Below are positions 1 to 64,000 of a DNA stretch of 64,000 bases, in pieces. The DNA is taken from the NCBI GenBank assembly GCA_002104905.1, contig MCFE01000242.1:1-64000 (forward strand). Reading direction: 5' to 3'. This stretch comes from Basidiobolus meristosporus CBS 931.73 (taxonomy: Eukaryota; Fungi; Basidiobolomycota). Each line of letters begins with the position of its first letter. Position 1 is the stretch's first letter. The notes under the pieces are model-generated. The model had not been told where the DNA came from. It did not search any database and was given only the letters and a program-made list of their open reading frames with translations. Both the position numbers and the translations under genes were made by a program.

Positions 1-212
1 TTTTTAGTTGCAATTTTGGTAGAAGTAATGAGCAGCTGGTTACCAAAGCTGGCATCAATGTTTGTTGGCATAGTATCCCCTTGTAAAGGATATATTCTGG
101 GCTTTTATGAAGCTAGAACCCAGGATATTGTGAGTTGTTGCTTTTGGAAAAGTTGGAATTTAAAAGATATTTCAATGGTATTTTACTAGCATTTTCTGAA
201 TTTTATTTCTTG
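1..212 (-). repeat. Dispersed repeat copy (inverted copy of part of the 2467-2786 insert), truncated by the window edge
   Basis: 1-212 aligns at roughly 70% to the reverse complement of ~2467-2672 (ttagttgcaattttggtagaagtaa vs ttagttgcaatttctggtggaagtaa; ctgaattttatttct vs ctgattttatttct). Confidence 0.75.
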
Positions 213-262
213 GGGTAGGCCACTTGATAGGAATTATGGCCACCAGCTGTCCTCATGACTAA

Positions 263-657
263 TTGGACTTAAAGAAATTTGGTCCATTCAAGATCAAGAA
301 GAAACTTGGCCCAATTGTATACTCACTAAAATTGCCACCTAGTACAGAGATCCACAACATATTTCATGTATTGTCCCTAGAGCCAGTCAATGAAAGTACC
401 CTTCCAAACCAACTCCTGGTAGGCTCCCAAGCCATCCAAGCAGCAACGCATGAAGAGTTAGAAGTCTAACAAGCAAATATATTAGACCTCAACTCTAATA
501 GTTTGTAAACTGGATTGGTTACAGCCCAAATGATTAAACTTTTGAACTAGCAACATACATCTCCAACTGCTAAAATCTTGTTATGCTATTTCACTATACA
601 CACCCTGAGAATCCAAAACCCCAAGTGTATCAAAAGCCCTTTAGATGAGGAGAATAG
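263..657 (+). mobile_element. Degenerate Ty3/gypsy (chromovirus) pol 3' end: integrase GPF/Y module plus chromodomain
   Basis: KKFGPFKIKKKLGPIVYSLKLP..IHNIFHVLSLEP matches the gypsy GPF/Y module. It is followed by broken chromodomain pieces (EELEV, VNWIGYSPND, LVMLFHYTHPENPKP) with stops and frameshifts. Confidence 0.85.
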
Positions 658-935
658 TGTCATGATCACCTGACATCACTGACTATCAATGATCATATCA
701 AATTACATTGGGGAAGAAATCCCAGCTCCTTCAAGAATGTTCTACTAAATTCTAGCAGCTTATGGAGAGTTCCAAGTGAATATTGCTTAATAGAACCAGG
801 TCCATAGACAGAATTATCTGGACCATTACCTTAAGCCAGACATATATAATAAAGATAAGATAAGTAGTACCAAATGGCAGGCTATAAACTGCCAGCAACC
901 TCAATAAAGACAAATTGAACTTGGTTCTAACTCAA
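658..935 (+). mobile_element. Probable 3' LTR of the gypsy element
   Basis: Purine tract agatgaggagaatag (~643-657) immediately followed by TGTCATGA. TATA-like and aataaa signals lie inside. The right end is uncertain. Confidence 0.5.
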
Positions 936-1661
936 CCAGCTTAAGAGGGCTTGTAGCCATCTGAAAGTCCAGACTTTCTTTATTAGGCTATGGATTGCAG
1001 CTTGATGTGTATTATGCAAGGATCATGTCCAGACTTATCATACCCAGTGGGAGCAGTTAGTCAGTGTAATCAGAATTATGAACTTCATGGTATGGCAGCA
1101 GCTGAGAGGATATTTACTTATCTAAAGGAACAGGTGGCTAGTGCTCAAAGTACATTTATAAGGATTCAAAGCATGATCATTTGGAATACTATAATTCAGA
1201 TTGGGGACAAAATCTGAACAGCAGATCCACCACAGGATGCTCCATTCTTTACTGTAAAGAAGCAATTGCATGGAACTCAAGAAAAGCAACTAGCCATAGC
1301 ACTTTCCACCACTGACATGTTGCAAGAGTCTTGAGATATTGATAATGTTTGGGAGAACAAGTGGATTATGTGGCTTTCACTTAATGATTTATTGGATGCA
1401 AAAGTAGTATTTATAATATTACATGATCTTCACATAACAAACACAAAGAATATGCTTTGAAAAGAATGTGTGAAGGTATGGGCCCATGTGAACAACTTTG
1501 AGAATTTTCATGCTTGATCTTGGTGAGAATACTCCAAGTAAATCCTGACAAGAAAGTTGATCAGTATTCTCATAAGATTTTTAGGTAATGATCCAAGAGA
1601 ATTAGTTGTATCACTATTTAGTTGGAATCACGGATTTTTATAACAACAGGGAGAGTGAGTA

Positions 1662-2382
1662 AATAGACCTGTTCCATTGTATAGTGCCACATTGAGCAAT
1701 GAGTTCCAAGTAGTGCCATCATGTGCCAGAGAGGCAAAGCTGGCCCATACTTGGCCACAGAATGTGAGACATAGTTGTTCATCTTAATGTAAAGCAGCCC
1801 CTGTGTCTCACCCAGTCTGCTGGACAAAATCCATATTTTGACCTTTTTTTTGGGATCAATGTTGTGCATGGTGTGTAAGAGCAGGGAAGGAATGAAGACA
1901 TGTATTTGGTACTCAATACCCATGGCACTCTGAATCTAGCTCAAGAGGTTTGTAGCATGTCACAAAATGCATGGGACTATCTGGCATTATAAGTGCTTTG
2001 TATAGATTCTACTTTAGGGCTAATATTTAAATCAAGTGTCCGATTGTACCAGTGGGCCAAGATAGTATCATGCATTTTTATGACATGTTACATACATCTA
2101 GAGCTAGATTCAGAGTGTCATGGGTATTGAGTGCTAAATATATGTCTTTAGTCCTTCTGTGCTCTTACACATCATGCACAACACTGATGCAAAAAAAGCA
2201 GTCAAAAATTTGATTTTCTCCAGCACAGTGGGTGAGACCTAGGGGCTGCTTTGCATGAAGGTGTTGAACTATGTCTCACACTCTGTGGCCAAGTATAGGT
2301 CTGCTTTGCCTTTCTAGCACACTATAGCACTATTTAGCACTCATTAGTCAATGTGATACTATCAAACAGCACAAGTCTAATA
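1662..2382. repeat. Long imperfect inverted repeat (fold-back): ~325-bp arms, ~70-bp loop (1986-2055)
   Basis: gtactcaatacccatggcactctgaatctagctc (left) pairs with gagctagattcagagtgtcatgggtattgagtgc (right); ttggccacagaatgtgagacatagtt pairs with aactatgtctcacactctgtggccaa. Identity ~75-85% by eye. Confidence 0.92.
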
Positions 2383-2466
2383 GACTGTGAGGCTACAAAA
2401 GAGCATTGTGACTAAGAAAGCTTTTTGATGACCTAGGTATATTTCAAAAGCCCCTAACACATTCCA

Positions 2467-2786
2467 TGAGAAATAAAATCAGAAAAAGCCAGCAGAGTAA
2501 CATCACAATATTAGCAAAATTCCCACTTTTCCCAAAGTAACAACTCTGAATATCTCATGAGCCAGCTTCACAGCTGATAGGCTGACATCTTCTCCAGGGG
2601 GAGACTAGGCCAACAAGCAATGTTACCAAACTTGGTAATCAATTGCTAGTTACTTCCACCAGAAATTGCAACTAACAACCTAAAGTAGAAACACCAGCTG
2701 AATACCAGCAAAAAACCATCAGAACTCCTGCTGAATTCTGGCTAAAAACCTATTGAACTCCAACTTTGAGATGTTTCATAGGGATT
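2467..2786 (+). mobile_element. ~320-bp non-autonomous element inserted in copia RNaseH
   Basis: Interrupts the copia PLT|LFQDNQG sequence. Possible 6-bp target duplication ATTCCA at 2461-2466 and 2787-2792. A second copy lies at 1-212. Confidence 0.6.
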
Positions 2787-4486
2787 ATTCCAGGATAATC
2801 AGGGATGTATGCAATTTGGTAGTAATTCAAAATTATATACTAGAACCAGGCTCGTAGGTATTAGACATCAATTCATGAGGGAAGCTATAGAAAGTAAGTT
2901 AGTCAACTTAATTTACATCCCTAGAGATGAAACAATTGCCAACATATTCACAAAGCAATCAACAAAAGAAAATTTTGATTATCTTCATTCATTATTCAAA
3001 CTGGTTGACAAGGATATCTGTTTGGTAGGAGATATTGTAGTTTAGTAATTACACCTAATTATTCTAATTTAGTCACTTGGATCATTACCTACAAATCTTA
3101 GGCTATTCATTATATAGACAAGCATCACTTACAGATTGTAAATCCCCCCAAAACACCTTAGCTCTCTCAATGAGAGCTTCGATTAAGTCAACATTACCCA
3201 ACAAACAATGTTCAAGTCATATTCTTTGCTTAGAATGCCAATAACTCTTATCTGGCTACGTTATTTTTTAGCATTAGTAGTACATGTACATACTTGGCAA
3301 AATAAAGATTTGACCATAATGATGACTTTTCCCTCCCCCACTTTAAGAATAATAGACTATGATCCAAGTGACCAAATCAACTGAATATTCAGACTGAATT
3401 ACAAAATTTGCAACTTTTAGTATATGTAATGGTCCACAAACAATGCTACAGGCAATGAGGCTACATATGAGTACACACCTCTACCTCTGAAGCACCAATT
3501 CCCTCATTCCTCCAGTGCTTCTTCTGTAAAGAGCTTCTAGTCTGTGTGAACACATACTATAACTCTGACATGCCAGTCTTGCCCAAACTCCTTGTTGGGA
3601 TTTACTTCAAATATTTTACTAAACATTAGGTACCCAAAATGGGAGAATTTGTAAGTTGTCCAGAGGCCCCCAAACTCTGAACACATTCTCTTCTGACCTT
3701 CCTAAGCATATTGTGTACATTTATTTTGCCAAGACTACATTGATTAATCATTAAGTGAAAACTGCACCGATTTCTATTCTTCGAATCACTTCCAACAACA
3801 GCATACCCAAGGGCAACAATATTTCCTCAACATCCCGTATTGTTAGTAAGTCTAAAGATTGTCATACAATATTTGCATCCCTTGATTGTCCCTCATTTCT
3901 AGCACTGCCAAGCATAGATTGTAACAAAGTTCACTATCTCCTTTTACACTAGTTTGGAATTAATAGTTACACAACGATTGCAGCATGTGGCTTGTGCATT
4001 TTATTTGAAATCAAGATTTCGCTGATTGGTGATGGTCCAAGTTGGGACCACCCCCTGTCTTTGCCAGATTCAACCAAATTAGAAAAGTAAGCATTCAGTC
4101 TTACATCCATTTCCAAGCGCTAGTGACAGGGATGATTAGCTAAGTCTAACGATTAGAAGCTCTAACAGCACGGATAACACCCCTAATCAATGTGGCGCAC
4201 AACTGCGCTGATTACTCACTACGTACCGGATCCGATCCCAATTGCCCTGAAGAGTAACTATTTGCTAAACCTTGAAAGTTGCTTTGAGGCAACAGTTTTA
4301 TATCAACAAGCGAAAATGAAGTATGCATCATATCTGTCTCGACGGCGGCATAGGAACACGTTACACTGGATAATCTGCCAGTACTCGTTGCCTCACGCAG
4401 CGAATCTCCATATATTCCACATAGCATCAACCGGGACAGCAATGCTCACACATGGGAGTGTTTAGCCAAGGTAATTTACACTGTTC

Positions 4487-4540
4487 ATCTCTGAGAGCAA
4501 ACTAGTCTATACATGATCTCTGAGAGCAAACTAGTCTATA
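4487..4540. repeat. Perfect direct repeat, 25-bp unit x2 (period 29)
   Basis: atctctgagagcaaactagtctata-catg-atctctgagagcaaactagtctata. Confidence 0.95.
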
Positions 4541-5236
4541 TGTGTTATGCTTTGACTCCTCCGCCTGCCCAATGCCAATCAACGAAACCAGACTCCTCAG
4601 TACCCACGACCGCCCTGGCTGTCAAGCATGCACTCTTCTACAGAAGCACTGTTCATGTTGGTTTCTACACTTTTGCATGACCGTTATTATCCTAGCTCTA
4701 TTAGTCAACCAGTTCATGAACATGCTCCGGAATTCTTGATGTATGTCTTGGAGCAGGCTCAGCCGACCAACATTTACACAACGGACAAGCGAGTTGTGTT
4801 TACCACCGGCTTTATTTCAGCATAGACCAATCATAGTTATAACCGACATACTCGCATTACAAACTATAACCCCGATGGTTGCCACATTCTATTTCAGCAA
4901 ATCAGAGAATGAGAAAGATGTTCACATATACAGAGCGTGTTAGGGCTAGCGAGCACGGTAAATCCCAGGAAAAAGCTCCTGAGTGGCTACTCCATAAGGC
5001 TATTATTTATTGGAGATTTTCCGCTAACAACTGATGAACTTTGACCATATGCGGCTCAAAGAAGGAGTGTAGAATGCAGCTTGGGAGGTATATAGAGCAA
5101 GGGTTATTTACTTTTACTCTTGTTGATAATTCATTCTATCTTCACTTCTACGCAACCAAGGATGATGCATGAATCAGGCTTCACCAAACCAGATTCAGTA
5201 CGGCACATTTGTGTGATACCCTTAGTAAAACCCTAC

Positions 5237-5428
5237 TTAATATCTAGTATGGCTCCTTTGTGTAATACCCTTTTTAATACCCCATTTGTGTAATACCCTT
5301 ATTAATACCCTATTTAATATACTACTGAAACTCATGCAACGCTTGGTGTTTCTACTATTGTCATGGAAATTTCTCACAACCTGCATGTAAATATGATCGG
5401 GAATACTGCCACAATACAGTGGATTCAA
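5237..5428 (-). pseudogene. Possible retroelement integrase remnant containing a taataccc tandem repeat (5257-5320)
   Basis: IPDHIYMQVVRNFHD loosely resembles the gypsy integrase IPxxxRxxVLxxxHD. The region is CpG-poor and has a 28-bp unit x2 built from taataccc subrepeats. Confidence 0.3.
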
Positions 5429-5729
5429 GCCAGTATCATGCGCCTTAGATAATATTTTAATCCAGGGGGCTTCAACATTTGATCTACTCCTCTTGTAGGA
5501 TCATATTCATTTACTGCATCAAATGCCTGACAAACTCACGAATATTCCCCATTTCGAGTGGTATAAAGGCCAGCCAAATCTCCTCAGGAATTCTTTTAGG
5601 AATCCTGTCACTCTAATGAGCACAAAATATCCATTCAACAAGACAAATATATCTTCCCGCTCCTGCTTTGACTTGATAGAATCCCCATTCACCCTAGATG
5701 TCGATAGAGTAGCTCGTTCTGTTGGTTCC

Positions 5730-6707
5730 ATGAAAGATCATGATTCTTGTATCGGTGAGTAAACGCCTCTCCCGACGGATCCTGCTGCTGGATACTGACA
5801 TTATCTTTCTTTAGATCTGAAAAGAAGCACCTTGCCACTACCTTACCCAAGCTCTGATGACGAGAGAACCAGCAACCTAGCATACATAGAGCCGGGCAGC
5901 AAGAAGTCTCAACGTTTGGAAGAGGCTGCCACCTGGCAGAGTCCCAGCGTGTACAATGACTATCACAACAGCACCAGACCGGAGACGGACAATAGAGTAC
6001 CAGAAGGGGGGATGGCGAACCCACAGTTAAGCCAAGACTTTTATAACCGCCGGCATGAGTACCAGTCGCCTGAGATCGACCTTCAACTACAATACATCCT
6101 ACAGACCATATTTCAGGACGGGTTTAATGACACATCAGATGATTTGGGAATGAAGGCTAAACGGAAGCGGGCAAGCCCGGAGCAGCTGCGTATATTGAAC
6201 CTCGTATTCCAGCACACCTTCTTTCCCTCTACTGAGCTGAGGAGTCAACTGGCTCGGCACCTACGGATGAGCCCTAGAGCAGTGCAGATTTGGTTCCAGA
6301 ATAAGAGACAATCCTGGAAGCTGTCCAAACATAAGCGCGCGGACAACGCGCCCTCCGTAACTAGAAGCCCATCACCTTATCCCAAGCGAGATCCGACCTC
6401 AGCTGTGACGGGCACTACCTCTAGACAATTGCCTGGCTTTTCGGAACTGGCGGGTCTGAACGCTCCCAACAATACCGCGGTGGAGGATCCAACACAGGAG
6501 ATAGGAATGTTGCGCAACAGCATTCCAGAATCGACAATACCAGTCCTTCCGCCTTTGCAGCAGGTGTTCACGAAATCATCCCCCGGGTCCCAAATGCCAC
6601 AACTACCTCCCATCAATCACCTTATCCGGCAGAACTTTCCGTTTACCTTAATTTTGTACTGTCGCCCACAAAAACCCTGTCAATATAATTTTGCCTACTC
6701 GATCTAA
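5730..6707 (+). CDS. Homeodomain transcription factor (Yox1/Yhp1-like), 2 exons
   Basis: Exon 1 5730-5754, intron gtgagt..ctgac..ttag 5755-5814. Homeodomain KAKRKRASPEQLRIL..FFPSTELR..AVQIWFQNKRQ. Confidence 0.92.
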
Positions 6708-7030
6708 TTATCTGCGTTACGGCTTTCATGTTCTAATTACCTGCATCATGGAATTCATTGCCACTCACTCACATCCTCAATGCTTGATTGATCAATAAAA
6801 GCAAGAGCATGAAACACCGGAAATTAATAGCGCGGTGCAGCATAGCAAAAATGGTGTTCAGGCACTGTTGCAACAACATAGAAGGTGTCAGGAGTGAGGT
6901 CAAACATGGTCTAATTCCTTGTGCGAGCTAGGATTAATCAGGCTAAATTGGGAGGAGGGGACAAGGGATTCCTTAATTGGTTATAGTTACAACATTTCCT
7001 CACACCACCTTGTGTCTGTTTCGGGATGTT

Positions 7031-7560
7031 TCAATGGGTTAGGGTTAATAATGCAGCCTTAATAACATGAAGATCCAGCATGATTACGAAATAGCAGCGT
7101 CGAAGGCATGAAATAATGGATTCCTGATCAGCCTCATGCATCCAAGACACGTGCTGTACCGACCCCACCAGGAAACTGACTGCATGAGGCTGCGCATTAC
7201 ATCCTTCCTGAGGATCTCTCCTAGTTTCATTGATTTCTCGTTCCAAATACGTATCCCAATTCCATGTCATCGCAAATGAAATTTCGTGATGAAAAGCAAT
7301 ACATTGCTGCACCGCTTGCTGAAAAGCAGCCTGATCGATTGAGTCAGAATTTTGCACCTACGTAGCTGGGATCACTACGTAACTGATACAAGTGGCTTCC
7401 TCTCTCCGCAGAAGATGGCCACTCGTTTGAAACGCGCTCCCACATCATCTGTCAAAAACGGACGCCCATTCGCTTGCTTCGACACTGCTGTTGCTGTCCT
7501 TGCCTCAACCCTCCGGATACGGCTAGTGAGTAAGACATCGCTTCGAGCCAATGTTTTCTG
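7031..7560 (-). CDS. Possible unknown multi-exon gene or fragment between the homeobox genes
   Basis: Two open, protein-like segments (HIFGQKTLARSDVLL..RFKRVAIFCGERKPL; VQNSDSIDQAAFQQAVQQ..TLTH) flanked by AG/GT sites. No consistent start could be built. Confidence 0.3.
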
Positions 7561-8264
7561 ACCAAATATATGCTACGCGAAGTAGGTAAAATGGATCCCA
7601 TACAGAGATCATCAGAAAATGGGATGCGAAGAACACCGGGTTTCAGGAGGCGTGAAACCTTGATGCGTAACCAGAACATTGTTGAATTAGAGTGGCAAAT
7701 AATACTTAGCGGGGGTGACGCATGGAGACTTTGGAGTAGATCGGGGGGATGAATTAGCTATATTCGATCGGGAATGGATGCGTGAAGGATGCGTGAATGG
7801 ACGCCGGATGAGATTCCGAAATTAGCCTTCACCGATTGATGGGCTGGGGTCCCAGTGTCCACTCTGTGGCTCGACCAGGCGGCTCGGCGATTCCCATCCA
7901 GATGACTCGACAGCACAGGGTTTCCATACCAAACAATGGATGAGATATATTTAAAAAGACCAATTTTTCGCAACTGCGACAAAAATCAACGGAACACTAT
8001 GTACAATGGTAGTAGCGTGGTGGAGAGGGATGGGATGGGATGGGATCATTACTACTCAATACAGTAACAGAGTGAATGGAGTCAAGTTGATGTTCTATCG
8101 GTATGATTGAGTGGTCAAATAATTTTGATTCAAAAGGATCCCAGGTACGGGCTGTTCAGTGGTTATGTGAGGGCCTCTCCGCACTTCCATGGCTCAAAAC
8201 AATCGAAATATATATGCAACAAAAAAGGTATAAACCAATTGGAATTGCCACAGGCGCTCCTCTC

Positions 8265-9278
8265 TTAATAACGGAACGATCCCGCACCAATAGTTCGGGG
8301 CTCTTGTTTGATAATCTCATTCAACGACGGAAGTAGTGGGCGACTGGGCTCGATGGGGCGGCTCTCAACACAAGGAGCAGAATGCTGGATGCTGTAGTCA
8401 GTCGTGATGTTGGATTCCAAATGCGAGATAGGCGGCAATTGAAGGCTGTTGTTGGTGGATTGCATTGCGTAGGCTGGTGAAGAACAGGCTGAAGACTTCG
8501 GAGATGCGATGGTTGGGGTGGTGGCGGCGCTTGTTTCTGGGGATGATGGGATATCCTCAAACTTCTCATTTTTGTTTGCGAAGAATTTGTTTCTTATACG
8601 CCAGGCTTGACGTTTGTTTTGAAACCATATCTGGACCGTTCGAGGGCTCATGCCTAGCTGTTTGCCTAGCTGGATGCGGAGCTCGGTGGAGGGGAAGAAT
8701 GTTTGTTGGAATAGCTGGTTGAGAACTTTTAATTGGGTGGCATTCGCCCTCTTGCGCTTGGGCTTGACAGCGGAGGGGCACTGGGACTCCTCAGCTGGAT
8801 GGGGGTAACCGGGAGGCAGGTATTGCACATCGTATGGATGGTATCGTGGCAAGTCCATGCCTAGGGCAGCAGAGCCCGGCGTTACGAAGACGGGGTTACT
8901 CGACTCATATCGGGCTTTGTCGGGGCTTCCGTAAATATTCTGGCCCAGACCAACTTCGCGAAGGTTACACTGCGCGTTGGGTGGGGCATTCTGTAAACCA
9001 GGTTTATGATGGTTTTGGGAGGGATAGTAAGGAGCCCTTGATTGGTTAGAGGGTAAATAGCCACCTCGAAACTCCGGATACATCGCAGGATGGTTGGTGC
9101 TGTGGTAACGAGTCGCGCTCACACCATATTGGTCATTAAATTCATGATTTGTCGAGGGAAAGCCGCCTTTGTATGCTCTCTGACTAAGGTGGCTACTATA
9201 GTGTGTGGCGATAGACGAGAGGTTCCTCGAGGTTGAGGAGTAAGGAGGCTCGACGGTCGCGTAGTTGTGAGAATCCAT
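8265..9278 (-). CDS. Homeodomain transcription factor, paralog of 5730-6707
   Basis: 337-aa ORF with KPKRKRANATQLKVL..FFPSTELR..TVQIWFQNKRQAWR. Confidence 0.95.
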   Translation of the reverse strand: MDSHNYATVEPPYSSTSRNLSSIATHYSSHLSQRAYKGGFPSTNHEFNDQYGVSATRYHSTNHPAMYPEFRGGYLPSNQSRAPYYPSQNHHKPGLQNAPPNAQCNLREVGLGQNIYGSPDKARYESSNPVFVTPGSAALGMDLPRYHPYDVQYLPPGYPHPAEESQCPSAVKPKRKRANATQLKVLNQLFQQTFFPSTELRIQLGKQLGMSPRTVQIWFQNKRQAWRIRNKFFANKNEKFEDIPSSPETSAATTPTIASPKSSACSSPAYAMQSTNNSLQLPPISHLESNITTDYSIQHSAPCVESRPIEPSRPLLPSLNEIIKQEPRTIGAGSFRY

Positions 9279-9723
9279 GGAATATAGATACCTTGACTTG
9301 CAATACTAAAGCAGAGAGGAGATTACAACAAGAAATGGTATATATAGCAAACTGAGAGTACAGCTCTCCTAGAACCCACGCCATAAGCAAGACCTTGACG
9401 GCCTTTTATATGGCTGGTTAATATGTGTCACTGCAGACATGAAATGGTTCTATTGGGCAAATGGCGATTAGGATCCCGAATGAGCCCTAGACTTGAAAAC
9501 ATTGATTAACATGCTGGACTAAGGTTGCTCCCCACTCCTCCATTTGAAACCATTCTATAATGAAAAGCAAATTAACTCGGATCGGAGTGTGTGAAAGGTG
9601 GATCAGAGATGGGGTTAGGGTCCATGAAGTGAAATCAGGGTTGTGTGGGCTCAGTGATACACAAATCCGCTGTTTTCCGAGGCGATCTCCTACCGCTATA
9701 TTGTGAGCTTGGCGGCGGTGCGT

Positions 9724-9808
9724 TTTAGCCTGCGAATTATGGGTTTTGTCGGGATGAGATTTAGGCTGCGAATGATTGATTTTGTGGTGGTGGATTTAGG
9801 CGGCGAAT
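9724..9808. repeat. Three copies of a 14-bp motif TTTAG(C/G)C(T/G)GCGAAT, spacing 36 and 35 bp
   Basis: Copies at 9724, 9760 and 9795, ~450-530 bp upstream of the second homeobox ATG. Confidence 0.8.
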
Positions 9809-10352
9809 CTATTGCAAATACATTTTAAGAAATGCTCTGAGCGGTGGTAGGATTAATGGGTGATCTGAGTACAATCCGCGCAAAGTTGGAGCTAATCTTT
9901 CTGGTGAAACACTGTTGCATATGTACTTTCCCAGCAGGCAAGGTTGGCGGAGTCCAGACTTTGTGTGATCTATTGGATTTTGGTGTAAAAGCGTGTGCAT
10001 CACGACCAAGTGTGAACTAAGCTCTGTTGCTACGTGTCATCCCGTGTGAATCATGGAGGACCTGAGCCCAAGCCCTGGTGAGATTAATCACTTCTTAATC
10101 AATAAACCCTATTTAGATTAGCTATCGTTTACTCAACAAGGATGTCAGGCCGGCCTCCTAACGGGTTTCTTTCAGTATAAGAGATGCGAAGGCGGAGGCC
10201 ATTGGTTGGAAATACCATGACCAATGAAATGGGTGTATGCAACATTGTGGCATCTTTTGCACTCGAGTGCTTATGGACTACCATGCCAGCACCCACCTTG
10301 GCCAAGGTAGGTATGCCTGGCAACACCAGTGTAAGATGCTCCGGAGCCAAAA

Positions 10353-10437
10353 CGAGTAACTTACAAATCAAAAGCTCAGAGCGGTAATGACTTACAAATC
10401 AAACCCTCAGAACGGTAACGACTTACAAATCAAAAAG
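10353..10437. repeat. Tandem repeat, period 31 bp, ~2.7 copies
   Basis: Core acttacaaatcaaa at 10359, 10390 and 10421. Confidence 0.92.
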
Positions 10438-11858
10438 TGATGATGTGTTGCCCCGAGAACTCGCAGCTAAGAATCCCTTCTAGTAAGGATGTAGTGAGAC
10501 ATCTCAGATTTGTGAGATTTCATCGGAACAGAAATGGTATAACCCGGCACTATATATGTCACCATGCAATCTGATCATTGTGTGTACCCAGCATTGGCTC
10601 CGAAAACCGGATCCGGCATTCCATATTGGAGCCATTGGACTCAACTAGATACGAAATACTTGGTGGGCTTCAAAGGTGTTTCTAGGCCAGTCTTTTAATC
10701 AATTATAATATTGCAAACAGGTTTGATGCAAGTGCTCGCTACTTGGGAGTAATATTGGTGTGAGACGGCATCTGACCTTCAGCGTCCCCCTCGCTATTTA
10801 TTATAGATATTCCAGTTCTGTAGGATATTTGCATAGTTAATATGACAACTATGCCAGCGAAAATGAAGCTCTTTGCTGCATTCTTACCTCTGAAAGCTTA
10901 GGTTGCACAGAAGCCACATTGAAGTACACGGCAATTATAGCAACCCGATTTAAGGTACTCTACATCCCGGGTTTCTAAGCCATCTTTCCTGAGCTGCCCT
11001 CCATCAAGTCACAAACAAATATGACGTCGCTGATCTTGGATCCCCCGATCATGAATATAATCGACGAAAGTGCAAGAAAATGTTTACATATATAGCAAAC
11101 GTGCTAAGTTATGAAGTAGTTAAACGCGCCTGGGATGATTAAGCTATCTAGGGATTACGCGGCCCCAATTCGTTTCAGAATCATTAGAGCTCTTGAGCAT
11201 GCAAAGTTAACGCGGATGCGATGTTGCTTGGAACCACAACGTGAACAGGTATTCATGGAGTTAACACGAGGAATTTGCAATATGTTGGATCAAATTCCTA
11301 CAGGTCTAGACTCATTGGCCAATAAATGACAGTAAGACATTTTTAATACAACTTGATGGTAGTGATACAGTGCCATTTCGAATTTGCTAACCGAAATAGT
11401 GTTCGCTGATCTGGAGATGGGCTTGCTGAGGACTGCTGAAGAGGCAAATGTTTTGATTACCAACCAGGAATGCAAGGGTTAAGGCATTGAAAGCACAACA
11501 GCATTTCTTGACCTCTATGCTCTTGAATATTTCCAAGTATTTCTAGGATAGCTCCTTGGTAGCACTTGTTACTTAGCTAGCAAGCAATTGAATTTTATTC
11601 AGAACCAGTTGGAAAATTGATTATTATTTTTATATTGAAATATCCAATCCAGCAAGGTGATTCTTCCCAATCAATTCCTTAGCCTCTCAGGTAGATACTG
11701 GATGTGATACGCCTATTATGGAAAAGCCATAAATCCCATCATTCTTTTCACGCCTTTTAGGGCAACATTTAGCATCTGAATTAGGTGGCTGTTAAAGTTA
11801 GAAACCAGCTCACCTCACCCTCCTTAGCCCTTCTACCCCCTCAAACCCACAGCTTATT

Positions 11859-14736
11859 ATGAACCCACTCGACGGAGCAAAACGTATTGTCCATTTTAAT
11901 TTAATTTTATTGAGTTCTTTGTGCTTACTGACATTGTACCTGCTTTTTAATTTCCGTCTCGGATTCCACCATCGATACGGCTAATCCACTATCGCTATAT
12001 TTCGTGGTGATAACTCAACAGCGCTCACAGAACAGCCACCGAATCCTGAGATCCATAACGACCTGACTCACAACTGTATAACCCGATTCCCCCAAGAATT
12101 GTTAACTTCCACGACAGAGACCTCGAGCGACTATTGCCCACCAAAATCAACAAGTAATCCCCCCGAATCTAACTATAACGTAACCACTCCTATATCTCTC
12201 AAGAAAAGCGGTTCCTCTCGACACTCTCGTCGTAGAAGTTTTCTATCCTACTTCACCAATTTCTCACCCATGAAAACTGTCTCTGAAAAAGATAGCTCCT
12301 CGATAATGAGCCAACCGGAAATAACCATCTTGAATGAATGTGGTGATGCACAGAGTATCCCTGAAGAAGGAGATAGCCAATCGCAACAGGAAACACTAGA
12401 TCCAGAGGAAGTAGAGCTGCTGGAAAAAGCCTCAGAGACTGCCCAAAAGCTGTATGAAGATGACGATTTCATGAAGCGAGAAGAAATAGCAGAGTTTCTT
12501 GGCAAAAGGTGAGTAGAATGATTCCGAGATGAGGCCAGGTGAGGCTACTTAACTTTATGCTTTCTAGGGGCAAACTCAATTCCTTGGTTTTACAAAAGTA
12601 TATGGACCACTTTGATTTCACAGGGATGAGGCTTGAAAAGGCTTTTCGGTAGGGATAGCAAGATGATACGGTAAGGCTCTATAATTCTAACTCACATTAT
12701 CTCTAGATTCTTCTGCTCCTGTTTATTCTTACACGGTGAAGCACAAATCATTGACCGTATTTTAAACGAGTTCTCCAGAAGGTACTGGGAGTGTAACAGG
12801 GGTGGAGTTCTGTCAGATCACGGTATGTGCTTTGGTTGAAACAAAATTTCACAAACATATAGCCAACACCATTTATCAATCAAGACACCATCTACACCGT
12901 TGTGTATTCTTTACTGCTGTTGAACACTGACCTCCATGTGGCCAAATCAAACCATAAGATCAGCAAAAATGAGTTTGTAAAAAACACCTTAGCAACGGTT
13001 CGAGCATGTCACTTCCTTGACGGAGAGAGCGATACTGTCAACTCCACTATCGAAAGTACACACAGCGACCGCGCTAGTATCAACAGTAAAGCCAGCCGAC
13101 ATAGCAACACTGGTGAGGACGACCTGGTCACGTTGTTGAAGGTATATCTCGGCCGCCAGATCCAAATGATCTAGCACTAATTGACCGTTCAACAGGAAAT
13201 GTACATATCAATTAAACACAACCAGATTCCGCAACCAAACGATCGTACTACTACCAGAAGAAGATCGTCCTCATTTGTTGGGACATTTGGCGGCTTTGGT
13301 TTTCAAAGATCCTCCTCTGCCAGTGCTTTGAGGCGCGCCACCAGCCGACCAGGATCGCGCTCCTCTTTTGATGTATGTGATTGCTCATCCTGTCCAAATA
13401 TTTTCTTCGACTTACACGATGGCTTGCAGATGAATCGCGATTTCGGGAGAAGCTCGCTACAACTGCCAAGCGCGTCGACCACCTCCAAGCCATCCAGGCC
13501 CTCATCGCCAGTAGAGAGGGGGGTCAATGCTGTCACCCTATCGGTCAACAACGAAGATATCCGGTACACCAAGTTGGGCATGGTAACAAGAAAGCACCTG
13601 TTCGAGAAAGCCAACAAGAAGGCCTCAAATCGACAATGGAAAGACTGCTTCGTCGTTGTTGACAAAGGGGATTTCAAGATGTACAAGGCAGATCGGGGAA
13701 AATTGGGGGCTGAGTTTTCCGAGGTATTTTAAGCACGCTGTAGTCACTCCATATTACATCGCTCACAGGCTTCCCACCTTTAGGATTGGGCTTCGCAAAT
13801 GGGCCAAATATCTTTACGTCATACACTGTCTTCTGCGCTTCCCCCTCCAGGCCACTCGGCCGCCAGGCCATATGTATTTGCTCTACAGCTGCCCAATGGT
13901 GGAGTATACTTGTTTCAAGCCAGCACGGCGGAAAAAGTGCAAGAATGGGTTTTTGTGTGCAACTACTGGGCGGCTTGTGAAAGCAAAGAGCCACTCTCTG
14001 GAGGCGTGTCCAATTTAGACTATGGGTGGGGGAAAACTGACGAGCAACTCATACCTCTGCATAGATCCTTTAGTGTACCATTGCCACCCGGATATGACTC
14101 GAACGCAATCCTTCACGACTGGACTGAACCCAGTAACCCCATGGTGAAGTCCCCGCTGAACAAGGTTAGTGACGCTTCGTCTTGTTTCCGTAAGTCGCAC
14201 CTATCCCTCAACACTACTTGCTTAGCTACAACAACACGAGAATCTGTCGAGGCATGTTAGTAACCTTGAGAAAGAGTTGGACCAGCACATGAAATTGCGA
14301 GAGATATTGGAGATTCGGGTAGGTTGCTACATTGACAAGAGGCTTAACAACATTGATTAACCTAACCCATTGCCAGTTCTCCCCGAAATCTCCAAACATG
14401 GCAAAGGCTTTCTCGAACTATGAGAAGAAGTCGCAATACATCTTGCGCGAGTTGATCAAATATCAAACATATGTAGACTGTCTGAAACGAGCCCTCGATG
14501 AAGAGAATGAGGAAGCAGTGGGCAAAGCAAGCGATAACTCTAAAGATTCAACCGGCGACATTAAAATAGAATCCCCACCACCGTCGTATCTGTCGTCACC
14601 CTTGTCAAGCTCTTCACTGACATTGGACGATGTAAGTAGCGAAGAGACTGAGCACACTGTGATCGACAAGATGAAACATCTTAGAGTTGGCGACAGAGCT
14701 CGGCCACGACTTAACAGTCATGCTTCGTGGTCCTGA
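11859..14736 (+). CDS. Sec7 + PH domain ARF guanine-nucleotide exchange factor (Syt1/Yel1/EFA6-like), multi-exon
   Basis: Sec7 motifs LHGEAQIIDRILNEFSRRYWECN and YSLLLLNTDLH; PH domain KLGMVTRKHLFEKANKKASNRQWKDCF and VYLFQA..EWVFVCNYWAA. Confidence 0.9.
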
Positions 14737-14986
14737 ATGTATTTCTAGCCCACCACACCCTTCATTTGATATGAATCGGCGCCCAAGTGTAAATTAGTTT
14801 TGTTCATTTACAGAGAACACCCACTACGTAGACGATAATCGAGGCAAAACGAATTACCATTATGTGATTTGTATATATGATACGTATGAGGCGAAATTCC
14901 TCTAATTTTCTATTGAATATAATATTAACATTGATGGCTCTAAATACAACCAAATAAACCTTGTTTACAGGGGGTGGAAAGTATGA

Positions 14987-15680
14987 CTATACTACGGTGC
15001 GAACCCTCGCATTCTGGTAAGGTGAGAATCGAGTGTGCGCCTTGGGTCGCGATGGCTCTTTGGCTACGTGACGGGGCTCCTGGTTAGATAAGGAGATGGT
15101 GTCCCCGTCAATGCTCCCGAACAGTAGCATCATCCACCAAGTAAACAGCGATGGTGTCATGTACAGTCGATAATTCAGGAGCTCCAGGAAGATTCGCTCG
15201 TTGCTGTTGATCTCCTGCACGCATAGCCCAGTAATACGAGCCCATCTAGTATTAGGCAAGCTTCGATCCTCCAGATATTTCGATGCGGTAATGATAGCGG
15301 CGACGAACATTCTGCGGCCCGACCCGCAGGCTTTACGATGATGCAAACAATGGCATTTGGACTGCATATTCTCTAGGTTTGAACAGCTTTTGAATCGGAA
15401 AAGATAGACAAGAGTGACTAGTAAAGTGGAGAAGGAAGCGCCAGAGCGCCGTAGAACCTCCTGGATGAAAACACGCAAGGGGATTGCTCTAGGGTCCACA
15501 GGCTCGTTAGACCATATGTACTCAATGATCCTCACTGTGATATCTAAACAAAGGGTCAGTCACCACACACGGAAGCTACAGCGACAGAACAGAAGCACTA
15601 CCTATCAGAGCTTCGGTGGGAGATTTCGCACTGGGCGATCTGATGATCATGTTACAGCAGGAATGGCTTTGATTTGGCAT
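14987..15680 (-). CDS. Pho85-type cyclin (Pcl/Clg1-like), 2 exons
   Basis: Cyclin box LRVFIQEVLRRS..TLLVTLVYL..RRMFVAAIITASKYLEDRSLPNTRWARITG..EINSNERIFLELLNYRL. Spliced 5' exon MPNQSH.. starts at 15680. Confidence 0.88.
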
Positions 15681-15687
15681 TATGCAA

Positions 15688-15708
15688 CTACAAAGAGGTC
15701 GATAGCAT
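15688..15708 (-). promoter_or_regulatory. Short upstream ORF (MLSTSL*) ending 7 nt before the cyclin ATG
   Basis: Minus strand reads ATG CTA TCG ACC TCT TTG TAG ttgcata ATG CCA. Confidence 0.45.
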
Positions 15709-16685
15709 GTTTGTCTGCCCGCGAACAGATGCCAGATACTTATAGTCGGTGTGTCTACCGGTATCCCAAGTATTGGTTGGGTATTTCTTTTACCCTTTCA
15801 GCACATTAATTTTCCGAAATTTTCATCAGGACGGGTATTCAATCGATTCCGATGAGCGCCATTGATTGCCATGTGCTTCCATATTGCATGGGAGCGGAGG
15901 GACGGAAAGCAGGGATTCCCCATAAATGACCAAGGTGGGGTGGTTCAATCTAAAGGCTTACTGACCTAGATTGTAGCCTCTGTAAGCAACCGGATGCTCG
16001 CCGATTTATCCGATGCATAGCTGGATTACTGGTCATTGTGGGCTTTGATATGTATGCTTAAATTATTATTAAAAATGCGCCTCTTCTGGACTAGATTGTG
16101 ATAAGTCTAGACAGAGACACCTGATCATACAATAGAGTTCACAAAAAGGTGTCGAGGCTATATATGCCAAGTGGCCCCTCCCTCGCTTCGGTTAATATTT
16201 ATTCTGGAATAACGCGGAGAACAACTTCGGATGCATGACTCAGTGGCCCATTTGTGAAGCCGTCCAGAATGAATGCTATCCCGGTTGCACAAGGATTAAG
16301 CTTTGAAATAGAAGGCTGATTAAGAGTTGTCGTAGTTTATGACTGTTTACATTTCTTTTTATATTGTCAATAACAACATTGATGGCATTCCCCGTCGTGA
16401 TTCTAACCAGTGACAATACTGAGCCCGAGATACACATCAACAAATCATTCTGTTTGTTGATCAGAGTGTCACGAATAGTGCATTCATGAAATAATAATAA
16501 CTCTTTTACCAAGCTTGAGATACTTCGTTTTAATCGCGACACGCGCTTAAGTTGACTGTTACATACGCGCCTTCTATTATTCCTGAACCATAGCTCTGGC
16601 AACGTATTTCCTTCGAAGAGCCTATTTTGTCAGCTAATATATTCCCAATCCATTCGTTCTAAATTGTAATTTTCTTCATTGGAAG

Positions 16686-19600
16686 ATGGTTACTGTCGAA
16701 ATTCCTCTCGTGAGTATTGCCATTCACTTCCTAGTATACCAGGTTGTTCACCATCTTCATCTCTTCAATTTCAGCGCCCTTTACCTAAGGTGGATGTAGT
16801 AGATGGTGATGAAGTTGTTGCCACCAGTGTCAGAAGATCTACTAGAGCTAGAACCCTGAGACAGCCTCAAACAACACGTGAGTTCAAAGCAAAGAATACC
16901 GACTTTTTTTATTGTTTACTGAACTTTATTTCTTGGCAATAGAAGAACTAGACTCTTCTGAAGAGTCGTCTTTCTCCGAACCTGAGTTTGTTACACCAAA
17001 GCGCAAAGGTCGTTCAAAAGCTGTCGGCTCTGTTGGGGCTGCAGTAAAAACCCCTAGCTCCACTCCACGACGCGGTAGAAAACCCAAAAATGCTGCAACC
17101 GTCGCCGAGTCTAGAAGAAGGCCTCAAGCTCCTCACCGTTACAAGGAGCAACAACATAGTGGGTCTGTTGATTCGACACTTTACGGTAATTTCTTACAGT
17201 GTTCGAATGCAGTATTGTTCCGCAGCTTATTCACCACTACTTTTTCAGACGCAGTATTGGTTCATGGAAGTGCATTGACTACCACTGTATCCGATTGGAT
17301 TGAATCATATCAAGCCGACAATCTGGAAGCGTTGGTTCAACTGATCAACTTTTTAATCAAAGTAAGTTTTTTCATTTTCATATCGTGCAAGCAGTCCGTT
17401 AATGAATCATCCTTAGGCCTGTGGTTGTCCAGGCGCCATTACCCGAGATGCTATTGAAAACAACGATGAAATAGTCGATTTGCTTCACGACTTGCAAAAC
17501 GATTTTGACCCAGTAAGAGCGCAGCGATACTAGTAACACAGCTGCTGTGACACATCTCTAACTCTTTAATGCTAATCCAGAATGCCAATACTGAATATCC
17601 GCTCGTTTCTAAAAACAAGCAATTTAAGAAATTCCGCAAAAACCTGATAGAATTCTTCGATCGTCTTGTTCAACAAGGCAAACATTCCATCTTATATGAT
17701 GGAATGTTTATGGAAACTCTGGAGTCTTGGATTATTGCGATGTCAAGGTAGAACATGGATTCATTGCTATTTGACAATAGGATGTTAATCCTATTCCTCC
17801 TGCACTTCAGTTCGTTGTTCCGCCCTTTCCGTCACACTGCTGCTATTGTTGCGTTGAACATCGTTACTTCATTGTGTAATGTTTGTCAAAACATTCAGGA
17901 TGAGCTGAATACTGCCAACAGACAACTTGCTACCGAGCAAAAGAAAAGAAGAACCAAGAATGACCGTGAAAGTCAACTTTCTTCAAAGGCGGATGAACTC
18001 CACAACAAAAAAATCACTCTCGAGTCTTACCTAACAGACTTCTTTGATGGGTACGTCTATACTCTCCGAAACGATGCATCTAATGGAATACCATCTTTAA
18101 CTTTCTCTTTAGAGTCTTTGTACATAGATACCGCGATGTCGATCCTATACTTCGTACCGAGTGCGTTAAGGAGCTGGGAAATTGGATTTCAAGGTACCCT
18201 GATCATTTTATGGACGGAACGTATCTTAGATATATTGGCTGGGTTCTTTCCGATAAGGTAATTCAAATTGTCGCATAGTGTTTGTGTTCGTCATGCTAAC
18301 TCCATCGTTCTAGTCTGCCAGTACTCGTCTTGAAGCTGTTAAAGCCATGACCAAGCTCTATGGATTCGAGAGTCTTATTGGCGGATTGCGAAACTTTACA
18401 GAGCGTTTCAAGCCTAGAATCCTGGAAATGTCATTGAGAGAGTCCGATGCATCAGTCAGAACTGCTACCATCGCCCTCATTACTCATCTCTCTAAGCATG
18501 GCATGTTAGAGGATGAAGATCGTGACGCTTTATTCCCACTGGTCTTCCAAAACGAGCCAAAAGTTCGACGTGCCGTTGCTCCCTTTATCAATCAATCTTT
18601 GTATGACGATGTTATCAACGATATTATCGCTGAATCCCAGTCTTCTTTTAGCTCGGACCCGGAAACCAAGGAAACACAGGAGCAATGGGTTGCACTAAAG
18701 ACTATCGCTAATTTCTTGACCAAATTTAAAGATGTTGTCTCATCAGAGGGGGCCACTGTTGATCCCACTGAGGAGGATAGCAACCCAGACCGAGTCATCA
18801 TGGACGGTAAAGCGTTGGAGCATCAAAGCAGAATTATCGCCGCCGTTGAAGCACTCTGGGATGAGATGGAGATTCTTCGAAATTGGAAGTGCATGGAAGA
18901 ATACTTGTCTCAAGATCACTCCTCTTCCAACACAGCCAACAGCACCCCGATTGATTCGGTATTTAGATTGTCTGAAGAAGAAGAATCCATTCTACTCGAA
19001 GTGTTTGTGGAGTCTCTGAAGTTGTCCATCACTGGAAAAACCAAATTCGGTCGCTTTGGCCGAGAGATCAAGAAAGTTGAGATAGACACTGAAGCTCGTG
19101 ACGCCATTTCTCGTCACCTAGTCAATTCTCTTCCTACTTTGTTCGCCAAATTCTCTCCGGATGCAAACCGTGCTGCGCAGGTTGTCATGTTGCCACAGCT
19201 GATGAACCTAGACATGTATAATGAACTCCGCATGAGCAAAGCTTATGAGGCTTTGATTGACGAGCTCACAAAAATCTTCCTCAAGCACACCGATCCCACA
19301 GTACTCTTCCGAACATCCGAGACTTTTAAACATTTGAATGGATTCGAAGGCTATTCTTCCGACCAAGCGCTCAAACTCAAAGAGATGGAAGAATCAGTTA
19401 TTTCCCTTGCTCGAGAAGAATGCAGTCGTCCGGATTTGGCCTCTGCAGAGCTGTCGGATGACGAGCTACATGTACTCTCCGCCTCGTTGCGTCGTTTGGA
19501 GCAACTCATTCGCTTTATGGATCTTTCACAGCCGTTGGAAGAGATGAAGGAAGAGAACTCTATCTATGAATTGCTTGGCAGGGTTTTAGAACGCAGTAGC

Positions 19601-21081
19601 CTCTTGAACGAAGCCGAGGACCCAGTAAGTGATGTCGGAATGCTGGCGCAAAATCCAATACTGTTTAACTAATTTGAAATCTAGATTATCAACACCTGTT
19701 TAGAGACCCTCTATCGGTTTATTCTGTGGAAATGTTTCTCCGTTTCGAAAGAAAAGAACGCCAGCGAGCAGGTTATAGATGATCTAATCAAGAAGAGGGA
19801 CTGGGTTGTTGGTAGATGTACCAAGCTCATATTGGGCGATCGCAATGCTAACAGAAGTGTCCGACGCATGGTAAGTGCATCACATCATTGATATAATCAG
19901 CATTCAAGTACCAACACATATTTTGTTAGGCCTTCCTGACTCTAGCTAACCTTTTATGGCTATTCACGGGGGATATCACACACCCCTCCAATGGCGAGCA
20001 TTTTGCCAAATTGGCTTTCAGATGCCCCGAAGACATCCAGGAGCAGCTGGCTCGTTTCGTGGAGATTGAAATTGAAAACTGGGAGGAAAAGATTTCACAT
20101 GAGCAAAATAATGATGAATCAAACGAGGAATCCGAAAATGAAGACGAAGAGTCCGACCATCACATGAAGCGATACAAATTTGGTGACTCTGATCCCGTTG
20201 GGAAACATTGCTTTATGGAGGTGATTGGCAACTTTGTGCGGATGCTCATGCTAAATATCTTCAATATAAAGCATGCAAATATTATCCTGCCGCACTACAA
20301 TCGCTTTGGTCCAGTATACGACGAGGTCGTCAAAGCATTGATTGAAGATACCATGAGAGTCCTTCTCGTGCGTACCAGCATGACCAGCACTATCCTGGGA
20401 CTGTATCTAGAATCTTTACAAAAGTCGTTTGAAGTGCACCTTCGCAATAACTCGGCCAAATTCCCTCGTACCATGTCACTAGCCCGCCTCTACAGCAATA
20501 CCACCAAAATCGGAGGCTTCTATATCCGCGATATGCTTGAATTCCACAAAAATAGCATCATCTACATTTTCTCCAAAATGGCTGGCTACCAAAGGATTGG
20601 CAACCAGACCAACCGTAATGCAATGTTGCAATTCTTCAAGGTCATGAAATACTTCTCGGATGGCTTGAGAGCGAAGGATGTCAGCATGCTTCTGAAGCAT
20701 TTAGAGGATACGATGGAGGAGAACTTCCTTGCTGTTCGAGAAGGAGCTAAGGAATGGGAGCCATATTTCGCGTATGTTAAGCAGCTGGACAAGAAGTCCA
20801 TTGTGAATCGCTTTGAAGCCGTCGTCGTAGAGAAAACACCAAAGGCTCCTCGCAGTGCAGAGAACGAGCAAGAGAACGGGGATGAAGCCACTCAAGAAGA
20901 ACCAGACAACGCAATGGACGTGGACCAAGAGGCATCGACGCCTGCACCTGAAGAGGCGGATGCACAGTCAGATGACAACGGTGAAAACGCAGACGATATT
21001 GAGCCCCGTGGTGTGAAACGTATCTTGGATGATGAGGATGACAATTCGAGTGATGAAGCAAAGCGGCTTCGTGTTGAGTAA
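16686..21081 (+). CDS. SCC3: Cohesin subunit SCC3/STAG (Psc3/Rec11 family), multi-exon
   Basis: STAG domain (EYPLVSKNKQFKKFRKNLIEFF; LFRPFRHTA); SCD (YRDVDPILR..GWVLSDK); acidic C-tail. Confidence 0.93.
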
Positions 21082-21249
21082 ATTTTGGGCATGATTTTAT
21101 GATTAAATCAGTGTAGATATGAAAAGATCAAAAAAGATCAATTAATGCTTGCAATAAAGTTCTTGCACATCTGTTTATCCATCAATCATTGTGTTGCGTC
21201 ACTCCCTTCATGGAGTATAAAGGTACGGGTGTTGTACAATTCCGCATCG

Positions 21250-21627
21250 ATGAAGGGGAGAAAGAATACGCGAAAGAAGGCGACCAAGAAGGCCGAAACT
21301 GGTGAACTCGCAACACCTGGGCTGTTGTTTCCTGTTGAGGCGGTGCTGGAAAAGATGAGATCATTCAGTAGAATGGACGTGACTCTGGACGCGGGGATCT
21401 ATATTACCTCCATGATTCAACATGTGGTCGAGGATATTTTGGATGAAGCCGTATACAAGGTGCACAACGCTGGAACTGGCCGAATCATCCCCAAGGACAT
21501 CAACGAAATAATTAAGCATGACAGTGAGTGGTCTCAGCTGTTCAAGAATGTTGTGATTGCACAAGGGGGCAGATGTGACCTAGCCGCACAGAATACCAAC
21601 CATTGCTCTACTTCTAATCAGCGCTAA
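21250..21627 (+). CDS. Highly divergent histone H2A-like protein (C-terminus may be spliced differently)
   Basis: GLLFPV..RIIPKDI..IKHDSEW..VVIAQGG align with H2A GLQFPV..RIIPRHL..IRNDEEL..VTIAQGG; basic N-tail. Confidence 0.8.
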   Translation: MKGRKNTRKKATKKAETGELATPGLLFPVEAVLEKMRSFSRMDVTLDAGIYITSMIQHVVEDILDEAVYKVHNAGTGRIIPKDINEIIKHDSEWSQLFKNVVIAQGGRCDLAAQNTNHCSTSNQR

Positions 21628-21867
21628 CCAACATATCTCCTTTGCGATTATTTAGCAGCAGAAATAGGCAGTTGTGGTCAACCCTCCACACACTGCCAAT
21701 GATACAAACAATCTGTCCAAATATGTAGAAATGTATATATTGGCACTTTGACAAGCTTCACAAACAATCCAATAAAATCCTGGCGAAAGGCCGAGTAAGC
21801 TAGTAAATTTTATCGTTTCACTCCCTTCTATCAACCACTATCCACTCTACTCACGTGCTTTTGACAA

Positions 21868-22311
21868 ATGACCCCCTCGCGGCAGTCCATTTACGTGGGG
21901 CTTTTTCTTGTCGTCGTCGGAACTGGCTTGTACCTACTGAGTCCACGCCTCCAGCAGGGGTGCACCGCAGAGTGCGAATTCTGCTATCACGCCGAAGCAA
22001 GTACGGCTTCCCTGAAGCCGGCCAGTGTCGGCATTCAGGAGTATTCCTGTGCTTCAGAAATCATGAAGAACTGCCAGGACACTTGCAAATTTGCACTCGT
22101 GGTGATCCTGAAGTTCCTCGGGGTAGTCTTGGTTGTTGGAGGAATTGCAACCAGCCTGAAAGAAAGGATACAGGTGTGTTGGAGTGATCCAGTTTGGGAC
22201 ACCCCGACGCATGATCGAACTGAACGAGCGAGACACGTACCCACACCTATCAAAGCTGACCTCGCTAAAGGCTCAACAACAGCCTCTCTACTCACAACTA
22301 TCACAAATTGA
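21868..22311 (+). CDS. Orphan small protein with two TM helices and a 6-Cys loop
   Basis: 147-aa ORF; hydrophobic stretches at ~aa 8-24 and ~75-95; loop C-x3-C-x2-C-x21-C-x7-C-x3-C. Confidence 0.6.
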   Translation: MTPSRQSIYVGLFLVVVGTGLYLLSPRLQQGCTAECEFCYHAEASTASLKPASVGIQEYSCASEIMKNCQDTCKFALVVILKFLGVVLVVGGIATSLKERIQVCWSDPVWDTPTHDRTERARHVPTPIKADLAKGSTTASLLTTITN

Positions 22312-22645
22312 GGAGGAAGTTTAACCTGCATATTGTAAATTTTAATACCTTCTCTCCATCTCAACCACTTTCTCTTGTATTTTCCGTACCATGCCTGTAA
22401 TATTTCGCACACCACCCAGTAGTAAAGTGCCATACTTTGCCCATATGCGCTCGATTTATTCAAGTCAACTCGTTAAGGGATATGAAGGTGCCTCTAGACT
22501 GATGCAACACACCTACGAACATGCTCCCATACTGTTTACTAGCTGAAGGTCATATGAAGAGGAAATATGGGTTGAGATCAAGGAATCTTTAATACAGTTG
22601 TGTAAATTAATTAAATGTAACAAATGTGAGTGGAGCGAAGCCAAC

Positions 22646-23626
22646 TTAGTTTTCCTCCTTCTTGTCCTCCTCGGTCTCCATCTCATCTTTGTTCTCAGCT
22701 GTTTCCGAGTCTTGGATGTCGGAAGTCCAGAGAGTAAGGTTGTCTCTCAACAATTGCATGATAAGTGTACTATCCTTGTAGGATTCTTCGCTCAAAGTGT
22801 CAAGTTCGGCGATGGCATCATCGAAGGCTTGCTTGGCAAGGTGGCAAGCACGGTCGGGAGAGCTGAGGATCTCGTAGTAGAATACGGAGAAGTTCAAGGC
22901 AAGACCCAAACGGATAGGGTGGGTAGGTGCGAGCTCGGTGACGGCAACATCGCTAGCAGACTTGTAAGCCTCCAAAGACTTCTCAGCGGTTTCGTTACGG
23001 ATGCTTTCGGCAGCAAACTCGGAGAGATAACGATAGTAATCACCCTTCCTATATTCGATGAACGAAAGTTTAGTCGTGAACAAGTGAAGTCTTATACGAT
23101 TGATCCGACTTACATCTTGAGGTAGAAGACCTTGGATTCGCCGTTGCTAGCCTTAGGAACAAGGTGCTCGTCAAGAACCTTCAGAATATCTTCGCAAATC
23201 TCAGTGAGCTCTTGTTCGATCTTGTTTCTGTAGGTCTTGATCTTGGTGACTTGGGCTTCGTTACCCTTGCTCTCCTCCTTTTGTTCAATGGAGGAGACAA
23301 TACGCCAGGAGGCACGACGAGCACCAATGACGTTTTTGTATGCAACGGAAAGGAGATTGCGCTCCTCAACGGAGAGCTCTTCATTTCCGGCAGCAACAAG
23401 CTTCATGCTCTCAACCATCTCTGGAAATGAGGAAACAAGTTTAGTCTCAGGCTATTCAGGGGAGATGAGGCCCAGATGATGAACTCTTCATAAAAACCGC
23501 GAGAAAAAGGAGCCCAACGAAAGCTACAAAGAAGATGAATCACTTTACGGAACACGTACCATCGTATCTCTCAGCTTGCTCAGCGAGCTTGGCCATGTAA
23601 ACTTGATCGGCTCTAGTAGCTTCCAT
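22646..23626 (-). CDS. 14-3-3 protein (paralog 1), 3 exons
   Basis: [13 protein letters not shown]; [25 protein letters not shown]; [20 protein letters not shown]; [12 protein letters not shown]. Confidence 0.97.
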
Positions 23627-24011
23627 TTTTTAAGGGTAAGAAGAAAAGAAAATAATAACAGTAAAAGTTGGCAGAAGGAGTGGTTTTAAAAGATGGAAGG
23701 GATGAAGCCAGCGATAAATACAGGGAAATCATGACGAACAAGGGCCACAAAAATGGGATCATCAAGAACGTCATCCCTCATAGAGCAATATGGCTATCGA
23801 TGCATGCTTATTGACGAATAATAATCATGCAACAGCAATGATTTCTTGTAAATTACTCTCGCTGCAGGACCCCATAATACTTTCAAGCGCTTATCTATCA
23901 CCTTCTTATCATGTTTCTGGTGGAGAATATTATGGAACGCCTGAGCACTAAATTGGATTAATCAAAATTTTGTTTATCAGAAATGAGGAGCTAGATCGTT
24001 TGGGTAGAGGT

Positions 24012-25085
24012 ATGTCGTTTATACCGCCCACCTTGCCGCACCTGAGAAACACAAGGCAGGAGGCGTTATCTTTATACAAAGCTCTACTGAAAGAAGGCTC
24101 TCGATTTTTTGACGCCCATGCCAGGTGCGTTTTCACTATATATCAGAACCACCCCTGCAGACGCTGATTTGTCTAATTAGAGAGTATGTTCTGGAGAGAA
24201 TTCGTAACCGTTTCCGCACCTACCAGAACTGGACCTACGTTCCAAGAATACTGAGTAAGCTCTCGGAAGGTAGAAAGGTAGTTTACTGCTGACAGAGTGG
24301 CTGACAAATCCTCAAGCTCACCCTATACTTCCATAACTTTCAGGGCTTGAAACATCTGAAGCAAGCTAACCGAAACGATAGCAAGTCGGTGATGCGGGTC
24401 TTGGAGCTTGCGTATTCCAGACGTGGAAAAAGAAGGCACGACCTGTTGAAAGTAAGCCGTTTTTTGAATAGGTATGGAGATCACCATGTTTCTAAGCATT
24501 GTTCCTTTACAGCCTTTCTTGACCCCACCCGCCCACGACGAGTTCGGACAGAATCCCAAAATCATGGGTCACCCGGTACACCCCGTTTTGCACCAACTCC
24601 TCAAATCACAAGTCAAGTCACTGGAGCTTGGCACACCTTCGGACACAGCGCTGACTCCGGTTCGTATTCGAAACATGAAGCAGAGACACCATGAGCGGAA
24701 CCTCGCCGCAGTTTATCCTCCGTTACCCAAGGATTTTGTACAGACCATCGTGGACAAAGCGCAGCTTACCGACATTGCTCAGCAGCTGAGCACCCCCAAA
24801 TTCATGCCCGGGAAAAGCTATGACGGCCTGGGCCAATTGCGGAACAAGTCAATCCCACCACGAGCCCGGCGGCGATACTTCCAGAAGCTCCTAACCCAGA
24901 TTCCCATGGTGGAAGTTCAACCCTCGGCTCAACCCAGCACCAGCACCAGCACCAAATGCAAAATCACCGTTCACAAATCGCCACATGCCATAGGGGAACG
25001 CTTTTCGTCGATAAATCACTACGATCTCTGTGGTTTAAGTGCTGATGAATTAAGTAAAAAACCCTCGAGGAAATCGGCCAAATGA
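24012..25085 (+). CDS. LYR-motif (Complex1_LYR_2-like) protein, probably mitochondrial, multi-exon
   Basis: ALSLYKALLKEG..IRNRFR..GLKHLKQAN..VLELAYSRRGKRRHDLLK. Confidence 0.75.
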
Positions 25086-25408
25086 TTGCTCAGCTTAGAG
25101 AGGCATCAAATAGCATTAGTCCCTTTCCCATCCCCCAATAGACTAAAACAATACAAATAATTAAATACATGTAATCAACCAAGATTCAGACAAGCGGTAA
25201 AAAAATATCGACAAAAGAAAGCTGTCTCGAATTAGCACTGGCCAATGGCTGGTGGTCAACAACACACATTACAATCACTTCCAGAGAGCCTTTCTCTGGA
25301 GTTCTTTCTTTACCAGAACCTTATCCTCCCCCACTATCCTGAGACACCGCCAAGATTGTTCTTTGACAAGCGTACTTTCCACCTGTTCCCGAGTGCTTCG
25401 AATATCTT

Positions 25409-27730
25409 ATGATCATCACTTTTATCCCGTTAAATGTCCAGATTTTTGTGGCTTCCACTGTGGGGCTCCTTTTATTTTTACTCTTGCTGTCACAGGCCAG
25501 ATATCTGGTTGGGAATCTGTTCGGCCTTGTAAGAAATAGTTTTCTGTATTCACTGTTCTCCCCTTTCACCTTCGTCATAAACTGGCTTTTCAGTGGGATC
25601 TTCGCCGAAACGGAGCTGGACATTTTATCGGAGAATCGAAACCACCTCAACGACCATGACTCTGGTGGGTGCTCTGACTGCTTGACACTCACTTTACCCT
25701 GATTGATTCCAAAGTTCCTACAAACTAACTATCTCACTATACCCTGCAGAAGATGGAGGTTACATCTACGGCTTGGTTAACACAGGGAATTCCTGCTTTC
25801 TGAACTCTGTTCTTCAGGTAGTTCGCGTGGTTGCCCAGTTTCTTTCCTGATTTGCAGTCACGAACTTTACTGTCGCCCTCAACAGAGTCTCGCGACTTCC
25901 TGTTATTTAGATGAATATTTGGTCGATATGGAGGAGAGAAAAAACCTGTTCAACTGCAAAGAACCCGTCGAATTACCGGTCTCCAACGCATTGCTGAATA
26001 CATGCACTGGTATGTCCACCGCATTTCTTTTCTTGTGTCCCACATGCTCATCAGTTTCTACTTGTGGGTAGTTCTGAATCAAAAGATCCCGAGGCCCAAA
26101 GCCTTCAGGCCGCGTTTGGTGGTAGAGGCACTTAGAAATAATCGTCGAGTCGTGAACCAAGAGCAGCAGGTACGGAGCAGCATCCTTAGGCGGCCAGTGT
26201 CCGGTGGAATAACTCTTCAACATTTAGGATGCGCAAGAGCTATTCCAAATCATATCCTCAGCCTTAAGCGCAGAGGAAGCCAATATTACTTCATCTGTTC
26301 AGCCATTATTGGATGTTGGTTTTTTAAAAGGGACTTCAGCGAAGCAGAAGGTTTAATTTGAAAGTCAACTAATTGATATAGTCACCCCTCAGTTCTAAAT
26401 GGAAACCAATTATAGAACACCATTACTAGCCCGCCCAATCACTCAACTACCATTAAGAACCCATTTTCTGGCCTTCTTGCTAGTAGATTGGCATGCGGCC
26501 AATGCGGATACACAGTAATTATTTTACTTTACCCTTTCACCCACATATTACTCGTTCCAACCTCTCGTTCCTTTCCAGGAAGCCATTCGTCACTTCACAT
26601 TCGATAACATCTCGCTTACCCTGCCGCACAAGGTAAGTTGTTGCGCTTACTAACGCTCCTACCGCCTACATCTAACTCTTGATGACAACGGAGTATAGAG
26701 AATTTGCTCCTTGGAGGACTGTTTACGTTCTTACATCGAGATTGAAACCTTGGAAGATGCTTCATGCCGTAGATGTTCGCTGAAGGCCACCCTGGCTGAT
26801 TACGACAGCAGAATCAAGCAAGATTGGCACGAACCCAAAATCCAAGAAGTTAAAGAAGTTGAAAGAGCAGCGAGAGTTCGTACGAAGCTCGCTAACCTCC
26901 AACATCGAGGCGGAAATGGTAAAGTTTGGAAGGCCTTAGTTGGCGAGCACGCCAAGGCTAATATGATCTGATTTTTCTTTTTAGGGAGATGTCAAGTTGG
27001 TTAGATCCGTGCCAAAAATCTCCACCAAGCAGGTCATGATTGCAAAGGTATGAAGCGCAGTTCATGCTTCTCAACTGGACGTGTTGATTTACTCGATACC
27101 CATTAGCCACCCCTTACGTTGTGTCTGCATCTCTCTCGATCTGCCATCAATCCATACGGATATATCGTTAAAAATGGTTGCCAAGTGGTATTTCCGGAAT
27201 ACTTGGATCTATCCCCATTCTGTACGACAGGTCACTTGAACACCCGTCCAAATCTTCCTCTGTCGCTGCCAGAAGAAGAGAGCCAATCTTGCTACAAGTA
27301 CCGTCTGCAAGCCATCATTGTACACTATGGTGATCACTCATATGGGCATTTCGTATCGTATCGTCGTAAGCCTGTGTCCAGGGATGCGGTTCCCATTGAA
27401 GGAGAGACTCTACCTCCCGCCTCAGATGAATGGTATTTGGTGTCGGACGACCACGTCGAGCTGGTTCCGATCGAACGTGTGCTAGGGGCGAATCCATACA
27501 TGCTTCTGTATGAACAAGTGACCAAGCCCAGGAGTGAATCTCACGGTGAGACCAGTTTGGTTAAGCGTGCCACGACGTTAGCTCAAGATTCCTCCCCACC
27601 AACCGTTTACAATAGCCCGCCATTCTCCCTGAGATCGACCTCACTCACCCCGTCTCAGCTCAAGAGCATGAAGCTATGTCGTAAGCGGTCGAGTGTCACT
27701 TTGATCCAGAGAAGTCCGGTTACTGCCTGA
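25409..27730 (+). CDS. Ubiquitin-specific protease (peptidase C19) with N-terminal TM anchor, USP30/Ubp16/Ubp1-like
   Basis: Cys box GLVNTGNSCFLNSVLQ (~25760-25817); His box YRLQAIIVHYGDHSYGHFVSYRR; WYLVSDDHV; hydrophobic N-terminus. Confidence 0.9.
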
Positions 27731-28415
27731 GTGCATTCTCCTCTCCTCCCCTTCTCTTCTCACCGTCCCCTCGCCCATCGATATATATTATACCTGGCGA
27801 ATTAGATTCCATTCACACCCGCACGCACCCGCACCCGCACACTCACCCGCAACCACATCAACCACCTCTCAATCCCTTACGTACACTTTTAATACTACAG
27901 ACCATTGTACACTCGATTTTTCTATGGATATTTTGTGACTAAATCTTGGGAGATCCCCTAGAACTCACCCACCCACCTACCTACCTATCTGTATACACCG
28001 GCGTTGATAGCATTGATAGGCTTGTGTTCCATCCAACTCGCTATCATGTGAAATACGCACTTGGAGATGGGGTCGCTTGGTAACACATCCGTCCCTCTCG
28101 TATCGATTGGTTGCACCACTGGAGAATTCAATGTAGGATTATATTTTACTTTCGGAACCAGAACGAATTTCAATTCACGTGAGTCAGGGGTAGGGGTAGG
28201 GGCAGACTGGAAGGAGAATGGTCAGTAAATATGTAATAAGGAAGGGATCAACGCAGGATTGGTGGGTCTGCTGGGTTGAATAGAATCGAATCATGGGATC
28301 TAAAAGGGTAAGTTGTAGGTGCGGTATGACTGTGGTGGTGACATGTGAATCAATTAGTAGGTAGGCTGAGGGTGAGGGTGAGGGTGGGGGTGCGTGTTAA
28401 GGAACTATCATGTCT

Positions 28416-31400
28416 CTATTGTTGACCAGTAAGTGCGCTCAAGATCTCGGTCATTTCTTCGCGGGTCTTGGGCTTGAGTTGGAATTCGGGTGGGCTGAGG
28501 ACCTGTTGGAACACTTGGATCAGGTGTTGAGCGTGTGACATGATGATGGGGTTGTTGGCACGGATCAAGGTGAAGATGCAGCGATAGACTGGTTCGTTCT
28601 CCTCGAAGTCACGGCGCAGTGGAAGGGCTTGGAGGAATACAGGAAGAACTTGGTCCATCGGGACGGCCTCGGGACGGGCCATGATCATACGGGCCAGGGC
28701 GCCGCATGCGTTGTCGGTCATGTTTGCTAGTGACTGGCGCTGGAAGAGTGGGTGAAGTCCCATGAGGATGGTTAGGTATTGGCTGGACAAGTCGACCGAG
28801 GCATTTTCGCAGAGCACACCGATGGCGAAGGCACCGTTGCTGCGCACCTCCTCCTCCTCATCGTTGAGCGATTTCAAGAAAAGGTTCAACATGTCTTCGG
28901 TGAACTCGGTGACTCCCTGCTTCAATCCGGAGCAAACTTCTCCAAGACAACCGATGGCCATGGATCTGTCGGAAACGGGTCTGGATTTCTTGTAGTACTT
29001 CTTCATGTGAGGGATGAACACGCGGGCGTACTGGAGGAACTCGGGGCCCACGGTTTGAGACAAGGCACCGATCACGTCGGAGGCAGCACTGATCAGCAGG
29101 GCATCATGCTCCGCTTGCTCCTCCTCATCCAACAAACCATCCTCATCCTCTTGGTCCATTTGGCAGAGGGCCTTCTTCTCCAACACCTGGAGAATGTGGG
29201 TGGCGATGGCGTCCAGGTTGTCGGCGATGAGGGCGGGGCCGATGCTCTTCATAGAGGCGACCATCTCGTGGCAAATCTGGATCACCACCAACTTGTCGTC
29301 TTCCTCCTCCCACATTCTCAAGACGGTGGGGATGACCAACTTGATCATGGAGTCGACGTTCTCGTGGACAGGTGTCTTGGGGGGCAGACCGGCAACCCAG
29401 TCGTCAGGGTTCGACATCTCGTGGAAGGTGTTGAGGAATTGGAACAGGGATCCGACCACGGCCTTGCGTACGCTGTCGGAGTAGTGCTCGCTCAGCTTGA
29501 CCAGCTCCTGTACGGATGCCTCGACGTATGGCAAGAAGTGGGAACGGGTATTCTCGAAGATCTCACCAAGGGCGTCGGCAGCGATCTCCTTCTCGTCCGC
29601 GATGGCAGAGTTGAATTGGAACGCTTGCTCGTCGTCCTCATCATCCATATCACCAGTACCAAGATCCTCCTCCCCACCAAGGAAGTCATCCTTTTCCTCG
29701 GCTTGGCAACTTTGAATCAATTGAGGAACGATGGTGTTAAGGTAGGGGGCGAGGTCATCCTGAATCACGCGGCCGATAACGGCGAAGAAGCAGTATGCGC
29801 ACTCCCTAAGTCTAGAGGACTCGAATTGCATGCCTTCGGTGGCGTAGTGGATGAGCTCATTGAGATGAGGCTGAACCAGCTCACGGCCAACTGCTTCGGC
29901 AATGGCACCGGCGGTGTCAGTAGCAACTCCGCGGAGCATCATCTCTTCGTGGTTACCCTTGATGGTCATCATATGCTTCAATCTGGCGATGACTTCGGGG
30001 AAGTATGGCTTGAATTCCTCTCCGGCAGCGTGGGCAGCAGAACCGATGGCAGCGGTGACAGTGGCCTTGACCTCAAGTCCGCTATGGTCCAACAAAAAGA
30101 CGAGCTTCTCCATTACCTGGGGAAGGTATTGGATGACGTTGTCTCCAAGACCTTCAAGAATGGCGTCCAATGCGTTGCAGGCCTGCTTGTTGGTCTCGGT
30201 GTTGGGGTCGTTCATAAGGTTCAAGATAAGTGGCAAGAGTGTGGCGTGTTGAGCGGCGATCTCTTCATCGAGCTCATCGGCAAGGCAGCCAAGTGCCATA
30301 CAGGCCGCTCTTCTCACAACCAGGTCGGGATCTTGAAGTCCGGTGCAGACCAAAGGAAGGAGATCATTGATCTTGGGGCGAAGGAAATCAGCGCAACCTT
30401 CGATGGAGACAGCAAGAGACATCATGGCAGACTTTCTGTATCTGGGGTCTTGGTTTTGCATGTATGCAAGTACATGCTCAATGACGACTGGGAACACCTG
30501 TTGAGGGGGAAGGTTGGTGGCCAAGGCATTCAAGACCTTGAAGGCGGAGCGTGATGGAGAATCTTCGTCAATATCCTCGGGGTCCTCCTCAACACCAATT
30601 GGCATCAAACGCTGGACGATAGGACCAACCAACTTGAGTCTCTGGATTCTGGCCTTCTTGTAGACGGCGGTCCACATCATGAAGGACAAAGCCATGACAC
30701 GCATGGAGCCATCGTATTCTTGGTTGGCACTAACGCCCAAGAAGAAGTCGATCAACTCGGCAATATGCTTGGAAAGAAGTGGGGTCTCCAGCATGAGAAT
30801 AGAGTCGAAGACTTCGAAACCTTTTGAGGCGGAGTCCTCGTCGCTGTCGGCAAGGCACTGTTGCAACACAGCGACCATAGCGGGGACGAGGTCTTGGAAC
30901 ATCTTGACCTCCTCCTTGTTCTCGGGCTCGATGAAGTCGGCAATCTTTCCTAGAGCCTGAAGCGTGATCACTCTGACGGCCTTGCTCTCTGGATCGGCAA
31001 TAGAGGCCTTGAAGAGCTCGAACAATTGGCGGATGTGTTCTTGGAAGAAATCGGCGATGACTTCGAAGAGGGTGAAGAGGATGTACACACCAACCTACGA
31101 AACAACCCCGAACCGGTTAATCTTCATGCTAAAGCCTTACTCGTCCGACGTGTTGTTACCTCACGATGTCCAGCGTTAGGGCTGCTACAGCATTGGTAAA
31201 GGAATTGGATCAGGTCGGTCCACTTGTTGGCGGGAAGCTCCAACTTGGCAATGGAGGAGATGACACGAGCAGCGGAGTGACGGGTAAGCGCTCTATCGGA
31301 CAAAGTGGTTTAGTAGGCAACTCTGCAACTAGGTCGGCTGCATCATACGCACTGAGGTTCCTGAACGATGTACTCCAACAATTGGGTCTTGATGGTCTGC

Positions 31401-31849
31401 TGCAAACCTTCATCTAGCTGAGGCCAGAATTTGGAGGTTCTCTTTCTCAATTCAACGGCGGCAAGCTGTCTGATCTGAAAGGTGGCTTCGCCGTTAGTGT
31501 ACATACTCGGGGCAAGAGCCTTCAGTTGTAGCACATCATACCTGCCAGTGAGGAGACTTCTGAAGGATTTCGGTCAAAGCAGGTATGCAATTGGCATTGG
31601 TGTAGTATTGAGTGTTCAAGGTGGAGGTGGCCTTGACGAAGGGTAATCAGCATACCGAGTTGCGAAACGATAGAGTTGCCCCGATACTTACAGCTCTAAT
31701 TCTAGCAGTGTCGGTAGCTCCGAACACCAACTCGTTAAGAAGGGCATCCAAACCGGCAAGATATTGTTGCTAAGGGGCGGGGAACCAAAACCATTTAATA
31801 CTCCCTTCGGTTAGGCCAAGCGAATATTGAAAAAGTGGCTCACATCCAT
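28416..31849 (-). CDS. KAP123: Importin beta-4 / karyopherin Kap123, multi-exon
   Basis: HEAT repeats; QIRQLAAVELRKR; EEDPEDIDEDSPSR; LPLRRDFEENEP. First coding exon is ATG GAT only. Confidence 0.92.
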
Positions 31850-32328
31850 TTCGGCAAGTGAAAAAAGTCAACTCTCGTAGAGCAAAGGCGGGAGAAGGAC
31901 GAGGCGAAATAGCTAGGGATCACCCGCACACCAGATAAGCATGTTGCTGGCCTATGCTTCAACTTTTTTTTACTTTTTTTTCGATTTCGGCTGCTGTGGT
32001 ATGAATGTGGTACCAATGTGATATCGAATGATCAGGATTAAATTGGATACATATATAGAAAGGGTCATGGCTGTGATCACTGAGGGCTGCGTTCGGATAT
32101 TAATTAGCTGGCCGTTGTCGTAGAGAGTGAACATTCCTTGGCTCAGCTAGGCCAGGCCAATTGGATAAGGGTTGGTTTTCGTGATCATAGACAGATGTTT
32201 GAACAGTTTACTAATACAATTATATACATTCCATTGAGATTAAAATTATGAAACCGGATATAAGTAACTTGAACAGCTGGGCAGAAACCGAATTTACAAA
32301 GGATCTTCTAAGATTAAGTGAAGCCGTA

Positions 32329-34468
32329 TCAATGGCGCAGGATTTTGCAGAGTGAATTGGAGGAGGATGTCTTCTCGGCAGACAACGGTGTGGGCGACTG
32401 GGACCTTGCCCGTTTCTTGGTTATATCACTTTGAGCAGTGGACACCGAAGCCAATGCGTTCAACCCAGTCAGAAGGTCGCTCGGCTCTTCATGATTCTTC
32501 TCGTCGTTCTCCTGATGAGTGCTGCGAAAACCGGTGGATGGGAATGTCCCCATCACAGGGCCCTGAAACAAACGTTCTTCGTACATTCTCATGGAGCTAT
32601 CGGCCTGGGGTGGTGATGAACTTCCAGTGTTAATTGGAGTGTGGAACATGGGTGGTTTGGGCGCAATGGCTATTGGATGTTGAGGGATCTGGTGTCCAGA
32701 AGACACACTTGTTTGAGGAGTCGGTAGAATATCAATAGCCTTCCTCACAGGTGTTGGCGTTTGGTATGTGTTGTCGACATTAGTTGTGCGAGTAGGTGTC
32801 CGAGTAGGCGTGACTGGAGCCTGTGGCACACGTATCTCAGTGGATAGGAATTTCCCGCCATAATTAGCCTGTACACTTCCGTTCTTTAAAACCTTGATCC
32901 AACGCTGTCTACATTGATGGTAGCTCCGCCCTGGAACTGCCTTAGCCACCTGCTCCCAGTTCTTGCAACCATTAGCGGCCACTGCCTTCCTCAATAGGAC
33001 ATCCTCCTCAGGAGTCCACTTGACATACGGGCTTCTACCTTTTCGTTGAATCCCAGCATATGTCGGGTTGGTAGGAGGGGCTTGGGAGCTAGATGGGTTC
33101 AGGGCGCCGGCAGAATTGGCGGGCATGATGTGCTGCTGCAAAGGATTCATACCCTGGGAAATCTCTTTTTTCGGTGAAGGGGAGATTGGCTTGAAGGCTG
33201 TACTAACTTGGGAGGCGGGCTTCAGTGCGGGTGTTTCCAGTTTTGGGATCAGCTTCTTAGTGTGGCTAGGTGAAGGAAGCATTAGAGAGCGAGGTCTGCT
33301 TGGGGTGTCGGGTATCTTGGTATGAGTGAATTGAGTATCCGGCGAATCAGGCAGGGTGTCTTCCTATAACAGCATCTCTGTTAATAGCCACTCCAGACGA
33401 AAGTTGGTGAGGTGCAACAAACCTGGGATGATTCTGACGACCGTCTGTTGTCGTTTTCGTGCTAGATAACAAAGCAATATGGAGGATGTCAGCAATGTTC
33501 GTCAGCAATTTTAGCGTCTAGCCCCTTACCTCTCCCGAGCTGAATAATTCCTCTTTTTTCAACGTTGGCTTGATAGGAAGTGGAGTCAAATCAGAGGGTA
33601 ACATCGCTGAGGGATTAGTCATCTGTTTCGTGGGGGTAGTAGGCGGTGAGCCCTCATTATCGGCTTCATGAGAAAGCATCTGATCAGCAAGTAAAAATAA
33701 ATTTTCGAATCCAGAGGCTGTAGTACTGGGAGCAGCCTGAACAACAGAGTCGCAATGATAAGTGGTTGTCCAAGAGCGTGTGCACAGGGTAACTTACGCT
33801 TTCGTCATGGGAGTGTTTTTTGGGCAGCTTTTTTGAGCGTCTTGGCTGTTCACATCAATCAGCTATGGATTCGTTTGAAATGCCCCATTTGACAGCGAGC
33901 CAGAAAGCCTACCTTTGATCGTGAATCCTCATACCTAGCCAGACGTTGGTATGTCTTTTCGAGTCTTTGGTTTAGACTTGAAATTACTTGTGATTGAAGA
34001 TTACTCTCGACTGTGGTTTGCAAGCGGGTTTCCTCGTCCCTATTCTGATAATATCTTTTCATACACTGCAGCTCTTGAAAATCACTGATGGCCTCTTCCT
34101 GCACTTTTTCCAGCTGTCGGAGAGTCAGGCTACCAATACTTCAATGATGGGGAATCGCAGGATGCTCTACCTTTGCCAAAAATTCTTCCCGCTGTTTCTT
34201 TATAGCCTCTTCCAGATGATGTGCATAGTCAAGGGTTTTCCTAAGCTAGGTCCGTTAAACAAATGGTTTAGCTAAGCCATCGTAATATGCGTGCCAGATA
34301 TGTTATTCACCTGCTCTTTGAGATCGTTTTCAATGTTCTCAGGAGCTTCGGCTGGCGGCTTCAAACAGACCCAAGTTATCGGCTGTAACAACATGCACCC
34401 TATGCTTTCTGAATAGATACCTCTAATCGTACAGGATATTCCTTTTTGACACACTGCTCCGCCTCCAT
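32329..34468 (-). CDS. Single-Myb/SANT-repeat protein with N-terminal coiled coil; further 5' exons up to ~34900 are likely
   Basis: YVKWTPEEDVLLRKAV..NWEQVAKAVPGRSYHQCRQRW; upstream spliceable coiled-coil exons (LRKTLDYAHHLEEAIKKQREEFLAK). Confidence 0.8.
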
Positions 34469-35689
34469 TTCTGTAATGGTGTGAGTACGTAGCCTGGGGA
34501 TTGTTACCTTCCTACCCTACCTGAATTATTGCGCAAGCCAGTTGGCAAGAGCGTGAGCTCAAGTTTTAGCTGCGCACTTTTCCCCCACTTGTAAACCTGC
34601 ATGGAGAATAGTGGTAAGTTGGTAAGGTATGCTACAGTATAGATCAACTTCTCGCAACGCTCTCCCACCTGTTGCCTGACTTGTTCAAGTATACTTGTAA
34701 GCTGTAGGTCGACATCTGATAGAATAATACTTATGGCCAGCTTCTCAAAGGTAACGTCCGGCTTCGTATCTATCGTTAATAGCTTGAATGAGTATTCAGT
34801 ATACTATAGTCTTTTGTTGAACCTCAAGTGACCTTTGCAAGCTGCAGTTGTGAATAGTGTGGGCTCTTCAGACAGAGGAGGAGGAGATAAAGGCATTCTT
34901 CACGCAGTTGGATAGAGAAACAATGTTGTGGTAGGAATACAAAGGCGACGAAGAGAGGGGAGAAGAAGTATAACAAGTTCAGTCAAAAAGAATGAGTAAG
35001 TGACGTGACATGTTTTTAGCAATTTTGTGACGGTGATGGATTGGTGGAAGTAATTTCGGGTTAGGGTTCTGAGGAAGATTTCAAATAAGCAGCTGAGCTT
35101 ACTGCGTGCCCCCTCCACTTCAACCTAATTCGTCTCCTCATTATTTAAATCCAAAATCCATCTTAAAATGTAAAACACAACATAGAGTAATCCCATCATT
35201 GGTTAGGATTCCACACCTGCACCTCGTTTGTTACACCAAATCAGTGCTAATACCGAAGCCAACATCTGCTTGAGTTCTACAGAACGTGTATGGACATGGA
35301 GTCGGTCAACCTAGCTGCGATCCTTTAACGCTGCCATTGGCCGGATTTGAGGGTTAAGGAGCGATGCCTTGTGCCCTGAAGGCAGACAGGGGCCAATATT
35401 TGGCTTTTGCGAGCAGAAATCGCCTGTCAACATTTCTGAACTCCACTCCACATCATTGGCTGCTAGGTAAGACAGCTCTACAGCAGCTCAATGTCCACTT
35501 GACCTCCATCCACCAATTGCAACAATAGATCAATGGACATGTTTAATACTCTGGATATAGTCAAACTGCCAGTTTGCAATGAGGACTATTTCTCGATTGA
35601 TGTGCAGTGTATGATGCGAGATACGAGATGCGTGAAGCGTGAAGCGTGATGCTTAAACTCGGTGTAGTGCTTTATTCAAAAGAGGGGCC

Positions 35690-36631
35690 CTATTCATCTT
35701 TTCTATACTCGATCTTTTCAACCTTGACTTCGTCGTCTATGAGTTGGTACACGTAGGTGACAACAGTTGTTCCCTGAATGTCCATGAGGACAAAGGATGG
35801 GGTGGTGTCGCTAAAGATTTCATGTAAGCAATGGGCATCTCGGTGGGAAGGTTGATATGGATGTGGGACTTACCCAGCTAAGCCGCTGAATGCCCCGGTT
35901 GCGCTACCAGGGTTGACGAAGAACTTGCCTTCGTATTCGAACGCCTCGAAACGGTGAGTATGTCCGGATAATAAAATGTCGACATCCATTTGACGTGCAA
36001 CAATCCCCAACGACTCGGTATCTCCCCAGGGAATAACCTGGTGACCGTGTAAAACACCAATTTTCAAAGGGCCATGCTGTATGATCTTGGTCAAGGGCCA
36101 GGAGTTGTTCTACAGAGGCGTGTTTAATTTACCATCTTGTGTGTATCCGTGCTCCCACCTCTTCACTTTACCTCATCATAATCCCCTTTGACTATATTGA
36201 CATCGCTGGAAACCGTACGAAGGTACTCGAAGGTCTCTTTATCGCAGACGTTTCCGGTGCAGATGATTTGCTGGATTTTTCCGGGCACCTAAGATGGAGA
36301 CGGAGAATATGAGTGGAAGGAAAGACGATTCTTGGGATTCCCAAGAATAAACTCCAGCAAAAGATAGGATAGGATAAGACTGGGCTGGACTGGGAAGATG
36401 AGGAATCCGACACTAACCAGTAGCTTCTTGAATTTCTGGGGAAGATCGTGAGCGCGATATGGAATGTGGAGGTCACCGATTACGAGAACTAGCTAAGGAA
36501 AGTAGGCATGGTTTAGAACGGACTTTGCGTCAATTACGGGCCGTCGTAGTTAGGATGAGGTGCACTATGCTTCCTGACTATAGCGACGGACATTATGTTA
36601 TTTCTTAGGTAATTGACGGACTTACCACCAT
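35690..36631 (-). CDS. VPS29: Retromer subunit Vps29, multi-exon
   Basis: MV|[25 protein letters not shown]; [13 protein letters not shown]; DILLSGHTH; [10 protein letters not shown]; VKVEKIEY. Confidence 0.97.
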
Positions 36632-37059
36632 ACTTGGATGAGTTAAGTTGGTATATATGGAGCAAAAGTGAGTCAAAGACGAAGTTGGCGTGGTTTCGAT
36701 TACGTTGGAAACCTTGGCTCTCGAAATCAATACTGAAAAGTTGCCTCGAGCAAACGTCGTTCATTTCCCCATTTCCAGGAGCCAATCCTTTTTCACCAAG
36801 ACTAGTCTTGATTTTGTTCTCATGGTGCATTCCTCAATTTCGCATAATTTAATCCCCTTAATAAACATCCGGTCGATAAATTTTGAATAAACCATTAGGT
36901 TAACATGGTTGAGGAATACGTTTAATCGCTCAAGAGGGGTTTCATACACTTGAGAACTTTCAGGTAACACGCATACTAGACATCAAAAACATCCACTACA
37001 TACTACGCACTACATTCGTGTTGGGCATCGACATCTTTGGCTACAGCAGTTTGGAGGTT

Positions 37060-37497
37060 TTAATTGACAAATGCGACAATGGCAGCAAAGAGACCGCCAG
37101 CGATGAAGCTTGGGCTCATGTGCATAGCACTGCTAGGAGTTTTAACAGGATTTTGAGGGCTCACGGGTGATTGAGATGGAGTGCCGCTAGCAGTACTTCC
37201 AGAGGGATGCGATTGAGTGGGTGCAGGACTGGGGGTTGAGGTCACAGAAGGGGTTGGGTTAGTGCCTGTTGGCTTCACCAAACTAGACTCTGGGACGGAC
37301 ATAGTTCCAGTGGGCTTAATCAAGCTGGTTTCTGGGATTGACATCGTACCGGAGGCGGATGGTTTAATTAGGCTGCTTTCAGGAATTTGCATGATTCCGG
37401 TTTCGGACGGGTTGATTGGGGCAGGGTCAATAATTTCCTGGCCGAAGGTTGAGGCAATGGCCAACAATCCAGAGAAAGCTAAGATAGAAGCGCGCAT
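37060..37497 (-). CDS. Secreted Ser/Thr/Pro-rich, probably GPI-anchored surface protein
   Basis: Signal peptide MRASILAFSGLLAIASTFG; three MxIPE(S/T)SL(I/V)KP repeats; omega-like SSA followed by a hydrophobic C-terminus. Confidence 0.85.
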   Translation of the reverse strand: MRASILAFSGLLAIASTFGQEIIDPAPINPSETGIMQIPESSLIKPSASGTMSIPETSLIKPTGTMSVPESSLVKPTGTNPTPSVTSTPSPAPTQSHPSGSTASGTPSQSPVSPQNPVKTPSSAMHMSPSFIAGGLFAAIVAFVN

Positions 37498-37879
37498 TTT
37501 GGTTGGAGAAAAGTACGATTGCGAGAAGCAGTATTTGGCCAGAGACCAAAGCCAGGCTTATATAATGCGCAACCCTTGGGGTGGTGATACCGTTCTAAAC
37601 CATGGTGAGAATCATGAGGTGAATGGGAACTCGTGTGACCCAGTTACCCAGCAAAAATGAAGTACTAATGGTCTTTTAGGAAACAACGAAATTGAATCGC
37701 CTGCTCAAGAAATGACGGTGAAACAAACAACAGTCATAGGACTTCGCCATATCTTCGCACACTTCAACCATCGCAGCAAGGATGGGAACCCACCTATTTG
37801 GCAAGTGATCTGCGGGCTGCGAGAAAGTCTATTTCCCAATTCACCTGGACATACGCCATGGGATCGATGGGAGGCTAAA

Positions 37880-37961
37880 TATCTGCTTTAATCGCTTAGG
37901 ATATCTGGTCGAGTATCTGCTTTAATCGCTTAGGATATCTTGTCGAGTATCTGCTTTAATC
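37880..37961. repeat. Tandem repeat, period 34 bp, ~2.4 copies, holding five TATCT (AGATA) motifs
   Basis: tatctgctttaatcgcttaggatatct(g/t)gtcgag repeated at 37880, 37914 and 37948. Confidence 0.92.
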
Positions 37962-39044
37962 ATTGTTTAATCACTGGGCTTGTAATTAAGACTGTTCTGT
38001 CTAGAAAGAAGATGAAGATTGATGTCTCCAGAATGACGATTAGATTGATGTGAACGCCTTTCTGGAAATGACACGTATTCATTTTCAGCACAATTACCCG
38101 GCAGTGACTATAAGTAGAGGCCCGTCGACAGTATGGCTTATCTTCAAAACTATGCTCTGAATATCCACGTCACAGTTTACCATGGCCTTACCATAGAATC
38201 CAGAAACCTGGGTTGAATCCATCCCCCATGATATAGCCAGCTCTCTAGCCGATTATGGAACCCACGCAGCCAGCAGAAATGTCTAAAGCAGCTTGTGAAA
38301 TAACTACTTATGTAGAGTGCCCGCTATGTGCAAATTGCAACACGCAAGCAATATCACCATAATCCTTGGGCTTCATAGAAAGGTCTTTATGGCAATATTG
38401 CCAGATAGACGCCTTTAGTATATCTTTCGGTTTGTACAACGTGGCAATTCGAACCCACAGGGCAAATATGGAAAGTTTGCCAACTTTAACCACTCAATTT
38501 CACTCATCCGATATCAAAAAGGCTTAACTCGCAGGAATCGACGAATCAACGGGTCGGACTCATAATCTGACCAAATGGCAGTGTGCGCCAATCAGCACTC
38601 TCCATCCGCCAGGTGATAGCCTCTACGGTATCTAATTTGTTACACAATTCTCAATTTTCCCGTTTTATCCCATTTCTTATGGACATTTTGGTTGATTGGT
38701 AGACTTCATTTGGGGAGTAAATCTGGCACTATTCTAGCACTTGAAGGCTCATTCCAAAGAACTCTTTCGAGAAAATGCTCGCTACTGGTATGTCGCACCA
38801 GGAATATAGCTTAATATGGACTTTCTCACGATCTCCCAATGAAAATGCCTAGATTAAGGTCACAGGCATGATTTCAAGTGATCAATTGGCCATCATCATC
38901 AGGGATTGAGGCGGAAATAGAAACCTTTAAAGACCCAGAGATGTCTAACCCGAACATTCTTTAAGCATCCACTTTTTTTCTTCGCATCGCACGAAAGCCT
39001 CCATATCCCTCCTAAACCCTTGGCTTTTCGAATACTCATCATTC

Positions 39045-40744
39045 ATGGAAGACCCGAAGAAAGTTGAACATTTCGATGTGGAGTTGGACCAGGCCGCTCC
39101 CTTGGTCACCCAGAGCGAGCTACGCGCGTGGTACAGTTACTCGTGGGCGGTAAGGGCTTTGTAGGAATACTCGGTTCTTTAAAGTGTTTGAACTCATCCT
39201 GTTTTCTTAGATTGAGCCCTTCTCTGTCTCGGCCATGTCCGTTTTTATTCCTCTGATTCTTGAGTCGCTTGCTGCAGAGGCTGGATTGCAACAAGATTTG
39301 GTTTCGCCATGTGATACCTCCAAACCTGACTACGTGTGTGTGGTGAAATTCGGCAATGGATACATCGACACCAACACCTATTCTTTATATATACGTTCGT
39401 TCGCCGTTGCTGCCCAGGCTGTAGTGTTCATCAGCTGCGGCGCCATCGCTGATCATGGCAGTAAGTTGCTTCTCACAATTGCAGTTCTTGGATGACATGC
39501 TGATGGTGTTTACTCAGATTGGAGAAAGATCATGCTGCTCTTCTTCGGTATCTTGGGTTCGATTTCCGGAATCACTATGCTGGCTGCATACAAGCCTGAG
39601 CTCTACTGGGTTGTGGCCCTGACCAGCAGTGTAGCCACCATCTGCTTTGGTGCCTCTTTTCTGTTCTACTCTGCATACATCCCCACTCTCACTCGGAACC
39701 ACCAAGAGGTAGTCGAGGCACGTGCCAGCGGCGATCAAACCGAATACCACGAAGCCTCAGAGCGCATTGCCAACGGGATTTCTGGGAAGAGTATGGCTTG
39801 GGGCTACTTGGCTGGCGTGTTGGTTTTGATCATCGGGGCAATCATTGTGTACTTCTCAGGGAGCACTGTCTTTAGGTATGTTGTAGTTGCGTAAGGATGC
39901 AAGCAGAGGACGGTGACTGACTCCATTTCCTTACTTTAGTATGCAAATCGCCTGCGCATTCAGCAGTTTGTGGTGGCTGGTTTTCTGCTATCCACCTATG
40001 AAATGGCTCAAGCCTCGTCCAGGACCCCCATTGCCCAAGGGCGAGTCCTACCTGTTTTATTCGTGGAAAAAGGTCTTCAAAACCCTGTGCCATATTCCCA
40101 AGTTGGGCCAAATCTTCTTGTTCCTTCTGTGCTGGTTCTTCGTCTCCGACGCCATCAATACCATCACATCCGTCGCCATTCTTTTTGCCAAAACAACCCT
40201 CGGGATGAACTACGTCGAGCTTCTCATCGCTGGTGTAGTGGTGCCCCTTTGCGCTGGCGTTGGTAACATGATGTGGCTGTTTATTCAGCGCAAACTCCAC
40301 CTATCCACCAAGAAGATGATCATCATCATCATTTCGCTCTACATCCTATTGCCAGTCTACGGTCTGTTAGGTTTCGTGGCGCCATTTGGATTGAAGCATA
40401 AATTCGAGGCATGGATCGTGTGTGTCTGGATTGGGCTCCTTTTGGGAGCCATTCAATCCTACTGCCGCGTGATGTTCTCAGAGCTTATCCCCAAGGGAAT
40501 GGAGAATGAGCTCTTCAGTCTGTACCAAATCACCGATAAGGGATCAGCTTGGATTGGTCCCTTGATCACCGGTGCCATCACCGATGCTACCAAGGATTTG
40601 CGTTACTCGTTTTACCCACTTCTTGGTATGCTATTCTTCCCACTCCTGGTGATTTTCACCGTCAATGTGGCCAAGGGCAAGGCCCAGGCGAGACAATTCG
40701 CTGGCGACAAACCGACAAACACCCCTTCATTCGAAGAACAGTAA
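39045..40744 (+). CDS. ATG22: Vacuolar amino-acid efflux MFS transporter Atg22, multi-exon
   Basis: ELRAWYSYSWA; VVFISCGAIADHG; FLLCWFFVSDAINT; QSYCRVMFSELIPKGMENELFSLYQITDKGSAWIGP. Confidence 0.92.
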
Positions 40745-41095
40745 TCCATCTCCCTGTATATAGCTTTTAATACATTTGCATAACCGTTGGTACGGATTTC
40801 ATGGGAATTCTCGTCCTATGAATTGTAACATTAATTAATGGCATGAATGGTTATACAATCACAAAATCTCCCCCAAAGCCCAGATGGGAATAAATTTTTC
40901 ACACCCACCTCATTGGTCTTGAGTGATTTAGATGTGATGCATCAGACTGGATATGCAATCGTTCAGTTTACCCCGACTTAAACAACTTCGGGTTTCAGCT
41001 TAATGAAGTCAGCTTAGGCATTTTACATTACGCATAACTCAACCTGAATATTATAAGCGTGTGGAGGATAATTACGTGTTTGCTCAGTTAAGAAC

Positions 41096-42202
41096 ATGTC
41101 AAGCGTAGATTTGAATTCCCTGAAGAAGCTCAAAGTGGCCGAATTGAAAGAGCTTCTCACCAAAGAAGGCCTTTCGGGGACTGGGAAAAAAGAGGAGCTG
41201 TTGCAGCGCCTTTCTGAGCACTACAAAAGCAAGGGATTGGCCCAAACGGAGGAGGACGAGCTTCCTGAGCTAGCACCACCCGAGAACTTCGACTGGACCG
41301 AGTCTGGCCTAAGTAACGAGTATGTTGTCTTTTTCCCTACCCGACGCCTATCTTGTGTACGAACCTGACTGGGGATGCCGTTTCTTTTTCGCGTTTTTTA
41401 GTGCCGATCTACCACCAGAACTTCGGGGGATTCGAATGATCCAGCCATCGCTGACGCTACTGAGGATCAGCTTCCAGGAGAGTTAACACAGCCAGCCACC
41501 CCTCCTAAAGAGGACGTCAACCCACCAGCCACAACGGAACCCGTCAACAAAGACCCTTCGGAGGACAAGGAAAACGTGGAAAAAGAGGAAAAGCTTGACA
41601 CGCAGGCCAAAGAAGTAGAAGATAAGGAGAGGGAAGCGAACGTTGCCGCAGAGCTTGAGAAACGAAGACAGAGGGCACTTCGGTTTGGTATTCCTCTTTC
41701 CGAATCCACCAAAGTCGTCGAACGTGCCATGAAATTTGGCACCGCAATGCCCGATAAGAAGGAGACCAAAACCAGCCCATTGGATCTTCCCTTAGGAGAA
41801 GGTCAGCGCGATTACAGAGGTCAACAGGGTTATAGAGGCAGAGGCAGAGGTAGAGGGGGCAGATATGGACAAGCTAACCCTCGTAACAACCTGGTATGTT
41901 TCTGCAAATTCTTGGCTACGTAAGAGATTTATCGATTGACTCTGCTTCCTGCAGCAAATCGAGCCAGAGAAGTTACAGAAGCGACAAGAGAGATTTGGTA
42001 TTGTTAATAACAAAGCCGTTAGCAGCGCCCCCATCGATCCTGCGGAGGAGGAGAGAAGAAAGAAACGTGCAGAACGCTTTGGCAACATGGCTCAGGTAAT
42101 GGGACAGGAAAAACCGATAGCCACAACTCTAGGTTAACCGTTTTCTTCATTTAATAGAGCCAAGAGGTCTCCCCTTCGAAGAAACCAAAGCCAGAGGCTT
42201 AG
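41096..42202 (+). CDS. SAP-domain RNA-binding protein (Tho1/SARNP-like), multi-exon
   Basis: SAP domain LKKLKVAELKELL..GKKEELLQRL; repeated KRxxRAxRFG motifs; RGG stretch. Confidence 0.88.
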
Positions 42203-42640
42203 GTCTGGGGATATTCTGTAGTCCAATTCAGACGACAGTAGAATCTCATGTCTCTAACACTTGTTGCAGTCATAAATAGACCAGCAAGTGAAATTACTTG
42301 TAAACAAATGCCACACGAGTCAATAGAATAAACCATTTGATTGAATAGCTCTCACTCGTATGTCCGACAACCCCAGTTAGACCGAGGCAAAAAGGTATGA
42401 GAAACAGGCATAAAGAAGGGACGTTTATCTATACAAAATTTAGGACAATTTACATTGCTGGATAAATACTATAATCGCCAGCCACGTCTGGACAACGTTT
42501 CGAAAATAGATTTTTACCATGATGGACGATATGCTTGTGGGCAGCCAAGAGACCGTAGGGTTATGATGGGAAATGGTAGGGGACACGAAAAATCCAATTC
42601 TTTTGGGTGCTAAACGATAATGAAGGAGCGGAGGCGAGTG

Positions 42641-44562
42641 CTACGTTTCCGCAAATACTCTACTCCGGAAGTCATCGACATTCACTACGCTTTCGGTTTT
42701 GTTCGCGTATTCCGCAGCGGTCACATAGACGTACGAATCTGTTTTTTTAGAGTGGTTAGTGCGAAGATCGCTGCCGCGTGTCACTTTTCACAACACAATA
42801 CCCAGCATTTCATCCGCGTCGCTAGACCCATTCAATGGTCCTCCGGCGGCGATGGCTTCTACAAATCTACGTACTAGGCCATATTCACCACAGTACCGTT
42901 CTGAGGACTATCTTAGTAATGAGCCTGCAACGACAGAATGATCGGTAACCAACCATTGAATACATCTCCTCCACGAAACACATCTGGCCGGATGATCTCG
43001 CTTCGACGCGTGAGAAAGTTGAACACTCGAACTATTTGCCCGTCTCCATCAAGCTCGCCAAGATTCCCGAAAATCCTGGTGCGCCGAGGAAGGACATTTT
43101 CAGGACATGCAATGAGCGTGATGCTACAGGTTTTGTCCCCGTCAAACTCCATATTAATATTCTGCTTGGAGTAAATGGTTATGTTCACCCATGCAATAGC
43201 GTATGCTGCAAACTACCTGATGCCCATTTTCTTCGGAGGGGGAGTTCACGGCAGATGGTTGTGCCGCATCTAAAACATGTCCATGGGTGAGCGATGCACA
43301 GCTTGGCGAGGGGAGTGCCACAAACCTGAAGTGATCAGTGAGAGGATGCCGTTTTCGTCTTCCGTTTGGTTGGGAAGTGTTGTGGGTGTTGTAGTGCGGG
43401 TGATGGGGGAATCGTGGGGTACAAAGGAGCTACTCACACGTAGCATTGGTTAAAATACATCACGTTTCTATAGCAATACTAAAGGCTAGATACTTGTTGT
43501 CAAGCTGGCTGGGTTGCGAGAAAAAGCACCCGAACGAGCTGATGATGCGACATCTCCGCCCCATAAACCATGCCACCAAATCTACATCCGACAGACTATT
43601 GGCAAGCATAGAGCTAGACTCCCTCCTATATTTTCGGGAAAATATTCCTGAATCCTGTTGCTTAGGTTAAAACTACCATCCTTCAAGGTGATGGGTACGG
43701 GGGGTTCCTTACGGCGCATTGTAATCGAAATGCTCCAAGTGGAGCAACATGCTGGATATTCATGACTTCTCCGATGGTTCCAGAGTCAATGATGCGTTTG
43801 ATGGTAAGGTTGTATGCGGAGTAACGCAGAGTATTTCCCATGGCAAAGATCACCTATGACCTTTCTTAATGACAATTGACGAACCGGTTTTGGCAGTAGG
43901 GATTTACCTGATTGCGAAGTGCAGAATCTGCCAATCTCTTACACGTCTGCAAACTTAAGGTAACCGGGGATTCTAGCAGAATGTGGTAGCGTTTCTCCGC
44001 AAAAACTTCTCGACAGAACATACGGCCTTTTAGACAGTTGAAACAGAAAATCTTTGCAAAGTGCTACGCACCGACTATATGCTTGTCTCTTAGTCTGTCA
44101 CCGACCGAGGTGATTATCACTGCATCTGCGAGTTTCGGTTTGGAGGATAGCTGGTGAGGGATTAGCTGGCGCTTCCTTTTGTACCATATGAGATATTGGT
44201 TCACCTCTCTCCAATCTGAGAAAGTCATTTCAGGAGGGATGGCATGGCGCTACGGAATTCATTCATAAGTCCAGGAAAACTGCTGCCTGTCTGCATATCA
44301 TACCTGCGCTAAATTGTACCGACGGAAATCCGTGGGACAAGCCAAAGCCACTAATTTCATGAGGTGCTGGTTCTGAAGAGCAAAGCTTGCACAAAGCGAG
44401 CCCCTGTTGCAAGGAACGACAAAGGATTTTAGTGGGTATGACTAAACTGTTCATGGCAAACCTGGCCCACTTTCAGCCTAACCACCAACCTATTTCCAGC
44501 CCCAACAACGCATACACTTATTGCTCTACTACTACTTGGAGGCGTGTTGGGGGCAGGGGCAT
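42641..44562 (-). CDS. GFO/IDH/MocA-family (NAD-binding Rossmann) oxidoreductase-like protein of ~11-12 small exons, with catalytic motifs substituted
   Basis: Spliced translation: ISVCVVGAGNR|GSLCASFAL..|RHAIPPEMTFSDWRE|LSSKPKLADAVII..YHILLESP..|VIFAMGNTLRYSAYN..IIDSGTIGEVMNIQH..|..NSLSDVDLVAWFMG..IISSFG..|NINMEF..RRTRIFG..|..GEYGLVRRFVEAI..|SYVYVTAAE..*. Start codon unresolved. Confidence 0.85.
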
Positions 44563-45012
44563 TGGAATAAGCCGATTGGCTTGAGGGGAATGTATAAGAT
44601 GGCTCCAGTTTGAATGTACAGGTGATACAAAGCAGGCAGTGCTTTGCAGAAGTTCAAAATGGAAGTGGGTCTAACGTAATAAATCAGAATAGGACCAGTA
44701 GTCAAGTAAACGAAACAAAAAATTCAATATTTAAAAGATAAGCCTTTAAGTTGTGACTCGTTGTTAATAAAACTACATGCGCGGTGATTCTCAACTAATC
44801 ACAACAAGGTGGGTGATGGAATATCAGTCATAAATCATCGGTAAATTGAGGCCAACAATCTCTAGATTCCCAATGGCTAGGTAGACTCGTGATGAAGATC
44901 TAGAGTTCCCTGGGACATTCCACATAGAGCATTCGAAACATAGGACACAATATTCATTGAGTAGATACATCGAACAAACAATTTCAGCCGTTTCAGAAGA
45001 TGGGTTCATGAG

Positions 45013-47588
45013 TTATGGAATATGTGAGCGGCAATCCCGAGCTATATGACCAGCCTAGAACAATGGTGTAAGGTTAGTGAAGGCTGCATTTCGTCACAGG
45101 CAGTAATACGTACATTGCCGCATCGAAAGCATCCCACGGGCTCTTGTGAGCTGGGCACATCCATGCGGCTGTAAGTGTAGCTTCGAGTTCGACGATAGCT
45201 CTCGAAAGCATCCCCTGATCGCCTGTTTCGCTCACCGTGGCCAAGTCCGGAATACTTCACATCGCCAATAGGGTGGGGCTCGTGTAAGTTACGACTAGAT
45301 GGTTTAGATCCTGACTGCTCGTCCCAGCCTAAAAGAACAAATTAGCTGTACGGTATCAATGAAGGTGCTAACCATTCGTCTTACCTAGCTTCTGAAGCAA
45401 CTGGTATCCCACATTGTGCTCGGAAATGGGTGCATCAACTCTAGAACGAGATCTGGAGCGTGATCTTGACTTGGATCGAGATGCAGAGCGTGTATAGCCT
45501 CTTTTGCCATTTCTGTGTCTATTTCGATATGGACTTCTACTCCTACTTCGCCCGCGTCCTCGGCTTCTGCTACGACTTCGACTATAATGGCTGATACGAC
45601 TCCGTCCAGGGTGCTGATAATAGTGTCGGTCCTCTTGATCAGAGACACTGGATGAAGATCGGTTCTGTTTGCCTGAACGATAACTACCTCTGCTGCGACT
45701 GCGACTGCGACTAGACGAGCTGCCACAGGATGAGCGTGATCTTGATCGGTATTTATTTCGACCTCTTGAATAGGAGGCTTCGGTTCGAGAGCGATGGGGG
45801 TCGTGGAGGCTGGGCGACTTTTTCTTGTGAAGCATCTCTTCTGCATTTCGATAATAATCATCGAGTAACCCTAACTTCCAGCCTTCGGAATCGAAGGTAC
45901 CTCTGTGGCTTTGAATCACAGATGTGTCGCCTTCTGTCATTTCCGATAGCTCCTTATAGAATTCATCAACCGCTGTATATGTATCGGAGGGGATGTGTGT
46001 CGGCATAGTAAACGATTTCAACAATGCCACTTTAATAGGAATATACGCGCCGTTCGTAAGCTAGTGATGCAATGATTAGAGGACTCAGCTAGAAATAGCT
46101 CTAGGTAGAACTTACTTGAACTTGAGGTATCATCGAACTGGATGGAAGCTCATAATACTTCTTAGGTGCGATATTGCTCCTCAGTTGAGCGCTTGAGGAC
46201 ACAGGCTGAGTGGCGGCTTCTGGGATATGCGGTCGACGATATGAACCAGCAGAAGGGGCAGCATTGTGAGGCTTGGGTAACGATGGTCTGGTTCCCAAGG
46301 GAAACGGTTGAACCTGGGCAGGAGTGAATCCAGATGACACAGGGAGAGGGCCGTGAGGGATAGGTATTGTTAGGCCACTCCTAAGGGTGTGGATTACAGA
46401 GAGTTCGAAATAGCTTTTGTCTTCCCAGATTGCAAGAACCTATTGATCGTGCTCATTGACTTAAGTTCGACTGATCCTCGAATTAACGCTTCGGTTGATT
46501 CTACTGATGGACTTGTAATCATACCTTCATTACTTTTTCTTTTTGCGCATCAGTTGCATTTGGAATGTAATATGCGGCTCTCAAAATGGAGACTAGGTGC
46601 GGGTACAACGCATCCTTAATCCAGGCCATTCGTCTGCGGATGCTGTCATGGTGTTAACGGTTGGTTTTCAATGTTTTCTACAGTAACTGACTGACCTGTG
46701 AAAAAGCATATCATTGACCAAGTAAAGGATATGCAACCTTGGCTCAAAGTTATCCCGAGTCAGCGACGAATGCAACAGATACTGTGCTAAACAATCAATG
46801 TGCGGCGCGCTGACACAATTGTCAAATATCCAGGACCTCCCATGCTACATATGGCGTGTAAATGGATTGTGCAAGAATCCGGCGCAGATGGTTGGCATTC
46901 TTACTTGGATATGGATCTGTGAGCAATCTTTTATGATTGCCCCTAACAACTCTGAAATTCTCTCTGCTTTACTCGCGCCGAGTAATCGTGATAGATTGTC
47001 AAAAGAAGCAGAGGATTCGACACGCGGGCTAGGCGGAACTTGAGGATTTCCCACATACGAGTGAGGGGTCATGGTAAAATTCGACGCATCTATTTTGTAG
47101 TACTCCAATTAGTAATCACCAAGAGTAAAAACCGCTTAATTATGCGACATACTGTGTTGAGGCTCACCGAAACGCTGCTTAAGCAGCTGGATCTTCCATT
47201 GAAAATAATGAAAGTATTGACCGTCTGGTCGCATAAAACTATACTTTGGATTGCCAAATTGTCTTTGCATAACCTAGTTCGGTGAAGATTTTTCGGGTAT
47301 TGAAATGAATTCATTCGAGCTCACGTTAATCGACTTTCTTTCCGAAACAACAAAATTTCGATGTGTTGTGAACAAGCGTATGTACCATTTGCGCCAAAGC
47401 TGGATTTTTCACAGTCTGTTCAGCCAATTTATCAATGACAAGCAACTCATCGGGATCTGCGATACAAAGCATACAATGCGTTATATTAGATGTCATATCT
47501 GAGCTATATTGATAAAATGCAGCCTACTCTGAGGACAAGGTGGTGTCGGCGTGGGATAGTGTAGATTTCTATCTGGTAGATCCATCAT
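45013..47588 (-). CDS. CHERP-like splicing factor: SURP, CID, RS-rich region, G-patch and C-terminal CCHC zinc knuckle
   Basis: SURP-like ELLVIDKLAEQ; RS tract; G-patch PISEHNVGYQLLQKLGW; DAFESYRRTRSY; CFRCGNAGHIARDC. Confidence 0.8.
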
Positions 47589-47894
47589 TTACCACCTTGA
47601 TTTTCTAACTTGAAGAAATACACTTTACTGGAGAAACTTCGAAGATAAAAGCTTGTAGGGAATTTGAGAGGTTACATAGGATAATTTAAATATAAACAAT
47701 TCATGATAGCTTTGCATTTGGATTAATCAAGAAATAAATATACTGTCCGTAGTCATAAATCTGAATAAATCAAATAAAAGAGACTAACCCTTTGATCAGA
47801 TGATTGCTTACCAATCTCTTCGCGTTTCGAGTGTTCAATAGAGAAGTTCTACATATAGAAAGTTGTTGTCCGACCATCCAGATCTAATAGCTCT

Positions 47895-49399
47895 ATGAGT
47901 AATAATTCAACGTAAGTATACTTCGAAGATGCACAAAAACATCGTATTGACCTGATACTTATGGCTGCAGTCCAAAAGCAAGCGATCTTTCCGAAAGAAA
48001 TGGCGACAGATCAAATGCTTACCTGAAAATTGTCGTGGGGTGCAAGGTATTTGTTGAGAAACAAATGGGGCCCACCGATGTACAGTACCGGAAAGCGGAG
48101 ATATTGTCTGTCCGAGAAGCGTTGGATCACTCAAAAACAGAATATTATGTGCATTACTGCGAATTCAACAAAAGACTCGATGAATGGGTTCCGGCACACC
48201 GCTTAAATCTTGACAAAGAAATAGAATATCCTAAACAGAGAAGGGGAAAACATACACTAAGTGGGCTGGATTCCACGAAGAAGCAGCGCCGAATCTCAAA
48301 GTTGACTCCTCTTAGGGATCGTGAAGGAAAACTGACACCAAGAAGAGAAAATTATTTCGACAGCTCCTTGTTCGACAGCCCAATATCCTCACCTGCAACC
48401 ACCAATGACAAGCTGACCGAAGAAGCAGAGCATGTGGATGATGAGACTGACGAACATAAAGGACAAGCTACAGACACCTTCTCCAAAGAAAAGGAGATCG
48501 AGAAGCTTCGAACATCCGGGTCTATGACTCAATGCGTCAATGAGATTTCGCGTGTAAAGAATCTAAACAAGATCCAAATGGGAATCCATGAGATAGAGGC
48601 TTGGTACTTCTCACCATATCCAGAAGAGTATGCCCATGCAGAATTGATATATATCTGCGAGTTCTGTCTCTCCTACTTTCTTTCGTCGAAATCGTTTACT
48701 CGCCATCGCGCCAAGTGCACCCTTCTCCATCCACCTGGCAACGAAATCTACCGGTACGAGGGGATTTCGTTCTTTGAGATTGACGGGCGCAAGCAAAGAA
48801 CCTATTGCCGCAACTTGTCTCTCCTCTCCAAGATGTTTCTCGATCACAAAACGCTGTATTACGATGTCGATCCTTTCTTGTTCTACATCATGACCAAAAA
48901 TGATGAATACGGGGCACATATCCTCGGATACTTCTCGAAAGAGAAAGAGTCGCTCGAAGGGTATAATCTAGCGTGTATCTTAACCTTACCGCAGCATCAG
49001 CGTATGGGATATGGCAAGCTGCTGATAGCCTTCTCGTATGAACTCTCGAAGATCGAAGGAAGAATCGGCTCTCCTGAAAAGCCGCTGTCCGATCTTGGTT
49101 TGCTAAGTTATCGCGCATACTGGGCAGAGACCATCGTCGAAAAACTAATCGATTTTCGGGGAGAGATCACTCTGGAAGAGCTTTCCCACGCAACTGGAAT
49201 CACTGTCCAAGACATCTTGCACACACTGCAAACGATCGATGCCCTCAAGTACTATCGGGGGCAGCATATTATCTGTTTGAGCACCAAAACAGTGGAGCAG
49301 TACGAACGTAGCAACCAGAAGAAACGACGCAAAATCGATGCCACTGCGCTGAAGTGGACGCCGCCGATCTTTACCCCTGCGCAGCTACGTTATCTCTGA
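47895..49399 (+). CDS. ESA1: MYST histone acetyltransferase Esa1/Tip60, 2 exons
   Basis: Tudor-knot YYVHYCEFNKRLDEWV; WYFSPYPEEY; C2HC finger; YNLACILTLPQHQRMGYGKLLI; GSPEKPLSDLGLLSY. Confidence 0.97.
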
Positions 49400-49684
49400 G
49401 CTACTAATTTTGCATCGCCTTGGCAGTTTAATATCCTTCAACATACTTTTATATATATATGTATAGTGCTTTTTGCGCATTCACTTGTACAATTCCTTGC
49501 ACGTCAAGTGTGATTTGATTTTCAGTAAATCCCTCTGCAGCATGAGTTTCTTGTCATATTACGATGTTTGGTGGGGCTTCGTGTCGATTTGCATTAGTTT
49601 TATTTGTTCTGCTTTGAAATTCAATAAGGATAGGTGTATGGAAACAAACGTTGTCTTGCGTGACATCTATCATGATGTCTCTAT

Positions 49685-52600
49685 CTAGCCTTCAAGCTTG
49701 AAAGGGTTTTGTGAGTGCTTCAGAAGCTCCAGAGAAGACTGGCGAAGTAGCTCTAGAAGTTGTGGGATTTTCTTGGATTTCACAAACTCTCTGTATAGCG
49801 CGTTTTTGTCATCTGCCACGATGTTCACGATGTCCAAACTCTTCTCTAGATTTTCCGGTATCAGGTCCCTGGTCTCATAGAGAACTGTGTGCAGGCGGAA
49901 AACGATCTCGGGAATAAACGTCTCTCGCAATTTGTCGAGTTCGTAATGTCTTCTCTCTTGCTCGATGCTAGGAAGTTCTCGGGCATAGCTACTAGAAAGC
50001 CAATCCGATTCAAGTAGGCGTTGCAAGACTTCTTCGTTTTTCAGAGTAATAGACTTGAAAGAGAAGTTCGTTAGGACAGGCGTCCTTGGATTATCCCTAA
50101 CGTCGAGTTGTAAATACCTTCATCTTATTTCTCCAATCATTAGACTTTTGCATAGCTTGAACTCCTTCACTGTAACCCACAAGTCAGTATACCTGGCCTC
50201 CCAACTGATGGAATATTGGTCATACCTCTTAACTGGCCGCTCGTAGAAAGTCTCGGACCACAAATCGTAGAGCTTGATGCATTCGCAGAAACTTCTATAA
50301 TGCAAATGTTCTTGTACATTACTAACGATAGGGTTGTTCTCGACTTCGTTCTCCAACAGCTCCATCCATTCAGTTAGCAGGAAGTCTTGAGGGAGGCGGC
50401 GAAAAACTTCGTTGGCCCCATTGATTTTCCCGCATACTACAAAGCCAAGAGTAAGTGATTGCTATAGCCTCAGACCAAAATAAACAGCGCTACTTAAGAA
50501 TCTTCGCACAAGAGTGTTGCTCTGTTTTAAGGCCTCTTCGTAATGATAATTCTCAAAAGTAAGCCAATCTAAGGCACTGATCTGAGCTTTATCTTGAGCC
50601 TCCACGGGGTCGCTAATCTTCTTAAGATCAAATGTATCCAAATCGAAATCGGGCAGGTCCTAGAGAGATTGCTATGTGAGCTGATGTTTACATGCCCATT
50701 TGATCGATGAAGTTAATTACATCACGAACAGCTTCTTGGAAAACTTTCTCAACTGTACGGCTGGAGATTTTGGTAACATCCAAGTTGTAACGGTACGCAA
50801 GCTTGATAAGTTCATATCTATCTTGAGCATCGTCTTCGATACCTTGTTACGAAAAAATAACTAAGTGTTTGTCAACTAAAAGAAGTAGATCGCTAACTGG
50901 AAATACCGGCAAGAAAAGTGGAGTATACTTCCACTTGTAGATCCTCTGGCAGCTTGGAGGTGTAGAACGCAACAAGATAGTTCTACGGCAATAAAACTCA
51001 GTAAACACCATGTTGAATATATTAAGTGGCAATTTTCTGCTACGCACCTTGTTAAGTTGAATCAATAGCTCGACATAGCATTTGATAATGTTGTTTGCCT
51101 CAGCAGCAGGTAATTCGATCCCTAGTGTTCTTAGGTAAAGAACCATATGAGTCAGAAAACGAAGAATTCGTGGATCCACTGGAGGCTCCCTGTGATGAAC
51201 GATTAGGAACTGAAAATAGCCACAGATACTACAGAGGAATACATACTCAGAGGTTTGCCATAATCCGGTATGAGCAGTCAAGGTATCGCTCATCTCAATG
51301 ATTAACTCATCGATGCGACTCAAGATAATCATCGTTTGAATATATCTATAAGGATCTTTTGCCAAGGCACTGTGAAGAGAATATGTTAGCTTGGTGCATT
51401 GCTGAATTACTCTACAACATAGTGGCTGGAACCTGAGTGCTTCGTTCGGGCTTTTGGCGATATTCATGAAGATATCCTCTTTTGTCATATGTTCAAAGGC
51501 TGGAATGGGAAGCTCCGCGCTTTCGGTGTTTCTATGGTTCTGTTGAAGATACTTATTTGGGGTGAGTTGAGTCGTTGTGCGTGTAAAACATTGTCCATGG
51601 CGCTACCTGTTCAACTTGGTTTTCAATCAAGGCGTTGTAGTATCCCCAGATATAGTCCTCCCAGCTTTTACACACAGGCAACAGCTAGACATGAAAATTA
51701 GCATATGTTTCGATGCCCTTGAAAGCAAATTACTAACATTTTCAACATCTCCGCAGAGTGCTGCATACATTGCACGCTCGTAGACATCCAGGCTCTCCTT
51801 TTCGTTCGAGTGACTTGTTAGTAAAATAGGTGACCCTTTATGTTGCACTGAAGTCTAAGTGTTACCTCTTTGGCTAGCTGATAGCAAGTTCCTTTCCAAA
51901 GTCCTCTATTAACATTTCCGCGAGGTTCTAGCGCCTCAATACCAACAGGAACATCGTCACCTATTGGATGATTGTGAAAGTTGTTCAGTGCCATAAAATT
52001 GCAACCATCTGGGGCGTATATGGTTACCAAGGAGTGGGTCATCGTGATAAACACCACCGCTGATGCTTGCAGCTCTCCAGGGTTGATCACTTTCACGGCA
52101 TAGATCAGTAGCATCCTCAATACGACCACGTCGGATGTATTCATACAGTGTTCGAACTAAGCTTTTCTCATACATCTATACAAGTAAAACAAGAATGAGT
52201 AACCTCCACTACAACTCTCCAAAGAATGAAGGACTACATTATCCTCAAGCGCTAGCTCTTTGTTCTGACGATTTGGAGCATCAGGGTCAATCTCGGTTAC
52301 GAGATTCTCATTTCTTGAATGCATGAAAGAAGACCCAAGCTTGCTCTTACTCCCAATGCATTTCCCCGTATGGAACCAGTAGCCACGTCGTGTTTCAACT
52401 GGCTGAAAGGCTGGGGCAATATCCTCGAGCCAACTTCTAACAATCTAGCTTGGTGGTTTAGTAAACAAACACAAGAACGGTAAAACTCGGCGTGTACGAA
52501 CATTATTCTCGGATATTTCGCGATTATTTCGAAAAAGGTTTTGTACAAGTTTAAAGTCGGGTATGTATGAATTTTCTACATCGGGAACTTCCAGACCTTC

Positions 52601-52995
52601 CAAATCATCTCTTGAGAAGCGCTCGCTGTTCGTCAGAAAACGAAGGTCAGATAGGTCACTTGAAAGTATCAAGGTTTGTATGGAAAACACCATACCTAAA
52701 AAGTAAGTGCACTAGTTTCCAGGTGTTTCCTTCCGCGACCCAATGTTCGATTTCCTCTGTTAGGTTGTTTTCTGTGTATTGGTAGGCGTTTGCTTCCTGA
52801 TCCTGTAGCTCTTGAACTCTATCCGATCAGTTAGTTGGGACAGCAATGGCATGAAAGCCTCAGCAAGTCAAACCTTAGATTGCATATGTTTTCTAATGAT
52901 ACACCAAGCCCGCATTCATCGTCTAGAAGCGGTGAGTTGGACGCGTCTTCAAGAGTTTGAGCAAAGATCTCGAGTTCCTCATTTGGCGTTAGCAT
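49685..52995 (-). CDS. NUP84: Nucleoporin Nup84/Nup107, multi-exon
   Basis: LYEYIRRGRIEDATDLCRESDQPWRAASISGG; YERAMYAALCGD; LRETFIPEIVFRLH. Confidence 0.9.
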
Positions 52996-53273
52996 TGCTA
53001 CTGCTTCAACAGTAATTATGAGACAGGTCAATATTTTGCTTAACTATCTTCATTTAGAGTCAATCCGGATCATGTGATCACCAATAGTTACTAGGTACTC
53101 GAAAAAATACAGGACTACAACGACCTTCTAACTCATTCCAAAAAAAAAATTGAGATACTGATGTTTATCATTTATTGAGCCCATTTTGATCTGGAAATAT
53201 AGGAAATGGAAAACCATTCAGGTTGTGCATTTAACTTAGCAAATCGATCTGTACAAAATGGAAGCATGGTTGC

Positions 53274-54230
53274 TTACAGTTCATCTTTTGAGGAGCTGGG
53301 GATGGCGCTATTTGAATGAGGGTTCTCAATAGGCTTGGGGTTGTTGTCGGGTTCCAGATTTTCCTTCGAGCTATTCTTCTCAATATCTACAGCCCACAAG
53401 GCAGCGCCAACAATGTTGGTTAAAAGGAAACAAACGTTGACAATTGGAACCATATCCAGAATGAGGGCAGCCCCACCAAATCCATAATACTCCATTTCAT
53501 GCTTCTTAATGAACTGTGCGCGACGTTGCTTGTCCCATCCTTTAAGGTCGAAGTAGGAAGTGTGTAGTTTGGAGGCGAGGCCTGTTCCGTTGATGATGAA
53601 GAAAACTGCACTTCCAATAACTGGAATAAAGTTGAGGGGGATGGTCACTAAGTATTGAAGCAGCGTGCCAGGGGACAATTTGCGAGCTGCTTTTTGTAGC
53701 TTCACGGAACTCTTGCTCCCAACTTTCCCAAAGAGAGACTGCTTTCTACCAGCTCCCTCTTTAACAAGAAGGGAGTTGCCGTTCAGAACGAGAACCTTCT
53801 CAAATATATCGTCTTGAATATGATCGATGAAGAATACCTGAACTATAAGAAAGACAAGGGCAAAGGTCTCAATCAGCACCAATATAAAGCTAACGACCGC
53901 GGCGAAAAATGGGCCCATTATAAACGTCAGGACGATTGTTTGTGGAATGTATGTGAAAACAAACATCCCCACAGTAACCACCAATGAAACTCCAATGCCG
54001 GCCACCAGAGTGCTTACAATCGGAGACCATAGCTGAGGAGTCTTGCAGAAGTAGGCTATACCTTTGATAGGGTACATATAGGCATGATGTGCTTTTTCTA
54101 TAATGTTCGATGTATCACGTAGCACCAGAGATCCTACATGGCTGACAGACTTGCTTTGTGAATATTCTCCTTGGAGTCTTCGGCAATATGAGCGTAACCG
54201 ACCAAAAACTTCGCTGAGCTCTTCGAACAT
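53274..54230 (-). CDS. EI24/CysZ-like multi-pass membrane protein (Lds/Rrt8-like)
   Basis: YMYPIKGIAYF; QDDIFEKVL; LNFIPVIG; YFDLKGW; FGGAALILDMVP..NIVGAALWA. Confidence 0.8.
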   Translation of the reverse strand: MFEELSEVFGRLRSYCRRLQGEYSQSKSVSHVGSLVLRDTSNIIEKAHHAYMYPIKGIAYFCKTPQLWSPIVSTLVAGIGVSLVVTVGMFVFTYIPQTIVLTFIMGPFFAAVVSFILVLIETFALVFLIVQVFFIDHIQDDIFEKVLVLNGNSLLVKEGAGRKQSLFGKVGSKSSVKLQKAARKLSPGTLLQYLVTIPLNFIPVIGSAVFFIINGTGLASKLHTSYFDLKGWDKQRRAQFIKKHEMEYYGFGGAALILDMVPIVNVCFLLTNIVGAALWAVDIEKNSSKENLEPDNNPKPIENPHSNSAIPSSSKDEL

Positions 54231-55020
54231 GCTATGTATAAATCAATTGCAATTCCTGCCTTTCAAAAGGAATCTAGCGTATTTATAGTGCGCCGCGAGA
54301 AACAAGGTGGAATGACGTATGAGATGGTCGACGGTCAAGCTCAATAATTACGTCCATATGAAAAATATCAGAATATAGGCTGACTGTTTCAATGCAGGCT
54401 GACAGATAATCATATGGTGACGTTGATAAGAGCAGTCATCGCTAAAGTTAAAATGACCACAATCCACGTGTGCATCAGTTATAGTGGGTTCGGCTCCCGA
54501 TTCGACTAATGTTGATTGATCGAATGTCCATTAGCGATTCATCGACTGGTTCTTGTGTTTCGCATTGTTGCACAGGGGGGCCATCTGATTGATCCGGTCC
54601 TATTACACATTATTATATAGACTCAATGGTTTCGGGTTTGGTCAAGACCTGGGTTCAGTGGGTGCAAGCTTCCTAAAACACACCTTAAACTATAAATGGG
54701 TTTGTTAGATGCAAGGTGGAGAGTAAAGGAAATTACTTCAAGAACAATAGGTTGACATGCATACAATATGGTTTGAATAATCAGGCAAATGTGTTGTCTT
54801 CGACTTACGATTCGAGAGGTTCCGCATGTAGCTTAGAACTAGCACCCAAAACGAGACTCAGTACTGAAATTAAACGCAGCTGGTGAATCTGAACTTTATC
54901 CTCCCAATCCGACTCGGTATAAATAAAGCTTGACACACATCATAAATGCACATTACTTTTCTCATGTTTACTCCACATTTTTATTCAACAAGAGATTCGG
55001 CTAAAAAGCCTCCAAGATGG

Positions 55021-55680
55021 ATGGCTAAGATAAGTGATTTCCCTCCCGAAGTGGTAGAGCATATTTTGGGGTTTCTAGACCTGGAGACATTGATTATGGC
55101 ACGGTTATGCTGTAAAGATTGGTTTATATTTTCCCAAAGCCATATCAAAAAGAAGCTTAAAGGCACCTCTATCTCACTAACGTTCGAGCAAGAAAGTAGA
55201 TGGAAATTTCATGTTGACTTTGCCTTTTCCTCGGTAGATCTTGCGTCTTCTAAGGTCTGCTTCTACGTGAAACAGTTGAAGACCAGACGTTGTTTTCATG
55301 GCTTGCTATTGGAAAATCCTAAAATCACAAACATCACTTTATCACCGTGTGATAACTCTTTCCTATGGGCCAATCGCTGCCTCCCAATCAAGAAACCCGG
55401 AACCTTTTTATCGTTTGTTCCAGGCAAGTCCCCTAAGGACAGATGGGCAGTTACATACGAAGTTTCTAAAATGCCACCTGCACAGCCAGATGATTTGGAA
55501 TATATCGACGGCGAAAGATGGGTAACACCCTTGGCATTCGAGTGTTCCCTGCTATTTTTGGCGTGCGACTCCAGGCCGACTTTTTTCCGAAAAGTTGCCC
55601 AAATTTTACCTGTGCGGCGAAGCTCATTAATTCCAGTCACCCCAGATGTAAAATTATCGGCATTGTTAACCGCCATGTAA
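55021..55680 (+). CDS. F-box protein
   Basis: N-terminal ISDFPPEVVEHILGFLDLETLIMARLCCKDW; single exon. Confidence 0.85.
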   Translation: MAKISDFPPEVVEHILGFLDLETLIMARLCCKDWFIFSQSHIKKKLKGTSISLTFEQESRWKFHVDFAFSSVDLASSKVCFYVKQLKTRRCFHGLLLENPKITNITLSPCDNSFLWANRCLPIKKPGTFLSFVPGKSPKDRWAVTYEVSKMPPAQPDDLEYIDGERWVTPLAFECSLLFLACDSRPTFFRKVAQILPVRRSSLIPVTPDVKLSALLTAM

Positions 55681-56248
55681 ACTTCACACCCCCTATCATC
55701 CTGTACATAATTGATTAATTCTTGTTTATAATATTGTAATAATTTCGAAATCCTCCGAATTACGCTCGCCACATTGGAAGCAGCCAAGATATTGGGGACA
55801 GGACCTGCTGCTGTGGAGGCTCTAAAAGCTTGGGTCAATATGCATGTTTCTTAAAATTCCCAACTATTGCATGGATGAGATATAAATGGCCATTGTGGAA
55901 AAATCTAGCCAATTGGTTTGACAAGCCAGGTGGCAACCCCTCCTTTCCAAATCTGTAACATTACAAACCTTCCCAGAGAGAAACTTTCCGGATTGCAATA
56001 GTCAATGGTGACAGGGTCTCGAGCTGCCGAACCTAGATCTCCACACAACGTCGGACCATTTTTAGTTCGAAAATGTCAATAATCTTATGATATCACCATA
56101 AGCCCATCATGCACAAAGTCTATTAGCAAATTTGTATCTACTTGCTCCGCTAAGCAAAACACTGCATCCGAGACATTGGGGAGTACAAAAGGCCAGACCG
56201 AAAATCGTAAGGTATATATTATACATCGGCCTGTTGTGGTAGCGCATC

Positions 56249-57137
56249 ATGCTTAAACTCACATCTTTTCCAGGCGAGGCCCAGTCCTCTTTGGCTGTTC
56301 GGACTCGCTCATTCAACGTGCTTGATGACCAATGTAAGTGTTCCCGCAAGAATCGTTACCCAGAGCAACTCATCTTACCTTCCATAATAGCCACCTTGAT
56401 AGATCTGGTCAATTCTGCTGGGGAGTACTCCTTTCCTATTCTGATTTTTTCTCAGCCTGCCTCCTTCCCATCCAGCGATAACTCCCGCCATTTCAAATCT
56501 AATGAGCAGGAATTGCTTGTTCCAATGCCTCTGAACTTCTACACCAAAACCCAGAGCGTGGTGAATGTGTACCAACTGAACGACAACCGGATGCTTCTGA
56601 TTGTGGCAAACTACACTACGGGGTCTACCGAGATTTATCTCGAGGCCATCAGTCAACTTAACTCCGCGCTGCTCAATCACCAACCAGCTCTTGTGCTGAA
56701 GGGCTTGTATGGATTAACCGCCATCGATCAAACAAAGTTCCTATTGGCTTTATACAATGTTGACAATGCAGAGGTAAATAGGACTCTAGAGCTGCTCATC
56801 AATGCATTCATTAACATGCTTCAATACAAAGTTACACACAGTTTCTCTGATGCAATCCAACAGAAGTACAAGATTAATGGAGTGCCAGCTCGATATGAGC
56901 TCCATTATCCAATTCCGGCCCAGCAGCATCTGGCGGATACTGTTCCTGCTTGGCACATATGACCTTTGTTTCGTGGAGTCTGAATCTTCTCACTTCACCT
57001 ACAACTTAAGGACAGGAAAAGTTACTAGTCGCGGGCGCTCTAGTAAAAGAAACTCCTTTGGCTCTCTGAGCATGAGTACGGCTTCTATAGAGACGACACC
57101 AAGTATATCCGAGACGGATAGCTTAAGATCAACCTAA
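56249..57137 (+). CDS. Hypothetical beta-rich protein, 2-3 exons; possibly a fragment of a larger fungal protein family
   Basis: Open reading across an intron near 56774-56830; protein-like composition (VVNVYQLNDNRMLLIV..TEIYLE..AIDQTKFLLALYN|..ILFLLGTYDLCFV). 5' end uncertain. Confidence 0.55.
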
Positions 57138-57435
57138 ATGTGATTTTGTAGTTTCTACTATTCTAAACAGTAACATATGTTACATATTTACTTCTTCGCC
57201 TGTAAAAACTTTCGACATATGTTAATACTTAGACATTTAGCATAATTTATTTCAAACTACGAAATCTAAGAATTTGCATCATTTATATGAGTTATACCAA
57301 TGAAGCGTCAGAAATCATCTGCTTTGCCAATTAGACTCTGCTAACCCCCTATGTTTACAATAAACATCACGTCATTAATCAGCCTACCCCTGACTTCCCC
57401 ATTCCCCTTAGTCAATGTCATACGCACCAATTCGT

Positions 57436-57500
57436 ATTTGAAGCATATTATCAGCTTCTATTTCAAGCATATTATCAGTTTCCAATTTCAAGCATATTAT
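57436..57500. repeat. Tandem repeat, period 24-25 bp, x3, upstream of 14-3-3 paralog 2
   Basis: aagcatattat at 57441, 57465 and 57490. Confidence 0.9.
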
Positions 57501-57739
57501 TGCAATCATTACATGTGATTCATTGGTCTACGCGGGACGGCGGCTGAGAAAACCAGTACCCTGTGCCCCAGTCAATTCTAGGTCACCAGGTCAACCCCCG
57601 TGGGTATGCAAGGGACAAAAAAATCCCAGATTACAGTGGCAATGACTACAGCAATTTAACTAGAGTATTAATAAAATTTACAGTCCCTATTATCGTGCGA
57701 GTTATCTTCGCTTTAGCTCTTTTTGATACGTGAAATACA

Positions 57740-58900
57740 ATGGCTGTAAGTACCATTCGGCTGACAATAATGTGATGTCCCGCTCAACTCACCAGTATAC
57801 TTCTTTAGGATAGAGAGAACCAGGTAAGACCACACTAGCTAGACAACCAACGGAACATCGGTATCAATTCTTGTCGCCTAGGTTTATATGGCCAAGTTGG
57901 CTGAGCAGGCCGAGCGTTACGATGGTAAGTTTAGTCAGTATGGAACAAGCTTCTTTCAAAAACTAATACTTCGCACCATTAGAAATGGTCCAATATATGA
58001 AAGACTTTGCAAAGGTCAGATACTACACTGGAATAAATTACCCAATTCTGATAGTAACAAGTCATGACGTTCCAAAAGAGCGGTGCTGAGCTCACTGTAG
58101 AGGAAAGAAATCTCCTTTCTGTTGCCTACAAGAATGTTATTGGCGCTCGTCGTGCTTCTTGGAGAATCATTTCATCCATCGAACAAAAAGAGGAAAGTAA
58201 GGGTAACGAGACTCATGTCGAGAGAATCAAGTCATACAGGCAGAAAGTTGAGGAGGAACTCGGCGATGTCTGCAGGGATATTTTAGAGCTTTTAGATCAG
58301 CATTTAATTCCAGGCGCTCAAGGTGGCGAGTCCAAGGTGTTCTACTATAAGATGTAAGTTAAGCGAAATTTTGGTACTTCCCAACCAAGTATTAAGTGAG
58401 CCTGGATTCCAGGAAGGGTGACTATCATCGCTACCTTGCTGAATTTGCCACCGGCGATAAGCGTAAAGATTCGGCCACTGCCGCCCATGAAGCATACAAG
58501 AGTGCTACAGACATTGCCCAGACCGAACTTGCACCAACCCACCCAATTCGACTTGGATTGGCTCTCAACTTTTCGGTGTTCTATTACGAAATTTTGAACT
58601 CACCCGATCGTGCTTGCCACCTTGCTAAGCAGGCATTCGATGATGCCATTGCTGAGCTTGATACCCTAAGTGAAGAATCCTATAAGGATAGTACACTTAT
58701 CATGCAATTGTTGAGAGATAATCTTACCCTTTGGACCTCTGATATGCAAGATGGTAATTAAGTCTTAAACGGCAACGCTAGCATGATCTTGATAATCATC
58801 TTTTATTTTAGAAACAGAAAAGAATGAGGAGTCGAAGGGCGAGGAGACTGAAGCTACTACCACCGAAGCACCAGCTGGTGAAGCCGACAAAGATGAATAA
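57740..58900 (+). CDS. 14-3-3 protein (paralog 2), 7 exons including a 15-nt internal micro-exon
   Basis: MA|DRENQ|[14 protein letters not shown]|..[46 protein letters not shown]. Confidence 0.97.
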
Positions 58901-59152
58901 GATTCACCATGGCTGTTGAGCTTAATGCATGAAGATCAACATAGATCAATGATGCTTGTTATTTCCCATTCTATGTTAAGTTCATTATATATGCTAATAA
59001 ACCAGTAATCTTCACTGTCAAAACGCAATTTGGTGACAGCATATTCTTTAAATCAGGCAGTGATTTTCCCAAAATTTCTGATTAGTTATTTATTCAAGCT
59101 GTCATTTAGACTTGCATAACCACTCTTCCACAAGCATCCTCAGTTGTCTCAA

Positions 59153-60851
59153 ATGTCCAACCCAACACTTCCCGAGACTTCTGTTTCTGGGCAGGTACAA
59201 GCCCCACATGATTTCACAGATTCACGTATGGTTTATGTCCCAGAGACTGGCAAATGGACTTACACAAGCGATGAAGGAATTAGCTACGAATACGATGAGA
59301 CTCAACACGCTTGGTTTCCAATGGTAAGGTGGCCTCCTGTTTAATCCAAACAATCTCTGTGCCATATATCTGCACCTCCTCTGTGTCTCTCTCAAAAACT
59401 TGGAGTAATGTATTGAAAATCCTGTCGCGAAAAACAGTGGAACGAAAATTTGGTGAATTCTCAACAGTCGATCTACGATGATCCAAGTCAGAAGGTGGTT
59501 AAAATTATAAACGTGGTTCCTGTTTCTTGCTTGACATAGTACTTACGCTCATGCTATTAAAGAATACTGAGGATACGGACTCAAAAGCACCCCCAGTCAA
59601 AGCCAAAGTAAGACGTTTATACAAGTATTTGATTGCATAAATATCCGGAATATCGACCAACGTAACTATCTCATAGCCTGAAAAACGCCCTCTACCGAAC
59701 AAGAAGCCTGTTACTTCCGTTTATGTTAGCGGTCTGCCTCTTGATACGGATGTTGACGAGATTTCAAAGTTCTTCACCAAATGTGGAATTCTGCAAGAAG
59801 ATATAAATACAGGTAGAATGGTGGACTTGATCCATTTCGCTGGTTTCCCATGCTCACTGGCATATGTACTTTTGCAAGGCAAACCCCGAATTAAACTCTA
59901 CACAAAGGATGACGGAAGTTTAAAAGGAGACGCGTTAGTAACTTACTTCAAAGAAGAATCCGTCGCTCTTGCCTGTACTTTGCTTGATGATACTGAATTC
60001 CGTTTAAATGAGAGCTCCAAGATACACGTTCATAAGGTATATACGCAAATTCCTGGCCCAAACCATTTAACTTCATTAATCATCCATGAATACAGGCAGA
60101 ATTTAAAGAGAAAACGGCGGAAGAGAAGGCTGCAAAAAAGCCCAGAGTAGATAAGAAGGTCCTTCAAAAGAAGTTCAACAAGCTCGAAAGGTGATGACCA
60201 TTTAGTAGTATTTGCATACCGACTTGCACTAATTGCTTCCGTACAGAAAGCTCGATTGGTTTGATGCTGATGAAGGGAAAAAAGCCGAAAAATTCAACAA
60301 GGTTGTGATTCTCAAGCATATGTTCACGCAACAGGAGATTGAGGTACAGACACGATCCTTGATTGGAATTTCCGCGTTAGGTATATTCATACAATGTTCG
60401 CCAGGATGACCCGGCACTTTTGCTGGATTTGAAAGAAGACATCCGTTCTGAATGTGAGAAGCTCGGGGAGGTCACAAATATAGTCGTATATGATGTTTGT
60501 ACTTTCTCATTAGATTCGATTGGCTTTTAGCGATGTTTACATAACGTTGCTGTTGATAGAAAACGGAAGATGGTGTGTGCTCCGTCAAGTACCGGGAGAA
60601 ATTGAGCGCTGATGCCTGCGTCAAGGTATTCTTTTGTTCCGCCCTTACATGCGTGTGTCCTAGACCTGACACGGCATCTTATGTAGATGATGAATGGCCG
60701 CTTCTTTGCTGGCCGCCAGATCAAAGCCGAAATATTCGACGGAAAAACAAAGTATCAAAAGAGCAGCCTTAAAGAGTCGGATGAAACGGAAGAGGAGGCC
60801 AAGCAACGCCTAGAAAAGTATGCAGAGTGGCTGGAGTCGTCGGAGAACTAA
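59153..60851 (+). CDS. CUS2: U2 snRNP factor HTATSF1/Cus2 (RRM + UHM), multi-exon
   Basis: SVYVSGLPLD; KPRIKLYTKDDGSLKGDALVTYFKEESV; VVILKHMF; MNGRFFAGRQI. Confidence 0.92.
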
Positions 60852-60951
60852 TGATGTATAGCTGAATAAATCCCAATATACTAGGCTTGTGTTTAGATTA
60901 TTAACAAGTACTGATGTATTGTTTTATTATTAGTTAAGGTATTGCTTTTGA

Positions 60952-62454
60952 CTATTTTCCAACTTCAATCAGAGTGCCCTTCTGTTTCGCCTCGCTTTTT
61001 TTGTTTCTCTTTTTGTCTTGTTCTTGATCTTGGTTGTCGGATTTTCTCTTGAAGTTACCACCACGTCCACGATTGCCACCGCGCCCACGACCACCACGGC
61101 CTCGGCCACGACCGGCTCCTCGCTTATCCTTGCGCTTCTCGAATTGCATTCTTTCTTTGTAATACTGAGTTTCTTTCTCTCCTGTGAGGGCAAGACACGT
61201 CAGGAATTCGTTCATAGGAGCAATCATTGGCATAGTGATGTACCTTCCAGAACATTAAACTCAGGATGAACTCCATCGAAAAGAATATCGCTGTTGGTTT
61301 TCAACGACTCCAAAGCTTCATCAGAAATGGGTTCCTTGAGCTCGATGATTCCTCTATTCTGCTCCTTGTCAAGCTTGACGTAGTTCACCTCCAAGTCTAG
61401 AGTATCCTATTTCTCTTGTTAGCTACATCGAATGCATCAGGTACTTGTTGGAACAATTCAGTACTTTGATGCTTTCAACTTGGGCCTCAGGCCCAGCATT
61501 GGTGAATTCAAGAAGACAGCCTCGCTTGTACTTGAATGGCTTCTTATCCTCGCCTACGTACAGGGAAACTATGCCTAGTTGCTCTTCTTTCATAGCACAA
61601 TAAGCGGCTCTACATAAATGGCGAGACACGGTTACTATATATGATAAGAGTCGAGCACGTTTGAAGGGAGTACTTGGTCATGATGAGAAGATCAGTATCT
61701 TCATATTTCAGCTTCATCTCGGCAACTTGATTAGCATCCTCTAGAGTTTTGAATTCAACAAACACCGAACCCTATATCAACGACTATCAGTATTCCACAG
61801 AATTAATACTGCTGGTATGGAATTGGTCGTCACCTTAAAAGCATCGGTTTCTTTTTCACGGCGGAATCTGACTTGCTCAACCTCACCATATTGGCCAAAG
61901 AATTCGACCAACTTGGATTCTAGCTCTGGAGTTTCTTCTGGAAATCCTTTCTAGAAGCGAATTGCGATAAGCAAATAGAAAGGCGACAAGCCATTCTTGA
62001 GAACTTACTGCATAAACACTCCGAGAAAACTGACTTGGTGCTTTTGGTAAGGGTTTTGATCTACGAATGTCACGACCAGCCCGGTTTATCTCGAATTTTT
62101 CCGAGCCTTTTTTCAAGGCGCTTTTGACTGTATCTTCACTATATTGCTGCAGCTCAGGTCTTTTGCATAGTTTGTAAATAGGAATCCCTAGAAGAGCAGG
62201 AATGTACGATAAGGACAGGTGCGAGTGGATTGAAGAGCAATACATGGAGGGAAAATGTCAACCTCTCCTCTCATATACTATACAAAAATTAAATGAGTAA
62301 ACCTACATCCGGAGCCGTTTCTTTGGATGATCTCCAATAGCTCTGTATCCGAGGCCAGGTTTTCATCACTTAAATATTGTTCGAATTGGGCTACAATCTC
62401 ATTTACTACCTCCTCGTCAAGCTCCACTGGAAGGGTTTCTGTAGGTTCGGCCAT
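60952..62454 (-). CDS. La-family RNA-binding protein (La motif, RRM1, RRM2, RGG tail) with a divergent La motif
   Basis: QFEQYLSDENLASD..GWIPI..DIRRSKPLP..SRSVYA; FKGSVFVEF; second RRM; GRGRGRGG tail. Confidence 0.85.
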
Positions 62455-62643
62455 ATCTATCTATTCACTCGATTTGAAGAGTAACCAGTGCCCACTATAC
62501 TAAATGCGTTTTGTCTCGAAAATTTCATGGATTTTTTTCTTTTTCAAGTGACTGTGATTGTTCGGCTACTTTTCCTAAATGGCTGGATGGTTGAATGCTA
62601 CTTCCATGCTTATGCGGGATTCAAAGTAGTTAATTTATTATTG

Positions 62644-63026
62644 TTATGTACAATACCCGAGGTAAAAAAGGTCACTATATACATTGATAAGAGCGTCGAG
62701 GGAGGTATTTACCGATTGTGTATGATGTGCTCAGCGAAGGTATTTTACCGATGGTAAGTGGCTCCTGAGTATGGACATCTTTCATTCAGCAACATGTATC
62801 TCAGAAGCAATTGTTCATAATGAACAGCAAGTGAACGGTGGTATGCGATCTCCGAGCGACCATTTTCATCGTCATGGGGTATCAAGCTACTGCTCTCGCT
62901 AGAGAATAAGTCGTGTGGTAGTGTTTGGGCACTGAACTTATAGGGGTTTTCGGGTAAAACAATAGAGAGGCTTTTTCCTCCCCTGTTTACCGGTGGAGAG
63001 ACTGGAAGAGTATGACAAAGTAGCAT
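62644..63026 (-). CDS. Small hypothetical protein (~102 aa, 2 exons)
   Basis: 93-codon ATG ORF followed by a GT..AG intron giving ..YHRDLFYLGYCT*; no recognisable domain. Confidence 0.35.
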
Positions 63027-64000
63027 CGTTGTTGGATGAAATGTGATATCTAGGATACGTAGTGTTTGTTGTATGTATGTCTCGACCTTGCTCTTACTCG
63101 CGTATTTATAGCATTCACCTAATAACCATTACATCACCTGTCAAAGGTGATCAACCCAAGATCAATTCCCATTTGTTGGCTTCTACAATGGTCGCGGCTA
63201 AATACGCTTAAGTATAATTAGATGGCTCATAGGCAATGTGGCTCAGCACAGACCACGATAAATCCATGTTCATCAACTTTATAATTAGACGGCACGATTT
63301 GCCTTGGAATGGATTAATAATGAAGTCATATTCTAGAAATGCATGATCAGAAGTCTCTACGAGAATTGGCGGATTGCGGTACTGTCACATGGGGTGAGCG
63401 TTTACATTACAAGTATTTTCGACATGGATGATATGTCATGCTGATTTGCAAATCATTACCTGAGCTCCTATGCAATCAGGGTTAGTTCTTCGTTAATAGT
63501 TGATTAAATTTAGGAATTATTTGCAAGTTTGGAGTCAACAGAAATTTGCTATATTGAGATTGACAACCAGGTGCATTTAACGACAGGTCCTTTCGTTGTT
63601 TCTTTCAGCCTAATTATATTTCTCGAAGTTTGGTTTCCTCTATTCTTATTGCCCCTTGTCTTCCACGCCATAATCTACACGTCTCTAAGTGAAGATTATG
63701 GATCTGTTCTAAATCATCTATTGTCAAGATTATGGATAATGCTTATGAACTACCCTTTCGGGCGGACATCTCTGAGGTCGAACTTTCTAAATCGGTATTG
63801 TATTTACGTGTTTATTTTGCTCCTACCGCCTTCAATATGTACTCTGCACCGAATGATCCAGCTAATCGACATCCTGGCTTTCAATTTAGCCCAATATAAT
63901 TGAATTAAGATCCGAAATGTCAAAATCTCGAGAAGAGCAGATAAAGTTGTGATGCGAATGGCTCAGTTGCCCTTTGATACAAGATCTTCTTATGCGGTTT

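Follow-up and report, generated by a model that had tools for sequence, protein, structure and literature searches.

[quoted passage not shown] Does this locus carry a gene that is still in use, and, if so, would its product still act as an enzyme? A first-pass annotation, made from the letters alone, had proposed a hidden many-exon gene encoding a Gal80-style pseudoenzyme maintained by selection. We examined this proposal by mapping the exons, comparing the protein with its relatives, testing the gene for constraint and weighing the possible origins of the frame break.

Three-frame translation of 42400-44800 combined with threading revealed a 12-exon GFO/IDH/MocA gene on the minus strand of the window, at 42641-44562 (Table 1). 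The longest exon ORF (91 aa), searched against 1.84 billion representative proteins, retrieved at 99% identity a protein of 380 aa, hereafter P0001, which is the GenBank 'hypothetical protein' ORX93248.1 (K493DRAFT_408479) of B. meristosporus CBS 931.73. Threaded onto the window, P0001 matches 11 exons exactly (exons 2-12), separated by GT..AG introns of 53-66 nt, and all 11 introns of the 12-exon gene are of the GT..AG type. The many-exon gene read from the letters is thus real, with 11 exons that match P0001 and an exon 1 and intron 1 that resemble those of the paralogs. It was not hidden, since ORX93248.1 already covers exons 2-12, in a model that is short at its N-terminus. Indeed, the CDS of the GenBank model begins with a Met inside exon 2 and consequently lacks β1 and the glycine-rich loop.

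The unannotated exon 1 was recognized by tblastn, in which the N-termini of the paralogs P0004 and P0005 align to 44551-44489. GAGNR lies at 44503-44490, its Arg codon is completed at 44403 and the rest of the GAGNR/G motif falls in exon 2 (44403-44400), in agreement with the dinucleotide-binding GAGNRG that had been placed at about 44490-44505. Intron 1 interrupts the same codon in the same phase in six paralogs, and exon 2 has exactly the same length, 100 nt, in 6/6 intron-rich paralogs. Ten further introns have counterparts in the paralogs: six coincide in both alignment column and phase, and the other four are displaced by no more than a few columns. The 12-exon gene is a bona fide paralog in a Basidiobolus-specific GFO/IDH/MocA expansion. 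Its neighbours encode ATG22, a SAP/Tho1 protein, a Surp/CID protein, a MYST acetyltransferase and Nup84, and give no hint on its function; none of these neighbouring genes yielded an exact single-exon protein that could serve as a synteny anchor for B. ranarum.

Table 1. Features of the 12-exon gene, with positions numbered along the window
Feature	Position	Strand	Length (nt)	Content
Ancestral ATG	44562-44560	minus		Start of exon 1
Exon 1	44490-44562	minus	73	Absent from the GenBank model; N-terminal tail, β1 and GAGNR of the Rossmann loop
C4 run (44559-44556) and C5 run (44553-44549)	44549-44559	minus		Likeliest sites of the missing base
Intron 1	44404-44489	minus	86	GT..AG; splits the Arg codon of GAGNR/G, phase 2
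Exon 2	44304-44403	minus	100	Holds the GenBank CDS start, ATG 44360
Exon 3	44205-44249	minus	45	
Exon 4	44072-44150	minus	79	β4 region; family-invariant His replaced by Arg
Exon 5	43908-44005	minus	98	YHILLESP; Lys of EKP replaced by Ser (ESP 43973-43965)
Exon 6	43713-43853	minus	141	Start of the C-terminal domain; LRY retained, HSYVRGNW loop gone
Exon 7	43494-43654	minus	161	NSLSDVD (43600-43580) in place of KSCHDID; Lys and His both gone
Exon 8 (43429-43326), intron 8 and exon 9 (43269-43217)	43217-43429	minus		T/P/S-rich linker replacing the Cys-cluster insert
Exon 10	42954-43161	minus	208	Core β-sheet of the C-terminal domain; clade motifs K-T-C, TRIFG.LGEL and FLTRRSEIIRP
Exon 11	42802-42900	minus	99	HGGGD motif replaced by R-Y-C-G-E-Y-G
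Exon 12	42641-42738	minus	95 plus stop	TAG stop at 42643-42641; AAE and clade-specific N-x-D-D-F-R tail retained

The fold of the protein was modelled with AlphaFold2 on P0001, from a 58-sequence alignment; here, as in all our whole-protein analyses, the sequence of P0001 lacks the first ~43 residues. The model shows a confident GFO fold (pLDDT 80.6, pTM 0.79). Confidence is low only at residues 141-153, where the HSYVRGNW loop has been lost, along the T/P/S linker (189-240) and at 311-314. With a pLDDT below 50 over residues 197-240, the T/P/S linker is predicted to be disordered. The family assignment, first made by eye, was confirmed by this model as well as by the Pfam profile PF01408, which matches P0001 with 34.3 bits for a cut-off of 24 and over positions 28-119 of its 120. 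Taken alone, exon 5 matches GFO_IDH_MocA with an E-value of 0.004, while the other exons were too short for informative matches in exon-by-exon Pfam and PDB scans. Matches of the 91-aa exon ORF to the very long repeat proteins P0002, P0003 and P0007 were rejected as chance or low-complexity similarities, made of multiple stretches on a D-G-D-G segment. The Pfam models of C-terminal domains gave no match to P0001. The C-terminal α/β domain is present in the AlphaFold2 model, which Foldseek aligns to GFO enzymes over ~380-410 columns; the best matches are cis-4,5-dihydrodiol phthalate dehydrogenase, YjhC, RgNanOx and inositol dehydrogenases (E ~1e-17 to 1e-15, TM ~0.6-0.7).

The residues of P0001 were compared with those of 49 canonical relatives, in all of which 33 residues are invariant. 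Conserved in 90-100% of this reference set, and mostly in every member, are the Lys of EKP, the His of β4, the HSYVRGNW loop, the K-x-C-H-D-x-D motif, five Cys (four of them invariant, the fifth present in 90% of the members) and GHGGGD. P0001 lacks 18 of the 33 invariant residues. The catalytic Lys and His, each 100% conserved in the canonical relatives, are replaced (ESP and NSLSDVD), all five Cys of the cluster are lost, and the Cys cluster, the HSYVRGNW loop and GHGGGD are all replaced or deleted. The losses comprise H55R, G66R, K73S, E130A, H136R, R143G, K159N, H162S, H317R, D321E, H351Y and R361N (P0001 numbering). Both catalytic substitutions had already been read from the letters, that of the EKP Lys at 43965-43973 and that of the His motif KSCHD at 43580-43600, and both hold, as does the exchange of the Cys-rich insert for a T/P/S-rich linker in exons 8-9. 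Retained are the Glu and Pro of EKP, the LRY motif and GxGxxG. The cofactor site is altered, since the acidic residue of β2 is a Cys (Ser in the paralogs) and the His of β4 an Arg. A Cys at the β2 position could suit NADP or no cofactor at all, and because the β2 acidic residue and the β4 His have also changed, binding of a cofactor by the P0001 protein appears doubtful.

A profile search built on the four closest proteins retrieved nine Basidiobolus proteins, five from B. meristosporus and four from B. ranarum, after which the score falls from 540 to 325 bits and the matches are bacterial and metagenomic. In the tree, the Basidiobolus proteins form a monophyletic clade (support 100/100) with four ortholog pairs between B. 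meristosporus and B. ranarum. P0001 stands on a branch of its own, whose terminal length is the longest in the tree (0.95), and is weakly sister to P0086/P0005 (82/69). This placement is supported by derived states common to them, e.g. a family-invariant Cys that has become Val in all three proteins (alignment A4, column 308). The EKP Lys is missing in 9/9 Basidiobolus proteins, of which six read ENP, two EEP and one, P0001, ESP; a word-based search found no canonical (EKP) copy in Basidiobolus. The first-pass annotation had stressed that catalytic residues were lost while fold residues and splice phases were kept. This stands, except that the loss of the Lys is not peculiar to this gene but common to the whole Basidiobolus clade.

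The six ENP paralogs (P0004/P0100, P0103/P0101 and P0104/P0102, one of them named 'StrI' by similarity) have lost, like P0001, the catalytic Lys, the HSYVRGNW loop and HGGGD, and share intron positions with its gene, P0004 and P0100 sharing the most. Unlike P0001, they evolve more slowly and keep both the His, within K-N-x-H-D-I-D, and three Cys, within R-C-x2-C-x5-C. The GenBank model of one paralog, ORX80095.1, skips an exon. P0001, P0086 and P0005 lack the His and the Cys retained in the ENP copies, and P0001 is the most stripped of all nine. P0086 (B. meristosporus, 'NAD(P)-binding protein', found on two contigs) and P0005 (B. ranarum, KAK9762655.1) belong to the same clade at ~42% identity and have, like P0001, lost the EKP Lys and the catalytic His. 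They differ from it in having 3 exons instead of 12, P0086 being the sole three-exon member in B. meristosporus. Part of the insert is still present in them, as is the Lys of K-N-x-x, whereas P0001 has lost more residues. Their start is intact and in frame, and each of the two species has its ortholog, whereas P0001 stands alone. The search for an ortholog in the sister taxon, which had been suggested as a check, came back empty for P0001 among the annotated proteins of B. ranarum, and a word search with the 91-aa exon ORF found no fragments from other Basidiobolus assemblies or transcripts. Loss of the ortholog in the sister species is possible. As we reconstruct the succession of events, the ancestor of the Basidiobolus clade would have lost the catalytic Lys; P0001, P0086 and P0005 would then have lost the Cys cluster as well as the catalytic His and other invariant residues. 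P0001 has nevertheless kept the two-domain fold, the glycine-rich loop and ~80% of the positions newly invariant in the clade.

We assessed whether the gene has been under selection by three indirect tests of constraint instead of a direct dN/dS, because no ortholog of P0001 was found and synonymous sites are saturated against every paralog. The tests were run exon by exon on whole codons, those split by introns being left out. Between the two species, the four other lineages show pN values of 0.09-0.13 and pS values of 0.74-0.82, the latter being saturated. Low pN together with saturated pS indicates that the species split is old and purifying selection on the clade strong; the P0001 lineage predates the split of B. 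meristosporus and B. ranarum. In the first test, no stop was found in the 375 whole codons of P0001, for which 40 stops are expected per unit of neutral divergence. At P ≥ 0.05, this open frame allows neutral drift of less than ~0.075 substitutions per site. In the second, P0001 was found to keep 63% of those sites that do not vary among the six ENP paralogs versus 25% at variable sites (Fisher p = 2e-13), and retention at the ENP-invariant sites is the same in P0086 (62%) and P0005 (61%). P0001 also retains 82/98 sites at which all eight other Basidiobolus proteins agree. In the third, it keeps 23/29 of the sites that are invariant in these eight proteins and found in <30% of the canonical family. 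The clade-specific sites that are kept include K-T-C, L-T-R-R, R-P and the N-x-D-D tail.

As these clade-specific sites are conserved only in the Basidiobolus clade, they probably came under constraint along its stem branch, when the Lys was lost or later, and their retention argues for a shared, non-canonical function. Judged from its sequence, the P0001 gene has been selected for most of its history, because its frame is open, its 11 canonical introns lie at ancestral positions and its pattern of constraint is that of the selected paralogs. The selection suggested earlier from the letters is thus supported by the open-frame, constraint-pattern and clade-site tests. A very recent inactivation is possible and is compatible with all three.

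Three-frame translation confirmed that ATG 44562, near the C5 run, is one base out of frame, as had been remarked: its frame is +1 with respect to that of the Rossmann exon and ends after 14 codons at TAA 44520-44518. In the assembled sequence, the Rossmann exon has no ATG in its frame, and the same holds for the GxGxxG dinucleotide loop, which is present across exons 1 and 2. The length of exon 1 is 3n+1 here, while in 6/6 intron-rich paralogs it ranges from 59 to 68 nt and is always 3n+2, so that exactly one base is missing between the ATG and the conserved part. One base added anywhere in 44559-44521 restores a paralog-like start (M-P...). A 19-nt internal 'intron' that would restore the frame of exon 1 was rejected as far too short.

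Under-calling of homopolymers is a typical residual error of PacBio sequencing, and real slippage mutations likewise favour homopolymer runs. The B. meristosporus genome was sequenced by PacBio only (PMC7466969). Comparison of the duplicated loci L002 and L003 gives 7 indels in 7 kb, a weak gauge of the indel rate of the assembly as 4 of the 7 are grouped at one end of a contig. That the gene is intact and the assembly faulty in exon 1 appears moderately likely to us. The break in exon 1 would most simply be a homopolymer under-call in the PacBio assembly, in which case the real protein would start at ATG 44562 and be ~43 residues longer than the GenBank model. We infer that the frameshift is an artefact; ORX93248.1 would then be a model cut short at its N-terminus, with a homopolymer indel as the probable cause.

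The one-base deletion in exon 1 may instead be real and recent, so that the full protein is no longer made and the gene is a nascent pseudogene whose decay has just begun. The break is present in the sole available assembly and forced the JGI annotators to an internal Met start, P0001 is the most degenerate and fastest-evolving copy, and the lack of an annotated B. ranarum ortholog fits a dispensable lineage. However, the lesion is a single one in ~1.3 kb of CDS and 22 splice sites and sits in the homopolymer context typical of PacBio errors. Moreover, the open frame caps neutral drift at the low value given above, and the pattern of constraint is indistinguishable from that of selected paralogs. 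We consider this explanation somewhat unlikely.

Alternatively, the frameshift could be real and the gene still used, with translation starting either at Met 44360, which would yield a protein without β1 and GxGxxG, or at a near-cognate CTG (44608-44606), the product being a cofactor-free scaffold like GFOD1. The GenBank model does begin at 44360, and the upstream CTG lies in the frame of the Rossmann exon with no stop in between and in a favourable context, with an A at -3 and a G at +4; GFOD1 moreover exemplifies a GFO fold without cofactor (PMC11612644). Yet a Rossmann domain devoid of its first strand is unlikely to fold, and two short upstream ORFs precede Met 44360. In addition, the β1 and GAGNR of exon 1 are intact and in frame with exon 2, which would be unexpected if this exon had long been untranslated. 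Such continued use of a frameshifted gene seems improbable. That the protein is still an enzyme, using relocated or different catalytic residues for a non-redox reaction or acting as a dehydrogenase with another base, is highly improbable. In its favour, the protein retains its fold and glycine-rich loop as well as LRY and, within EKP, the Glu and Pro, the six ENP paralogs still have the His and three Cys, and migrated catalytic residues are known in some 'pseudoenzymes', as reviews note (PMC10211241). P0001 is, however, devoid of the EKP Lys, of the catalytic His and the Lys that precedes it, of Glu130, His136 and Arg143, of the five Cys and of the His of HGGGD, and its active-site loops are predicted to be disordered.

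Returning to the intact gene with an assembly error in exon 1, we infer from the residues of its product that this would be a non-catalytic protein, i.e. a pseudoenzyme. It would carry out no hydride transfer and would act instead by binding, be it of a ligand or a dinucleotide, or in the role of a dimeric scaffold. Sensing of NAD(P) by the P0001 protein is a conjecture. By analogy with Gal80, the Basidiobolus proteins, five per genome, might more broadly form a set of GFO-fold regulators derived from a metal-cluster dehydrogenase and devoted to sugar or NAD(P)(H) sensing and to the control of other proteins, among which P0001 would be the most specialised and fully non-catalytic member and its disordered T/P/S linker a new region of interaction or modification. 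Taken as a whole, this scenario is speculative and rather unlikely.

The best matches of P0001 outside Basidiobolus belong to the canonical Cys-cluster subfamily, which is found in bacteria such as Nonomuraea and Paenibacillus, in chytrids (KAJ3191274.1, KAI9362965.1) and an oomycete (OQR83703.1). The two domains are collinear with those of P0001 over the full length, at 24-34% identity, and 49/49 canonical members compared keep EKP, KxCHDxD, HGGGD and the Cys cluster, all of which are replaced in P0001. No characterised member of this subfamily was found, and matches to NCBIfam were all far below the cut-offs. Since canonical relatives exist in chytrids and in an oomycete, a recent horizontal transfer from bacteria is not needed as an explanation; it is also unsupported by the 11 introns of the gene, which lie mostly at positions shared with paralogs. 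The nearest solved structures are those of E. coli YjhC (6o15), Ruminococcus gnavus RgNanOx (6z3b, 6z3c) and cis-4,5-dihydrodiol phthalate dehydrogenase (7x1x), with a sequence-profile E-value of 6.5e-21 for YjhC and RgNanOx and a Foldseek E-value of 2e-17 at a TM of ~0.65. These are active NAD enzymes that have EKP and the His but no insert, and they are 13-15% identical to P0001.

Yeast Gal80 (3btu, 3v2u), to which the first-pass annotation had likened the protein, is a non-catalytic regulator with the GFO/IDH/MocA fold. Proteins of the Gal80 family bind a transcription activator and a Gal3-type sensor, and this binding is modulated by NAD(P). A special kinship with Gal80 was not borne out, as the sequence profile places it at about rank 56, with an E-value of 2.8e-8 compared to that of YjhC and RgNanOx given above, and it does not occur among the Foldseek matches as listed to rank 50. 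The Pfam model Gal80p_C-like matches one exon only, below threshold (E 0.03, 14.9 bits for a cut-off of 29), and does not match whole P0001. Gal80 thus offers an analogy rather than a kinship.

A second analogue is human GFOD1, a GFO-fold pseudoenzyme that binds no cofactor (PMC11612644) and ranks 48 among the Foldseek matches to the P0001 model. Human GFOD1 and GFOD2 (8y7p) are described as acting by protein binding (PMC11612644) and belong to a vertebrate lineage of independent origin. The cofactor-binding residues of GFOD1 are lost, whereas the P0001 gene keeps GxGxxG. [quoted passage not shown] Its paralogs form a graded series, from loss of the Lys alone to loss of the His and the Cys cluster, which could reveal how a dehydrogenase changes step by step into a binding protein.

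The annotation of the intron-rich paralog P0004 (ORX80095.1) probably omits an exon. Its JGI model contains a 198-nt 'intron 2', within which lies an intact 45-nt exon encoding R-H-N-I-A-P-E-M-I-F-S-S-W-R-N, with AG and GT on either side. This exon is homologous to exon 3 of every other intron-rich paralog. The GenBank protein is therefore probably short by 15 residues, the exon having been skipped during annotation.

In the gene under study, intron 3 is 54 nt long, in frame and free of stops; its retention would add 18 residues while leaving the reading frame unbroken. Upstream of the Rossmann exon (exon 1), a CTG flanked by A (-3) and G (+4) shares the frame of this exon, and no stop separates it from the GAGNR motif. 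This CTG could serve as a near-cognate start should the frame break in exon 1 be real. The neighbouring genes are ordinary housekeeping genes.

Coordinates of the features discussed
Feature	Location	Strand	Remark
Intron 3, studied gene	window 44151-44204	-	
Upstream CTG	window 44606-44608	-	
ATG22 vacuolar effluxer	window 39941-40741	+	
Surp/CID protein	window 45371-46030	-	RS-rich part
MYST/Esa1-type histone acetyltransferase	window 48035-49396	+	with Tudor-knot
Nup84/107	window 50850-51488	-	
P0004 'intron 2'	L005:3252-3449		B. meristosporus MCFE01000757.1
P0086/P0005 lineage gene	L002:3001-4405		only 2 introns
P0086/P0005 lineage gene	L004:4726-6135		only 2 introns
P0086 gene and flanks	L002		MCFE01000140.1
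P0086 gene and flanks	L003		MCFE01000060.1

The gene for P0086, a three-exon paralog of B. meristosporus, is present with its flanks on two contigs that are ~99.7% identical, differing by 21 substitutions and 7 indels over 7 kb. These loci are either haplotigs or a segmental duplication of very recent date. Four small indels are grouped close to where one contig terminates; they fall within the 5' end of the sugar-transporter gene adjoining P0086 or immediately upstream of it, and the models of this transporter differ between the two contigs (494 versus 459 aa).

Genes of the lineage formed by P0086 and its B. ranarum counterpart P0005 have only 2 introns, against 8-13 in the other paralogs. 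The difference represents intron loss on a massive scale, or the substitution of a retro-copy, inside one gene family of one genus.
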